From assembly GCF_038025025.1 (NCBI RefSeq), contig NW_027117349.1:434001-498000 (forward strand): 64,000 nt of DNA. Reading direction: 5' to 3'. The notes below the pieces were generated by a model. The model did no database searches. It was given only the letters and a program-made list of their open reading frames with translations, and had not been told where the DNA came from. Numbering within the stretch: the first letter of the stretch is position 1; every line of letters starts with the position of its first letter. The DNA is from Phyllosticta citribraziliensis. Taxonomy: Eukaryota. A program made the translations under genes and the position numbers. Below, piece after piece: positions 1-64,000 of this stretch.

Positions 1-274
1 GTCGGATTTGGCGCCAGCTGGCAGAGGACGAAATTTTTGGATATCTACTAGACATCGACCATAGATGTGTAGTGATTTCCAGAAACAATACTACTGAGCA
101 CTGAGCTTTGTCGTTTTATATCTCTCATCCCTGCATGGGTGCGAGGGACAGACCGCGCGGGCCATCCTCGGACATGTCAGTTGCGACTTTTCGACGCCAA
201 CGCCCGCCGACATCATCAAGCTTGGAACCTCTTGACCTCCGCCTGTCTACTCGTCTCCCACACCATCAGCCATC

Positions 275-679
275 ATGTTCACCCTGTCGGAAGAGACCAA
301 GGTAGACACCTCGTCTAAACTATCCAGAAATCGCCTTCGCTGACTCCACAACCAGGAGCGCATCTCCAAGCTCATTGACGTTTCCCGCGTCGCCATTCAC
401 TAGTACGACCACCGCCTACACGATTTGTCTTGCCGGCGCTCCGCTAACCTACAGCAGTGGCTACATCCCTCTGATTCTCTACTTCGGTACTTGACCACTC
501 ACCCGGCTCCGCATGTGCAGCTTCACTGACGATACGATTCCCAGGCTGGTCGCACAGCACCCCCAGGCCCGAGCTCATCAGGTTCGACGACCCTCTGCGT
601 CCATCCTTCGCGCCCTCCGCGGGTGCAATCGAAGACCCAATCTAACATAGCTTCCAGGCTGATCTCTCCCCTCGCTTAA
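275..679 (+). CDS. TOM7: Mitochondrial import receptor subunit Tom7 (5 exons: 275-301, 356-402, 458-486, 545-581, 658-679)
   Basis: Manual splicing at GT-AG introns gives MFTLSEETKERISKLIDVSRVAIHYGYIPLILYFGWSHSTPRPELIRLISPLA*, a typical fungal Tom7. It is missed by the ORF track. Confidence 0.93.
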
Positions 680-1836
680 ACCGAATCCAACATCCGCGAA
701 TCGTGTACGCTATTTCAAGAGGAAGCAAAACCGGCGAATTATGAACAATTCTTGGGGTAGGCGGGCGAGACTTGATCAAGGACAGGATCCACCATTCAAA
801 CCAGGTTGGGTCGGCGAAACGGAAATGGTGATGATTTCATCTACGTCAGCGGTCTCAAGCACGAAAGCCCCCAGCGGCAGCAAGCGGCGGACAAGAGCGC
901 CTGGTGCCTCGGGCAACCGGTGCGGAATGACGACCCTGTAAGAGATGAGCGATAGACGCACCTGTCACACACGGATTCAAAATCTCCAATTTTATACTGT
1001 CACAACATCAAGATTTGACAAAAGCTGGTCAAGAGCGCACAGTTGTGCCCGATTCACAAGCCAGACGTGCCACAGGAGCGTCGCCGAGCCTGTGTCCAGC
1101 CGCCCCTTCTTTGCTCACACAGGCCCGAAACTCCACCCGACTCCTGAACCTGTTCAGGTTCGCAAACTCTCATGGTTGCCAGGTGCACACGTGCAGTGCC
1201 GGTAGCTGGATGCCCAGGACCCAGTGCATGGCTCAGCGCGAACTCAGCTACCATGGAGTAGCAGCCACCCCTTTCTAAGAGCGCATGAATGCCCTGCCTG
1301 CATGCGCGCTCCAACAACAACAACAACAACACGCCTAGAGATGCACCCGTCTGTGCCGTCTTCGCGGTGTCCCTTCGTGTCCGACTCTTCTCAATTCGTC
1401 ATGTTGTTAAAAACAGGACGGAAATCAAATCCATGGATAGTCACACTTACGCTTGGTAATCACAGCAGCACGCTCAGATAGTCTGAAATTTTCCCTTCCC
1501 CAATTGACCAGCCAGCAAGCAAGCCAGCCAGCCAGCAGCAGAAGAAGCGACAAAATGCCGACCCAGTTGACCATAGGTCATCCGTTCCTATCTAGGACAA
1601 ACCAAGAGAGCAGCTCCCAAATACATCACGCCACGCCAGTCAACCAAGCTACACAGCCAAGACAGGCCATGCAATACAACCTATTACAAAAAAAAAAAAA
1701 AAAGGCTCTGAATTTTTAGAAAAAGTAGAAAGAAGAAGAAGAAGAAGTGAATAAAGCCTCCCCATTCATCCATTCCACGCCCTCTAGATGATGACGTCCC
1801 ACACCATCACGCCTTGGCCAACCCAAAACACCTACG

Positions 1837-4163
1837 CTATCGTGGGCTGCCCATCCCCCCCGTACCACTGCCGCCGCCGCTGCCCCCTCCTCCGCCCCCT
1901 CCATGCGTTCGTCCCGTCGGGTCGAGCAGCAAATGCGGCTTGATGAAGCCCTCGTCGATTTGGCGGAAAGCCAGCGCCGGGTCTTCACTGAGGCCCGTGA
2001 GCAGCTGTCTGGCCGCGGCCGTTGCTCCAGCCACGCGGCCGACGCGACTCGTCCGAGGTTCTGCTGCTGCTGCTGCATCGGGTGACTCGGTGGTGCCGGT
2101 CGACGCGTAGGGGTTGTTGAGGTCTGGGCGAAAACCGGCGCCGCGCGGCGAGGCCCTGCGTGGAGGAGAACGGCGGACTGAGGGCGGGAGGTCCAGGTCC
2201 GCGTCGACGTCCGAGTTTGAAGTGCTGTCTTCTGGGTTGAGCAGCCCTTGCTCGGCGTAGTCTTGCCGCGTGGACGAGACGTGGTGGCGCGACGAGCTGC
2301 GCCGCGAGGGTCCAGGTACCAGCCCGCTGCGGGCCGAGTGGCGCCCCGTTGAAGGGGGCGTGCCGCCGTTGATGGTGCTGCTGCTGAAGCCTTTGCCATT
2401 GGCCGCGTCGAGGTCGACAGGAGTGAGCATGAAGCCGTTGCCGCTGGGCCGTGGGTTGTGGCCGAATCCGCGCCCAGATTTGGCGGAATACGTAACGCCG
2501 CTGACGATGGGAGCGCCGGCAGGCACAATCTCAATGTCAAACTCGTCATCCGAGTCGATTTCCTCAACGACGCCGGTGCGGATTTGCAGGATTTCCAGCA
2601 TGCGCGCTGTGGTGCCGCCAAAGATGATGACAGTCAAGACCACCACGACGAGGACGGTGGCACGCAGAGTAAAGCCGTTGGTGCCGGTCAGTCCAGCCGC
2701 GAGTGCGACTCCGACTGCTCCACGCAGACCAGCCCAAAATAACATGGCCTGGTGGGACCAAGGAATCTCATCTGCTACCTCGCGGCCGCGTCTCGCTGCG
2801 CGGTAGCGTATAATGCTGTTGACAAGCTTTGAAAGCGGGAATACCGCAGCATAGCGGGCGACACAGATGCCAATGACCGTGACGAGAATGAAGAGCGGCT
2901 TGTAGTCGAGCTCTGTCTCGGTGAAGAGCGAAAGACCTAGATAGATGAAGATGAAGTTTTCGGACAGTTGCGCCATGACCTGAAATACAAACTTGGTCGT
3001 CAACTGCGTTCTGCGCGACATGTTGTGGTAGGCATAGTGCTTCAAGCATATTCCGCAAAACAGGAGGGACACAATGCCTGCAAAAATTAGCTTTTACTCG
3101 GAAGGGAAATGCGTTGTACTCACCAGACATGTGGATGGCATTGGAGAAAAAGTAACTTGCGTATGCAATAAGAATGACGAGGCAGCTCTCGATCTTGGGG
3201 AAACGCCGCACATAGGTGAATTTGAGAAGTAAAGAGGTCAGGACACCGATAATGATGCCAATGATCAAGCTGCCAAAGAAGACGAGCAAAAATATGCCAA
3301 TGGATTCGAACAGGGTTACAAAGGTCAAGTTGCCCTTGTCCGTATCCTTGTATCTTTGCGCCGTTTCGAATAGAACAATTGCGATTGCGTCGTTGAGGAT
3401 GGACTCGCCGAAAATGACCGTGTAAAGCTTGGGATCGACCTTGTATGTGTTGAATATGGCCAAAATCGTGACGGGATCCGTGGCCGAGAGTGTTGCGCCC
3501 AGTGAAATGGCCTCGACGAAGCTCAGCGACACGCCGTCCAAGTTGAGGCGAGTCCACAGCCAAAGTAGGACGCCGAGTACGACGGCAGATATAAATGTTC
3601 CGGCAAAGGCGAATGTCAGGATTGTGCCTATACTGCGGAAGAAATTGGCTTGGTGTAGTTCGTATCCGGAGGCGAGGATAATGGGCGGGAGGAGGAGGTT
3701 GAAGAAGAATTGGTAGTTGAAGCTCACGACGCCCAATACAGCTTCGTTGGCTGTTAACCGCAGCATGAGGCCGACGACCATACCTAGTCCGTGTCAGCGA
3801 TTGTGCGGGCTCGCGGGGGTGGGGTGGCGCATACCGGCAAAGATGGATATGACCGTCTCATGGACGGCCTGTATCTTGCGCGTTTGTAGGACATAACTTG
3901 TGAATAGAGCTACGATGAGCAGGACGATGAGGATGAAGAGCGACCAGGACGCGTAAATTTCCTTCTGGCCGGCTTCGGGTTCTGCGCGAGCTTGTTAGAG
4001 GAGGCTGGGCAAGGCGACGTGGGGACTCACCGTCAGGGTCGGCATCGGATGCTTCGCGCTCTGCAGGACGAAGGGGTCAGCTTGGTATGTTTGTAGGCGC
4101 TGGGCACAAAGTAGAAGACGCACTTGCGAGTTCGGAGACGGCCAAGCCGAGTAGGGAGGCCAT
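1837..4163 (-). CDS. NHX1: Endosomal/prevacuolar Na+(K+)/H+ exchanger, CPA1 family (multi-exon)
   Basis: Motifs FFNLLLPPII, LSATDPV, FGESILND and WAGLRGAVG in ORFs 2768-3781 and 1837-3072. Small upstream exons were reconstructed from the ATG at 4163 (CCACCATGG context). Confidence 0.93.
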
Positions 4164-5340
4164 GGTGGAGCGAGAAGGCTAGATGGACATTTGGCGATGC
4201 GGTGGGATGGAGCGCGGATGCAGAGCGGCAGGACCCGAGGCCGGCGGAGACGCAGAGCGCCGACTTGGCTCGATGAGAAGAGAGGCAGGCAGGCGCAGAG
4301 GAGGCGATGGCGGGCGACGGCGGGGAGCGTTTGGTGAAGGCGAGAGGATATGTGGTTTTTTGTTGTTGGGCAAAGGGAGAGGCGGGCGAATGACGAGTAC
4401 AAGTTGGTGGATGGTGTCCAGTCGATTGGATGGTCGCTCCGCTCCGCTCGGGCAAGACAAGGGCGCTGGGCCTGAATAGGAACAGCCGCAATCATGCGCG
4501 TTGAAACGTTCCCAAGCCCTTTCGTAGGGCTGTGTCGCGTCAAAGAATTCAAGCGAAGAGGTGTCAAATTGCGTGCGAGTCGCCAGAAGCCTTGATTGTT
4601 CTATTCATAACCGGCATACTTTTGGACTCAATAGCTAGCTCTGTAATTCAAGTCCATTGGCAGCGGTGCCTTGGTGCGCTTGCAACGCTGCAGGGGCTCC
4701 CGAGAGCTGACCACGGTTCCCGAGGGCGGTTCAAGGCACACAGCACAGGCAATGAGAGGCCAAGGTCAGGTCAGGTCCAGGTATGCAGTGAGGAGGGTAG
4801 GGTAGGGTGCATGGATAGGCGCATACGGACGGCGGATACGGGCCGTGAGAAGATCCCAGCTACCCCACGCCGACGCTGCAGACGACGACGCCACGCCATG
4901 CCACCACCATGACCATTGATGACAGCTTCCTTCTTTCGTCAGGACCTCCTTCGCGCGCAGGATCGTCAGGAACCACGCGGCGAATCGTCAGACGACACTT
5001 TGCCCTTTGCTACTCACTGCAACACCACCTGACGAGACAGCATGACGGCCACCGTCGAGACTGACTCGCTGTGCCAGCTTACCCCATCGTGTGACGTCGA
5101 CTGGCCTTTGTGACAGAATGACAGCACCACCTCCTCCCAACGAATGGCATCGCCACGCTCCAGGAGCTGAGAATGAAGCTGCTTCCTTGGACCTCTTCAT
5201 TCCATCCTCACCGTGACGCCTTCCGCTCCGCAGCCCTGCCGCTAGTCCTGCCACAGCCCCCCGTCCCTTCGTTACTCACGGAACCAGACCGAAACCTCGA
5301 CCGCTCATGAGGCGCTCTTGCGCCGCTCATTGTCCACCTC

Positions 5341-7617
5341 ATGGCCTCAAAACCCACCCACAGCCCTCCACTTTCTCCCGACCATGCCACCTCGCCAACG
5401 CCCCTCGCAACAACCACCACCACCAAGACCGTCACCTTTGAACGTCCCTCTCCACCCTCCTCGCCGACCCCTTCCGCCGCATACGACCCTATGAATGAGC
5501 AATCACCGCTCCTCTCTCCCACCCAAGACGACGAGAGCGGCCTGAAGCGCGTCCCCTCGCCGCTGAGTGACGATGACTGGAATCCCGAGGCCGGAGAGGA
5601 CACCAAGAGCAGCTGGTACTTGCTGCTCCTTACACTGGGCGGTTTAGGGTGAGTTGCGCATACCGCACCAACGTCATGGTCCCGACATGCTCATTTCTTG
5701 CCCAGTCTACAGATTGCCTGGTCTGTGGAGCTTTCCTACGGCTCGGTCAGTGCTCCGTTGCCATCTTTCACTTCGACATCTAACACCACCACAGCCATAC
5801 CTCATCTCACTCGGCCTGAGCAAGTCCCTGCTTGCCCTCGTATGGATAGCCGGTCCGCTTTCCGGTACCCTCGTACAACCATATGTTGGGCTCAGGAGTG
5901 ACAATTGCAGATCAAGATGGGGGAAAAGGAGACCTTTTATAATTGGCGGCACCGCTGCAACCATTGTCTCTCTTTTTCTCCTAGCTTGGGCGCGAGAGCT
6001 CGTCGGGGGCTTACTGAGCATCTTTGGCGTAGCTAGGGACGCAAGCGCAACACACACTATGACCATTTTGTTTGCTGTCCTGATGGTATATGTCCTCGAC
6101 TTTGCCATCAACGTCAGTGAGTATTTGCTGACTGCCCAGCCCCACGCACCCTTGTCTGACGTGTCATAGTCCAAGCTGCCATTCGCGCGTTCGTGGTCGA
6201 CTGCGCCCCGACTCATCAGCAAGAGGCTGCAAATGCCTGGATCATGCGTACGAGTGGCACTGGCAATATTCTGGGATACCTTTCTGGATTTGTCAACTTG
6301 CCCAGGTACTTTCCGTTTCTCGGAGACAGCCAGATGAAGGTGCTTTGCGCCATCGCATGCCTCGTTCTCGCTATCACCGTGACCATTAGCTGTTCGACCA
6401 TTTCAGAACGAGACCCGCGCAGCGAAGGCATCCCCGACAGCCACGGCGGCCTCCTCGGCTTCTTCAAGAACCTCTTTCGCTCCATCAAGCGCCTGCCTCC
6501 TCAAATTTCCAAGGTCTGCCAAGTGCAGCTCGCAGCGTGGATCGGCTGGTTCCCCTTCCTCTTCTATGCCACGACGTATATTGGAGAAATCTACACCGAG
6601 CCCTACTTTGAAGCCAACCCGCACATGAGCGACGCGGACATCAATCAGGTCTGGGAGGAGGGCACGCGCATGGGCACGCTGGCCCTATTCATCTTCGCCC
6701 TCACCACCTTTGCCTGCAGCATCATCTTGCCCCTTCTCGTTGCGCCGACCTACAAAGCTCCCTCATCCGGCGCCCAGACCCCGAGCACGCCTCTAACGCC
6801 CAGCACACCGCGCTCGTCGTCCATCGCCTCGTCCTCCTACTTCCAGCTCCCTTCATCTTCGACCTCACACAAGCGGAGGTCTACCTCTAGGTTCGCCTCA
6901 CATTTCCGACGTCTCCCTGAGCTCCTCGACGCCCTGCAGATCCAATCCCTTACCCTCCGCCGAGCCTGGCTCTTTTCGCACATCATGTTCGCCGTCCTCA
7001 TGTGGAGCACGCTGCTGGTACGCTCGACGGTAGGGGCAACGTTCATCATCGCGCTCGTCGGCGTCCCCTGGGCCGTCGCCAACTGGGCGCCCTTTTCGCT
7101 CATCTCGTCGGAAATCTCCAAGCGCGACGCCATCCGACGCGGCCTGATACGGCCGGACGACGAAGACGAGTCGTCCTTCTCCGGACCGTCATCTTCGGCG
7201 TCGAGCACCACCACCGCCGCCGTCAACAACAGAGACGCCAACTTGCTTGCGTCGGGCGAAGACGCGCACGAAGGCGCCGACCAGGCGGGCGTCGTGCTGG
7301 GCATCCACAACGTGGCCATTGCGGCGCCGCAGGTCGTCGCGACGCTCGTCAGCTCGACCATCTTCCGCTTCCTGCAGAAGCCGCGCGGCAGCCCCGGCGA
7401 CGCGAGCGTGGCGTGGGTGCTGCGCTTTGGCGGCGTGTGCGCCCTCGTCGCCGCGTGGCTGACGACGCGTGTTGGCGAGGAGAGGAGACGTGGCGGCGGA
7501 GGTGTCGTGTTGGGCAAAGGGAGGAGGGCGCGGCCGAAGGGGAAGAGAGCCGATAGGGGGAGTGCTGGCGGTGGTCGAAGCGAGGCGAGCGGCGGGGATG
7601 GGTCACGATGGGAGTGA
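5341..7617 (+). CDS. GPH/MFS sucrose-maltose/H+ symporter, Sut1/SLC45-like (4 exons)
   Basis: Spliced GLQIAWSVELSYG, WIAGPLSGTLVQPYVG, WGKRRPFI, WIGWFPFLFY and GIHNVAIAAPQ motifs; introns near 5650-5705, 5746-5795 and 6113-6169. Confidence 0.88.
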
Positions 7618-8110
7618 GTTTTGCCATTTCCCCCCTTTTCTGCTCGTTCAGCGTTTGTGGGGATTCGAGCGGACAGGCACAAGTCCCTCCCTGGCCGGCG
7701 TTTGCAGTAGCAGATATGAGTTTGGGCCTTTCACCACCCTCGGGTCCTCTCCTTCGCTCGCTATATACCAATCATTGAATCTCTTCTTCTTGTCACCGTG
7801 CGCTGTTGGAAATGCATTTTCGGATATCAAAGGAGTATTCAATTTCTCACCACTTAAGGAGAATGATGTGTGGTTGGTGATATCTTTATTTTGTGGTTTA
7901 GTCGATGTGGTATGTACCAGGATGTAAGTGAGACGGGAATTCTAAGAAGGGGACGGCGCATATGCGCTCGCTATCCAAGGCCAATCGCAACGCCTTCTGC
8001 CGTCAACAAGAGCCAGTCCAGCTCGCGCCGGAAACGATGCACCTTCGCAAGCAACAAGCTATCCAACGCAGAAAAGATCCAAAGACACACACCTTCTCCC
8101 AATGTCAACG

Positions 8111-11100
8111 CTACACCAACACCTCATCAACCTCGACGACGCCGCCCTCGAGAATGACCTTGTACTTCTTCCTCTGCTTGTTTCCCTTGCCCCCCTTCTT
8201 GCCACCGCCGCCATACCGCAGCGTCCTCACGACGCCAGCAAGCTTGGGGAAGAGCTCCTTCTCGCCGAGCCACTGGGCAGCGAAAGCGGCCAGGCCAAGG
8301 ACGAGCAGGGCCGTCTTGAAGCCCCAGTCCATGAAAGTGAGCTCCATGAGGTCGGCGAGCCAGCGGGCCGGGTCGAGCAGGAGGTACGTGGACAGGGCGA
8401 GGGCGGCGCCGAGCGTGACGACGAAGGGCAGGTTGTGGTGGATGGGGCGGCGGAAGGGCGGGCCGACCGACAGCACGAGCGCCGACAGGATGTACTGATA
8501 GCACGACAGCAGGAAGAGGGCCGTGTTTTGCGAGTTTTTGGCGTTGCTGTGCGTGCGGTCGAGGATAGGCGGCTGGTACCACGGCTGTCGCCGCACCGCG
8601 ACGAAGGCTATGGCTTGCACCAGGATGCAGAGCGCAATGTGGCCGAGGAGCGGCACGAGCACCTTGCGCGAGACGAGCGACGCCGTGGGCCGCTTGCGCG
8701 AGAGTGTGGGTGCTGAGCCCGTCCATCCCATGAAGATGGCGATGGGCAGGATCAGGGCGAGGTCGATGTAGAGGAATTGAAAGTCGCCCAGGTTCGACGC
8801 CGAAGCGTACAGGAACGACACGGAGGTGAATTGGATGGCGCTGTAGAGCGACATGTACTTGAAGCAGGAGAAGGATGTGACGAGGGCGGCGCGGCCTTCG
8901 CGGATGACTTCGGGCACGCAACTAATGTCGAAGACGCGCGAGGTAAAAGGCGCCGCGACGCTGGCTTCGGCTTCGGAGAGGGAGATGCCCACGTCGGCTG
9001 CTTTGAGGGCACCGCAGTCGTTGGCTCCGTCGCCACAGAAGCCACAAGTGTAGTCGATACTTTGCAGCTTTTCGACCAATTCATGCTTCTCATCTGGCGA
9101 CATGCGCGCAAAGACCTGGCCGCGGACCAAGAGCTCGTTCAGGACCTTGGGATTGGCATAGTCTATAATCCAGCGGAAGACGTCTCCCGATACAGCCACC
9201 GAATAGTTGCGCAGGTTTGAAATGTCGTAGGGAAGAGAGGCGTCGCCTTCGGGGGGAGGTGGTAACGGCTTGAGCGTGTTCTCGTCCAGCTTGAATATGG
9301 GATTGTCGATGCTCTCCCAGGCCAGTTTCGCTAGCGGTTGACGCGCATCTCCTTCAACAAAATACGGCACGAAGCAGTGTGCTGTCTTGTCTATGAGGTT
9401 GCACTCTCTGGCCACGCTAATGGCAGTTAAGATGTTGTCTCCAGTACACATGGCCGTTCGGATCGCAGCATCGTTGAGCTGGTTGATGACACCAGTCGTG
9501 GTCGGCTTGAGCTTGTTCTCGAAGATGATGAAGCCAACAAAGTCAAGATTCGACTCTGCATCTTCGCGTGCCATCTTCTGCACCTTGAACCAGTTAAGCT
9601 TTGGAATCGTCTTGGTGGCGCAGGCAATGACACGATATCCGCGGTGAGTGTAGTAGCTGAGCAAGTCTTCGTAGTCCGTGGGAAAGCTCTCAGGCCGACA
9701 AATCTCCTTCATACACTCAGGTGCGCCTTTGACGTAGATGTGTCCCTCGCGAGCGCCAAACTGCCGCACAACCACACTGGCTCTGCGGAGCTGTGAGACA
9801 AACTCATACGCCTTGATGATACCCAGTTCGATCGGCTTTCTGCTGGTTGGATCCTCGCCCATGTTGTATTCGTGGCCAGCAGGAGGCCTGGCAACCGATG
9901 GAGAAATGCTGAGTGACTCTTCTTCGTTATCGAAGCCTCCGCCGCTCTGCTCGCCTTCTTCAAAATTCCACCCTGTAAATTCGAACATTTTGACGTCCAG
10001 AGGATCTCCGACAAGTTCGCCATCCACACAACGCAACGAGTGGCAGGTGGCCATTGTGTAGAGGAGTGACTTGTTGTTCTTGTAATCGATTGTGGGATCC
10101 CGTTCGTATGAAGCTCCGGGCAAGACCAGGGCGCAGTCAGTGAGAATGTCACTGAATCTGTTGACCGGCTGCTGCGCGACCCTGAGGCCCAGCACATCGA
10201 GGCCTTCCTCTGTCAATGTACCCGTCTTGTCAAAGCAAACGACGTCGAGCTTGCCACCAACGTTGACGCGCTGGGGGCTGATGCAGTAGATTTGCTTCTT
10301 CTTGAGTCGGTTCAAAGCAAAGTTTGTCCCAATCGTCAAGGTGGCAGGTAAGGCAGGAGGTACAACGATGGTGATGAGATCCAGTGCGCGGACGACGATG
10401 AGGTGCCAGGCAAGGCCCAGGCGAACAAAGTTGACAAAGGATGCAATGAAGCCTACGCCCGCAATCATAGCCATGACGGATATGTATCGGAAGGAGTCGC
10501 GGTAGAATTTGAATCCGGACGGCTTAGGGAACAGCATTGAGCGCACCAGAGCACCTTTGGTGGTATTGAAACCGGTACGGACGACCAGGGCAAGCGCAGC
10601 AGCCTCTTCATCCTTGTCGTCTTGAGGTCTTCTGGCTCGAATGATTTTGGTTCCGCAGAACAAGAAGTGGCGGGCCACCTCTGGATGAATCGAAGCTGTG
10701 CTCAGATTGAGCAACTCCAGGGCATCGTCTGCAGCAGGCACCTTTGATACAGGAACGGACTCGCCAGTGAGCATGCTCTCATTGACGATGCAATCTCCAG
10801 ATAGGAGCAAGCTATCGCAAGGGAGGTGCGTCAGGCTGGGATCCGTGACTTCGTAAATGTCTCCCGGGACAAGTTGACTTGATTCAACGTAGCGCCAGAA
10901 GCCGTTGCGCAGCACACGGACATCGCATTCGAATCTGGAGACATCCCTGAGTCGGTGCATCGTAGCCTTGGTCTCGATCAAGGTCGTCGTGATGCTGACG
11001 ACGGAGATGATGAAGATGCATGTCGCGTAGTAATAGTACTCGTCGAGAGACCAAAGAATCAGACTGGCAATCTGGAAGACGTAGAACGGATGCAGCACCT

Positions 11101-12413
11101 CATCTACGAGAAGCTGGCTCGTACTCTTTTCCTTAATGTCGATGAGATTCTTTCCAAAGACCTGCTCGCGGGATTCTTTCTCCTCTGAATCCAAGCCGGT
11201 CCGAATGGTCCGTACGTCTGTCCAAGCAGGGTCTTTCCAAGTGTTGCCCAACACGAATTTGTCCTTGACGGGATGGTAGCAGAAGCGAATATAACGGTAG
11301 TCCAGGGTCCGGAGCTCCTTGATCACGGGGTCATCGTATTCATCGTAGTCCCGGAGCCCCTCCTTGTGGTTGATTCCGAAAATGGAGGAAAGCGGCTGTC
11401 CATAGTCTTGCTTAGAGATGGTCTGCACCGACATTTCTCCCCACTGATTCTCCACCACCGTCCAGTCACATTCGTGAATAGGTGACGCCTTGCCCACAAT
11501 CTTGATACGCCAGCCGGGCAGCCAGCGGAACAAGAGATAACCAAGACCACAAGTCATAACGCAGAGCAGCGCATAGATGGAGAATCCCACCAGGGAAGTC
11601 TTGAAGCCAGCGACGACAATCGTCAGATCCTCCGTGGCAATGTAAATCTTTTGCGTCGTCCGTCCTCCCCTCCAATGTCCCGATGCCTGGGTGCTTGAGC
11701 TCGAGTGACGGCGGAGAAGCGGCTGACTGGCCGATCTGGAAGAGCCAGCCGAACGCGAACGCTGTGAGCGAATAGAGTACGACAGAGACTTGCGCCTCCC
11801 ATTCATCAGGGAGCGTCCATCCTCAAGATCCACGTCTTCTCCATCCTCTGCGTATCCGTTTCCGTTGGCGTAGTCCAGTGCCAGCTCCTCCTCTTCCGCA
11901 ATAGCCTCTTCCTCCGCGGTATCCAGCGATTCGTGGTCATCGTAGAATGTGTAGCTTGTGACGCTCGCCGAGGACTCGGCGCGAGGGCGACGATGCGCGA
12001 AACCGGTCACGCTCGACGGCACGCTTTCGGACATGGGACCCGAGAATATCTGACATGACTGTGTCAGCCGTAGACTAGCAAAGCTGTCACGCCCCGTTGA
12101 AGTATAAGGTGTCGTTTTGGAAGCCTGTCATCCAGCCTGGCGGGACGGGATTTTTTTCGCAGCCGCGCTCAACGGCGCCAGCTGTGCCGCGAGATTGACG
12201 GTGAAGGGTATTTACCTCATCCTGGGCCATCTGCACATCAGTCAAAAGACTGACGCTGCTGCAAGTCAGTTCACGATCACTTGAACCAGGTCCGTCGAGG
12301 AAAACTCACTCGCTTTTGTTGGAGCCGCGGCGGTACATGGAGCCGCTAGGCTGGCGGGCAGGCGCAGCGTAGCTGGAGCGGCGGCTTTCGCCCTCTCCAT
12401 CGGAATCCACCAT
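8111..12413 (-). CDS. YPK9: P5B-type cation/polyamine-transporting ATPase (Ypk9/ATP13A-like)
   Basis: 1307-aa ORF with PPALP, DKTGTLT, TGES, KGAPE, TGDN and GDGANDCGALK. Two small upstream exons extend the start to the ATG at 12413. Confidence 0.92.
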
Positions 12414-13176
12414 GGCTGGCGATGGAGTGCTTGGTCTGGCTCAGCGCATATCGCGGCGTAGGGATAGAAGAGGTTCTAGGTCGCGCGACACAACAGAAGA
12501 ACGGCGCAGGGCGATGGTGGGATGTCAGCGAGCCTATCGCGGAGATTAAAAATGGCGGGCGGTATGTTCGTCATATCCTGGCTCTCGACCTGGCCCGAGC
12601 GTGCACCTTTTCAACGCGGAACCCGTCGAGCGCACTAGTCTGCCAATAATCCACACCAAAGTCAGCACTAATTTGGTGATTAACACCAGAGGCTTGTAGT
12701 TGCAGCAACACGCGCTCCAGATCGTGAGACAGAAAAGTAGACTGGGGCATTCAATTGCTAAAGCGAAATGCGGACAGTACAAAGGCTTGGATGTCGCCAG
12801 CATCACAGTGATTTTTAACGAATAGCTCCATCTTTCAATCAATTCTTGGGACGTCGACTTCGATTGCAGTCCACGGCACGGCGCATCAGGTAAGAAAAAT
12901 CGAATCCATTCCTGTTCCCAACCATGCGCCATTCCGTGTCCGTGGCGTTGCTGCTACTGACTTGTTTTTCCCCACACGAGTCTGGCCGGGTTTTGCTCTT
13001 TTGTTCCTGAAGCCGTTTGTTGCCCGTTAGTGGTTCACCGAAAATCATGGGTACAAAACGGTATTGGGAATCGGGCTCTTTGGCTCTGATATTGTTTCAA
13101 AACATAACACCTTTTGATGCCTCCTAGGAAAGAGCAAGACCCGACCGTCGTGACAACCCGTCCATCCGTGATCCAT

Positions 13177-14107
13177 TTAAACGGTCTCGAGAACCGTCTC
13201 CTTGAACTCACGCTCGACCTGCAATTCCATGTTAGCCGTGTCCAGAGCGCACCGCGTCTTGTTTCCCTTACCTTCTGGCCGGACTCGTCGTGAGTCGACT
13301 CGCCGTGCAGCGAGAGGAGGGCGCCGAGGTCGAACTTGGGAGCCTTGAGGAGCTTGACCTTGCGGACGTGGACCTGTTCCATTGTCAACCACTTTTCTTC
13401 TTTCTTCTCGTTGTCCATTTCCAACGTACGTTCTGGAGGGGGTAGATGCCCTGGGCAGCCTTCTCAATCTCACGGCCAATGACCTCAGGGATCAGCTTGG
13501 TGGTGAGCTGGGAGAGGGTGCAGGCCGAGGCCTCGCGGGCCATGATCTCGGTCATCTTCTTGCGGATGGCGCGGATCTGCGACGACGCGGCGTAGGTGGT
13601 CTTCCTGATCTGGTTGGGGCGGCGCTTGGTGAAGGCGATGCAGAAAAGACGGATGAGGTAGTCATCGGTAGTCTTGACGACGACGTTGGCTTCGATCAGG
13701 GTCTGCCACTTGCGGACGAGGGAGCGGAGCTTGTCGGAGGTAAAGTCGAGGCCGTAGAAGTTGGTCAGGCAGTTCTTGCCCTGGACCTCGTCGACGCGGA
13801 GCTTGACCTTGCGGAAGGCGTGGTCCTCGTCCTTCTGGAGGTCGGCGAGCGAGACCTCGAATATCCGGCCCTTGAGGGCGTCGTTGGCGTTCTTCAGACC
13901 AGTGGTCCTGTTGACGAGAGTCTTGCCGACACTGCGAAATTCGGGTCAGCGGCTTGCAGTGCGCAGCTGGGCTTATGATGCGTACTCTCTGATCTGGAAG
14001 GTCGAAGGGGCCTTGACGGAGTACCAGTCCTTCTTGGCGAAGGGGTCGGTCCTCTTCTTGATGCCCTTCTTGCCCTTTGAGAGACGCTTGTTCTTGCCGA
14101 CAGCCAT
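13177..14107 (-). CDS. RPS1: 40S ribosomal protein eS1 (S3a/S1), multi-exon
   Basis: N-terminus [34 protein letters not shown]; also [15 protein letters not shown] and C-terminus [13 protein letters not shown]. Confidence 0.97.
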
Positions 14108-15100
14108 GATTGCGACCTGTGTTGGATGTCGGAGGGCTGGATCCGGGTTGTCGTCGTGTCGTCGCTGGTGTCGGCCGGCTCGCGCGTGTGGGTGGGAATG
14201 GAAAATCCAATCGCTTACTCGGCGAAACGTAGAAGCGAGCCCCGACCGCCTTTGTGCCAAGAAACGGCAGAATCAACATAACCGAGATCTGACCTAAGCA
14301 TTGAGCCTTGCCTCGGGCCCGTCACGCCCTTGTCGTCACTCATCAACCTTGCCGTCCCGGCCATCAATTCTCAGGTCCCGCCACTCCAGGATTGGACGAC
14401 GATGTTAGGTTCCCGGAAACTGGACGATCACCTGTCATGGTCTTTAGGGCATGCTTTGAGCTTGACATTTTCCTTTGCATTATTCAGTCGGCACCCAACG
14501 ACAGGCTCTACGCGTGGTGCGCTCGAGACGACGCGCTTCTATGACAACATCACCTGCACCAGCCACGGAGCACCGAGCGCAAGGACTGTCTGCGACTATT
14601 GTTGATTTCCAACCATCTTTACCACTGCACCGGGAACCGAGCTGCGCTAGGCATGTGTGCTCGAATTCTATATGAGGGATTCGCCGCTTCTCCCAGAGAA
14701 TAACATGCAATGGACATCCCATCCCGTCCGTCTGTTTTGCTTCATGCCGCAAAGGTTCCAACGCCTAATGCCGTGTCCGTCCGCTGGATGGACGCCTGCG
14801 CATGTGCCCTTCTTGCTGAGACTCCCGAAACGCCTGAAGTGGATATCTCCCGCCCTCAAGAGCAAGTCTCCCAGCATGGATTCGGTAGACCCCGAGTTTG
14901 GCCCTGCATAAAGGTCCCGGGACCTTCTCCGCATGGATGAGCGCATGCGGGCGCGGCACGACTGGGCGGCGGCGGGTGTTTACGAAACACCAAAAGTTTG
15001 AAAGCCAGCCAGTCAAGCCGCGGGGAACTCGGGGCCGTAGCCCGTCCAGGTGGGGACGAAAAAAACAAAATTTTCAAAATGGCAACCGAAAAATGCTCCG

Positions 15101-15635
15101 TCATGAGTGATCATCCTGGTCGTTGTCGCTTGCTTGGCTGTATTTTTCAAAGTCGGGAAAGCTGATGTAGCCACCTGAGAACCTGTTAGCGGAGATTCTG
15201 ACGTAGGGCTGCGTTTCAGGCAACGAACTTCCTTGCCGACTGTGGCACCAGTAGTCTGATGACGAGTCTGAGTGAATGCTATGCCGCTCCTCGGCTGGCA
15301 AAAACAATCAGCACCGCGCTGGGTAAACAGAGACGGGCTGCGTGGGTAGGGAGGCTCAGAGGTGGGGGGAGGCGAATAAAATAAAATAGGTACGTACCAG
15401 GTGACTGTGGAGGCGACGAAGGGTTTGATCTCCGCGACGAGTGAGAAGCCATCCTGGTGAGAATGGCAGCAGCTTTTGCCGGGGCCTGGACGCCAGTGTC
15501 GCTCCTCGTAGCGCAGTGGTGGGTGTTTAGTGACGGAGGAGAGACGCTCGAGGGAGTGAGGGGCGGGCGTTTGGAGGAGGCCTTTGCGGAGGATTGATTG
15601 GAGGAGATGGGAATGTAGAAGGACTTGTTGGTCAT
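15101..15635 (-). CDS. Small Ser/Pro-rich hypothetical protein of about 125 aa (exons 15635-15398, 15294-15229, 15174-15101)
   Basis: ATG in AAAATG context after a CT-rich leader; a GTACGT...CAG intron joins the frames; ends ...DYWCHSRQGSGYISFPDFEKYSQASDNDQDDHS*. Confidence 0.6.
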
Positions 15636-16584
15636 TTTGAGGGAGATGAGATTGGCGAGGGTTGGACGACTGAGTTTGGGAGATGAAAGGTCGAAGAAGG
15701 AGGAGTCGGAGGTGGTGGTCTTGAGAGAGGAGATGCAGAAGGCTTCTTGATATGCGGACAGGCGGGAATGCTTGGGGGGAAGGATAACCGGTTTTGGGAG
15801 AACCAATGGGCTGGAAGACAGAAAGTCAGGACAGAACGGGGGTGCGCTGTCAAACGTTTATACGCGGGCGCATGGTAAGCTCGACGAAGCCCAGTGCGAG
15901 GGCGAGAGCGCGGCCATTGGCCTTTGCGGGTGGGGAAGGCCGTGCAGTTGACCTGAGAGAACCCCTGACGAGGCCCGTCACGGCGAACTGGAACCTCAGC
16001 CCTTTTTGCCAGCCGCACAGCATTCACCCGCCCGCCTGCGCCGTGACGAAGTGCGCTTTCGACTGGCGGGCAAACAGACGCCGGCCACGTCGAGTCCAGG
16101 ATGGATGCCTGTCGGCCCAGGGCCCGGTGGGTTCCCTGCAAGACATCATGGCCAGACCAGGACGGCACCAGGACCAGGACCACCAAACGAGTCAGCAGGT
16201 CGACCGGTAGAGCCCAAGGCACGCGATCCGGAGAGTCCTCCCTGTTGCAACCAACCGGTCAGCCTCGACCATACGTAAAAGACAGCTTCACGGTCTCCAG
16301 TTTAGGACCCCTCCGGCCTGCAGCTGGTGGGCCTTCTCGTCGTCAGCTGGCAGAGCGGCAGGCGAAGCCCACGAAGCTTCCACGCTTCCATCCTCGGCCC
16401 GTGCCACGAACACGATGCACCGCAGCGCTGGCTTCATCCTTATGCAGCCGACATGCAGCCTTAGTTGTTCTGTATCGCCCTCTCTAATTCTGTCCAGCTA
16501 GTTGTCCAGTATCCAGCCTCCCGTCCCGACTGCGCCAACCACCGACCTGCCAAAATCCAACAAATCGTCTCCCAACGGCCCTCT

Positions 16585-16619
16585 CCCCCCCCCCCCCCCC
16601 CCCCTCTCTCTCTCTCTCT
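16585..16619. repeat. Poly-C run followed by a (CT)n tract
   Basis: Read directly from the sequence; lies just 3' of the URC1 stop codon. Confidence 0.85.
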
Positions 16620-16682
16620 TCCCCACAATTGATACCCGTGCCTCTCCGCCGCCGCCGGCGCGGGGCCCCGAAATCAATACTC

Positions 16683-18754
16683 TCAGTGCTGCCCTTTGCG
16701 TTAGCCCGGATCCCCATGCAGCGCTGCCAAAATATTGATGCGCAGACACTTACATCAACGTCTTCCCACGCGCGCCCTTGCACATTGGACAGCTCCTCCA
16801 TGGTCATCACCTTTCCTGTCGTGACTGTCTCCTGTCAGCCGTTGCACCACTCGCGTCCCCCTCAGCTCGACGTCGCTTACAGTAGCCAGCGTGGATCTTC
16901 GCGTCAATCTCGACCCGACTGTCGGCCGGAATCATGTCGTCGGGAATCGGGACGCGCTCAAGAATTGGAATTCCTTGTTCGACAATCGCGTCGTGTTTCA
17001 TGCTGCCGTCCCGGTCAGCTGGATTTCTCTTACGCAGGCGCGGGGCAGACGGCGCGCTTACTTGGACATGCTGAGCATGCGGTCGATCTTGGTGATGCCC
17101 AGCCAATGCAGAATCTGTTTGCCCAAGGACAGAGCTCAGTCATCCGTAGCCACCACATTTTTGGAGAAACTATTACTCACGTCTGGCATTAGCGCCTGGA
17201 ACCGCATGTCCTATCGCCATCGAGTTAGCTACGCCATGTGCGCCTTGACTAGATTGCTCGTAGCCCACCTTGACGCCTGCAATATTCTCCGTCCGCTTAA
17301 AGTACTCGCTCGCCTCTGCTCACACATTAGCTCCCCAATACGTCGACGCCGCACGCGCCAGACTCACTGTCGGTGCCACGTTTTCCTACAGTCGCCGTTA
17401 GTTATCCGCCTGCTATGCCTCCCCTTTTCTTCCGACTTACTTGCGTTGTACACCAAGTACTTGGTCACTTCTCCCAGAGCGCGCCCTTCCTTGCGGAAAT
17501 AGATGACGACTCCGCTCCCGCCCTTCTGCGCCTCCTTGACCGCCTCCTCGATGCCGAAAATGAGATACGGTCGGCAGGTGCAAATGTCAGACCCGAAGAC
17601 GTCGCTACCATTGCACTCATCGTGAACACGGAGAGCGAGTCGCACATTGGGATCTGACATCTTGGCCGGGTCGCCAAAGACATAGACCGTCAACCCGCCA
17701 ATCGGGGGCAGGAAGAGCTTCACGTCACCTCGTGTGATAAGTTCGGGATACGAGCCACCAGTCTCCTCAAATAGTGTCCTGCGCAGTGTTCCCTCGTCTG
17801 ATGTCTGTCAGCCCATACGCGTCTCGACAGGCGCGCAGCCGCCACTTACCGATTCCGAACCTCTCGGCCACGCCTGGGAGATACCACACGGGCTCCACGG
17901 CAAACTTGGTGACAGCCAGTTCTCCCTGCTCGTTGATGCAGATTTTGCCGTCGGGAACAAGTCGTCCCTTCTGAACGCTTTCTTGAAGCTCTGGCAGCTT
18001 CATGTGCGCCTTGGTCACTGCGATGGTAGGCCGAATTTCAACGCCATCCTTGTCAATGTGCTCCTTGTACAGCCATGGCGCCAGGTGACCGAGAGGATCC
18101 ATGGACACAATCTTCTTGGGGTCGCTCCATTGCGGGAACGGACCAATGTTTGTCGCGGGCTCTGTGTTGGTAAAGTCTGGCTTATGATTGATGTCGAGGT
18201 TTTTGCTCGCCACGGCAAGGGCATGGTAAATGGAGTACGAGCCACCGTGGGCGCCAATAGCTGCAAAGCACATTGTAAGCCACTCTTCTCGCCTGCAACG
18301 GCCAAGTGATCGACGTACCGTTTCTCCGCCTTATGGTGTTTGCGTGCCGCGACACGACGACGGGGCCTCTCACGGCGGGATCGACATGTCCCCACTGCAT
18401 CGGTATGGGGTCGACGCCAGCCTGGCCGGGGTACGAAGTCAAGATGATCTTGTTTAGGGAAACGCTGGATCGGCGCGGTGTGACCTCTGTGGCACCAGGA
18501 TCATACTGTTCACTAATTTTCTTGACGCTCTCGGAGGGCTTGGTGTCATCCTTTTGCGCCACGGCGGCGGTAGCCTTGCCATTGGACGTGACCTCCTCGG
18601 CCTTGTCCTTGACGTCCTTGATTCCAGCCAGAGTGTTGACGCGGCCATTGATGGCGTCAACTTGCGAGGTCAGTTGGACATTGTCGCGCTGGATGGCGTC
18701 GAGGCGGGACAGGATCTCGCTGAGCAGGGTAGTGGGGTCGTTTGCGGAAGCCAT
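16683..18754 (-). CDS. URC1: GTP cyclohydrolase II-like protein, URC1/urg1 type (N-terminal extension plus cyclohydrolase domain), many exons
   Basis: Motifs RGPVVVSR, AIGAHGGSYSIY, RVHDECNGSDVFGSDICTCRPYL, YFRKEGRALGEVTKYLVYN, DMRFQALMPD and EIDAKIHAGY; C-terminus GRAWEDVDH*. Confidence 0.9.
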
Positions 18755-19275
18755 AGTACGCAGGTAGCTGTGATTACGATTGGACAAGGTTTTTATTTCC
18801 AAGCTGGACAGAAGATATCTAAAGACAAAGAAGAAGAAGAGGAAGAAGATGAGGCTCGCAGGGTCCGGAGCTGGACCTGGTTGCTAAGATGCGGCGGAGA
18901 TGGCGATGGTGAGCGATTGATGTCGAGAGAGCAGAGGGAGAGAAGAGAGACAGGAGACAGGAGCCCTTGACAGGCCGTAAGGGGGCGGCTCTTTTGTAGT
19001 CGTCGGTGGCTAGCCAGATGTCGCCTAGAGATGATCAGTTTTACAGCCAGGGCAGCGCATAGCTGAGCACCTGGCCGAAGGCATCGCGGGGCGCAGCTTT
19101 ATCGCGCCGGCGGCTGCTTGCGGGGAGGGCGTGCCACGCATGTGGACCCCCTGCCGGCCAATCATGCCTCACCGCCTTGGCCAGCTCGCCTTTGCTCTTA
19201 GTCTTAGCTGCACAGCTATCGTCCAGCAAAACTCCATCAACCACACCACTCCATCCACCCGGACCCCGTCGCAAA

Positions 19276-20005
19276 ATGGTACGATAGCCGCCATCCTCTG
19301 CTCGGCCCCCGCCGCCCTTTCCCGCGCTGACCTTCCTCCCAGGGAAAACGCAAAAAGTCTTCGCGCGGTCCCGTCGCGCCCAAGAAGGTACGTTGCCTCC
19401 GCTGCCCGTCAGCCAGCCCAACACCACCCAAGCAAGCGGCAAGCCTTGCGTGTTCACCCATCGCGACACTGGCAACCCGCAAGCGCTCCCGATGCTCGCA
19501 CAAACTCTGCATGGTGGCGGTGACAAGCATGGTTGGCTAACGCATGGCTTGCGCCTGTTGTATAGAAAGAGGGTCTCGCATCCGTCTTCCAGTGCCTCTT
19601 CTGCAACCACGAAAAGTCGGTGACCATTCAGATGGACAAGAAAAGCAACATTGGAAACCTGCAGTGTAAAGTCTGCGCTGTCAACTTCCAGCAACCGATT
19701 ACGAGTAGGCCGCCCCTCATACACATCGCTCTCGTCTCCGGCCGTGCATATCAGGCCTAACCGCATCTCTCCCGTGAATAGGCATCTCGCAGCCCATCGA
19801 CGTCTACTACGAATGGGTTGACGCATGCGACGCCGTTGCGCAAGAAGAAAAGGACGACCGTGCCGACCTGGCCCTGCAAAACAAGCGGTATCGCGAGATA
19901 GACACCATGACAAGCCGCGACCGAACCGCAGCAACCCGAACGCGCGATGAGTTTATCGACGACGACGAAGCAGATGGCGAGGCTGATTATGCGGATGATG
20001 ACTAG
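19276..20005 (+). CDS. ELF1: Transcription elongation factor Elf1 (zinc ribbon), 4 coding exons
   Basis: Spliced MGKRKKSSRGP...FQCLFCNHEKSV...CKVC...PIDVYYEWVDAC with an acidic tail. It is missed by the ORF track. Confidence 0.93.
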
Positions 20006-21837
20006 AGCCGTATGAGGACGTAGAAGAAATCCTATGATGTAATAGCACATCAGGGGGCAAGAGCTTGAATCCTCCTGGAGCGTAAGGTCGACGGGGTGAC
20101 ATGGAAGACGTTCAAAAGCAGGGACAAGACCAGTAGACAACGGGGAAGAAAAGGGTGTGGCGACGGCACCACCCATCCAGCGTCGGCCTCATCGCCGATT
20201 TGAAAACGGTCGGCTGGCCGGCTGAGCTGGGATGGGGATTCTTCCTTTTCGGCAACGCGCAACAAGCAGCACTTTTGGGTGGGAGGCAACGCCCTGGTTC
20301 CTGGATCAAACTGAACAAACGTCCCTGCACGGTCACGGGAAGCAGAACGGATAGGGTAGGGATGTCGTCGGCGTTTTGGGCGTCTTTCAGGTACCGGTAG
20401 ACAGGGAAGGCTGCGTGAGCCAAGTCAAACTCCCTTCCCTCTCCCCCAAGCACAAGGTCAGGGGCAGGAGGGCAAGGGGTTGAACGGGATTTTGATTTTG
20501 ACCCGCCTTCACGCGACCGAAACCAAGTTTTTCCCCCCTCGGTTTGAGACGCGTCGAGTGGCTAGTCTTCAGGTACTGCGTTGGGAGACCTTTTCCGTAC
20601 CGATACCCCCGAGGAGCGCGTTGGTTGTAGCTTGCTCTTCTTGTACGTGTGATGACATCCTGTGGGAGTTTGGGGGGCGTATGTCACCACGTCAATTGTG
20701 CTTCTATTCTTTTTGCGGCGTCTAGAACCAATCAAAAGCTTGGAATATTGAAAGACGCAGATTCCTCCTACGTAGCGCGACGACGCGACGTATACACAAT
20801 TCTTGTCCACGCCCGACTACGGTGCATCCCATGTCAACAGGCCTTGAACCCCAGTACCCTGTGCCCCAAGCCATCCAGGCCAGCCACCCCTTCACCTAGT
20901 CAGGTACCGTACCGCATGGCAGTCACACGTTGCTACCCTATCGACCCTAGACTTTTGCTTGGGCACCAAGGTACCTACCCGACCTGCCTACCCCTAACGC
21001 CTCCCGCAACTCAAACAAACGCTACCCGTCTGGTCTCGACACGGTGTCGGCGCACGCGCACATGTGCGGTCGGTGGTCGGGACAGGGCTTGAGGAGTAGG
21101 AGGTAGGGAGGGAGCCGAGAGCACGGAGGTGGGACTGACGTCATTCCGGCGCTTGAACAGATAGATAGGTGCAAGATTGATACGTGGATAATCAATGGTG
21201 GGAGAACGGAAGAGGGGGCGACAGAAGGCACGTGGCTAAGGTGGGGAGAATTCTGCGCAGTGTACAGGACTGGTAGATAGTGGCATTCTGTCCTCCTGTG
21301 TACTGAGAACGAGAGAATACCAAGGAGTTACCAATGCTCCTCGGAACCTGACATGGGTGATTCAACAAGATGCCCACTGCAAAAGGCTCGTCGAATACCA
21401 CACCACTCGTCGAATTAGAACATATATGTATCTCCGTCCAGAATTCTGGTTATTTCGTCCTCATTGTCATTTTCAAGCTTGGCATAATGCAAAGCGATTT
21501 GAATGGAACTCTTCATTCTTTCTACATGGATGGTTTCGAGTTCACGCCATGTCTCTGGCAGTTGGCGCAATCCCATCCGCGACTGCTCGTCTTCATATAT
21601 ATATCTCAGCCCACGATCCTGACGCAGCAGGCATCCGCTGCTGAATGCACATGACCGCTCCAAATTGGGTGCAAGATGCAAATTTGGTGCCGTTTGGCAT
21701 ATGAATACCAGGAACCGGAGAAATGAAGATAAATGGTGAAATGGTGGGCCAGTGCGAGAATCTCGTCTTGTATGGCAATCAAGTAGGCGGGAGGTGGAAG
21801 AAATATGTCTGTTGTTGGTATATGTGAAGCTGGTCAT

Positions 21838-22776
<939 letters not shown>

Positions 22777-23532
22777 GGTTTCGGTTCTCGTCTCACGAGA
22801 GTGGAGGGTGGTGGTGTTGAGGGTACCGAGGAGCTGAGCAGAGGATGGATGAGAGGGCCGAGAAAGGTAAAATGATCTGCCGCGAAAGTTGAGGGCCACG
22901 GGCAGGAGAGGAGGTGGAAGAGGAGACGGGGAGAAGGGCGCGAGGAGAACAAGTAGTCACTAGAACTGGAGTGCAGCAGGTAAAATTTTGAGGAACTATT
23001 ACGTGAAGGCAAGAGGCGTGGGAGAGTGGAATGGTCATGATAGAGTGCTCGTGCATGGCCTGGGGTTGGCCGTCGGCCGGCCACCTGCAGTCCAGCCAGG
23101 GCAGGTCGATCAATCCCGAACCACCCATCCTGGACCCTCCGCTGCCTGACCGCCCGCCAGCCCGCCCGCCGCTCGGGCGCCGCATCCAGTTACGCCGGGC
23201 CAGCTTCGTCAACAAACCCATCCAACCCTCCTCACCTCCTCCACAACGGCCTCCAGTCTCGCTCTCACTTCGCCCTCTCTTCGGCTGTGCAACCACTCGG
23301 TACCGACCTACTTTGCGACTCAAATCCTGCCATCTCCCGCGACGCGCCCTCCTCCCGCACCTCTCTCCCGCCCCGCGGCGCGTCAAGTCTCACGTCGTCA
23401 TCCGTACCTCCTACAAACAGCTCGCCCTCCTGATTCACGCGCCGGAACCTCCGATCCGCCCGCAACCTCCATCACTTAAAATGACCTGAGCTCCCCCGCT
23501 TGTCATCAAACCTGCCACTGCTGCTCTCAAAC

Positions 23533-26508
23533 ATGGAACTTCCGCAGCGCCGCAGGAAGATGGCCACCTACGGCCGATCTTCACGCGTGTCGACCAGCTC
23601 GACGACCTACAACCTCTTTGGCGACGCCCAATCCCCAGAAAGATCGCGCGCCGCCAGACCCATGCCGCCCGACCCGCCATTGAAGAGACCTACCAAAGTT
23701 GGGCCTGCAGCGAGATCAAAGGCGGAATCGGCCTCACTCTCGGTGTTCGACTTTCCCTCCGATGACGACCAAGACATGAGGACACAACCCAAGCGCGCAC
23801 CCGCAAAGCTCCCCCGGCGCGCCGATAAGGGCCTGGAAGCACACGGTGGAAGTGAGGATTCTGCTTCAGAGCAGCTGAGACACGAAGAGGCCGTGGCCGA
23901 GACAAAGAGATTGTCGGCCAAGAGCAGCGATACATCCATTGTCAAAGGTGGGGGCACAACCACCGGCGACACCGATGTCAATGGTTCCTCCATCCCAAAA
24001 GGGCTTCGACGAGGCAAAGGCGTGGTCGAGATCCCGAAGCTGCCTGTGCGCAAGCTTGAAAAGTCAACTTCCAAAAGAACTCTGCCTGCGGATGACTCAG
24101 AGACCAAGAAAGCCGAGGGTCGCTCAGGTGCGGAGGAAAGGCCGTCAAAAGCGTTGAAGAGCAGGCGTGAGGACAGCCCCAGAAATGAAGCAGAGGCGAG
24201 CGCTCATTCAAACAAGTCTGGTCAGAGGGGAATTCGCAAGCAAAATTCTACAAATGTCTCAAAGGGCCAAGGACACCGGAAAACAAGCTCGTCTGCTGCC
24301 ATCTCTGAAACGGGTCGCACGGCGGAGTCTACGTCGGCCGCAAAGGTCCTCAGCATGGTCAGGTCGCGCCGCACTCAGGCCAAGCCGGAGAATATCAGAA
24401 CTGCCATGTCCAAGGGAAAGTCTGCCCCAGCTTTGCTGCAACAGATGCTCCCGTCCCCGGAGACCAAGCCATCCAGTCCTGCGGAACCTACAGTCTCCAC
24501 CCCAAAGCCTGAGCTATCCGAAGACGAAGACGCAAATGTGTCGTTCCCAGCAACGCCACCAGCCCGTACGTCGAATTCACCGTTTGGCACGGTCACTCCT
24601 CGCCAAAACCAAGCTTGGAGCAAATTGCTCGATTTTACTGAAAAGTCAAGTCCTGGTATAATCCCTCTCGATGAGCTCAAAATCACCAGCGCAGTCAACT
24701 CAAATCGGTTTCGAATGCAGCGTTCCGCATCGGACATGACAGCCGCAGCTGGAGCTCAGAAAAGGCGGTTGATTGACACCCTGAAACAAAACGCTACCCA
24801 GGATGAAAGCAGCGATGAGGAGGACGACGAGACGATGCTCGACGAAGAGGACCTCGTCGCTGCAAACAGCGCCAGTCAGTCGAAGCTCAAGAAATCGTTT
24901 GGAAATGACTCTGGAAGCTTCGAAAGGCTCGGGAGTTCGCAGGAGGCAACATCTTCCCAGTCCGTGGCAGCTGTGGCGACTGGACCGAAGCACACCTATT
25001 CCAACACCAGGACGTATCTGAACGACGGCAATCAGAATGATCTTTTCGACATCCCAATGTTTGAAGAGCTCGCACCGGTCCGCAAAACGCTTGTCTCACA
25101 GGACGACGACCTTGAAGACGGCGCCAGTGGCATGCGCAACATCCACGAGCTTCGAGCGGCCGGTACAGCCAGACGTGTCTTGGATGATCTTGAGGCTCTG
25201 CTGGATGATCTCGAGCAAACTAGTCCAAAGTCGATATCCCGCCGCCGCGCCGCGTTGCTGGAGCTGTGCCAAAAGCTTCAAGACAAGACCTACGTAGCGC
25301 GCATGACCGAGCACAGTTTGGGCCGTCGAGTTTTTGCTTCCTTGGCGAAGACAAAAGATCCGATACTCGGATTCGGCATGGCGTCTGCGATCGGAATCAT
25401 GGTTGTGGGAGAGGCTCCCCGGTCCACTCTAGAGGAAGTTTATCAGACTGGATGCTTGGGTACCTTGGCGTTCTTCCTCAAGATGAACACAGATATCAGC
25501 AAGATTGCAAGAGACCGGAAGACCAATATGTCGAGACTTGCACAAGGCTCTTGGGTCGAGTTCCGCGATGCCATTGGCGCAATCATGTGGCCAGAGAAGA
25601 CTCCTGAAACCATCTCCCCAGGCTCTGTGGCTCTCAAGACTTTGGAGATGGTGGTACGCAAATTGCGAGAGAGTGGCAATACAGAAGATCTCCTGGGTTA
25701 CCAAACCCTTGCGGATGTGGCCGAGCTTGCCCATGGGCCGACCCAGAAATTGGCAAGTGCCGCGGCGACTGAATCAGATATTGACACGCTCGAGCTCGTC
25801 CTTTCCACCCTCGAATCTGCTTCTATAAATGCCACCGCATGGAAGTCTCGGGGCGATGAGTCGATGGATCAACTCGTCAAGTCAGTCGACGCTTTACTCG
25901 TGCCAGAATTATCTTCTGAACAGCTCGACGCCCTCGCACGAAGGCTCATCCTCAACATCACAAACAACAACCCGAAAAATTGCGACGTCTTTGCAAAGGA
26001 CTCGCTTGTGCGGAACTTGATGCGGTCAATCAATACGCAATTCCAGGCTCTGAGCACTGATCTGGACGAGTTTGAGCACATGAAGACTGTCGAACACCTG
26101 ATCCTCTCCTGCGGCGTCTTAATCAACCTTGCAGAGTTCAGCGAACGTGCCAGAGCAGCGACGCTTGGCGATGGTGACGAGATCCTCGACTCGTTGGTCA
26201 CGACGTCCGTTGTCGGCATAGAGAAGGCGGCACAGGCGGAGTCGATCGACGTGGCACACTCGGGTGTGGCTTACGGATATCTCACCGTCTTGCTGGGCAA
26301 CCTGTGCCAGAATGCTGAGATCAGGGAGAAGGTCCGCGCGAAACTACCAGATCAGCGCTTTGACGTGCACATCCGCGCGATCCACCAGTTCCGAGTCATT
26401 CATCAAAAGGTCGATGGCGAAGCCTTTCAGGGTGAAGAAGGAACTGAAGTGTGGACGACGTTTACGGAACGCCTGCAGGGTGTGATTGACCGGCTCAAGA
26501 GCTATTGA
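23533..26508 (+). CDS. WPL1: Wings apart-like cohesin release factor (Wapl/Rad61/Wpl1 family)
   Basis: Single ORF of about 990 aa with a disordered N-terminus starting MATYGR. The helical C-terminal domain has IHELRAAG..LLDD..RRAALLEL, LNITNNN and GYLTVLLGNLC, typical of fungal Wapl. Confidence 0.75.
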   Translation: MELPQRRRKMATYGRSSRVSTSSTTYNLFGDAQSPERSRAARPMPPDPPLKRPTKVGPAARSKAESASLSVFDFPSDDDQDMRTQPKRAPAKLPRRADKGLEAHGGSEDSASEQLRHEEAVAETKRLSAKSSDTSIVKGGGTTTGDTDVNGSSIPKGLRRGKGVVEIPKLPVRKLEKSTSKRTLPADDSETKKAEGRSGAEERPSKALKSRREDSPRNEAEASAHSNKSGQRGIRKQNSTNVSKGQGHRKTSSSAAISETGRTAESTSAAKVLSMVRSRRTQAKPENIRTAMSKGKSAPALLQQMLPSPETKPSSPAEPTVSTPKPELSEDEDANVSFPATPPARTSNSPFGTVTPRQNQAWSKLLDFTEKSSPGIIPLDELKITSAVNSNRFRMQRSASDMTAAAGAQKRRLIDTLKQNATQDESSDEEDDETMLDEEDLVAANSASQSKLKKSFGNDSGSFERLGSSQEATSSQSVAAVATGPKHTYSNTRTYLNDGNQNDLFDIPMFEELAPVRKTLVSQDDDLEDGASGMRNIHELRAAGTARRVLDDLEALLDDLEQTSPKSISRRRAALLELCQKLQDKTYVARMTEHSLGRRVFASLAKTKDPILGFGMASAIGIMVVGEAPRSTLEEVYQTGCLGTLAFFLKMNTDISKIARDRKTNMSRLAQGSWVEFRDAIGAIMWPEKTPETISPGSVALKTLEMVVRKLRESGNTEDLLGYQTLADVAELAHGPTQKLASAAATESDIDTLELVLSTLESASINATAWKSRGDESMDQLVKSVDALLVPELSSEQLDALARRLILNITNNNPKNCDVFAKDSLVRNLMRSINTQFQALSTDLDEFEHMKTVEHLILSCGVLINLAEFSERARAATLGDGDEILDSLVTTSVVGIEKAAQAESIDVAHSGVAYGYLTVLLGNLCQNAEIREKVRAKLPDQRFDVHIRAIHQFRVIHQKVDGEAFQGEEGTEVWTTFTERLQGVIDRLKSY

Positions 26509-27696
26509 AGCAAACCAACCACACAAAAGAGACGAAAAAAGCAAAAAGACACAGACTATTTCCAATTTCCAACAGACAGACATGCGGTCAACTACTATGG
26601 GGACGGCGTTGGTGAAAAGGGCGGCTTGAACGAACGACAACTTGAATAGATACCCGATACCCAGGATGCATCCGATGTACATGCTTCTTTTTCTTTGCTT
26701 TCTCCGACCTGTCCGGCTCTTTGTGGCTGAACTGAAAAGCTCACACGGCGGCGGCTTCTATTCTTTTCTTGGTTGCTACGGACGGACACTATTTCCTAGG
26801 GAGGAGGCTCAGCAGTCGATAGGAGGACCATCAGAATACACTCGTTTGACCATGCACTCTACGTTGTTTGTACCACATGATGGGTGACAGTACACGAGGC
26901 GGGCTCTGGGGCTGAAACGCAAAAGGGCCTCGTGATGGCGTCGTCTATCCGATGGCAGCGTTGATTTTTCTAGAGTCGAGGCTAGTAGGATCAGAGGCGT
27001 CGCGTATAGGTAGGCCGAGGGGCTATAGCAGGCATGGTCGGTCCGGGTCTGGCCGACGCGAGACGACGAAGGAAGAGGGACGACGGATCATGACTACCGT
27101 ACCTTACGACCTTTGAAGTTGAGTCCAGGGTCACGTCAGGTCGCTGTGAGCACATGTCACTACCGTAGACTACTCGCACTTGGGTGTCGGCGGGACGGGA
27201 GTGGCCCGCCAATAGGCTTGGCCCGTTTCCATTACTCGATCAAATGCTTCAGCATCCAGTCTTTTCTTCGCGGAGAACCAACCAGCGAGGGCAGTCTTCT
27301 CGATCGTCACCAGCAAGAAATCTGCCTTGGACAGTCACGGCGAATTGAGCTCCTTGCATGCGTGGTGCGTGTGTTTTGACCAGCCAACTGCCCTTGTATA
27401 CATCATAGGCTGCCGTCACCGCCGCCGACCAACGGTCTGAGCGGAGCCGGGCATCAAGGCATCCTGACGACTTACATATTCCTCTGCCACGCCCCAGACA
27501 CCTTCCCTCTCAGCTCGCACTCACCTCAATCGCGCGTGCCACCTCCCTCTCAACCTCACCTCCGCTCTCCCTTGTCCGCCTTCAGCTTCACTCGCTTCCA
27601 TCGACCCCCCCGTCTTCTCGCTCGGCCCGTTGTCTGTATTGCATTGCATTCTACCTACAGCAGACTTAGCTTGCACCGCGCTCGCTCGCCGCAACC

Positions 27697-28705
27697 ATGC
27701 CTACTCCACCCAAGCAACGCAAGATCGCCATTGTTGGCAGTCGCTCCGTTGGTACGCCACTTGCGTTCCTTGTTCTGCTCCGCCCAAACCCCTCTCTGCC
27801 TTTGAGCTTCGGTCCCCTCCCCGCGCCGAGAGCCATGCCGAGCGCAGACTGATGGGATGATGTGGAAAGAAGAATCAGTACATTGGCTAACTCTTTTGGG
27901 CTCCACAGGCAAGTCGTCGCTCACGGTCCAATTCGTCGACGGCCACTTTGTCGAGAGCTACTACCCGACAATCGAGAATACTTTTAGCAAGTTGATTCGG
28001 TACAAGGGCCAGGACTACGCTACGGAGATCATCGACACAGCAGGACAGGTACGTGGGATCACAGTGCGGAGACTGTCTTTGGGCAAAGTCCAGGCCGCGG
28101 TCTTGAGAGAGGAACAGCAAGAGCTTGGGAGACCCGGTAGCTCTAGCTACAACGGAAAGACATTCGACTGTTCGCATGGCAGTTGACTTGCTGGGCGTAC
28201 TGCGGACACGAATATTCAACAACAAGAGTGACAAAGAGTACAAGGCTAACACAAGGCGGCGCGCTACAACAGGACGAGTACAGCATTCTCAACTCGAAGC
28301 ACTTCATCGGCATCCATGGCTACATGATTGTCTATAGCGTCGCCTCCAAACAGTCCTTTGAAATGACGCGCATCATCCGCGATAAGATTCTCAACCATCT
28401 GGTACGACTACAACGGCCAATACCCCTTCATCACACCTGCACATTCGCTAACGCGCAGCACGCAGGGCACGGAATGGGTACCTCTTGTTATTGTTGGCAA
28501 CAAGTCGGACCTGCGACCCGAGCAGCGCCAGGTCAGTGCCGACCAGGGCAAGGCGCTGGCCGAAGAGTTCAAGTGCGCGTGGACCGAAGCCTCGGCGCGG
28601 TACAACGAGAATGTCGCGCGCGCATTCGATGCCATGATCGCCGAGATTGAGAAGAGCCAGAATCCTGGCGAGCCCACGGGCGGCAACAAGTGCATTGTCA
28701 TGTGA
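27697..28705 (+). CDS. RHEB: Rheb small GTPase (4 exons)
   Basis: Motifs RKIAIVGSRSVGKSS, YYPTIENTF, DTAGQDEYS and VGNKSDL, with CAAX box CIVM*. Confidence 0.96.
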
Positions 28706-28940
28706 GGGGGGCATCAAACCCACATACGCTTGAGAGCATCACCTTGTACGAGTGGTGGGGCGAGCATTGCTCTGCCACAACTTACGACTTCCGGCACATT
28801 GGCCGAATTACTAACTGATTAAGACGCATGGATGAGACGTCATGAGATGAGTTTGATGTTATGGACAGGATTGGGTTGGTTTTGGGCGGGCCTGGACTGG
28901 ATCTGGACTGTTTCCTTCTTTTTGCGGTGGCAGGCTTGTT

Positions 28941-28968
28941 TTGATTGATTGATTGATTGATTGATTGA
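28941..28968. repeat. (TTGA)7 microsatellite downstream of RHEB
   Basis: Read directly from the sequence. Confidence 0.9.
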
Positions 28969-30710
28969 CTGTACACCGAGCGGGCGCCCGCTCTGCTTCT
29001 GCCAGCTCCAGCGGATGTGTCTTGTGGGTCCGAACGGGCTATGTGGTCAGGCTTCCAGTTGTCACAGTCCTTCTGCACCTTTCTTGGTATTTCTTGGTGT
29101 TTCTCTCTCCGACTCTTCTTGCACGGTAGACGGCGCTGGCAGGGGTACGCTGTTTCTTTTTGGGTTAGCTTGCTAGGTGTTTTGTGTTTTGTCCTTCAAT
29201 TTCCCTTTCTATCTGTGCTTTCAAGTCAATCATTCTTTTCTGCTTGCCTCGTGGTTGATTTTCCTCTCAGCTGCCGTCAGATGCTTGCTGCTGAGAGTAT
29301 TGGCATGTAACTGCAGTCTCTTTGAGTAAGTGGAACTTTGAGCGCTAATCAGTCCTTACTTCCAGGCGTTTCTTAATCCCATTATCTGAAGTCATGGTCA
29401 CTTCCAAGCGTGTGAGTTCATCTAATTCAGCGATGCAAGCTGCAAACCGTTATCCAACCCCTTGGCCACCAAAAAGATGCTTACCATTAAGCACCACGAG
29501 CAGCATCTCAACCCTTGAAAGCAGCGGAAGTGGAGACTTGGCGCTTCCATAAAATTGGCCGTCCCACGGCCTTTGATGTCGAATCTTTCGTGCATTAGCT
29601 GCGCCTCGCAACAAAGCGGCTGTTCCCCTCAATGCCCCGAGTTTCTCCTGGACGAATTGCGACTGACTACCAGGAACGTTGAGAAGCGAACCCCTCACGT
29701 CTTCTCGTAGTAATGTTCGCGCGAAGGCGCAGGCCGTCAGTCAGCCAGCCTTCGTCTCCCCTCCCCCGCTTTTTCACATGCCACGACAACGTGTTTGCGT
29801 GAATAGTGCGCGCGCGCATACGGTCTGGTTTTGCTCCAAGCTTAGCTGGGTCTCTGACTAACTTGCTGCAGATGGTTCATATGTCTGTGTGGTTTCCATG
29901 CCTGTGTCAGTCTGTGTGGCTTTTTGCTTTCAAACACTTTTTGTTTTTGGGCGGAACGAAGCTCGTTGGATGCCGACAGCCATCTATCTTAATGGAGAGA
30001 GAAGAGAAGGAGGAGAAATCACAGCATCTGATCTTTTTGACTCCAGTCTGAGAGACAGAGACGATTGGAGGTTCTTGATGCTGGACCTCACAACTCGTGC
30101 GCAGCTGGTGGGCGTTAATAGGTGCGGAGGGGGTGTCTTCTCAGTCCGCACACAGCATTGATGAGTGATTGCTCATGACGCGGGTAAGCAGATACAGCAT
30201 GTGTCGTTCTTTACTGCTGCGTACAAGTCAAACGTACAAGTGTCGACCGGCTTGACCGTAGTGACAAGAACATCTGTAGGTACCTAGCAGTGCCAGACAG
30301 CCGGCCCGATGCGAGTAGGATCGGACCGCAAGGCCCGCGCGGTAGTGGTGGTCGGGGCGTCCGCTGCCGTGCCCGTCCCAGCTAGCTGCTTATGTCATCC
30401 ATCCGGAATTGTTGCATTGCCCATTTGCAGGCCGGGCCCGACTCTACGGGACCTGCTCCATCTACCACACGACTCCAGCAATATACCATTCGAACAGGTG
30501 GCTAGCTGCAGTACACCTGTTTTTCACGGACGGATAGCGCAGTAACGGCCTCGACCCGCTCGGCTTTTTGCTTTGGTTGACGCCGACTTTTGTCGACCCC
30601 GTTTTTTTCGACCGCCAATCGCGCACGTCTCGAGCTCGACTTTTGCTTGAACCTACTCCTACCTCCGCACTACACCACATTTCACTGCGTCAATTGGAAC
30701 CGCAGACACG

Positions 30711-31858
30711 ATGCCTCTCCTCGCCCGATCCACGGCTTCGCCATTGCGCGCTGTCTTCGCGCGCGCGTCGACGACTACCTCAGGCACGGCAAGGACATTT
30801 GGCACAACGCGTCCGCTCGCGAGCTTGAAGCTTGCCTACGAGCTGCATGAGCCGCCCAAGGCGGAACCGAGTGGTGGCAAATTGCCGTCAGAGGCTGCTC
30901 CGATCTTGATTCTCCACGGACTGTTTGGATCCAAGAAGAACAACAGGACCATAAGCCGGTATGGCGCCCAATCACGTTGAAACTTGAGCACGGCCACGGT
31001 GTGGTGAGATTTGGCCAAGGGAAGCAAGCAGACTGATAATGGAGACAACTAAAGGCAGCTCGCACGCGACCTGCGCCGGCCCATCTACGCACTGGACGCG
31101 AGAAACCACGGCGACTCGCCGCACGACCCGCGACACGATTACGTTGCCATGGCTGAGGATGTGGAGAGCTTCATCGACGAGCACCGCCTCGGCAGCTCGA
31201 CGCTCATCGGACACTCGATGGGTGCCAAGACGGTCATGACTGTCGCGCTGCGCAAACCGGAAATCGTCCGCGATCTGATTCCCGTCGACAATGCGCCCGT
31301 CGACGCGGCGCTCAAGAACGACTTTGCGGCATACATCAAGGGCATGATGGCAATCGACGAGGCTCGTATTAAAAGGCACATGCATGCCCATCAGATCATA
31401 GAGCCATACTGTCCCGAGCAGGCGGTGGAATGGTTCCTCTTTACCAACATGAAGCGTCGCGCCGAAGACGACACGCTGCACTTCACCATTCCGCTCAAAT
31501 ATCTGGCAAAGGCACTCGACGCCATGGGCGACTTTCCGTTCAAGAATCCCGACGAGGCCAGGTACGAGGGACCCACGTTGATGGTGAGAGGCACGCAGAG
31601 CCACTACGTCCCCGACGAGACGTTGCCGATTGCTGGGAGGTTCTTCCCGTTGTTCAAGGTGGCCGACATCGATTGCGGACACTGGGTCATTTCGCAGAAG
31701 CCAGAGGAGTTCAGACAGGGTAAGTTCAGACAGTGTAAGTGCCGGTCGTTTGATCGTTTTCGAGGAATCGCAAAGCTGACGAGGGTGAATTTGCAGCCGT
31801 CGTTGAATTCCTGAAGGAGGACGAGCATAGTCGTACTCTCGACGGATTTGCCATGTGA
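30711..31858 (+). CDS. Mitochondrial alpha/beta hydrolase, ABHD11/Imo32-like
   Basis: Arg/Ser-rich presequence; motifs LHGLFGSKKNNR, DARNHGDS, GHSMG nucleophile elbow, VDNAP and GHWV. Confidence 0.88.
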
Positions 31859-33416
31859 AGCATGTGAATTTTTGCGAAGTGGTTGCCAGTCCCTAGAGTG
31901 GACCTATTAATCCACTTACCATCTCATCTAATTGGCTAGAGGGATGGATGCACTGCAGTGGCCAGCCGCACGTCTGAGGTCATCATGGGTGTCAGTGCTC
32001 GGGCCGGCGCGCGTCGGCCAGCTCAGAGCGCGACAGCGACTTCGCTCGTTGCGCTGCTCGTTTGCGGGCGAGTTTCGGAGGCCAGGGCTGATCAAGGCGA
32101 ACAACTGGGTGGAGTCGGATGATTTGTAAACTTTTTTTTCTTCTGCCAGTTCTCGTCCCTCTCATGCATCACGTGGGATGACGTTTTGCGATAGACTTGG
32201 TTTGGTACTGGAACGTGTATGTATAGACAAAAGAAGAAGCTGGTGGAGCAATCAGAGAAGCAGTTGGAACATGTTTGGTGGCTGGTTGCAAAGGGTTGGG
32301 CGAGATGTAAGCGACGAGGGACGTTGTAAGCTTGGCCAAAAGCGGCTACTGGCGGTGAAACGAGCAGGCCAGAAGGGAAGGGGTCCAGAAGGCGATGGTG
32401 TTGTGGTTGCGGCGGTGGGATGGGGCCGTCGGCTTCGTCGGCTTTCTTCCCACCCTCAGCTCAGGCGGTGCATGCCCTGCCCGCGGTTGGCTCGGGCGAC
32501 GTCATGGTTGCCGGGTCCGAAGAGCTCCCCTCAGCAGACGAGGGAGTTCCTCTCCCAGCCCGAAACGTTGTGCGACGCTGAAGCCCGAGTCGCGAAGCTT
32601 GGTACGGCAAGCTGGTGGGGGATCCTGCAGGACTCTGTCGTGTGCCAGCCACGGGGGGTCTATGTCTATGGCTGCGCGTCGTCGCGGAGACGGTGGCCTC
32701 GTGGGCGGCGGTGGGAGCTGTGGTTGCTGAGAATCTTAATAAAGCTACATGTAGCCACCTACCTGGTTGTCCTGCCCCGCTGCAGGTAAGCGGAGGTCCG
32801 GTCCGAGTGTGTAGGCGTGGGTGCATATCCGTCCGGAAGAGAGACGGCATGTCCAGGACTCGACTGACTGAAGTGACGGCTTGTTGGGCTGGCTGGGCTG
32901 AGCTGAGACGAGACCGAGGCCTCCAAACCGCTTCACAGCATCATGATGATTTTGTCTACGGTACGGTAGATACTGAATCAGACGTGGGCCGTGGGCCGTG
33001 GGCGCGGAGTTTTGAGGAGTTAAGATGCGGTGCAAAGATTGCGGGCAGTGGGCGTGACAAAGGGCGCTTGACGATGACTGATCCTTCGCTGTTCCGGTCT
33101 TCGGGGCGAGTGTATTTAGCTGGATAGAGGCCTCGCTCTCGGACGGCGCGCGGGGACTCTCTGGTGAATTGTTTACTTTACTTGTACTGTATCGCTTTGG
33201 CTTTGCGTCACTCCCCGAATAATCTGCAACCCCACTAGTGTCGACCAAACTCCCTTCAACACCCACCGGCACCCACCTCACCTGCCTGACCATCCCGCCC
33301 GCCCTCCTCCACTGCACCTCAGCCAGTCCTCTCTCTTCACCACTGCACCTCCATCCCGCCAGCCATCCTCACCGTCCTCCTCTTTTCTCGACTCCATCCC
33401 TCTCCCAACCGTCGCC

Positions 33417-35426
33417 ATGCCTGACACCATCATCACGCCCGACGTCGAGCCCAACGCTGGGTAAGTCTCCCTTTTGTCCCGCCCGCTGTCGGACCCTACG
33501 CCTCCAAGCCCGCATCCCGCGCTACTGCTTGACAGCGCTTCCAATGCGACCGCAATGGCGAGCTGCCGTCGCCTGCCGCGCTGCAATTGGTGACGCCATT
33601 TGCTAACCGCCCTGCCCCGCAGCACCATCGAGCTCAAGGACAACACCATCGTCGTCGTCCTCGGTGCTTCCGGTGACCTCGCCAAGAAGAAGACTGTATG
33701 TTGACTTGATCCGCTCCAAAATCTGCGTCGCTGACAACTTTTTCCCACAGTTCCCCGCTCTCTTCGGCCTCGTGAGTAGCTCCTGTCAGATCCGCCGGCA
33801 CTGGGCCTGTTAGACCTAACCCTTTAAACCCTACAGTACCGCAACAACTTCCTTCCCGCCAATGTCAAGATTGTCGGATATGCGCGGACCAAGATGGACC
33901 ACGAGGAGTACCTCAAGCGCGTCAAGTCGTACATCAAGACCCCCACCAAGGAGATGGAGGAGCAGCTGGACGAGTTCTGCAAATTCTGCTCCTACATCTC
34001 CGGTCAGTACGACCAGGACGACTCCTTCATCAACCTGAGGAAGCACCTCGAGGAGCTTGAGGCTGGCCGCAAGGAGACCCACCGTGTCTTCTACATGGCT
34101 CTGCCCCCCTCCGTCTTCATCAGCGTCTCCCAGCAGCTCAAGCGCAACTGCTACCCCAAGAACGGCGTCTCCCGCGTCATTGTCAGTCTTTCCGATCCGC
34201 TGACGCTGAATCTCGCTGACTCCAATAACAGGTCGAGAAGCCATTCGGCAAGGACCTTCCCAGCTCGCGCGAGCTCCAGCGCGCTCTCGCACCTGACTGG
34301 AACGAGGAGGAGCTCTTCCGTATTGACCACTACCTTGGAAAGGAGATGGTCAAGAACATCCTCATCCTCCGGTTCGGTAACGAGTTCTTCGGCGCTACCT
34401 GGAACAGGAACCACATCGACAACGTCCAGATCTCTTTCAAGGAGCCCTTCGGTACCGAGGGCCGTGGTGGCTACTTTGACGAGTTTGGCATCATCCGTGA
34501 CGTTATGCAGAACCGTTAGTCCCCAAGACCCTTGGTTGAGAAATCTAGCTGACATGACGCAGACTTGCTCCAGGTCCTGACCCTGCTCACCATGGAGCGT
34601 CCCATTTCCTTCTCTGCCGAGGACATTCGCGACGAGAAGGTCCGCGTTCTCCGTGCCATGCCCTCCATTGAGCCCAAGAACGTCATCATCGGCCAGTACG
34701 GCAAGTCCCTCGACGGCAGCAAGCCGGGCTACAAGGAGGACGACACCGTCCCCAGGGACTCGCGCTGCCCCACTTTCGCCTCCATGGTTGCCTACATTAA
34801 GAACGAGAGGTGGGATGGCGTTCCCTTCATCCTGAAGGCCGGCAAGGGTAGGTTGAATTGCTGCAACTGAGAGTTCGCATGGCTAACTTGTGGCAGCTCT
34901 CAACGAGCAAAAGACGGAGGTCCGCATCCAGTTCAAGGATGTCACCTCGGGCATCTTCAAGGACATTCCCCGCAACGAGCTCGTCATCCGCGTCCAGCCC
35001 AACGAGTCCGTTTACATCAAGATGAACTCGAAGCTTCCCGGTCTCAGCATGCAGACCGTCGTCACCGAGCTCGACCTTACCTACCGCCGCCGCTTCTCCG
35101 ACCTCAAGATCCCCGAGGCCTACGAGTCCCTTATCCTCGACGCCCTCAAGGGTGACCACTCCAACTTCGTCCGTGACGACGAGCTTGACGCATCCTGGAG
35201 GATCTTCACGCCCCTGCTGCACTACCTTGACGACAACAAGGAGATTATCCCCATGGAGTACCCCTACGGTTAGTGTCATGTCCGGAACCCCAAGTCCACA
35301 ATGCTGACATTCGCAGGCTCCCGCGGCCCCGCCGTCCTCGACGACTTCACCTCCTCGTATGGCTACAAGTTCAGCGACGCTGCCGGCTACCAATGGCCCG
35401 GTGCTGGTGACCAGAACAAGTTGTAA
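33417..35426 (+). CDS. ZWF1: Glucose-6-phosphate 1-dehydrogenase (multi-exon, including a 21-nt exon at 33751-33771)
   Basis: Motifs [45 protein letters not shown] and EAYESLILD. Confidence 0.97.
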
Positions 35427-36198
35427 AGAGAGAATCCAGCGATTTGGACATGATATAGATGGGATGCAAATGGGTTTATTTCCTGCGTGCTATTGAGAGA
35501 GAAAGGCAAGGCCAAGCTGTTTTTGGAAGGGGATCTCTGACTTGCGATTGCTGTTACCCCGGCTTTGCTGCATTATTTTTTGAAAATATCCGAATAGAAA
35601 CATGAATGAATGAGGGCTCAAGGGCGGCCTAATGATGATAACATCGTTTAACTCTTTCTGTTGCGTATAGGTTTGTTGGTGAACCATTGAACTTGTCTGA
35701 CAAGCTCCGTTTTCGTTTCCAGCTAGTTGGTGGATGAAATTCATCTCAATTGCTGCTCTTCGTGATTTATCCCTGTCCTCATCCTTCCCCGGCTCCCGCA
35801 CGCAGGGAGGCAAGGTCGGCGATTGTCAAACCGAACGCCGACGAAATTTTGGTCTGTACTACAGCTTTGAACTCTGCCCATCAACAGCATACAGAGCCAG
35901 AAGAAGTCGACCAAATCTTGCCAATTTGTTTCACCGAACTTCTCGTTGTGTTCTGCCTCGAAGGTCAAATCATATAAGCGCCAGCACTCGAGTTTAAGCG
36001 CATTTCAACAAAACGACCACCGCCTAAGACAACAGCAACAACATCGTCGCAGCCAAACCCTACGCAGTCACGAACTATACCGCCTCTCTCGCTACCCGAT
36101 TGAACTCGATATACGAATTCTCACGCAGCGACGGGCAAACGGCGACTCGCAACGACATATCCAAACCCACTTCGGCGCAGTCACCGCCACTCGCAACC

Positions 36199-36871
36199 AT
36201 GCCTAAGCGCACGCTTCCAAACATCATCATTACCGGCACGCCGGGCACTGGCAAGACTACACACGCAGAGCAGCTGGCGACCGCGACGGGGCTTCGCCAC
36301 ATCAGCGTCAACCAGGTAGCCAAGGACCGCGACTGCTACGACGGATATGACGACGAAGTAGGCAGCTGGGTCGTCGACGAGGACAAGGTGGGTTCAACAG
36401 TCTCTCCCTTCTTCTCCCAATTTGCCGGACATTCAAAAGGGAACATGGTTACCTAACGCGAAATACTGCAACCCACAGCTCCTGGACGCCCTCGAAAACG
36501 AAGCGCAAGCCGGCGGCCTCATCATCGACTGGCACGCGTGCGACCTCTTCCCGCGGCGCTGGATCGACCTGGTCGTGGTGCTGCGCTGCGACCCGACGCG
36601 GCTGTACGACCGGCTGGCGGCGCGCGGCTACGCCGGCAAGAAGCTCGACGACAACATGGACTGCGAGATCATGGAGGTGCTGGTCGAAGAGGCGCGCCAG
36701 GCGTTCGACGACGAGTGCGTCGTCCAGCTCACGAGCGACGAGGCGGATCAGGTCGATGCTAATGTCGAGCGCATGGAGGCGTGGGTCAGGCAGTGGAAGA
36801 CTGATCATGAGGATGGTGTTGAGATGGGTGGACCGGTGGATGAGGAGGATGAGGAGGAAGACGACGAGTGA
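36199..36871 (+). CDS. FAP7: Adenylate kinase 6 / Fap7 NTPase (2 exons)
   Basis: P-loop NIIITGTPGTGKTT, IIDWHACDLFP and LAARGY, with an acidic tail. Confidence 0.92.
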
Positions 36872-37258
36872 TTTGGTTGATGAGCAGTGGAATCGCTGAA
36901 AGATCCCCCTTTGCAGTGGACGACACGCTACAAGTATTGCTGGACGGACGAATGATGGATATCTCGTCAGAGCTGGCGAGCTGCGAGATGCGAGAGAATG
37001 AGGTGGTCAGCTAGGGAGCATTCAAGCCCCCCGGTGGATGGTCGTCAAGATTTGGAGACGAGGAGCATTCCGACGCTATGGAGGACTGGATCTGGAGCGT
37101 TCACACCACTGCCTGCGGACCTACTCGAGAAAGGCCTCCTTCTGCTGTCCTCGACCGCGGCATTACGCGGATGACACGCGAGGAATCGTCCGCTTCTCAT
37201 GCTCCCTGTTCTCTCAGCCATCCGTCTCCTGCGCGCTCTTTCTGTCTAGCTTTCCCGC

Positions 37259-38418
37259 CTAAACATTCACCTTCAACCACTCGACCAGCTTGGCCAACGC
37301 CCTGCCGCGGTGCGAGATCTTGTTCTTTTCCGCCTTCTCCATCTCGGCGTACGTCTGGCGTCCATCATACTCGAACGCCGCGTCCCAACCTGAGGGGTGG
37401 AAAGGAGAGCGTGTCAGTACTTGCTCTTTGTTTGGGGATTTGCTCGGACCGATGGGGATGGGAGAGTGAGACGGGAGGGGATTGGTCAGGCGAGGAGTGG
37501 GTCAGGGATGGCCAGAGGCATTTGGGGAAAAAATGAAGATTGGATGGATGCATTGACGGAAGGACACAAAAAGGGGACAAGCTCACCAAAGTTCGCCGGA
37601 CCGCGTGCGGGCACGATTTTTCCCTTTTTCAAAAAAGCACCAAGCGTTAGCTAGCATCTTCGCCCGTCATGTTCGGCGGGCATTATCGTATATCCAATCG
37701 TCAACTGCCACGCAAAGGTCACCACATTCACTTACATCCGTCCGCCCTTGGAATAGGATGGGCTCGTGGCCTGGGCCCTCGGAGTAGCCAAACGTGCACA
37801 CGGCCTGCGCCGACTTGTCGGCGAAGCCCTCGAGCATCTTGTGCAGGTTGCCCACGCCGATGGACTGCATGAACCATTTGCTGTGGGAAAGGTTAATTTT
37901 GTAGGATAAGGGGGGTGAGGGAAAGAATCAAGGACGCACATGTATGGTCCTGGGAGGTCGTTCATGGCTTTGAAGCAGAGGCAGGTGTCTTCAACTAGGA
38001 CGGGTCCGTTGACCTGTGGGCGTGTTAGTGAGTGTGGTGATTGCCATATTGCGATGCTGGCTGGCTTGAATTTGCCATGATGGCGCTCCTTGTTGTTGAA
38101 TAATTCCACCTCATGAATTTGTAGTTGTGTACAAAATTGACTGGTTTGGGTACTTTGGAGGTTCCGAAAAGAAAAAAGGAAGGGGAATAAGTGCAAGTAG
38201 TCGAAGCAAAACATAGGAGGAATGCCTTCAATTCAATGACTTACCGCCTCAGCCGCCCTTCTTGCTTTGTCAATCGTCACCTCCTCGACTGTGCCCTGTA
38301 TCTCGACCAGGTCGAGGCTTTGGTTGGTGAGGTGCACGCCTGTCGGTGCAAGAATGGCTTGCACTTCGGCAAGCTTGTTGGCATTGCCTGTTATGAAGTT
38401 GAGAGTCTTGGGTGCCAT
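37259..38418 (-). CDS. HAM1: Inosine triphosphate pyrophosphatase (multi-exon)
   Basis: Motifs [38 protein letters not shown] and KNKISHR. Confidence 0.95.
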
Positions 38419-39195
38419 GTTGAATCGAGGAAGAGTTGGAGTGGGTGAGGAAGAGGGCGATGGCGACGGACTTTAAAGATTTGAAGTCGGTGGTGATTGA
38501 AGCACGATTTGCGTGTAGGGCTGCTGTGGTGAGGTGAAGAAGTCGTTGCCGGAGGGGGTCCCCTGATTGTGCATTTGGACCATGGGCAAACGGGAACATA
38601 GACGGTTGACTTGTGCTCTGTGGTTTTGCAACGAGATCCAACTGCTTAATCGTCCTTGGATTTTTCCTAATGACACCCAAATCCACAATGGCTGTCTAGG
38701 CAATGGGCTGCAGAATCGTGCAATGGCCACTCCGAATTCTCGACCGCCCTCGTACTTTCCCATCCAGACCACGACGACATCTCATCCGTGCAGAGCCCTT
38801 GGACCTCGCACAGCCTCACCGACGACCGTCTCTTCTTCCGCAACGTTCAACTGATCAGAATGCAACAAACGCGATCCCCCGCCACTTGATCCACCTTCAC
38901 CTGCGACCCAGCCGCTGCTCCTCCTGTCCCCGGCACACCTTGTCGCACCTTTCGCCTGCTACCACGGCCAGCGCCTTTCTGGCCATTGGTCCGCTTCCTC
39001 CTCTGATCCTTTATCTTCTTTCTTCTTTGCGCTCTCCACCCTCGACTCGCTACTCAATACTCGCTCCGGCTCCCCCTCTTCCTTGCTCCCGTGCTGCCTG
39101 TTCCTTGTCCGACTCCCCGTGCGCGGCCAGGTGTCCCCTTCCGCACCTTTCTCCCGCTTCCCGTTTTCCTTCTTTGGTGGCGCAAAGAAAAAGAG

Positions 39196-41184
39196 ATGGA
39201 GGTTCTGGTGTCCGTTTATTTCCAGCGCAAGGCGCTATTCTGGAGCTCGGTCTATGTTGGTGGGGGTCTTGCCATCGCAGCCGCAAAAGGTTGGGTTGGA
39301 GGTGAGTAGGCGTTTTTCCGTAAACCCTTCTTTTCCCCTCCGTCGTCAACCCCGGGAAAAGAAAAAGCCACAGCTTGAGGCGTCAACTTCATCGCGTTCC
39401 TCCGCCTTCATTTTCCAGCCCTCGTCGTCTATGTTTCATTCCATTTTCTACCCCATCCCTGCCCGTCTCGCCTGTCCTAACCACTACTACAGTACCAGAG
39501 CCCTTGCGCACCTATGAGAAACCGCTGTTGACAGCGGGCTTTGCCGTCTTTGCCGTCTTGGTTGGACTTCTCACTAGCTTGTTGACTGGACGGCGGTATC
39601 AGAGTGCTGCGGGTAGCGCCAATGGCCCAGCACCAACGATTTCTTACTCCTTACCTTATCTTGGGCACTTGATGCCGTTGCTATTTGGAAGAACGGGATG
39701 GTTGGTCAACATCAGGTGCGTTAGCAAATCAGCCCCGCAGCAATATTTCTGACGATGTCGAAAGGGACGCAAACAACCAAAACATCTTTGCCCTGAAGCT
39801 TGCTGGCATCAAACACGTTTTGGCCGGCTCAATCTTCTCAGCTGACAAGCTTGAGGAGAAAGGTGCAGAGCTGGCAGATGACCAGGAGCTTGCATCCATC
39901 ATGCGGAAGAATGCATTCGGCTTCGACAACGACCCTCTTTCGAGCGAGTTTTACGACTTGATTTTTACCCACGAACACGCCAAATCGCTGGCAAACAAGG
40001 CCGTCGTCCTCATCAGGGAAAACGTTCCAGACCTGATGACTTTCAACGAGAGCCAGGTTGATCAGCTACCGTGGGAAAGAGTGAGCATGACTACGACGTT
40101 CGAGGTCGACGGGGGGACAATGCACTCGGAGGCGAACATGCTCCCCCTGACGCGCGAATTTGTTGGACAGATCATGAACGCTGCATATGCAGGCGTCTCC
40201 TTTTTGGATGATCATCCCACGTTCCACGAGAGCATGTTGGCGCTCGAAGAGAACTTTTACATCATGACGACTGGACTTCCTCGCTGGGCACCCTGGCCGG
40301 GGGTTCCCGCGGGACACATTGGGCGGAGAAACCTCATTCGTCAAATGGCTGCCTTGAGGGAGTCGTGGGAGCGAGAAATGCTCGGGGAAGACGTAATCAC
40401 GACAGCAACAGATATTGGCGACTTCTCAGCGGCATATACCGCTGCTCAGCAAATCATGGACGGCTCCGGCGTGTCCCCGACAGCACGTGCAAGTACAGAC
40501 CTCAGCATTATCTGGGCGCTCAATGCCAGTGCTCGCGACTTGGTCTTCTGGATGCTCCTCCACGTCGTTGCTGAGCCAGGGCTTGCAGACCGCATCCGCG
40601 ACGAGACTCGGCCATACTGCCGCGCATCGCGGCCGAGCAACGACTTCAACCTGCCGGAACCGCCTCGGCTGGACATTGACATGGACGGGCTCTCAGACAA
40701 GTGCGCGTTGCTGAACAGCTGCTTCATGGAGACGGTGCGAATGTACAACACGGAATGGTCAGTGAAGCAGGCCAAGCAGGATTTCAGCATGACGGACGAG
40801 TCAGCGGGCATGGCGTCAACGTACCACGTGAAGAAGGGCGACCATGTTGACGTTTCGAACAAGTTGCTGAACACGGACATTGGGGCGTACTACGAGCCGA
40901 AGAAGTGGAAGCCGAGCCGGTTTGTAAACAGCTCGGGCAAGGCGGATTGGGGCCACGTCAAGCACAACAATGGCATGTGGCGCATGAATGGGACGGGAGA
41001 GTTCGCGCGCCGGCTGGCGGCAGCCACGGTGGCTAGTGTTCTGGCCGTGTGGAACTTTGAGCCGGCAAGCAAGACGGGCTTGTGGGTGGTGCCCGGAAGC
41101 AAAGAGGCGCCTCTGACAGCCAGGCCGGCGGGCGACGTGCGGGCGAAGATCACTCGACGGGATCTGGAGCAAAAGCAGGGCTGA
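39196..41184 (+). CDS. Cytochrome P450-fold protein, CYP7/8-like, lacking the heme-binding Cys (3 exons: 39196-39301, 39493-39715, 39766-41184)
   Basis: Hydrophobic N-terminal anchor, PxxxYxLPYLGH hinge, I-helix WALNASA, K-helix ETVR and PxRF (WKPSRF). There is no FxxGxxxCxG motif. Confidence 0.8.
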
Positions 41185-42005
41185 GCGAGGGGAGAGAATG
41201 GAAGGGGATGGGCCGTGTTTAGGAAGCAGCAGCCACCAAAGCTTGTGCCCAAAAGTTTGATGATATCTGGCGATGGCAATAGGGATACACGATGGAGATG
41301 ACGACATGCGGAGAGAGAGGAACAAGAGCTGTCTGGTGGCCAGGGAGCCGGTGGTGATGGGGCTCGCAGGGGTCGACGGAGCCGCGGTAGCGAGGGCTGC
41401 GAAGGGAATGACAGGCGAGGCCGGTGGGAGCTGCATGTACATCAGTGTCAGGGAAATAAATGTCCGAGTTTCGACATTTGTAGAGGGATACAGTGCGTAG
41501 CAGGTTGTTGGCTTCAGTTCCTTTCAGAGTGACAGCTGAGGCTCGAGGCGGGTCAGGGGCTGACGGGCTTGGCGTGGCGGGAGCAGAGGCAGTAGGGTGC
41601 CCTGCAAGCGGTGTGCCTCCGTGCAGTTTCAAGCACCCTACGCTTCGGGAGCTACATTACTCTCTGCCTCTACACACGCACCCTACTATATCCTCGACCC
41701 TCAACCTCTCCTCCTCCTCCACCGCCGCCGCCGACGTCCCCCCTTTCGCCTCTCGACATCACGGCATGCTGCATCTCTAAGCACCCCCGCTGATGCTCCA
41801 TCCTCTCCCTCCTTCGTCTTTGCTTTGTTAGAATCCGGGTCCCGGTCTCGGTCTGTTTGCCTGGACCGCGCGCCTCTCCCGGTCTACCTTGATCCAGCCA
41901 GGAGTTCAACACCGACCCTCCTCCAGCTCCCTCCCTCCTCCACCCCGCCAACACCACCAGAGCTGCGCTGTGCCCGCGTGCACGCCGCTCCCCCACCCTC
42001 CCACC

Positions 42006-45000
42006 ATGGCGCACATTTACGACGTCGGCACCCGCGCCTGGCAACCCGATGCGACCGAAGGCTGGGTTGCCTCCGAGGTGGAGCAGAAGCTCGTGGATGG
42101 GGACAAGGTCAAGCTTGTCTTCCGGCTCGAATCCGGAGAGGTACGCCCAATCTACGCGTTCCAAGACATGTCGTCGCCCTCTAACCCGCGCCCGTGTAAC
42201 AGGAGAAAGTGATAGAGACCAATGTAGAAACGCTCTCAAACGATCCCAATGGCACATTACCTCCTCTCATGAATCCTACGATGCTCGAAGCCAGCGATGA
42301 TTTGACGAATCTTTCCCATCTCAATGAACCAGCTGGTCCGTAACCCACGCCCAAGGTGTCCCCGAACAAAGCTGCGGCAACCCCCGCTGACTCGCTGCTA
42401 CAGTGCTGCAAGCCATCAAGCTCCGATATGCCCAAAAGGAGATTTACACATATTCCGGCATTGTTCTCATCGCCACAAACCCGTTTGCGCGCGTGGATTC
42501 GCTCTATGTCCCGGGCATGGTGCAGGTCTACGCCGGCAAGTCGAGGGCTTCGCAAGCTCCTCACTTGTTCGCCATTGCCGAAGAGGCATTCTCGTAGGTC
42601 CAAACTCCCATGTGGCCCGAGAACAAAGGAAATCTGACTGCGGTATAGGGACATGTTACGGGACGCCCGAAATCAGACCATCGTCGTCTCTGGCGAATCT
42701 GGTGCCGGTAAAACGGTCAGCGCCAAGTACATTATGAGATACTTCGCCACGCGCGAGTCCCCGGACAACCCAGGAAAGAGGAAAGCAGGCCGGGCAGACA
42801 CAATGAGCGAGACGGAAGAGCAGATTCTGGCCACGAACCCCATCATGGAAGCCTTTGGTAACGCAAAGACGACCCGCAACGACAACTCCTCGCGTTTCGG
42901 AAAGTACATCGAGATTCTGTTCAACAAAGAGACGGATATTATTGGTGCCAAGATTCGGGTCTACCTGTTGGAGCGATCCAGGTTGGTCTTTCAGCCTCTC
43001 AAGGAGCGCAACTACCACATTTTCTACCAACTTTGTGCTGGTGCATCCGACGCGGAACGGGAAGAGCTGGGTCTCAAGTCTGCCGATGACTTTAGCTACA
43101 TGAACCAAGGCAATGCGCCGGTCATTGAAGGCGTCGACGACAAGGCCGAATTCGAAGCGACCAAGAGCTCCTTGACGACAATTGGCGTCAAGCCCGAAGT
43201 CCAGTCGCAAATCTTCCGCATTCTCGCCTCTCTGCTCCATCTCGGAGACATCAAGATTACGGCCACTCGCACCGACTCGTCCCTAGCGCCTGATGAGCCA
43301 GCCCTGGTCAAGGCTTGCCAGCTGCTCGGTATCGATGCCGCTGCCTTCGCGAAATGGACCGTCAAGAAGCAGCTCATCACGCGCGGAGAGAAGATTACCT
43401 CGAACCTCACGCAGGCGCAAGCCCTGGTTGTCCGTGATTCCGTTGCCAAGTACATCTACTCGAGCCTGTTTGATTGGCTTGTGGAGAACATCAACCAAAG
43501 TTTGGCAACCGAGGAGGTCATGGGTCAGGTCAAGTCCTTCATTGGTGTGCTTGATATCTACGGTTTCGAACACTTTGCCAAGAACTCGTTCGAGCAGTTC
43601 TGTATCAACTACGCCAATGAAAAGCTCCAACAGGAATTCAACCAGCACGTCTTCAAGCTCGAGCAGGAAGAATATCTTCGGGAACAAATTGACTGGACTT
43701 TCATCGACTTTGCCGACAATCAGCCCTGTATCGACCTCATCGAAGGCAAGCTTGGTATTCTGGCGCTGCTCGACGAAGAATCCAGGCTGCCCATGGGTTC
43801 GGATGAGCAATTTGTGACCAAGCTCCACCACAACTTCTCTGGTGACAAACACAAGTTTTACAAGAAGCCTCGCTTTGGAAAGTCTGCGTTCACTGTCTGC
43901 CACTACGCCGTTGATGTCACGTACGAGTCGGAAGGCTTCATTGAAAAGAACAGGGATACGGTTCCGGATGAGCACATGGAAGTCCTCAGAGCATCCAACA
44001 ACAAATTCCTTACAGAGGTGCTTGACGCGGCGGCTGCGATCCGCGAGAGGGAAACTGCTGGCGGCTCGAGCGCTAAGCCGGGCACCGCTGTTTCCGCCGG
44101 CCGTAGGGTGGCCGTCAACCGCAAGCCAACTCTCGGTGGCATCTTCAAGGCATCCCTGATTGAGCTGATGAGCACCATCAACTCGACCGACGTTCACTAC
44201 ATCCGCTGTATCAAGCCCAACGAAGCAAAGGAGGCATGGAAGTTCGAGGGGCCCATGGTTCTCAGTCAATTGCGTGCTTGCGGTGTCCTCGAGACTGTCC
44301 GCATCAGTTGCGCAGGTTATCCTACCAGGTGGACGTACGAAGAATTCGCGCTTCGTTACTACATGCTCATTCCGTCGTCGGAGTGGACGGCAGAGATTCG
44401 AGACATGGCGGACAGGATTCTGAAAAGGGCTCTGGGAACGTCTGAGGAGCAGGGCGCTGACAAGTATCAACTTGGTCTTACCAAGATCTTCTTCCGTGCT
44501 GGTATGCTTGCCTTCTTGGAAAACCTGCGCACTGCTCGTCTCAACGGCGCTGCCATTATGATCCAGAAGAATCTGCGCGCCAAGTACTACAGGCGCCGCT
44601 ATCTGGAAGCCCGCGAGGCCATTGTTGCGACGCAGGCAATCATCCGTGGTTACCAGGCAAGAGTACGTATCGAGGAGATGCGGCAAATCAAGTCTGCCAC
44701 CACCATCCAGCGCGTGTACCGTGGATACAAGGAAAGGCAAAAGTTCAGCCGTGTTCGCAAGAGTGTCGTACTGTTCGACTCGGTTGCAAAGGGTTGGTTG
44801 TTCAGGAAGAGCATCCTGGACAAGCGCTTCCGCGATGCTGCCATGTGCATCCAACGAAACTACAGGTCGTACAGGCAACTCAAGAACTGGCGACAGTACC
44901 GCCGCAAGGTTGTCATCATTCAAAGCTTGTGGCGCGGCAGGAGTGCTCGCCGCACATACAAGTCGCTGCGTGAGGAAGCTCGCGACCTCAAGCAAATCTC

Positions 45001-47110
45001 CTACAAGTTGGAAAACAAGGTCGTCGAGCTTACGCAGACCCTGGGCACCATCAAGCGCGAGAACAAGGCGCTGCAAGGCCAAGTGCAAAACTATGAAAGC
45101 CAGCTCAACTCGTGGAAGAACAGGACCAATGCACTGGAGGCAAGGACGAAAGAGCTGCAAGCCGAAGCCAACCAGGCCGGTATCACGGCTGCGCGTTTGT
45201 CTCAGATGGAGGAGGAGTTTACCAAGCTGCAGTCAAACTACGAGGAGAGCACTGCAAACATGCGCCGCCTACAAGAGGAGGAGAAGCACCTGCGCGAGAC
45301 GCTGCGGCACACGACCGAGGAGCTCGAGCACACCAAGCGCCGGTCGAGCCAGGTCGAGACCGAGAAGCTTACTCTGCGTCAACAGCTTGCCGAGCTTCAA
45401 GACCAGCTCGAACTCGCAAAACGCGCAGGTCCTCTCAACGGCGACTCTACAAACGGCACAAGCCACGCTCCTGCCAGCGGCCTCATCAACCTGGTTTCCT
45501 CCAAGAAGCCCAAGCGGAGAAGTGCAGGTGAACGCGTCGACGTCGAACGCTTCAGCACCGTGTACAACCCTCGCCCAGTCTCCATGGCGATCACCGGCCA
45601 GTCCGTCCACAAACAAAATACGCTGTCTGGATCCACCTTCAACCCTGGTATCGACAGCATCGAAATGGAGCTCGAAAACTTGCTCTCCGCTGAGGATGAA
45701 CTCAACGAGGAAGTCACTCTTGGTCTCATCCGCAACCTCAAGATTCCGTCGCCTACGACCAACCCGCCGCCGAGCGATAAGGAGGTGCTGTTCCCAGCCT
45801 ATCTCATCAACCTTGTCACTTCGGAAATGTGGAACAATGGTTTCGTCAAGGAGTCGGAGAGATTCCTCGCCAACGTCATGCAGTCCATCCAACAGGAGGT
45901 CATGCAGCACGATGGCGATGAGGCCATCAACCCTGGCGCGTTCTGGCTGTCAAACGTCCACGAGATGTTGTCATTTGTCTTCCTTGCCGAAGACTGGTAT
46001 GAGACGCAAAAGACTGACAACTACGAGTACGACCGCTTGCTCGAGATTGTCAAGCATGACCTGGAGAGCTTGGAGTTCAACATTTACCACACGTGGATGA
46101 AGGTGCTGAAGAAGAAGCTTCACAAGATGATTGTGCCTGCAATCATTGAGTCGCAATCGCTCCCCGGCTTCGTCACCAACGAGAACAACAGATTCCTTGG
46201 CAAGCTCCTCCAGTCCAACAGCCAGCCTGCCTACAGCATGGACAACCTTCTCAGCCTGCTCAACAGCGTCTTCAAGGCCATGAAGGCTTACTTCTTGGAA
46301 GACTCCATCATCACCCAGTGCATCACTGAGCTCCTGCGTCTTGTTGGTGTTACCGCCTTCAACGACCTGCTCATGCGCAGAAATTTCCTCTCGTGGAAGC
46401 GGGGTCTCCAGATCAACTACAACATTACCAGGATCGAGGAATGGTGCAAGAGCCACGACATGCCTGAAGGCACTCTGCAGTTGGAGCACTTGATGCAAGC
46501 CACCAAGCTCCTGCAGCTTAAGAAGGCGACCCTGAATGACATCGAGATCATTCAGGACATTTGCTGGATGTGAGTATTGCATTGAAAACGCCAGAATTTC
46601 CGCTGACTTCAACAGGCTCTCGCCCAACCAGATCCAGAAGCTGCTGAACCAGTACCTCGTCGCCGACTACGAGCAGCCCATCAACGGCGAAATCATGAAG
46701 GCCGTCGCGTCCAAGGTGACTGAGAAGAGCGACGTGTTGCTGCTTGCAGCTGTCGACATGGAGGACAGTGGGCCTTATGAGATCGCCGAGCCGCGTGTCA
46801 TCACAGCTTTGGAGACGTACACGCCTTCTTGTAAGCGCTCTATGGAGACAACAATTTCTGCATGATACTGATATTTTGCGCAGGGCTGCAAACGCCGCGC
46901 CTCAAGCGTCTGGCGGAGATCGTGTCAGCGCAAGCCATGGCACAGCAGGAGAAGATGGAGTACGACATGAACGGCAACGGCGAAGGCATCCCCGAGGGCG
47001 ATGGCGAGGCTGAGGCCGAAGCCGAGGCCGAAGATGGAATGGGCATGGGCCATCATCACCACATGGGCGCACCGCAGGGCCTGGCAATCAGCGAGGTCGA
47101 GGGCGTGTAG
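42006..47110 (+). CDS. MYO2: Class V myosin (motor domain, IQ repeats, coiled coil, dilute domain)
   Basis: Motifs GESGAGKT, EAFGNAKTTRNDNSSRFGK, LDIYGFE and a series of IQxxxR repeats; dilute domain LSWKRGLQINYNITRIEEWCK. Confidence 0.97.
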
Positions 47111-48593
47111 TAGCGGAACCAGCGGCAGAGAAAGGGAAACGTGCGTGATGGCGTTGGGCGGTGTGTGTTTTGTTGGTGGAGCTGTAATGTGATTTTGACC
47201 AACTCATCATGGATGACAAACGCGCGTTTGTCTGGCCACAACACGGCGGGGAATTTTTGTGAGCGCGATTACTCTCGGGTCCAGCCGACGACGGGGCCCC
47301 TTTCTTTCTTCTTTCTACATCACTTCTTTTCCGTCTGTCTGATTTCACGATCGGCCAGACAATCTTCGTTGAGGGGGCGAGCGAACAAACGAAGGTGCGA
47401 AGGGACGGATCCTCAAGAGCAGCGAACGGGTTGCGAGACGGACTAGTGGTGTCAAGCGCGAGCAGAGGGCGAACGACGAGTGGAGGACATCAAGAGAGAC
47501 TTCTTCTTGCCGTGTCCCTCTGATACAGAGAGAGGGAGAGAGGTATACAGTGAGAGCACTTTGGGTACTGTCAAACTCTTTCTCAATTGTCACTACTTCT
47601 ACAACTACTTTTTTCCACCACTTTTGCTCCCTGTAACATTTATCTCGTTGCTCTTCGCCGCTACCTACCGATGTCCTGACCTTCTTCCTTCTCGCTTTCC
47701 CTCCCTTCTTACTCTGTGCCTTGGTTGTTTGTTCTTATCGGTCTGTTTGCTGCTTGTTTGCGTGTCTGGACTGAGAGGTTCTTTGGTTCTTTGGTTCGAT
47801 TCGGATCGACACAGCAACATACGTGCGTGCGTGCGTGCTTGGAGAAGACAAGCTCTACAAACGAACGGCAAACAGCGCGCATGCAGTCCATCAAACAAAA
47901 AGGAGGAAAGAAAGGAGAGAACAGCGAAGAAAGCGTGGCAGAGGAGACCGAAGATCAACATTGGGTTGTTTGACTTCCTTGCGTTTCCTTTCTCTCTCTC
48001 TCTCTCTGTTTGCTTTCGCCGTGAAATCCCTCCGCACACACGGGTCCCGTGTTCACGGAAACGAGGCACGATGGAGGCACGAGGCGAGGCGCATGGGCAA
48101 TAATCCAATCGCGCGCATTGGCGTGTAGGGCAGACGGGAGCGGGACGCTGGGCGTCGTATTTTCTGCCCAGGCCGCTTGCGAGATCAATTGCCATTGCAT
48201 GGCAGCGGCAGTGTACTTGCAGCAGTAGTATGTATGTGTGTATCGAGGGAGATTGGAAGTAGGATATGAATGTGTCAAGAGGTGCCTGTCCTTTTGCATG
48301 ATGTTTGTGTGCGTGAGAGAAGGCGATAAAAGTCATGATATGGTTGGCACCAATAATTTCTTATGTACGGACAGACAGCACCACATCTCCGGATGATATC
48401 GGCAAAAGAGGAGCGAACAGCAAAAAACCATATGTACCAAAAAAAAAAAAAAGCCCTGGACCAAAAAGGGAAATCCATCAATTCTCCACAACCGCTTCCA
48501 CTTGATTCTCTCTCCTTGTTGCTTCTGCTCCTCTTCTCTCGTCTCGTCTCCTCCCTTCTTCCCCTACTCCTCAGCGCTCATATCGTCTCCCAT

Positions 48594-49535
48594 CTAAGCG
48601 CGCAGAGGCAGGGGAATCTTCTTCTCGCCCTCCTTGGGGCTGAGAATGGAGTCGTTGTCGAGAATCTCGTTGCCCTGGATGGGAACGTTGATGAGCGAGC
48701 CCTCGTCACCACGGCTGCTGAGGATCTTGTCGTTGTCGAGGATGTCATTGCCTTGGATGGGCAGGTTGATGAGCTTGCCCTCGCCGCGGCTGCTCAGGAT
48801 CTTGTCGTTGTCGAGGATGTCGTTGCCCTGGATGGGCAGGTTGATGAGCGAGCCCTCGCCGCGGCTGCTCAGGATCTTGTCATCGTCAAGAATCTTGTTG
48901 CCCTGAATGGGCAGGTTGATGAGCGAGCCCTCGTCACCACGCTCGCTGAGAATCTTGTCGTCGTCGAGAATCTTGTTGCCCTGAATGGGCAGGTTGATGA
49001 GCGAGCCCTCATCACCACGCTCGCTGAGGATTTTGTCGTTGGAGAGAATGCTGAGGCCCTGGATGGGCACGTTGATGAGCGAGCCCTCATCACCACGCTC
49101 GCTAAGAATCTTGTCGTTGTTGAGGACGTCGAGGCCCTGGATGGGCACGTTGATGAGGGAGCCCTCATCACCACGCTCGCTCAGGATCTTGTCGTTGTCG
49201 AGGATGTTGTTGCCCTGAATGGGCAGGTTGATGAGCTTGCCCTCGCCGCGGGCAACGTTGACGTTTGCGTCGACGTTGATCAGGCCGGGCTGCTTGGGGG
49301 GAGGAGCGGGGGCGTCGCGGGCGATGTTGGCGTTGGCGCTGGCCGAGACGAGGCCGGAGTGGCGGCTGGCGTCGTTCGGGGGACGGCCGTACTTGACCCA
49401 GCGAGGCTCGACGTTGTCGGCCGGGGGAGGAGGCGGCGAGCCCGGGGCGAGGGCGCTGCCGGCAGGTCCAGTGGGAGCCGAGTAAGAAACGGCGCCCAGG
49501 GCGAGAAGGGCCATGATGGTGCTGATGGAACGCAT
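48594..49535 (-). CDS. Secreted, Cys-free tandem-repeat protein; putative Kex2-processed repeat (KEP) peptide precursor
   Basis: 313-aa intronless ORF with signal peptide MRSISTIMALLALGAVSYSAP and eight repeats of the form G(D)EGxLINxPIQGxxxLxxDxILSx(R/K). Confidence 0.88.
   Translation of the reverse strand: MRSISTIMALLALGAVSYSAPTGPAGSALAPGSPPPPPADNVEPRWVKYGRPPNDASRHSGLVSASANANIARDAPAPPPKQPGLINVDANVNVARGEGKLINLPIQGNNILDNDKILSERGDEGSLINVPIQGLDVLNNDKILSERGDEGSLINVPIQGLSILSNDKILSERGDEGSLINLPIQGNKILDDDKILSERGDEGSLINLPIQGNKILDDDKILSSRGEGSLINLPIQGNDILDNDKILSSRGEGKLINLPIQGNDILDNDKILSSRGDEGSLINVPIQGNEILDNDSILSPKEGEKKIPLPLRA
48633..49247 (-). repeat. Coding minisatellite: 8 units of 75/78 bp
   Basis: Recurrent gggcaggttgatgagc / aggatcttgtcgttgtcgag blocks with length variation in whole codons. 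Confidence 0.95.
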
Positions 49536-52376
49536 GTTGAACGAGTGTAGTAGAAATTAGATTAGGTGGTAGTTGGTAAAGGTAGAGAGTGACGAAGTCG
49601 TAGTGAAGTGAGTGGCAGTCGAGAATGACAGTGGTGGTGGTGAAGGAGATGATTGTCGACGGTTGGACCGTTCCTTATGTACCGTAGAAATTGGGTCTTT
49701 GCCCCCCTGCCTATTACGCCACACTGGCATTGTATGCCCCAGCTAACACCTTGACTTTTCCCAAATGTACATGGGAAAAGCGGCGAATTACCCTCAATGA
49801 CGCCTCTGTGGAAATGGTTCTAGAGCGGATACGGCGCTGAAGCCCTGGGGCTTTTCGGGCATCTTGAAAACGAGGAAAACCACAGCTACCCATGGGTTAG
49901 AGGCGTGAGTGACTCCGTAGGAACCGTGATGATTTACCGCCAAGCTTTCCAGATGGAGTAAATATTAAGATATGGCCGGGGGCCCACCTCGTTTTCCTCG
50001 TTTTCCTAGAGAACGAGATTCCCAAAGCATACAGTCGCCCTCGTCTTGTTAAATTAGACGAGTCGAAGCCAGAACAAAACAGCATCTGATTGCTCGAACC
50101 CAGTCCTTGTCTGTGTCTCTAATGGTGCGTAAGGTCTTGCAAATGCAGTTGAGTCTAGGAGGAGGTCAGTTTTCTCCTAATCGACTGCATCAGGGATCGG
50201 ATTGGAAGTGATGACGGAGGTGATGACCATGATGCTCGTGTTCTTGGCCAGACTTGGACAAGGCTTGGACATACCCTGGACCGTGCAAAGCACGCCCTTC
50301 ACGGACCTTGGAGCGTGTTTACCCTATCGGTCGACTGCAGTTGGACGACTGCCGTCAACGGATGGGCGCTTTGGCGATCAGTTGTAATCATATCAGTGGG
50401 ATTGTTTATCTGCTTGGTTTTACTTATTGCATAGTGTGTGGGAAGCAAGTTTGTGCGCGTCGACTGCTGTCAGAGGTCCAGAGATCTAAATATAGTCAGC
50501 ACTGATCGACAGTCGAAACAGCCGTATACAGTATGTGTGTGGGCGCCTGAACACCCACCTTGTGCCGACAAGCGTCGACTACAGTCGGCGTCGTTGAGCA
50601 GTCGGTAAATGTCAGGGTAAACAGTCGCGACGGTAGCGATATTGGGCGCCGGTAATGGGGTGCCGACTGCAGTCGGGCGACAGGGTAAACACGCTCTTGA
50701 TTGCGACTCTGCCCTCTCGGTGAGCTCGAACCCAGTAGAGAGCCCGTCAGAGACGTCACCATGCAGCTCTCCGATGGCAACATGAACTGATGAGAAAAGC
50801 AGTGAACGGAAGCCTCATCAACACTGCAGCAGTGCTGGTGTTGCAAGGCGAATGTGATGCGTTTCCTACCAAGCCAAGATAGTAGCGACAACAGACTTCA
50901 GCGAGCAGAACAGATATCCTAATCGGTCTAGCGGGTCGACGGCTAACGGGCCGCTCCCAGTGGATTGTCAGGTACGGGTACCACAAAATCATGACTTGAT
51001 CCAGAGCGCCAAGCGTCAGCGGCATTCGAGAAGCCCTCAGGGGTGGTGATCATGAAGCGGTTCAGGGCACATTTTGACCACAACTGTTGACATAAGCAAC
51101 TGCGCACCAGTCACCAACCCCTCGCAGTATTGTCTCAGATGATCAGATTGCGCGTTAAACATTCCAACGGGCACGCAGGCGGTGGGGGATCTTGTGCGCA
51201 CCGAGGGAGCAAGCCGTGCGGAGAAGCTTCCATGGCAAAGCTCAAAAGATTCGTGGAAGGATTCTAGGACTCTGCCCCTATCATTTTGAGTGCACGCTAC
51301 TATGACCCCTTTATTTGTGGTGTTTTGGTTTTTGTGAAGTCGCAATGTCCCAAGAGGTTGGTCGGAGCTGTCGCTTGAGAGTGCGGGGATATCGGTCCAC
51401 CCTTCGCGGGGCATGGTATGACAATAAGGCATCCACAAGTTGTCAACTGTAGCAAGCGAAACTGGAAGCCGTATAGCTGGGTGGCTGGGGTGCTCTTGTG
51501 TGGCCTCTCGGATGATGCGAGTGGTGCGGTACCCAGCCCGCGGGGAACGCAGATTTCCGCCGCGTAAGCGCTGCGCCGGATCCACCGGTGATCTTTGGCG
51601 GTGGTGTTGAGCTTTGATGGTCAATTACACAGGGCTGACTTGTAGGGCTGCAGATAAGCAGAGGCTCTTCATAAGCGTTGTTGCGCCTCGTCAACAGTTG
51701 CAGCTGGAAAGGAGGCGTGTCGTGGCGGTGGTTGAAAGAAGGGCCGGATCGTGTCCGAAGGTCAACCGTCGACAAAACTTGTACAAGACTCCTATACTGC
51801 GTGCAATCGCGTCATGGCACTCAAATTTCGCGAAAGATTATGGAGCAATGGTGCCTGAAGCTCTTCATTCAATGCCGATGAAGTCTGCCGGATTCTGCAG
51901 CCTGCCTACTATTCCGTCAGTGCTCTCAAGGTAAAGACTGCTACGTCCCGACCGCTTCTGTCTCATAGAATTCAACGTAGCTGGCGTGGTAGGTCTCATG
52001 ACATCAATGCCATTCCTTGCTCCCGGCCAAACTTGTACCCCTCTCAGCTGGGCCACTCGCGACGCGCGGTCCTGGAGTTTGGGCGTCCGCGTAGGCTCTG
52101 ATGACTGTGAGCAGCAAACGAGTGCTCCAACTTTCTCCCGGTCTCGAGCATCGTAATCAGACCGGTGTACTGGGCACTGGCTAAGCGGAGATTTTGTCGT
52201 TTCGAGCAAAGCAAGGACTTGCCCCCCCATGAATCAGGTTGCGAAGTCCTGATATCGCTTTGGGAGACAAAATTACGTTGAGAGGCGTCTTTAGTGCCAA
52301 TACTTGGTGTCTCAAGTAGCTTCAAACTCTCCACCAACACCTGGAGCAAAGCCGGTCCCTGAGAACCAAACAAGCC

Positions 52377-55162
52377 TCACTGGCCCTGTCCGTTTCCGGC
52401 CGCGTACTGGCCAAAGCCAGAGTCGAATTGCAGAGGGTCAAAGTTCCAGAACCCCTAGGCAAAGGTCAGCGGAGACAAGACGTCGCTTAATCACTATTAC
52501 TTACCCAGTCCATGTCCATCGCCATGTCTTGAAGCCAGGCGTTGGTATTAATGTCACTCAATCCCCCGCCTGTCATTCTCTCAATCTCCGACAGACCGGC
52601 GGAGAATCCAGGACCATTGGCGGCGTAACGTGCCTCGATAGTGTCGCCATTGCCCATTGCCGACACCATGGGCTGACCATTTGCAGACGGATAAAGAACA
52701 TAATCCTGCTGTGACATGGTGACAGGAGGCCGCGACTGGGCCATGTTCATGTGCTGGGGGTTCTGGCGTGACGGCAACGGCACCGTCTGGGGCTGTGGAG
52801 TAGGAATAGTACTGGGACTTGGACTTTTGGCAAAGTAAATCACACTCAGGTCGTGTTCGCCAAAACGTTTCTCCGAAAATCCCCCCATTGTGCTCATTTT
52901 GGCGCTTTCGTGCTTTGGGTCCAGTCGATCAATCATGCGGCGGATCACGGCCCAAGTGTTTGAGTCGGTCCGGCCTTTGACAGCATATACAGTGTGCAGA
53001 GCGCGTAGTGCCCTGCAGCGGATGTTTGAATCGTTCGCGGCAGGAAACTGGGGATCACGGAGTTCGGAGAGGACATGCATGATGGATTGAAAGGCGGCAT
53101 GCCCGCCAATATGCCACTGGAAGTGCTCGGCATCCTTGTCGGAAGAGACGGTGTTGAGAGATTCAATCAAAGAAATGGACCGGGTCAGGACCTGGGTACG
53201 AATCTCGTCGGTGATGACCAGATGCCTGAATTCTCTCGGGACACCGTACCAGAATATGAGCCAGCAGCGCCACTCCAGATTTGCTGTCAGGCCAATGGTC
53301 AAGCGTTGGATGGTAATGTCGACGCGGCAGTATCGGAGATAGCACCTCTCGTTCTTGTCGTGCACTTCGTCGACCAGCGTCTTAGTTTCCTCGAACAGGT
53401 CCTGGAATTCCTGGACAATGTCGCAAGTCTCGCCGTCTTTGATTTTGGAAGCTTTGACCTTTCGATCCAGGTGGTAAACATTTTGAGCAATCCTACGGAA
53501 GCATTTGATCATGCTGAGACGGCAAAGTTGGAGCGTCATGTCTGTAAAGCCTTGCTCCTCCATGTGTGGGTCCGACGGCGGCATGCGTCCTTCGACGAGG
53601 TCGGTGTCGTTGACATTTCTTGGGAGCATGGTGGTGAAATCATCGTCAGACACGGTTGGTTCCATACCTTTCCCTTCTGCGGCTCTCCAGTCCATGTGGC
53701 ATATCTGATGCCAGACACGCCGGCGAATTTCCATTTGCACTTCGTCCATGGACGAGTTGGCAAAGAGCGTCGGCTCTCTGTGCAGACCCTGCAGCATAGC
53801 AATCCTGATGGCGATGCCAGTCAGTGGCCACACCGGGCCCATGTCGTCCTCGCGAACTTGGCACGTCTGCGGCAACAATTAGAATCCGACTATAAAAATA
53901 AAAAAAAATAAAAAAACCGCTTGCGTGGCATACCAGTTGCAAAACAAAGGCTTGAAGGACTTCGAGACTCGAAGTAGTCAAGAAATCGACTTGTTGGAGA
54001 GATAGCTCAAGACCTTGGTGGTATCTCATCAACAGCGTCTGCTTGTCTTTTCTGAAACGGGTTGTGACTGCCTCCGGTCTCAGACTATTTATGGAGGAGT
54101 AGAAGATGGCAAAGGCTAGGGGTTCGAAATGGTGGATCTGCTCTTCCGTCCAGGGGTCGCTAACGGTGTGAGATGTAGTCACGTATTTGGTGTTTGGGTG
54201 CGGGACCTACCTTTCGTCGGCGCGCCCAGAAGCGGGACTCATGTTGGCCCATCTTCGGATAAAGTAACTGAATCTGCGGCTCAGCGACGGCTTGTGCACC
54301 AGTCGACTGACGGGATCGACATTCTGGATAAAAATGCCGAACAGCTCGAAGCACTCCTCGGGAGTGTTTGGCATGTACTCCGAGGGATCGCGCGACACTT
54401 GGCCGCTGCTGAAAAGTAGTGACTGCGAGGTGCGGATTCTTGGCTCGCAAGGCTCTTCGGGATTGCCCTTGTGCTGCTCATTGCTCAAGATGGCTTTGAT
54501 ATCTTGCAACTGTTGGGAGAGATGAGCAGGAACTCGTGTACTATGTGCGGTGGACGAGGGCTCACCTCATCTGTTAATAGCGCCCAATGTAGGGATGAGA
54601 CAAAGTGCGATTGCCCATTTTCAACGAGGAGCGTTCCATCGTAAGCATCAGCGGCGAGAATCTGGTCTGAAGATGTGCTGCTTTTCGGGGAAGCCGAGTT
54701 CTCGGCCGCCTCTTTGCTCTCGACAACGTCGGACTTGGTTGGCTCGCGCCGGGAAGGTTGCCTGGTGGCGACTGGAGGATAGGCAGGCTGCGAGACGGCG
54801 CGCTCGAGCAAAGATTCAAGCCTCTCGAGGCGGGCGTTGATTTCGGCATGACTCGACTGAGCTCCTCGCGGGTGTGGAGCGGAATGTTTGCTCACGCGGT
54901 TGGATGTCGCGTTTGACGAGGAATTCGGCGGCGAGCGGCCGGATTGCTGGTTTGGAATATTTGCGTAGTAACAGACGTGATTTCCGCGGGAACATGCGGA
55001 GCAGATTGGATACTTGTGGTCGCATTTCACCTTGCGGCGGCGGCACGTGAGACACGAGGTGATGATTCGCTGGCGGGTGCCAGCTGTTGACGAGTAGGCG
55101 GGGACTGGCGGAGGGGCAGCAGCGGGTTGGGCCATGGGCGGAGGGTGGGCGTATCCGTCCAT
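52377..55162 (-). CDS. Zn(II)2Cys6 transcription factor with fungal-specific TF middle domain (multi-exon)
   Basis: SCLTCRRRKVKCDHKYPICSACSRGNHVCYY zinc cluster; NVDPVSRLVHKP, AMLQGLHRE and EIRRRVWHQIC; terminal exon ..MDMDW|GFWNFD. Confidence 0.93.
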
Positions 55163-55796
55163 TCCGGAAAGACGACGGTAGAGCAGTAGGATAGAGTCGC
55201 AGGAGGTCGGCCGAAGCGAAGCAGGAGGAGGTTATCGAAGAGGAGGGTCGAGGGCGGAGAGAGGGCGACGGTAGGTAGACGGCAAGGCGGTGGCGGTTGA
55301 GCCCTCTCTTAGAGTTGCAGGGCAGTGCCGGGGGCCACGGTCGAGGAGGACAAGAGAAGCAGGTCTTCAGGCGCAGCAACCATGATTCTGGGGGCGACAC
55401 ACACAGAGGAGGCGCGCGTGTGGGGGTAGGGACAGGTTGGGTGTGGAGTGGTGTTGTGGTTGGGAGGGGAAAGACGCGATGCGCTGCACAGGGCTGAAGC
55501 TACTGAGGTGACGAGGGACCTGGACTACGACAATGACCTACTGTAGGGTAGGGTATGCTCTGGTTGGATCCTGCCCGAAGCCCGAACCGACATGAGCTAA
55601 CGGGGGGGCCGATGTTCTCAGCCGTCACTCCTCAGCCGCCATGTCATCTCTTCTTATTTTCTTCTTCTTCTGCTTCCTCTCCCTCTCCCTCTCCCTCTCC
55701 CTCTCTTGCCGTGCTGACTACTGACATATATCCGCTTTGCTGACTGACCTCACCGACTTTCGCCGTGGTTGCTTTTCCCTGGCCTCTCGTCCACCT

Positions 55797-55797
55797 C

Positions 55798-55826
<29 letters not shown>
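55797..55826. repeat. (CAA)10 microsatellite in the TF/lyase intergenic region
   Basis: Read directly from the sequence. Confidence 0.9.
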
Positions 55827-55828
<2 letters not shown>

Positions 55829-57224
55829 TCCACCCCGGAACAGCCCAGGCTTGATGCCCGGATAAACATGAGCCCCCCAGTCCAACGACGCTCGTAGCGA
55901 CCCGCCGCCGTTTCCGGGACCGTAGCAAATGCCTTCGCATGCCCGTCTCACAGCCCAGCCAGTCCCCGGTGCATAGCGAAACAGATGGCGATAGCGATAA
56001 TCAGCCACGCCTGCCTGTTTGGGCCTGTTTCCCAACACACATGCCCGGGCCTGTCCCTTACCGTAGGCGCTGCTCAACCCAAGGCATTCGGGATATCCAT
56101 GAGGCCTGGGGCTGGGCACCGGCTCCTCACCGAACCCTCTCTGCAGCTGCACACCACGCTATGCTATGGCCACGATTCTCCATGATTCAAACGCTGCAGT
56201 TACAGCCTGCGTCTAGCCCTTTGTCGCACCTTTGCCTTGGCTCCAACAGCCGCACAATTGCAAATCGCCGGCTTCTCTTCACACTGTTCTACCGCTGCTC
56301 GTCGTCCTGCTGTCGACCAAACCAGCAAAGCATCTCGAAACACCAACACCTGGCTGGCACCTGCAATGCTTGCTGCCCGACTCACGCAGTTTGAGAGACT
56401 ACTGCAATATTGCTTCTCTGTCGCGCCTCGTGGCTAGCGCCGTGACACTACCATCTTGTCCAGTATTTGGCAGAGCAAGGCACGTCGGGTTTACACGCAA
56501 AAGACTATTTATCAACCAGTTGCATATGTGCATATAGCGGCCAAGCGAATGCACCTTGCAAAAACTTGCGAGCCATGGATGCATGTGTAAATGTATGAAC
56601 GTATAAATGCGCATACGTCAGAGTAGCTCGATTAGGCAAAGATCCATCTCCAGGTCGTCGACTGCAGTATCTGGTCGTCAGCCTCACGCGACCTTGGTTA
56701 CTCCAACGCCTCTCTGATCATGTTCTCTGTTGATTGAATGATTGCTCCGATGGCCGGACTTCGCAACGAATCTGTTTCGCCCTAGAATATGGCCTGCCGA
56801 ATCATCATCGTGCTAAAGCTGACGCCTTGACCAGAGCTAGGTACCATTAGGAGGAGATAGAGCGTCTACTATCTCCGCAGAGTCAATGGATTGGAGAATT
56901 CGAACAAGACAGACTGCTGAGATTGAGGAGCCTTCTTCCTTCGCAGCGGCGACGTCTCGACGATGTTATCTTATCTCGCCACCCCGCTTCTGCCAGCAAA
57001 GAGCGCCTGTGTCCAACACCCACGCAGCGTTTTCATCATCAATCTCGACCACAGTCTTCCCTTTCCATCACCTCACCCAGGTTGCCACCGGGAATAACTC
57101 GCACGTGGCGGAACCCACTGCCGGTCAACCTCCGATCATCGGCACGGCAATGAGATCAACACCGCAGCGGGAGAACCCACTGTATCTCCACACCTAGCAA
57201 CAATGCGTCGACGCCCCTGTACTT

Positions 57225-57231
57225 TATAAGG
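57225..57231 (+). promoter_or_regulatory. Probable TATA box of the lyase gene
   Basis: TATAAGG about 60 nt upstream of the ATG at 57288. Confidence 0.45.
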
Positions 57232-57287
57232 ACGAGGGGGACATCGGCCGTCGCTCCAGCATACACAACATCAGTTCCGACTGCAAA

Positions 57288-58250
57288 ATGACTTTCAACG
57301 CCGCCGCCAACAGCCTCCGTCAAACTCTCGAGCAGAGCAAAGACGTCATCATCGCGCCTGGCGTCTATGATGGCTTCTCTGCCCGCATAGCCCACTCAGT
57401 AGGCTTCAACGCCCTGTACATGGTACGTCACCACAACTTTGACTATCCAAAAAGCTCATTCTGACAAACCAATCTGTAGACGGGTGCCGGCACGACTGCT
57501 TCCCGCCTTGGACACGCCGACCTGGGCATCGCAACCCAACACGACATGGCGGCGCACAGCTCCATGATTGCCTCGCTGAAGCCCGAGGTCCCTCTCATCG
57601 CCGACGCGGATACTGGATACGGCGGACCTATTATGGTTGCACGTACGGTGGAGCTCTATGCTCGTGGTGGCGTGGCGGGGCTGCACATTGAAGATCAGGT
57701 ACAGACCAAGAGGTGCGGTCACTTGGCAGGCAAAGAGTGTGTCGACGTAGACGTGTACACTTCGCGCATTCGCGCCGCAAGAGAGGCGCGTAGAAAGCTC
57801 GGCAGCGACATTGTCATCATCGCAAGGACAGACGCCTTGCAGGGTCAGGGATACGACGCGGCTGTTGCGCGCCTGAAGGCTGCCCGCGATGCTGGGGCTG
57901 ATGTTGGCTTTTTGGAGGGCGTGACGGACAAGGACATGGCTAGACGGGTGGTCAAGGACTTGGCGCCCTGGCCAATGGTGCTTAACATGGTCGAGCATGG
58001 CGCAACGCCAACCATCTCGGTCGAAGAGGCCCGCGAGATGGGCTACCGGATGATCATCTTCCCCTTTGCCAGCATCGCCCCCGCTTACGCCGCAATCAAG
58101 CAGGGTCTGGAGCAGCTGAAGCAAACAGGCGTCGTGGGCGCTCCCGAATACTTTACGCCCAAGTTCTGCTTCCAGGTCTGCGGACTTGATGAAAGCATGG
58201 CTTTGGATGCAGCGGCTGGCGGGCAAGCGTTTGGGGCAAAGGGCGCTTAG
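57288..58250 (+). CDS. PEP mutase/isocitrate lyase superfamily C-C lyase, 2,3-dimethylmalate lyase / OAH-like class (2 exons)
   Basis: Motifs PGVYDGFSAR, YMTGAG, DADTGYGG, HIEDQ..KRCGHL, ARTD and NMVEHGATP..IFPFA. Confidence 0.9.
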
Positions 58251-58984
58251 CTCGAACAAATAAATCCGATGAAAAGAATCAAGGAAGCTTAAGGTGCCGT
58301 TCCAGTGGAGAAGCTTCGATGTGACTAGGAGACGCCCGCAACGGCGTCGGCAATGTCAAGTGGAGAGCCGGGGCACGTGTTGCGGACAAAAACGACGATT
58401 TTAGCATGAAATGGCTGTAACGAGATGCTTCGAGGCCATTAGAGTTTGGCCGTTCGAGAGGGAACCGGTGGCCACGCGAAGACCCTGCCGTGACCTTCGA
58501 AAAAAGGGAGAGAGGCCAAACGGTTCCATCCCGCCATCCGCCGACTCGGTGCCGCCTTTCGGATTCACCGTAACAGCGAACCACCTCCTTTTTTGTAAGC
58601 TAGTCCTGACACTTCAATCTTCAAGTCTTCTGTCCTTGAGACCAACCACAATGGGCGCCAAGTTCACCGCCTTCCATCCAGTCGATCGCTCTTCTGGAAT
58701 CCTTGATCTACTCTCGGGTCCCAGCTGTCCTAGCTAAATCCAGCTAAGCCCAGCCACCCAGCCGCCATGATTAATGCGACTTCATATCGAGTTTCCTATC
58801 TGGGGAACCGACGCGTTCAAGCTCACTGGTGTTGAGCTTTTTGTTCGCAGAACCAGGGGGTCCGCGTCCTTTGATCCGCTTAGATGATTTGCCCTGGCCT
58901 GCATACTAAAAACCAACATCCGCGGCTGTCTGTCCTTCATTCGCTATCGCCGCCCAGCAGCGAAGCCATTCCTTCCTTATCACC

Positions 58985-60705
58985 ATGGTGAATTTCGATC
59001 TTTCTTCATCGCTCCTTGCTGGCTTTGCCCTTTTGGCTCAATCGCCTTTTTTCGCAGACGCCGTTCCTCAATCGTCCTCGTCTGGCCCGGATCCTTCGGT
59101 GGAGTTGGGAGATGGAAAGATAATTGGCACCACCGGGACCATTCCTGACCTCAAGGACCCCGTCAACAAGTACCTTGGAATCCCATATGCCAAAAGTCCT
59201 CCGCAGCGCTTTGGCAGGGCTGAAGATCCTGAGAAATGGACTGAAGCCAAGGATGTGAAGGACTTGAAGCCATCTTGCATCCAACAGTTCAACCGTATGC
59301 TTTGTCCTGAATCTTGGTCGGTCTTCTCACTGACGTGTCCACAGGACCCATTTCGAAGGAGCTTTTCAACAAACCGGGAGCGCCGGAGAGCGAAGACTGC
59401 CTATACATCAATGTTTACACACCGTCCACACCTGCTCCGTCCGAAGGGCGGGCGGTCATGTTTTGGATCTACGGAGGTAGTTTACAATTTGGAAACTCCT
59501 GGAATGACGAGTACGATGGCTCTTACCTTGCTGGCTACGAGGATGTCATAGTCGTCACCTTCAACTATCGCACCAATGGTTTGTCTTTGATCTTCGCAGT
59601 TCTCTTTTGAAACCATCCACTCACTCTTTCTCCAGTTTTCGGCTTCCCTAATTCTCCAGATCTTGGGACCTTCGACCAGAACCTGGCCTTGCTTGATCAA
59701 CGGAAGGCCCTCGACTGGGTCCAGAAGAATATCAAAGCTTTCGGGGGTGACCCGAACAAAGTGACCCTCTTTGGCGAATCTGCTGGCGGTTTCTCGGTCA
59801 AGATGCTCTGGGCGCTGCCTCCACGACCAGTTAACTTCCACGGTGCCATCATTCAGAGCCAAGGTGGAGCCGGTCCAACTGACGGCGGCATCGCGTGGAG
59901 AAACCTTACCAAGACCCTCAACTGCACCGCGACACCGTCGAAGAAAGAGATTGACTGCGTCCGGGATAAACCTGTGGATCAGATTCGTTCTATTATTGAA
60001 AAGAACCGGCTCAACTTTGCGCCCAAAGTCGAAAATCGCACCGCTGCCACGCACATTGAAAATCAGATCCGCTTCCGCACGGCCGCCCAAGTGCCCATTC
60101 TGATCGGGTCCAACGGCGACGAAGGCAGCATCTTTCAAGTCGTGTTCGACTTCCAGAAACTGAACCAGACGCTGCAATACTTCTTCCCCAACCAGACAAT
60201 TATCCAGCAAGCCGTGCAAACCCAATACCGGCGGCAGTATCCCAACAACGAAATCGCCGCCATCAGGGCTTTCATCCGCGACGCATCGTATACGTGCTTC
60301 ACGTCAGCGATCGCGCAAACGGCGGCTTCGAACCAGTACCAGGCCTTCCGCTACTACTACAATGCCACTTTCGACAACTTGCCCGTGCCCAAGAACCTCG
60401 TGCCCAACCCGGGCGCCTACCACAGCTCCGAGGTCTACGAGATCTTTGGCACGTACCCCAAGGACGGCGCCACGCAGCAGCAAAAGGATCTCAGCCGCTA
60501 CATGATGAAGGCTTGGGCCGACTTTGCGAAGAATCCGCGCCGTGGACCTGATCCGAACGATGGATGGCCACAGATTGGCGCCTCATTCCGTGACCTCTGG
60601 GTCTTGGGTAATGAAGGTCGCAGCGGTGGCTATCCTATCCGGCAGGAAGTGACAGATGGCAACTGTCGGCTCTTCTCTGGTCCATTGTGGGCCATTGGAC
60701 TGTAA
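58985..60705 (+). CDS. Secreted type-B carboxylesterase/lipase (3 exons)
   Basis: Signal peptide; YLGIPYA, SEDCLYINV, WIYGGS, GESAG (Ser), GSNGDEG (Glu) and GAYHSSE (His). Confidence 0.92.
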
Positions 60706-63700
60706 ATCTGTTTTCTACGTCAAAAATTCCAAAAAAGGCGACGGCATTGTCTCGAGGACATGCGGGAGGAGTGATGATCACAGGTGGAGTGGTTTGGTTT
60801 GGCTGCTGGGCGCAGGCGATGCTATCTTCAATGCTCACACTCGTTCTATCGATGAGGTGCGGGGGTAATTAGGCTTTGGCTGCATGCGTGGTGGTAGTCT
60901 TGTAGAATTTCATGTACAATTACGAGTCTATATCCTAAATATCAACATAGAGCATGACCCTTCAAAAAACGCGATTCACTGAATGGTGTGCTCATTGGAA
61001 CGTCTTCCCTCCGCAACCATCACTGAGGACACCTGATTCAAACACCACGCTACTACTTACCTCCTCCATCGTCGTTTGGCGGAAGTGTTTCACATACCAT
61101 CTATCAATCTATCTTCCGGCCTCCCTCAATCGCAAACCAGCGCCCCTTACACGCGCTTCGTCCCGCACCCTTCCCTCCTCAGTAGTCTGTCTATCATCAT
61201 TCATCATTGCCGCTCCCCTAATCCCAGTCTCTGATTCTCTTCCTTACCGGCCCGGGTCCATAGTAAGCAGGTTAAGGAAACGCGACCCCTGGAGCAGAGG
61301 GTTTGGTGAGTGAGCACCGGAACCTCCGACTTCTGAGCCCCCTGTCTTTTTAATCATCGTAGAGCGTACCTGTGAGACAAGCACCGACGGTGTTCTCGTA
61401 CTCGGGGCGAGCCTTTGTGCAGCAGTGCGATGTTTCGATGCTTCAAATGCTGCTTGTGTTGGCACATGGCTGTTTTCCACCGTACCACTTCCCTATTCTT
61501 GTCCTAACTCCTGCTTTGCGCAACAATGCCTGTCCCCCCAGCCCTGCCCTCATCTCTGAAGAAACCAATCTCTGCTGTACTTGTCCTGTCGCACTCCCTG
61601 TCTGTCCGAGCATCCTCGTCCGTTCGTCCGCGTGGCGCCGATGCGCTGGGTCCGGATGTGGCTCGGTGAGGCAGCCCATCTATTTTCCTCATGCGGACAG
61701 GGGAAATACCTTGTTTGGGTGCAAGGACGAAATGGAGGGAAGACGTGGGGGATTTGACGAGGATGTGCACTGGGGGGTCTGTGTTTCTTCTCCGCCGATT
61801 GTGTATGCACAAAGCATCAGCGCACTTGGCGACGCTCTTCTCCGCCCAGCCTTCTCAAACAGAGACATCGCACCAGGAGAACAAGGAAGTCTGCGAGTCG
61901 AGCGTCGGACGACAATTCCGCTCGCTTCTCCGTCACTCCTTTACCCATTTTCCTTATCCACAAACTTACGCCACACGAGTGCCCAGACAGATAGACGAAC
62001 AGACGACGCAATAAGGCCAGAAAGATGCATAACAAGCTTAACCCCAACGTTTCTTCCCTCCCGAATCCCGCATCCCTACCCGCCCCCTGCTTCTGGCCGT
62101 CTTGTGTAGATGAGTCGCGCACCGGAGCCGCATGCCCCTCTACTCTCCCCCACTGCCTGCTGCACCCACGTCTGCCGCGGTTCTCCGGCCAATCAGTCGT
62201 ACTCGTACAGCACGGTGCGGAACGACTTTCTGCCTACGAAGCTCGCTCTCGCTTTCTGTTGACCTGCTGCCCCTGCGATCCACCCTGTCTCTTGTGTCGG
62301 TCTGCGGTGGTCGATGCGCTGGTTCTGCCTGAGGCATGAGCGTCGGCAGCTTGCGATGTGCGCAGGGGAGACGCTTGTCACGAACGCGACGCTAACGCAG
62401 GTCACCCGTGCCCGACTTCTCGGCGCGGCAGGCAGGTAGATGGGTCTGTTGATAGAGTGCGGGTTGCGCGTCGTAAAGGTATTGCGCACTCTATTTACTT
62501 ACGATGGGGGACGGAGCGGAGATAGAGTAGATGAGATGCGAGATCCGATGAGATCGGCGGGAAGTAAATGCACTTACTTTGCAAGACTTCGGTTGGGCAT
62601 AGAGGAGGATGCTGTAGAGACCCTGGGCTTGTCGGCGTCTGGAATTTCGGTTGGACGTCGTTTCGCACTTCTGGTGGAGTTGTTTCGAAGCGCGAGAGTT
62701 GGGCCACGGTTGCTTCTGGCTGGGTCAAAAGTTGACGCGGCTTTCGCAGACATGGATATGGGTTTGCTTCTCGGCAGCAACCGGTGTCTGTGCTATCGTT
62801 TCACCTACTCGAGATGCACAGCGGGACTGCATAAATGAGTGTACGTACGCCGAGTAGCGTTTCGTTTCTTAGACCTAAGATGAGACCTACGGCTTTGTAC
62901 ACCAACTTTTGTTGGAGTGAAATCAGTGCCCCATCGCATTTGACCAAAAAGGAAAAGTGGTCGAGTGCCATGGCTTCATCGTCGCCTGGCGACGGACTCT
63001 GGGAACAGCGCCGGAGGATTTTTCCCAAAGAGGAACAATAGAGCCATCGGATGAGGATATGCACTAGGGTCGGTTAAGGGTCTGATGAGGAGGGGAGGAG
63101 CAACAAGAGCAAGGTTTGGAGCGCGACGCCGCGGCTGAAGGATCGCCATTATCTACCCGCACCTCGAGGGCTAGGATTAAGGTTTGCTGCAGTAAGGCTT
63201 GACGGTACTCGATGAGCTTGGTACGTTATTTTTTCTTGATGGCCGGTTTGTCGAGCAGGACTCTGTCAGCGACGAAGGTTGGGTGGACGAGAAATAATGG
63301 TCGAGCTGGTGAGCGGACGCGGTGATCTGCTCGCACTTCGGCGTTGTACCCATCATCACGACCTGCTTCATGCGGCAAGATGGCGCGATCCATGCCAGCG
63401 TTTCGCGCTTGTGCTCGTGCCCCTGCGTGCTTCCTTCGAGGCTGCCGGCGGCGATTGATGAGCTATACCCTGCTTTTGGCCCTCGGCAGACGCACATCCC
63501 CTCGATTAGTCCCTTGTGCAGAAAGGCTCTGGCTCTCATCGAGCATAAGCTTAGAGCCATGTCTAATTGAAAATCTCTAGGTGAGGAAGCCTGATGCGAA
63601 TAAGACGGCGCTGTCGATTGCTATTTCGGTTGCTATGTTCGACGTGGTGTTCGAGGCTCATCTGCGTAAGACCTGTTCTTTTTCTGGTGCTGTGCAGAGA

Positions 63701-64000
63701 CCATTCGGGACATGCTTTCCATGTTTGAAACGGCTGGCTGATGATGATCGACGTGATGGATGTCTGGTGAGGTTTCCGCTGTGGGTGTTAGTGAGAAAGC
63801 CATCATGGTCTACAATGAGCAGAGCGATCTTCTCTTGGCTTTGTGCTAAAACGGTCCATTCTTATTAGATGCCTCGGCTACAATCTTGAGGTAAGTCATC
63901 TTGAATGTGAGAAGTGTAGCTAGCCTGTCCTAAGATGTTGAGCGCGGTTGAGCCTCGGGCTGAATGTTGGCCTCACTGCGAGCGAGCGGCGGTTGTTCCT

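Follow-up and report, generated by a model that had tools for sequence, protein, structure and literature searches.

The gene at positions 48594-49535, on the minus strand of the window (the whole 64,000-nucleotide stretch of Phyllosticta citribraziliensis DNA that was analysed), encodes a putative secreted protein of 313 residues built largely of short segments that close on a single arginine. Our leading explanation, which we hold tentatively and with slightly less than even confidence, is that this is a Kex2-processed repeat protein, which would be cut at single-Arg sites into linear peptides that could stack on the cell surface like the repellents of Ustilago.

A constrained gene for a repeat protein

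The anatomy of the gene and of its product is as follows.

48594-49535, minus strand: whole intron-free open reading frame, 313 aa (P0001), putative secreted repeat precursor, indicated by codon bias and constraint
49479-49535, minus strand: signal-peptide-like N-terminus, residues 1 to ~19, cleavage point inferred; hydropathy peak, 16 of 19 residues identical to P0002
49401-49478, minus strand: pro-region rich in Pro and Ala, residues 20-45, closed by VEPR with an aliphatic P4 residue and Pro at P2; the VEPR site is also in P0002
49362-49400, minus strand: single-copy 13-residue segment, residues 46-58, with the only Trp of the protein; 12 of 13 residues identical in P0002
49317-49361, minus strand: type A cassette A0, residues 59-73, beta-amphipathic (moment p 0.009), with an Arg end followed by Asp-Ala-Pro-Ala; akin to A1
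49248-49316, minus strand: type A cassette A1, residues 74-96, Pro-rich spacer and alternating core (moment p 0.0015), Arg end; two full copies in P0002
48633-49247, minus strand: eight type B units, residues 97-301, indicated by the tandem repeat, the alignment and the coil model
49173-49247, 49095-49172, 49017-49094 and 48939-49016, minus strand: first four type B units
48861-48938, 48786-48860, 48711-48785 and 48633-48710, minus strand: last four type B units
48594-48632, minus strand: hydrophilic C-terminal tail (residues 302-313, then the stop codon) that contains a KK pair and finishes in LPLR; P0002 has this KK and the three terminal residues as well

The start codon is the first Met within a 320-codon open frame, and a C/A/T-rich leader and CAAC directly precede this ATG. 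Codon usage is strongly biased (GC3 0.84 and A3 0.013 across the frame, A3 0.022 in the non-repeat part alone), A3 being 0.11-0.20 in all nine other reading frames of the window that were compared. This bias, the strongest among the ten genes compared, is what would be expected of an abundant product. A 395-codon ATG frame overlaps the gene on the opposite strand (48363-49550, plus strand), and we judge it to be a shadow of the strong codon bias.

Selection on the protein is visible both within the array, where dN/dS among the units is 0.38, and in relatives. Four of 23 listed public runs, none of them on record as RNA, were compared (X7, X8, X10 and X14), and in X8 and X14 just 8 of 30 bins were covered in each. 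Contigs from X7 and from X10 align in tiles along the repeat array, and therefore relatives carry it. Across the 3' end, one X7 contig shows 29 differences, of which 23 fall in 194 flank bases, two, both synonymous, in 157 coding bases, and four are unplaced (flank versus coding, Fisher p 7e-6 to 0.006, according to the placement of these four). The coding changes among the differences listed, beyond which 25 further differences exist, are nine synonymous and four non-synonymous in X7 and six and zero in X10, with the caution that short contigs inside the array may sit on the wrong unit. None of the coding changes listed alters an Arg, and all three X7 changes listed within residues 1-96 are non-synonymous. 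These observations show that the open reading frame is a real gene under constraint.

The sequence-only reading had proposed a secreted, cysteine-free precursor of several cassettes, and these points agree with the present analysis. Residues 7-16 form a hydropathy peak that is the only hydrophobic segment of the protein, giving a signal-peptide-like start, the C-terminus carries no GPI-type end, and Cys is absent from all 313 residues. Together with the repeat anatomy, this N-terminus supports the interpretation of the protein as a putative secreted multi-cassette precursor.

The type B repeat array

Both alignment and array detection recovered the eight type B units of 25-26 aa with the previously described ends, which are ILSER in four units, ILSSR in three and ILSPK in the last. 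At the DNA level, Tandem Repeats Finder reports a period of 78 with 7.7 copies, 86% matches and a score of 754, while the remaining four of the five tandem arrays in the window score 56-64; the array is far beyond chance. Mean column identity over the eight units is 88%, and 15 of the 26 columns are invariant, being occupied by Ile, Leu, Asn, Pro, Gln or Gly. The units consist of Ile, Leu and Val to 32%, lack Tyr, Trp, Phe, His and Cys (the first four are absent from the whole of residues 97-313), and are acidic, with a net charge of -1 to -3 counting Arg.

The cores had been described as amphipathic, with Ile/Leu/Val alternating with Asn/Gln/Asp. The alternation is present in the L-I-N-[LV]-P-I-Q motif, to which it is confined, the remainder of the unit being Ile-Leu pairs about 6 residues apart (sub-period ~6.4, period ~26). 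Amphipathicity was not recovered for these units: in neither the beta-strand (p 0.13-0.53) nor the helical hydrophobic moment does any of the eight exceed shuffled sequences. It is instead a property of the type A cassettes, which had been overlooked.

Type A cassettes and a relative in Phyllosticta citriasiana

Residues 46-96 contain three further Arg-ended segments, namely the 13-residue segment followed by one shortened (59-73) and one full (74-96) copy of the type A cassette, in which a Pro-rich spacer is joined to a core of alternating aliphatic and Asn/Asp residues that closes on Arg. Both type A cores are significantly beta-amphipathic, and the same holds for the three of three type A cassettes in the relative P0002 (p 0.001-0.0045).

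P0002 is a 147-aa Phyllosticta citriasiana protein, named uncharacterised in its source, and was the one real match among seven obtained with HMMER against 1.84 billion representatives. With 81% identity over residues 1-96, it is probably orthologous to the 313-aa protein. The two share the VEPR site, the 13-residue segment, the type A cassette and the C-terminal end; P0002 differs in that it carries the type A cassette twice in full, together with the beginning of another copy, and has no type B unit, and is thus built solely from Arg-ended Pro-rich cassettes. Similarity between types A and B, as would be left by a descent of B from A, is not significant (p 0.48-0.93). The conserved leader and tail, with A cassettes in P0002 and B units here, therefore indicate that the cassettes differ between the two species. 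Judging from the P0002 gene model alone, the two species seem to keep one leader and one tail around unlike cassettes, whose common trait would be the closing Arg. The best conserved segment between the two proteins is residues 46-58 (49362-49400, minus strand), which could be a separate bioactive peptide; it contains an Arg-Pro bond unlikely to be cut.

Distribution of the protein

No other relative was recovered. The remaining HMMER matches, P0003-P0008 (E 4e-6 to 1e-4, 18-37% identity), were rejected on their sequences and domains as compositional matches to unrelated repeats. The word-indexed search with the whole protein retained none of 8000 candidates (172-548 aa only), the same search with P0002 found no match beyond itself, and a two-unit profile retained a single candidate of 8000, a protein of 1005 aa that we dismissed as a chance match (E 0.18). 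Pfam families PF23603 and PF23896 were discarded, both being under cut-offs and covering 15-21 residues, and NCBIfam gave weak partial matches only. Neither the ESM Atlas nor the PDB sequences held a relative, and pattern matches were confirmed in 0 of 54 cases in 185,579 prokaryote genomes and in 0 of 167 in metagenomes. The P. citribraziliensis genome itself holds no paralogue, a pattern scan recovering the eight units and two hits with two mismatches, with two hits for a control pattern. By these sequence searches, the gene is genus-restricted.

These results also bear on the resemblance to Streptomyces rodlins and chaplins previously seen in the unit core. That the units descend from these proteins, by transfer or by shared ancestry, is an exceedingly improbable explanation, and all that speaks for it is that the aliphatic/Asn/Pro/Gln core looks similar to the eye over a short stretch. 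Pfam and NCBIfam, whose libraries should include rodlin and chaplin models, show no family match, with the reservation that short units make for weak searches, and no actinobacterial-type repeat appeared in the prokaryote genomes, among the HMMER representatives or with the two-unit profile. The RdlB peptides printed in PMC5314377, which places the amyloid-forming part of RdlB within residues 17-42, also look unlike the type B units when compared by eye.

Within the literature covered (subscription journals being outside its scope), we found no work joining Phyllosticta and Kex2 or describing this protein. Among the rows listed in the supplements of two surveys covering Kex2-processed repeat proteins (KEPs), its motifs occur in one unrelated row of PMC7329392 and in none of PMC6339444. 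Secreted repeat-bearing proteins of unknown role are mentioned in another Dothideomycete, Venturia (PMC5412055).

Candidate Kex2 sites

The surveys of KEPs define cut sites as KR, RR or KK (rules set out in PMC6339444) or as KR, RR, KK or RK (in PMC9769878). KR and RR are absent from the whole protein and the sole KK lies in the tail, so that none of the seven inter-unit junctions is dibasic by the survey definition, and these rules would therefore miss the protein. What marks the junctions is single Arg: of the 13 Arg beyond the signal region, 11 stand at the end of a segment, and the other two precede Pro or the last residue. The seven type B junctions have Leu at P4 (7/7), Glu (4/7) or Ser (3/7) at P2 and an acidic residue at P2' (7/7). 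As far as the statements on specificity in the sources go, Kex2 prefers Leu at P4 and tolerates Glu among the P2 residues (PMC8528282), the P1' and P2' positions favour acidic or small residues (PMC2515848), LxxR is defined as a Kex2 motif in the SnTox3 preprint (10.1101/2020.05.27.120113), and products that apparently arise from cuts after single Arg are reported for KEPs (PMC9769878). The type B sites thus show the extended motif, with aliphatic P4, Arg at P1, a listed P2 residue in four of seven and acidic P2'. The genome also holds a Kex2-type gene, the one found (L013, G000:C3), with one P-domain match and a subtilisin-type frame carrying the catalytic motifs. A dibasic KR ends the pro-region of this Kex2 gene product, which has a C-terminal membrane segment. 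The previously claimed Kex2 sites are therefore plausible on sequence grounds.

Several features nevertheless speak against cleavage. Besides the lack of KR and RR, the seven type B sites are tandem duplicates and hence not independent evidence, Ser at P2 in three of them is not among the preferred residues listed in PMC8528282, the type A junctions (NIAR, NVAR and DASR) have Asn or Asp rather than an aliphatic residue at P4, and type B unit 8 has no Arg. In addition, PMC2515848 states that a third of the predicted Kex2 substrates tested were uncleaved and that structure can block a site. On the other side, the Arg segment ends, the fit to published Kex2 preferences, the Kex2 gene, the loose junctions of the predicted fold and a single-Arg site in the hydrophobin of the same genome (both described below) suggest processing. 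Weighing these, we regard cleavage of the precursor at single Arg as probable.

Predicted fold and the possibility of an intact solenoid

From the single sequence, AlphaFold2 models residues 97-299 as a regular beta-solenoid with three short strands per unit, each unit making one coil (block pLDDT 58-84, the rest under 50, mean pLDDT 59, pTM 0.56). A second AlphaFold2 job modelled four units, with shifted windows of the unit supplied as the alignment, and again gave a solenoid (mean pLDDT about 59-60, pTM 0.48), in which pLDDT is under 50 at the chain ends and at all three Arg junctions. Both models thus predict beta coils at moderate confidence, in line with the beta-prone character earlier proposed for the units. 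In fold comparisons, the array model aligned with many beta-helices (best Z 14.8, rmsd 3.8, 230 aligned, with a flat tail, and 4-14% identity) and the four-unit model reached a best Z of 6.5, while Foldseek found no match at E <= 0.001. These matches of the models are to generic beta-helices, and none stands out. A complex prediction for a 30-residue unit in four copies gave 'no answer' and a score of 0.02, which weighs neither way.

These models cut both ways. They may indicate that only the pro-region and the type A cassettes are trimmed and that the eight type B units stay joined as an eight-coil beta-solenoid, serving as an adhesin, a wall scaffold or a curli-like fibre subunit, with Arg as a loop residue. 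The regular solenoid over the whole array, its alignments with beta-helices, the sub-period of ~6.4 within the period of ~26 and the absence of inter-unit dibasic sites make this a serious rival, although the modest confidence values of both models, the generic nature of the fold matches, and the lack of a B array in P0002, made of Arg-ended Pro-rich cassettes only, speak against it. Indeed, the unrelated A and B cassettes are both Arg-ended, as are all Pro-rich cassettes of P0002, which ill suits one continuous fold. The unit boundary, moreover, is a good extended Kex2 motif, and the candidate cuts fall in the loosest loop of the predicted coil, so that one peptide would equal one coil. An intact solenoid consequently appears doubtful to us, and processing into single coils remains our preferred reading.

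Genome context

Housekeeping genes lie to either side of the gene, one encoding myosin V and the other a Zn2Cys6 factor. Between the gene start and the end of the Zn2Cys6 gene lie about 2.9 kb (49536-52486), where one open reading frame was scanned and showed no family match. Just upstream of the myosin V gene, a 503-codon frame (39673-41184, plus strand) matches cytochrome P450 only marginally (E 3.6e-5, 23.2 bits).

No UstYa/DUF3328 match was found among the 50 window open reading frames scanned, as the sequence-only reading had noted, and none of the ten matches in the genome lies on the contig of the window (C12). They form about five loci, L005-L010 (G000:C1, C2, C3, C4 and C8), whose surroundings may hold dikaritin precursors. 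With no UstYa gene on the contig and no Tyr in the units, any released peptides would be linear rather than cyclised, as had been suggested. A dikaritin-type RiPP or an alpha-type pheromone precursor would have a signal peptide and repeats as seen here, and the UstYa genes elsewhere in the genome, together with the Asp-Ala/Pro-Ala behind one junction, would fit such a product. This interpretation is nevertheless very improbable and largely refuted. Ascomycete alpha-pheromones are unlike a protein with no Cys and 25-aa cores, no Pfam pheromone match was obtained, the units have no aromatic residue, and the neighbours are the myosin V and Zn2Cys6 genes. Dikaritin-type UstYa genes lie on average ~3 genes from their precursor, according to the figure given in PMC7329392, in contrast to their absence from this contig.

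The genome encodes a complete class II hydrophobin (L003:1225-1680, G000:C2), with three introns, eight Cys and a signal peptide followed by a short pro-peptide that ends in the single-Arg site TIEAR. Translation led us to discard L004, another class II candidate, and the search for class I hydrophobins gave no match and is uninformative, because the controls were likewise unmatched. The hallmark of hydrophobins, eight conserved cysteines, is absent from the repeat protein. The proposal that the peptides act as a hydrophobin substitute, filling a gap, is weakened because an intact class II gene exists.

Proposed processing and relation to known systems

In the mechanism that we favour, the signal peptide would carry the precursor into the secretory pathway, where Kex2 would cleave behind Arg at VEPR and at the seven LSER/LSSR sites; the NIAR, NVAR and DASR junctions may also be cut. 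A Kex1-type carboxypeptidase would then remove the Arg, and a Ste13-type enzyme may remove Asp-Ala/Pro-Ala behind the type A junction. The expected products would be some seven acidic 24-25-mers, together with a single longer terminal piece and a pair of amphipathic peptides from the type A cassettes. Each 25-mer could fold as one three-strand beta coil and stack with others of its kind into a beta-rich wall layer, which the type A peptides may join as amphipathic strands. Such a layer on the hyphal or spore wall might tune adhesion or wettability, in the manner of Ustilago Rep1 repellents, and would work alongside the hydrophobin, not in its place. Given cleavage, a structural role at the surface seems to us somewhat better supported than not.

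The closest parallel is Ustilago maydis Rep1 (and Hum3 and Rsp1), similar in its signal peptide, its tandem cassettes and the absence of tailoring enzymes nearby. Rep1, as described in PMC4617103, has 652 aa with 12 repeats of 34-55 aa called amphipathic, and cleavage at its Kex2 sites yields peptides that assemble as amyloid fibrils on aerial hyphae (PMC3133707, PMC4617103). In contrast to this basidiomycete protein with its longer amphipathic repeats, the ascomycete protein has eight near-identical acidic units of 25-26 aa, two amphipathic cassettes of another type and single-Arg sites only, and no Ustilago protein (Rep1 or Hum3) was retrieved by the word-indexed, HMMER or two-unit-profile searches. 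The type B units, being acidic and not significantly amphipathic, are unlike the repellents as these are described, and the solenoid in both models and the presence of a hydrophobin gene also count against the favoured mechanism.

If cleaved, the peptides might instead remain soluble and act as signals, effectors, antimicrobials or acidic cation binders, with residues 46-58 as a possible separate signal. The net acidic, non-amphipathic type B peptides and the strong conservation of residues 46-58 would suit such roles, as would the fast turnover of cassettes within the genus, which we take to be common in host-facing proteins. The 15 invariant columns and the repeatable coil model are better suited to stacking, and 24-25-aa units without an aromatic residue are, to our knowledge, unlike peptide ligands. 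Although functions of this kind have been proposed for many KEPs, most of which have no assigned function according to PMC9769878, we consider soluble peptides rather unlikely here, and return to stacking at the surface as the favoured fate of the products.

KEPs share with this protein a signal peptide, internal repeats and basic residues between repeats (features named in PMC6339444 and PMC7329392), and its eight units exceed the minimum of at least three internal repeats. Most KEPs, in the account of PMC7329392, have no DUF3328 neighbour and very diverse cores. In contrast, the surveys PMC6339444 and PMC9769878 rely on dibasic sites by the rules that they state, whereas this protein has none between units; because the dibasic rule fails, it is KEP-like and is not filed here as a KEP by the survey definition.

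The K2PP effectors (SnTox3, ToxA and SIX1/4/6) are alike in their LxxR junction and in a disordered pro-region ending in aliphatic-x-x-Arg, as they are described in connection with that motif. In these effectors, LxxR frees one folded domain, whereas the present protein has seven copies of it, set between short cassettes.

Finally, a predicted parallel solenoid with one coil per repeat recalls the two-partner secretion domains, the Awp adhesin domains of Candida glabrata and CsgA of curli. The likeness is of generic fold only, at the 4-14% identity given above, and we know of no such solenoid in these three groups that is cut at every coil.

Significance for Phyllosticta and for repeat precursors

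A more far-reaching version of this proposal is an ascomycete repellent-like system in which the convertase would cut a beta-solenoid at every coil, each 25-mer rung would restack into a surface fibre, cassette types would be swapped between species, and the protein would stand for a class of single-Arg precursors; we consider this version doubtful as a whole. The gene is a single orphan example of an architecture that is widespread, with 7878 KEPs counted in PMC7329392. Unrelated cassette types apparently exchanged inside one conserved leader and tail make it a compact case of precursor evolution. If the processing and surface roles proposed here are true, repeat precursors can rely on single-Arg sites alone, uncounted by dibasic screens, and repellent-type peptides, which the literature covered here reports so far for Ustilago, a basidiomycete, would be present in an ascomycete as well, one that is associated with plants and also possesses a hydrophobin.
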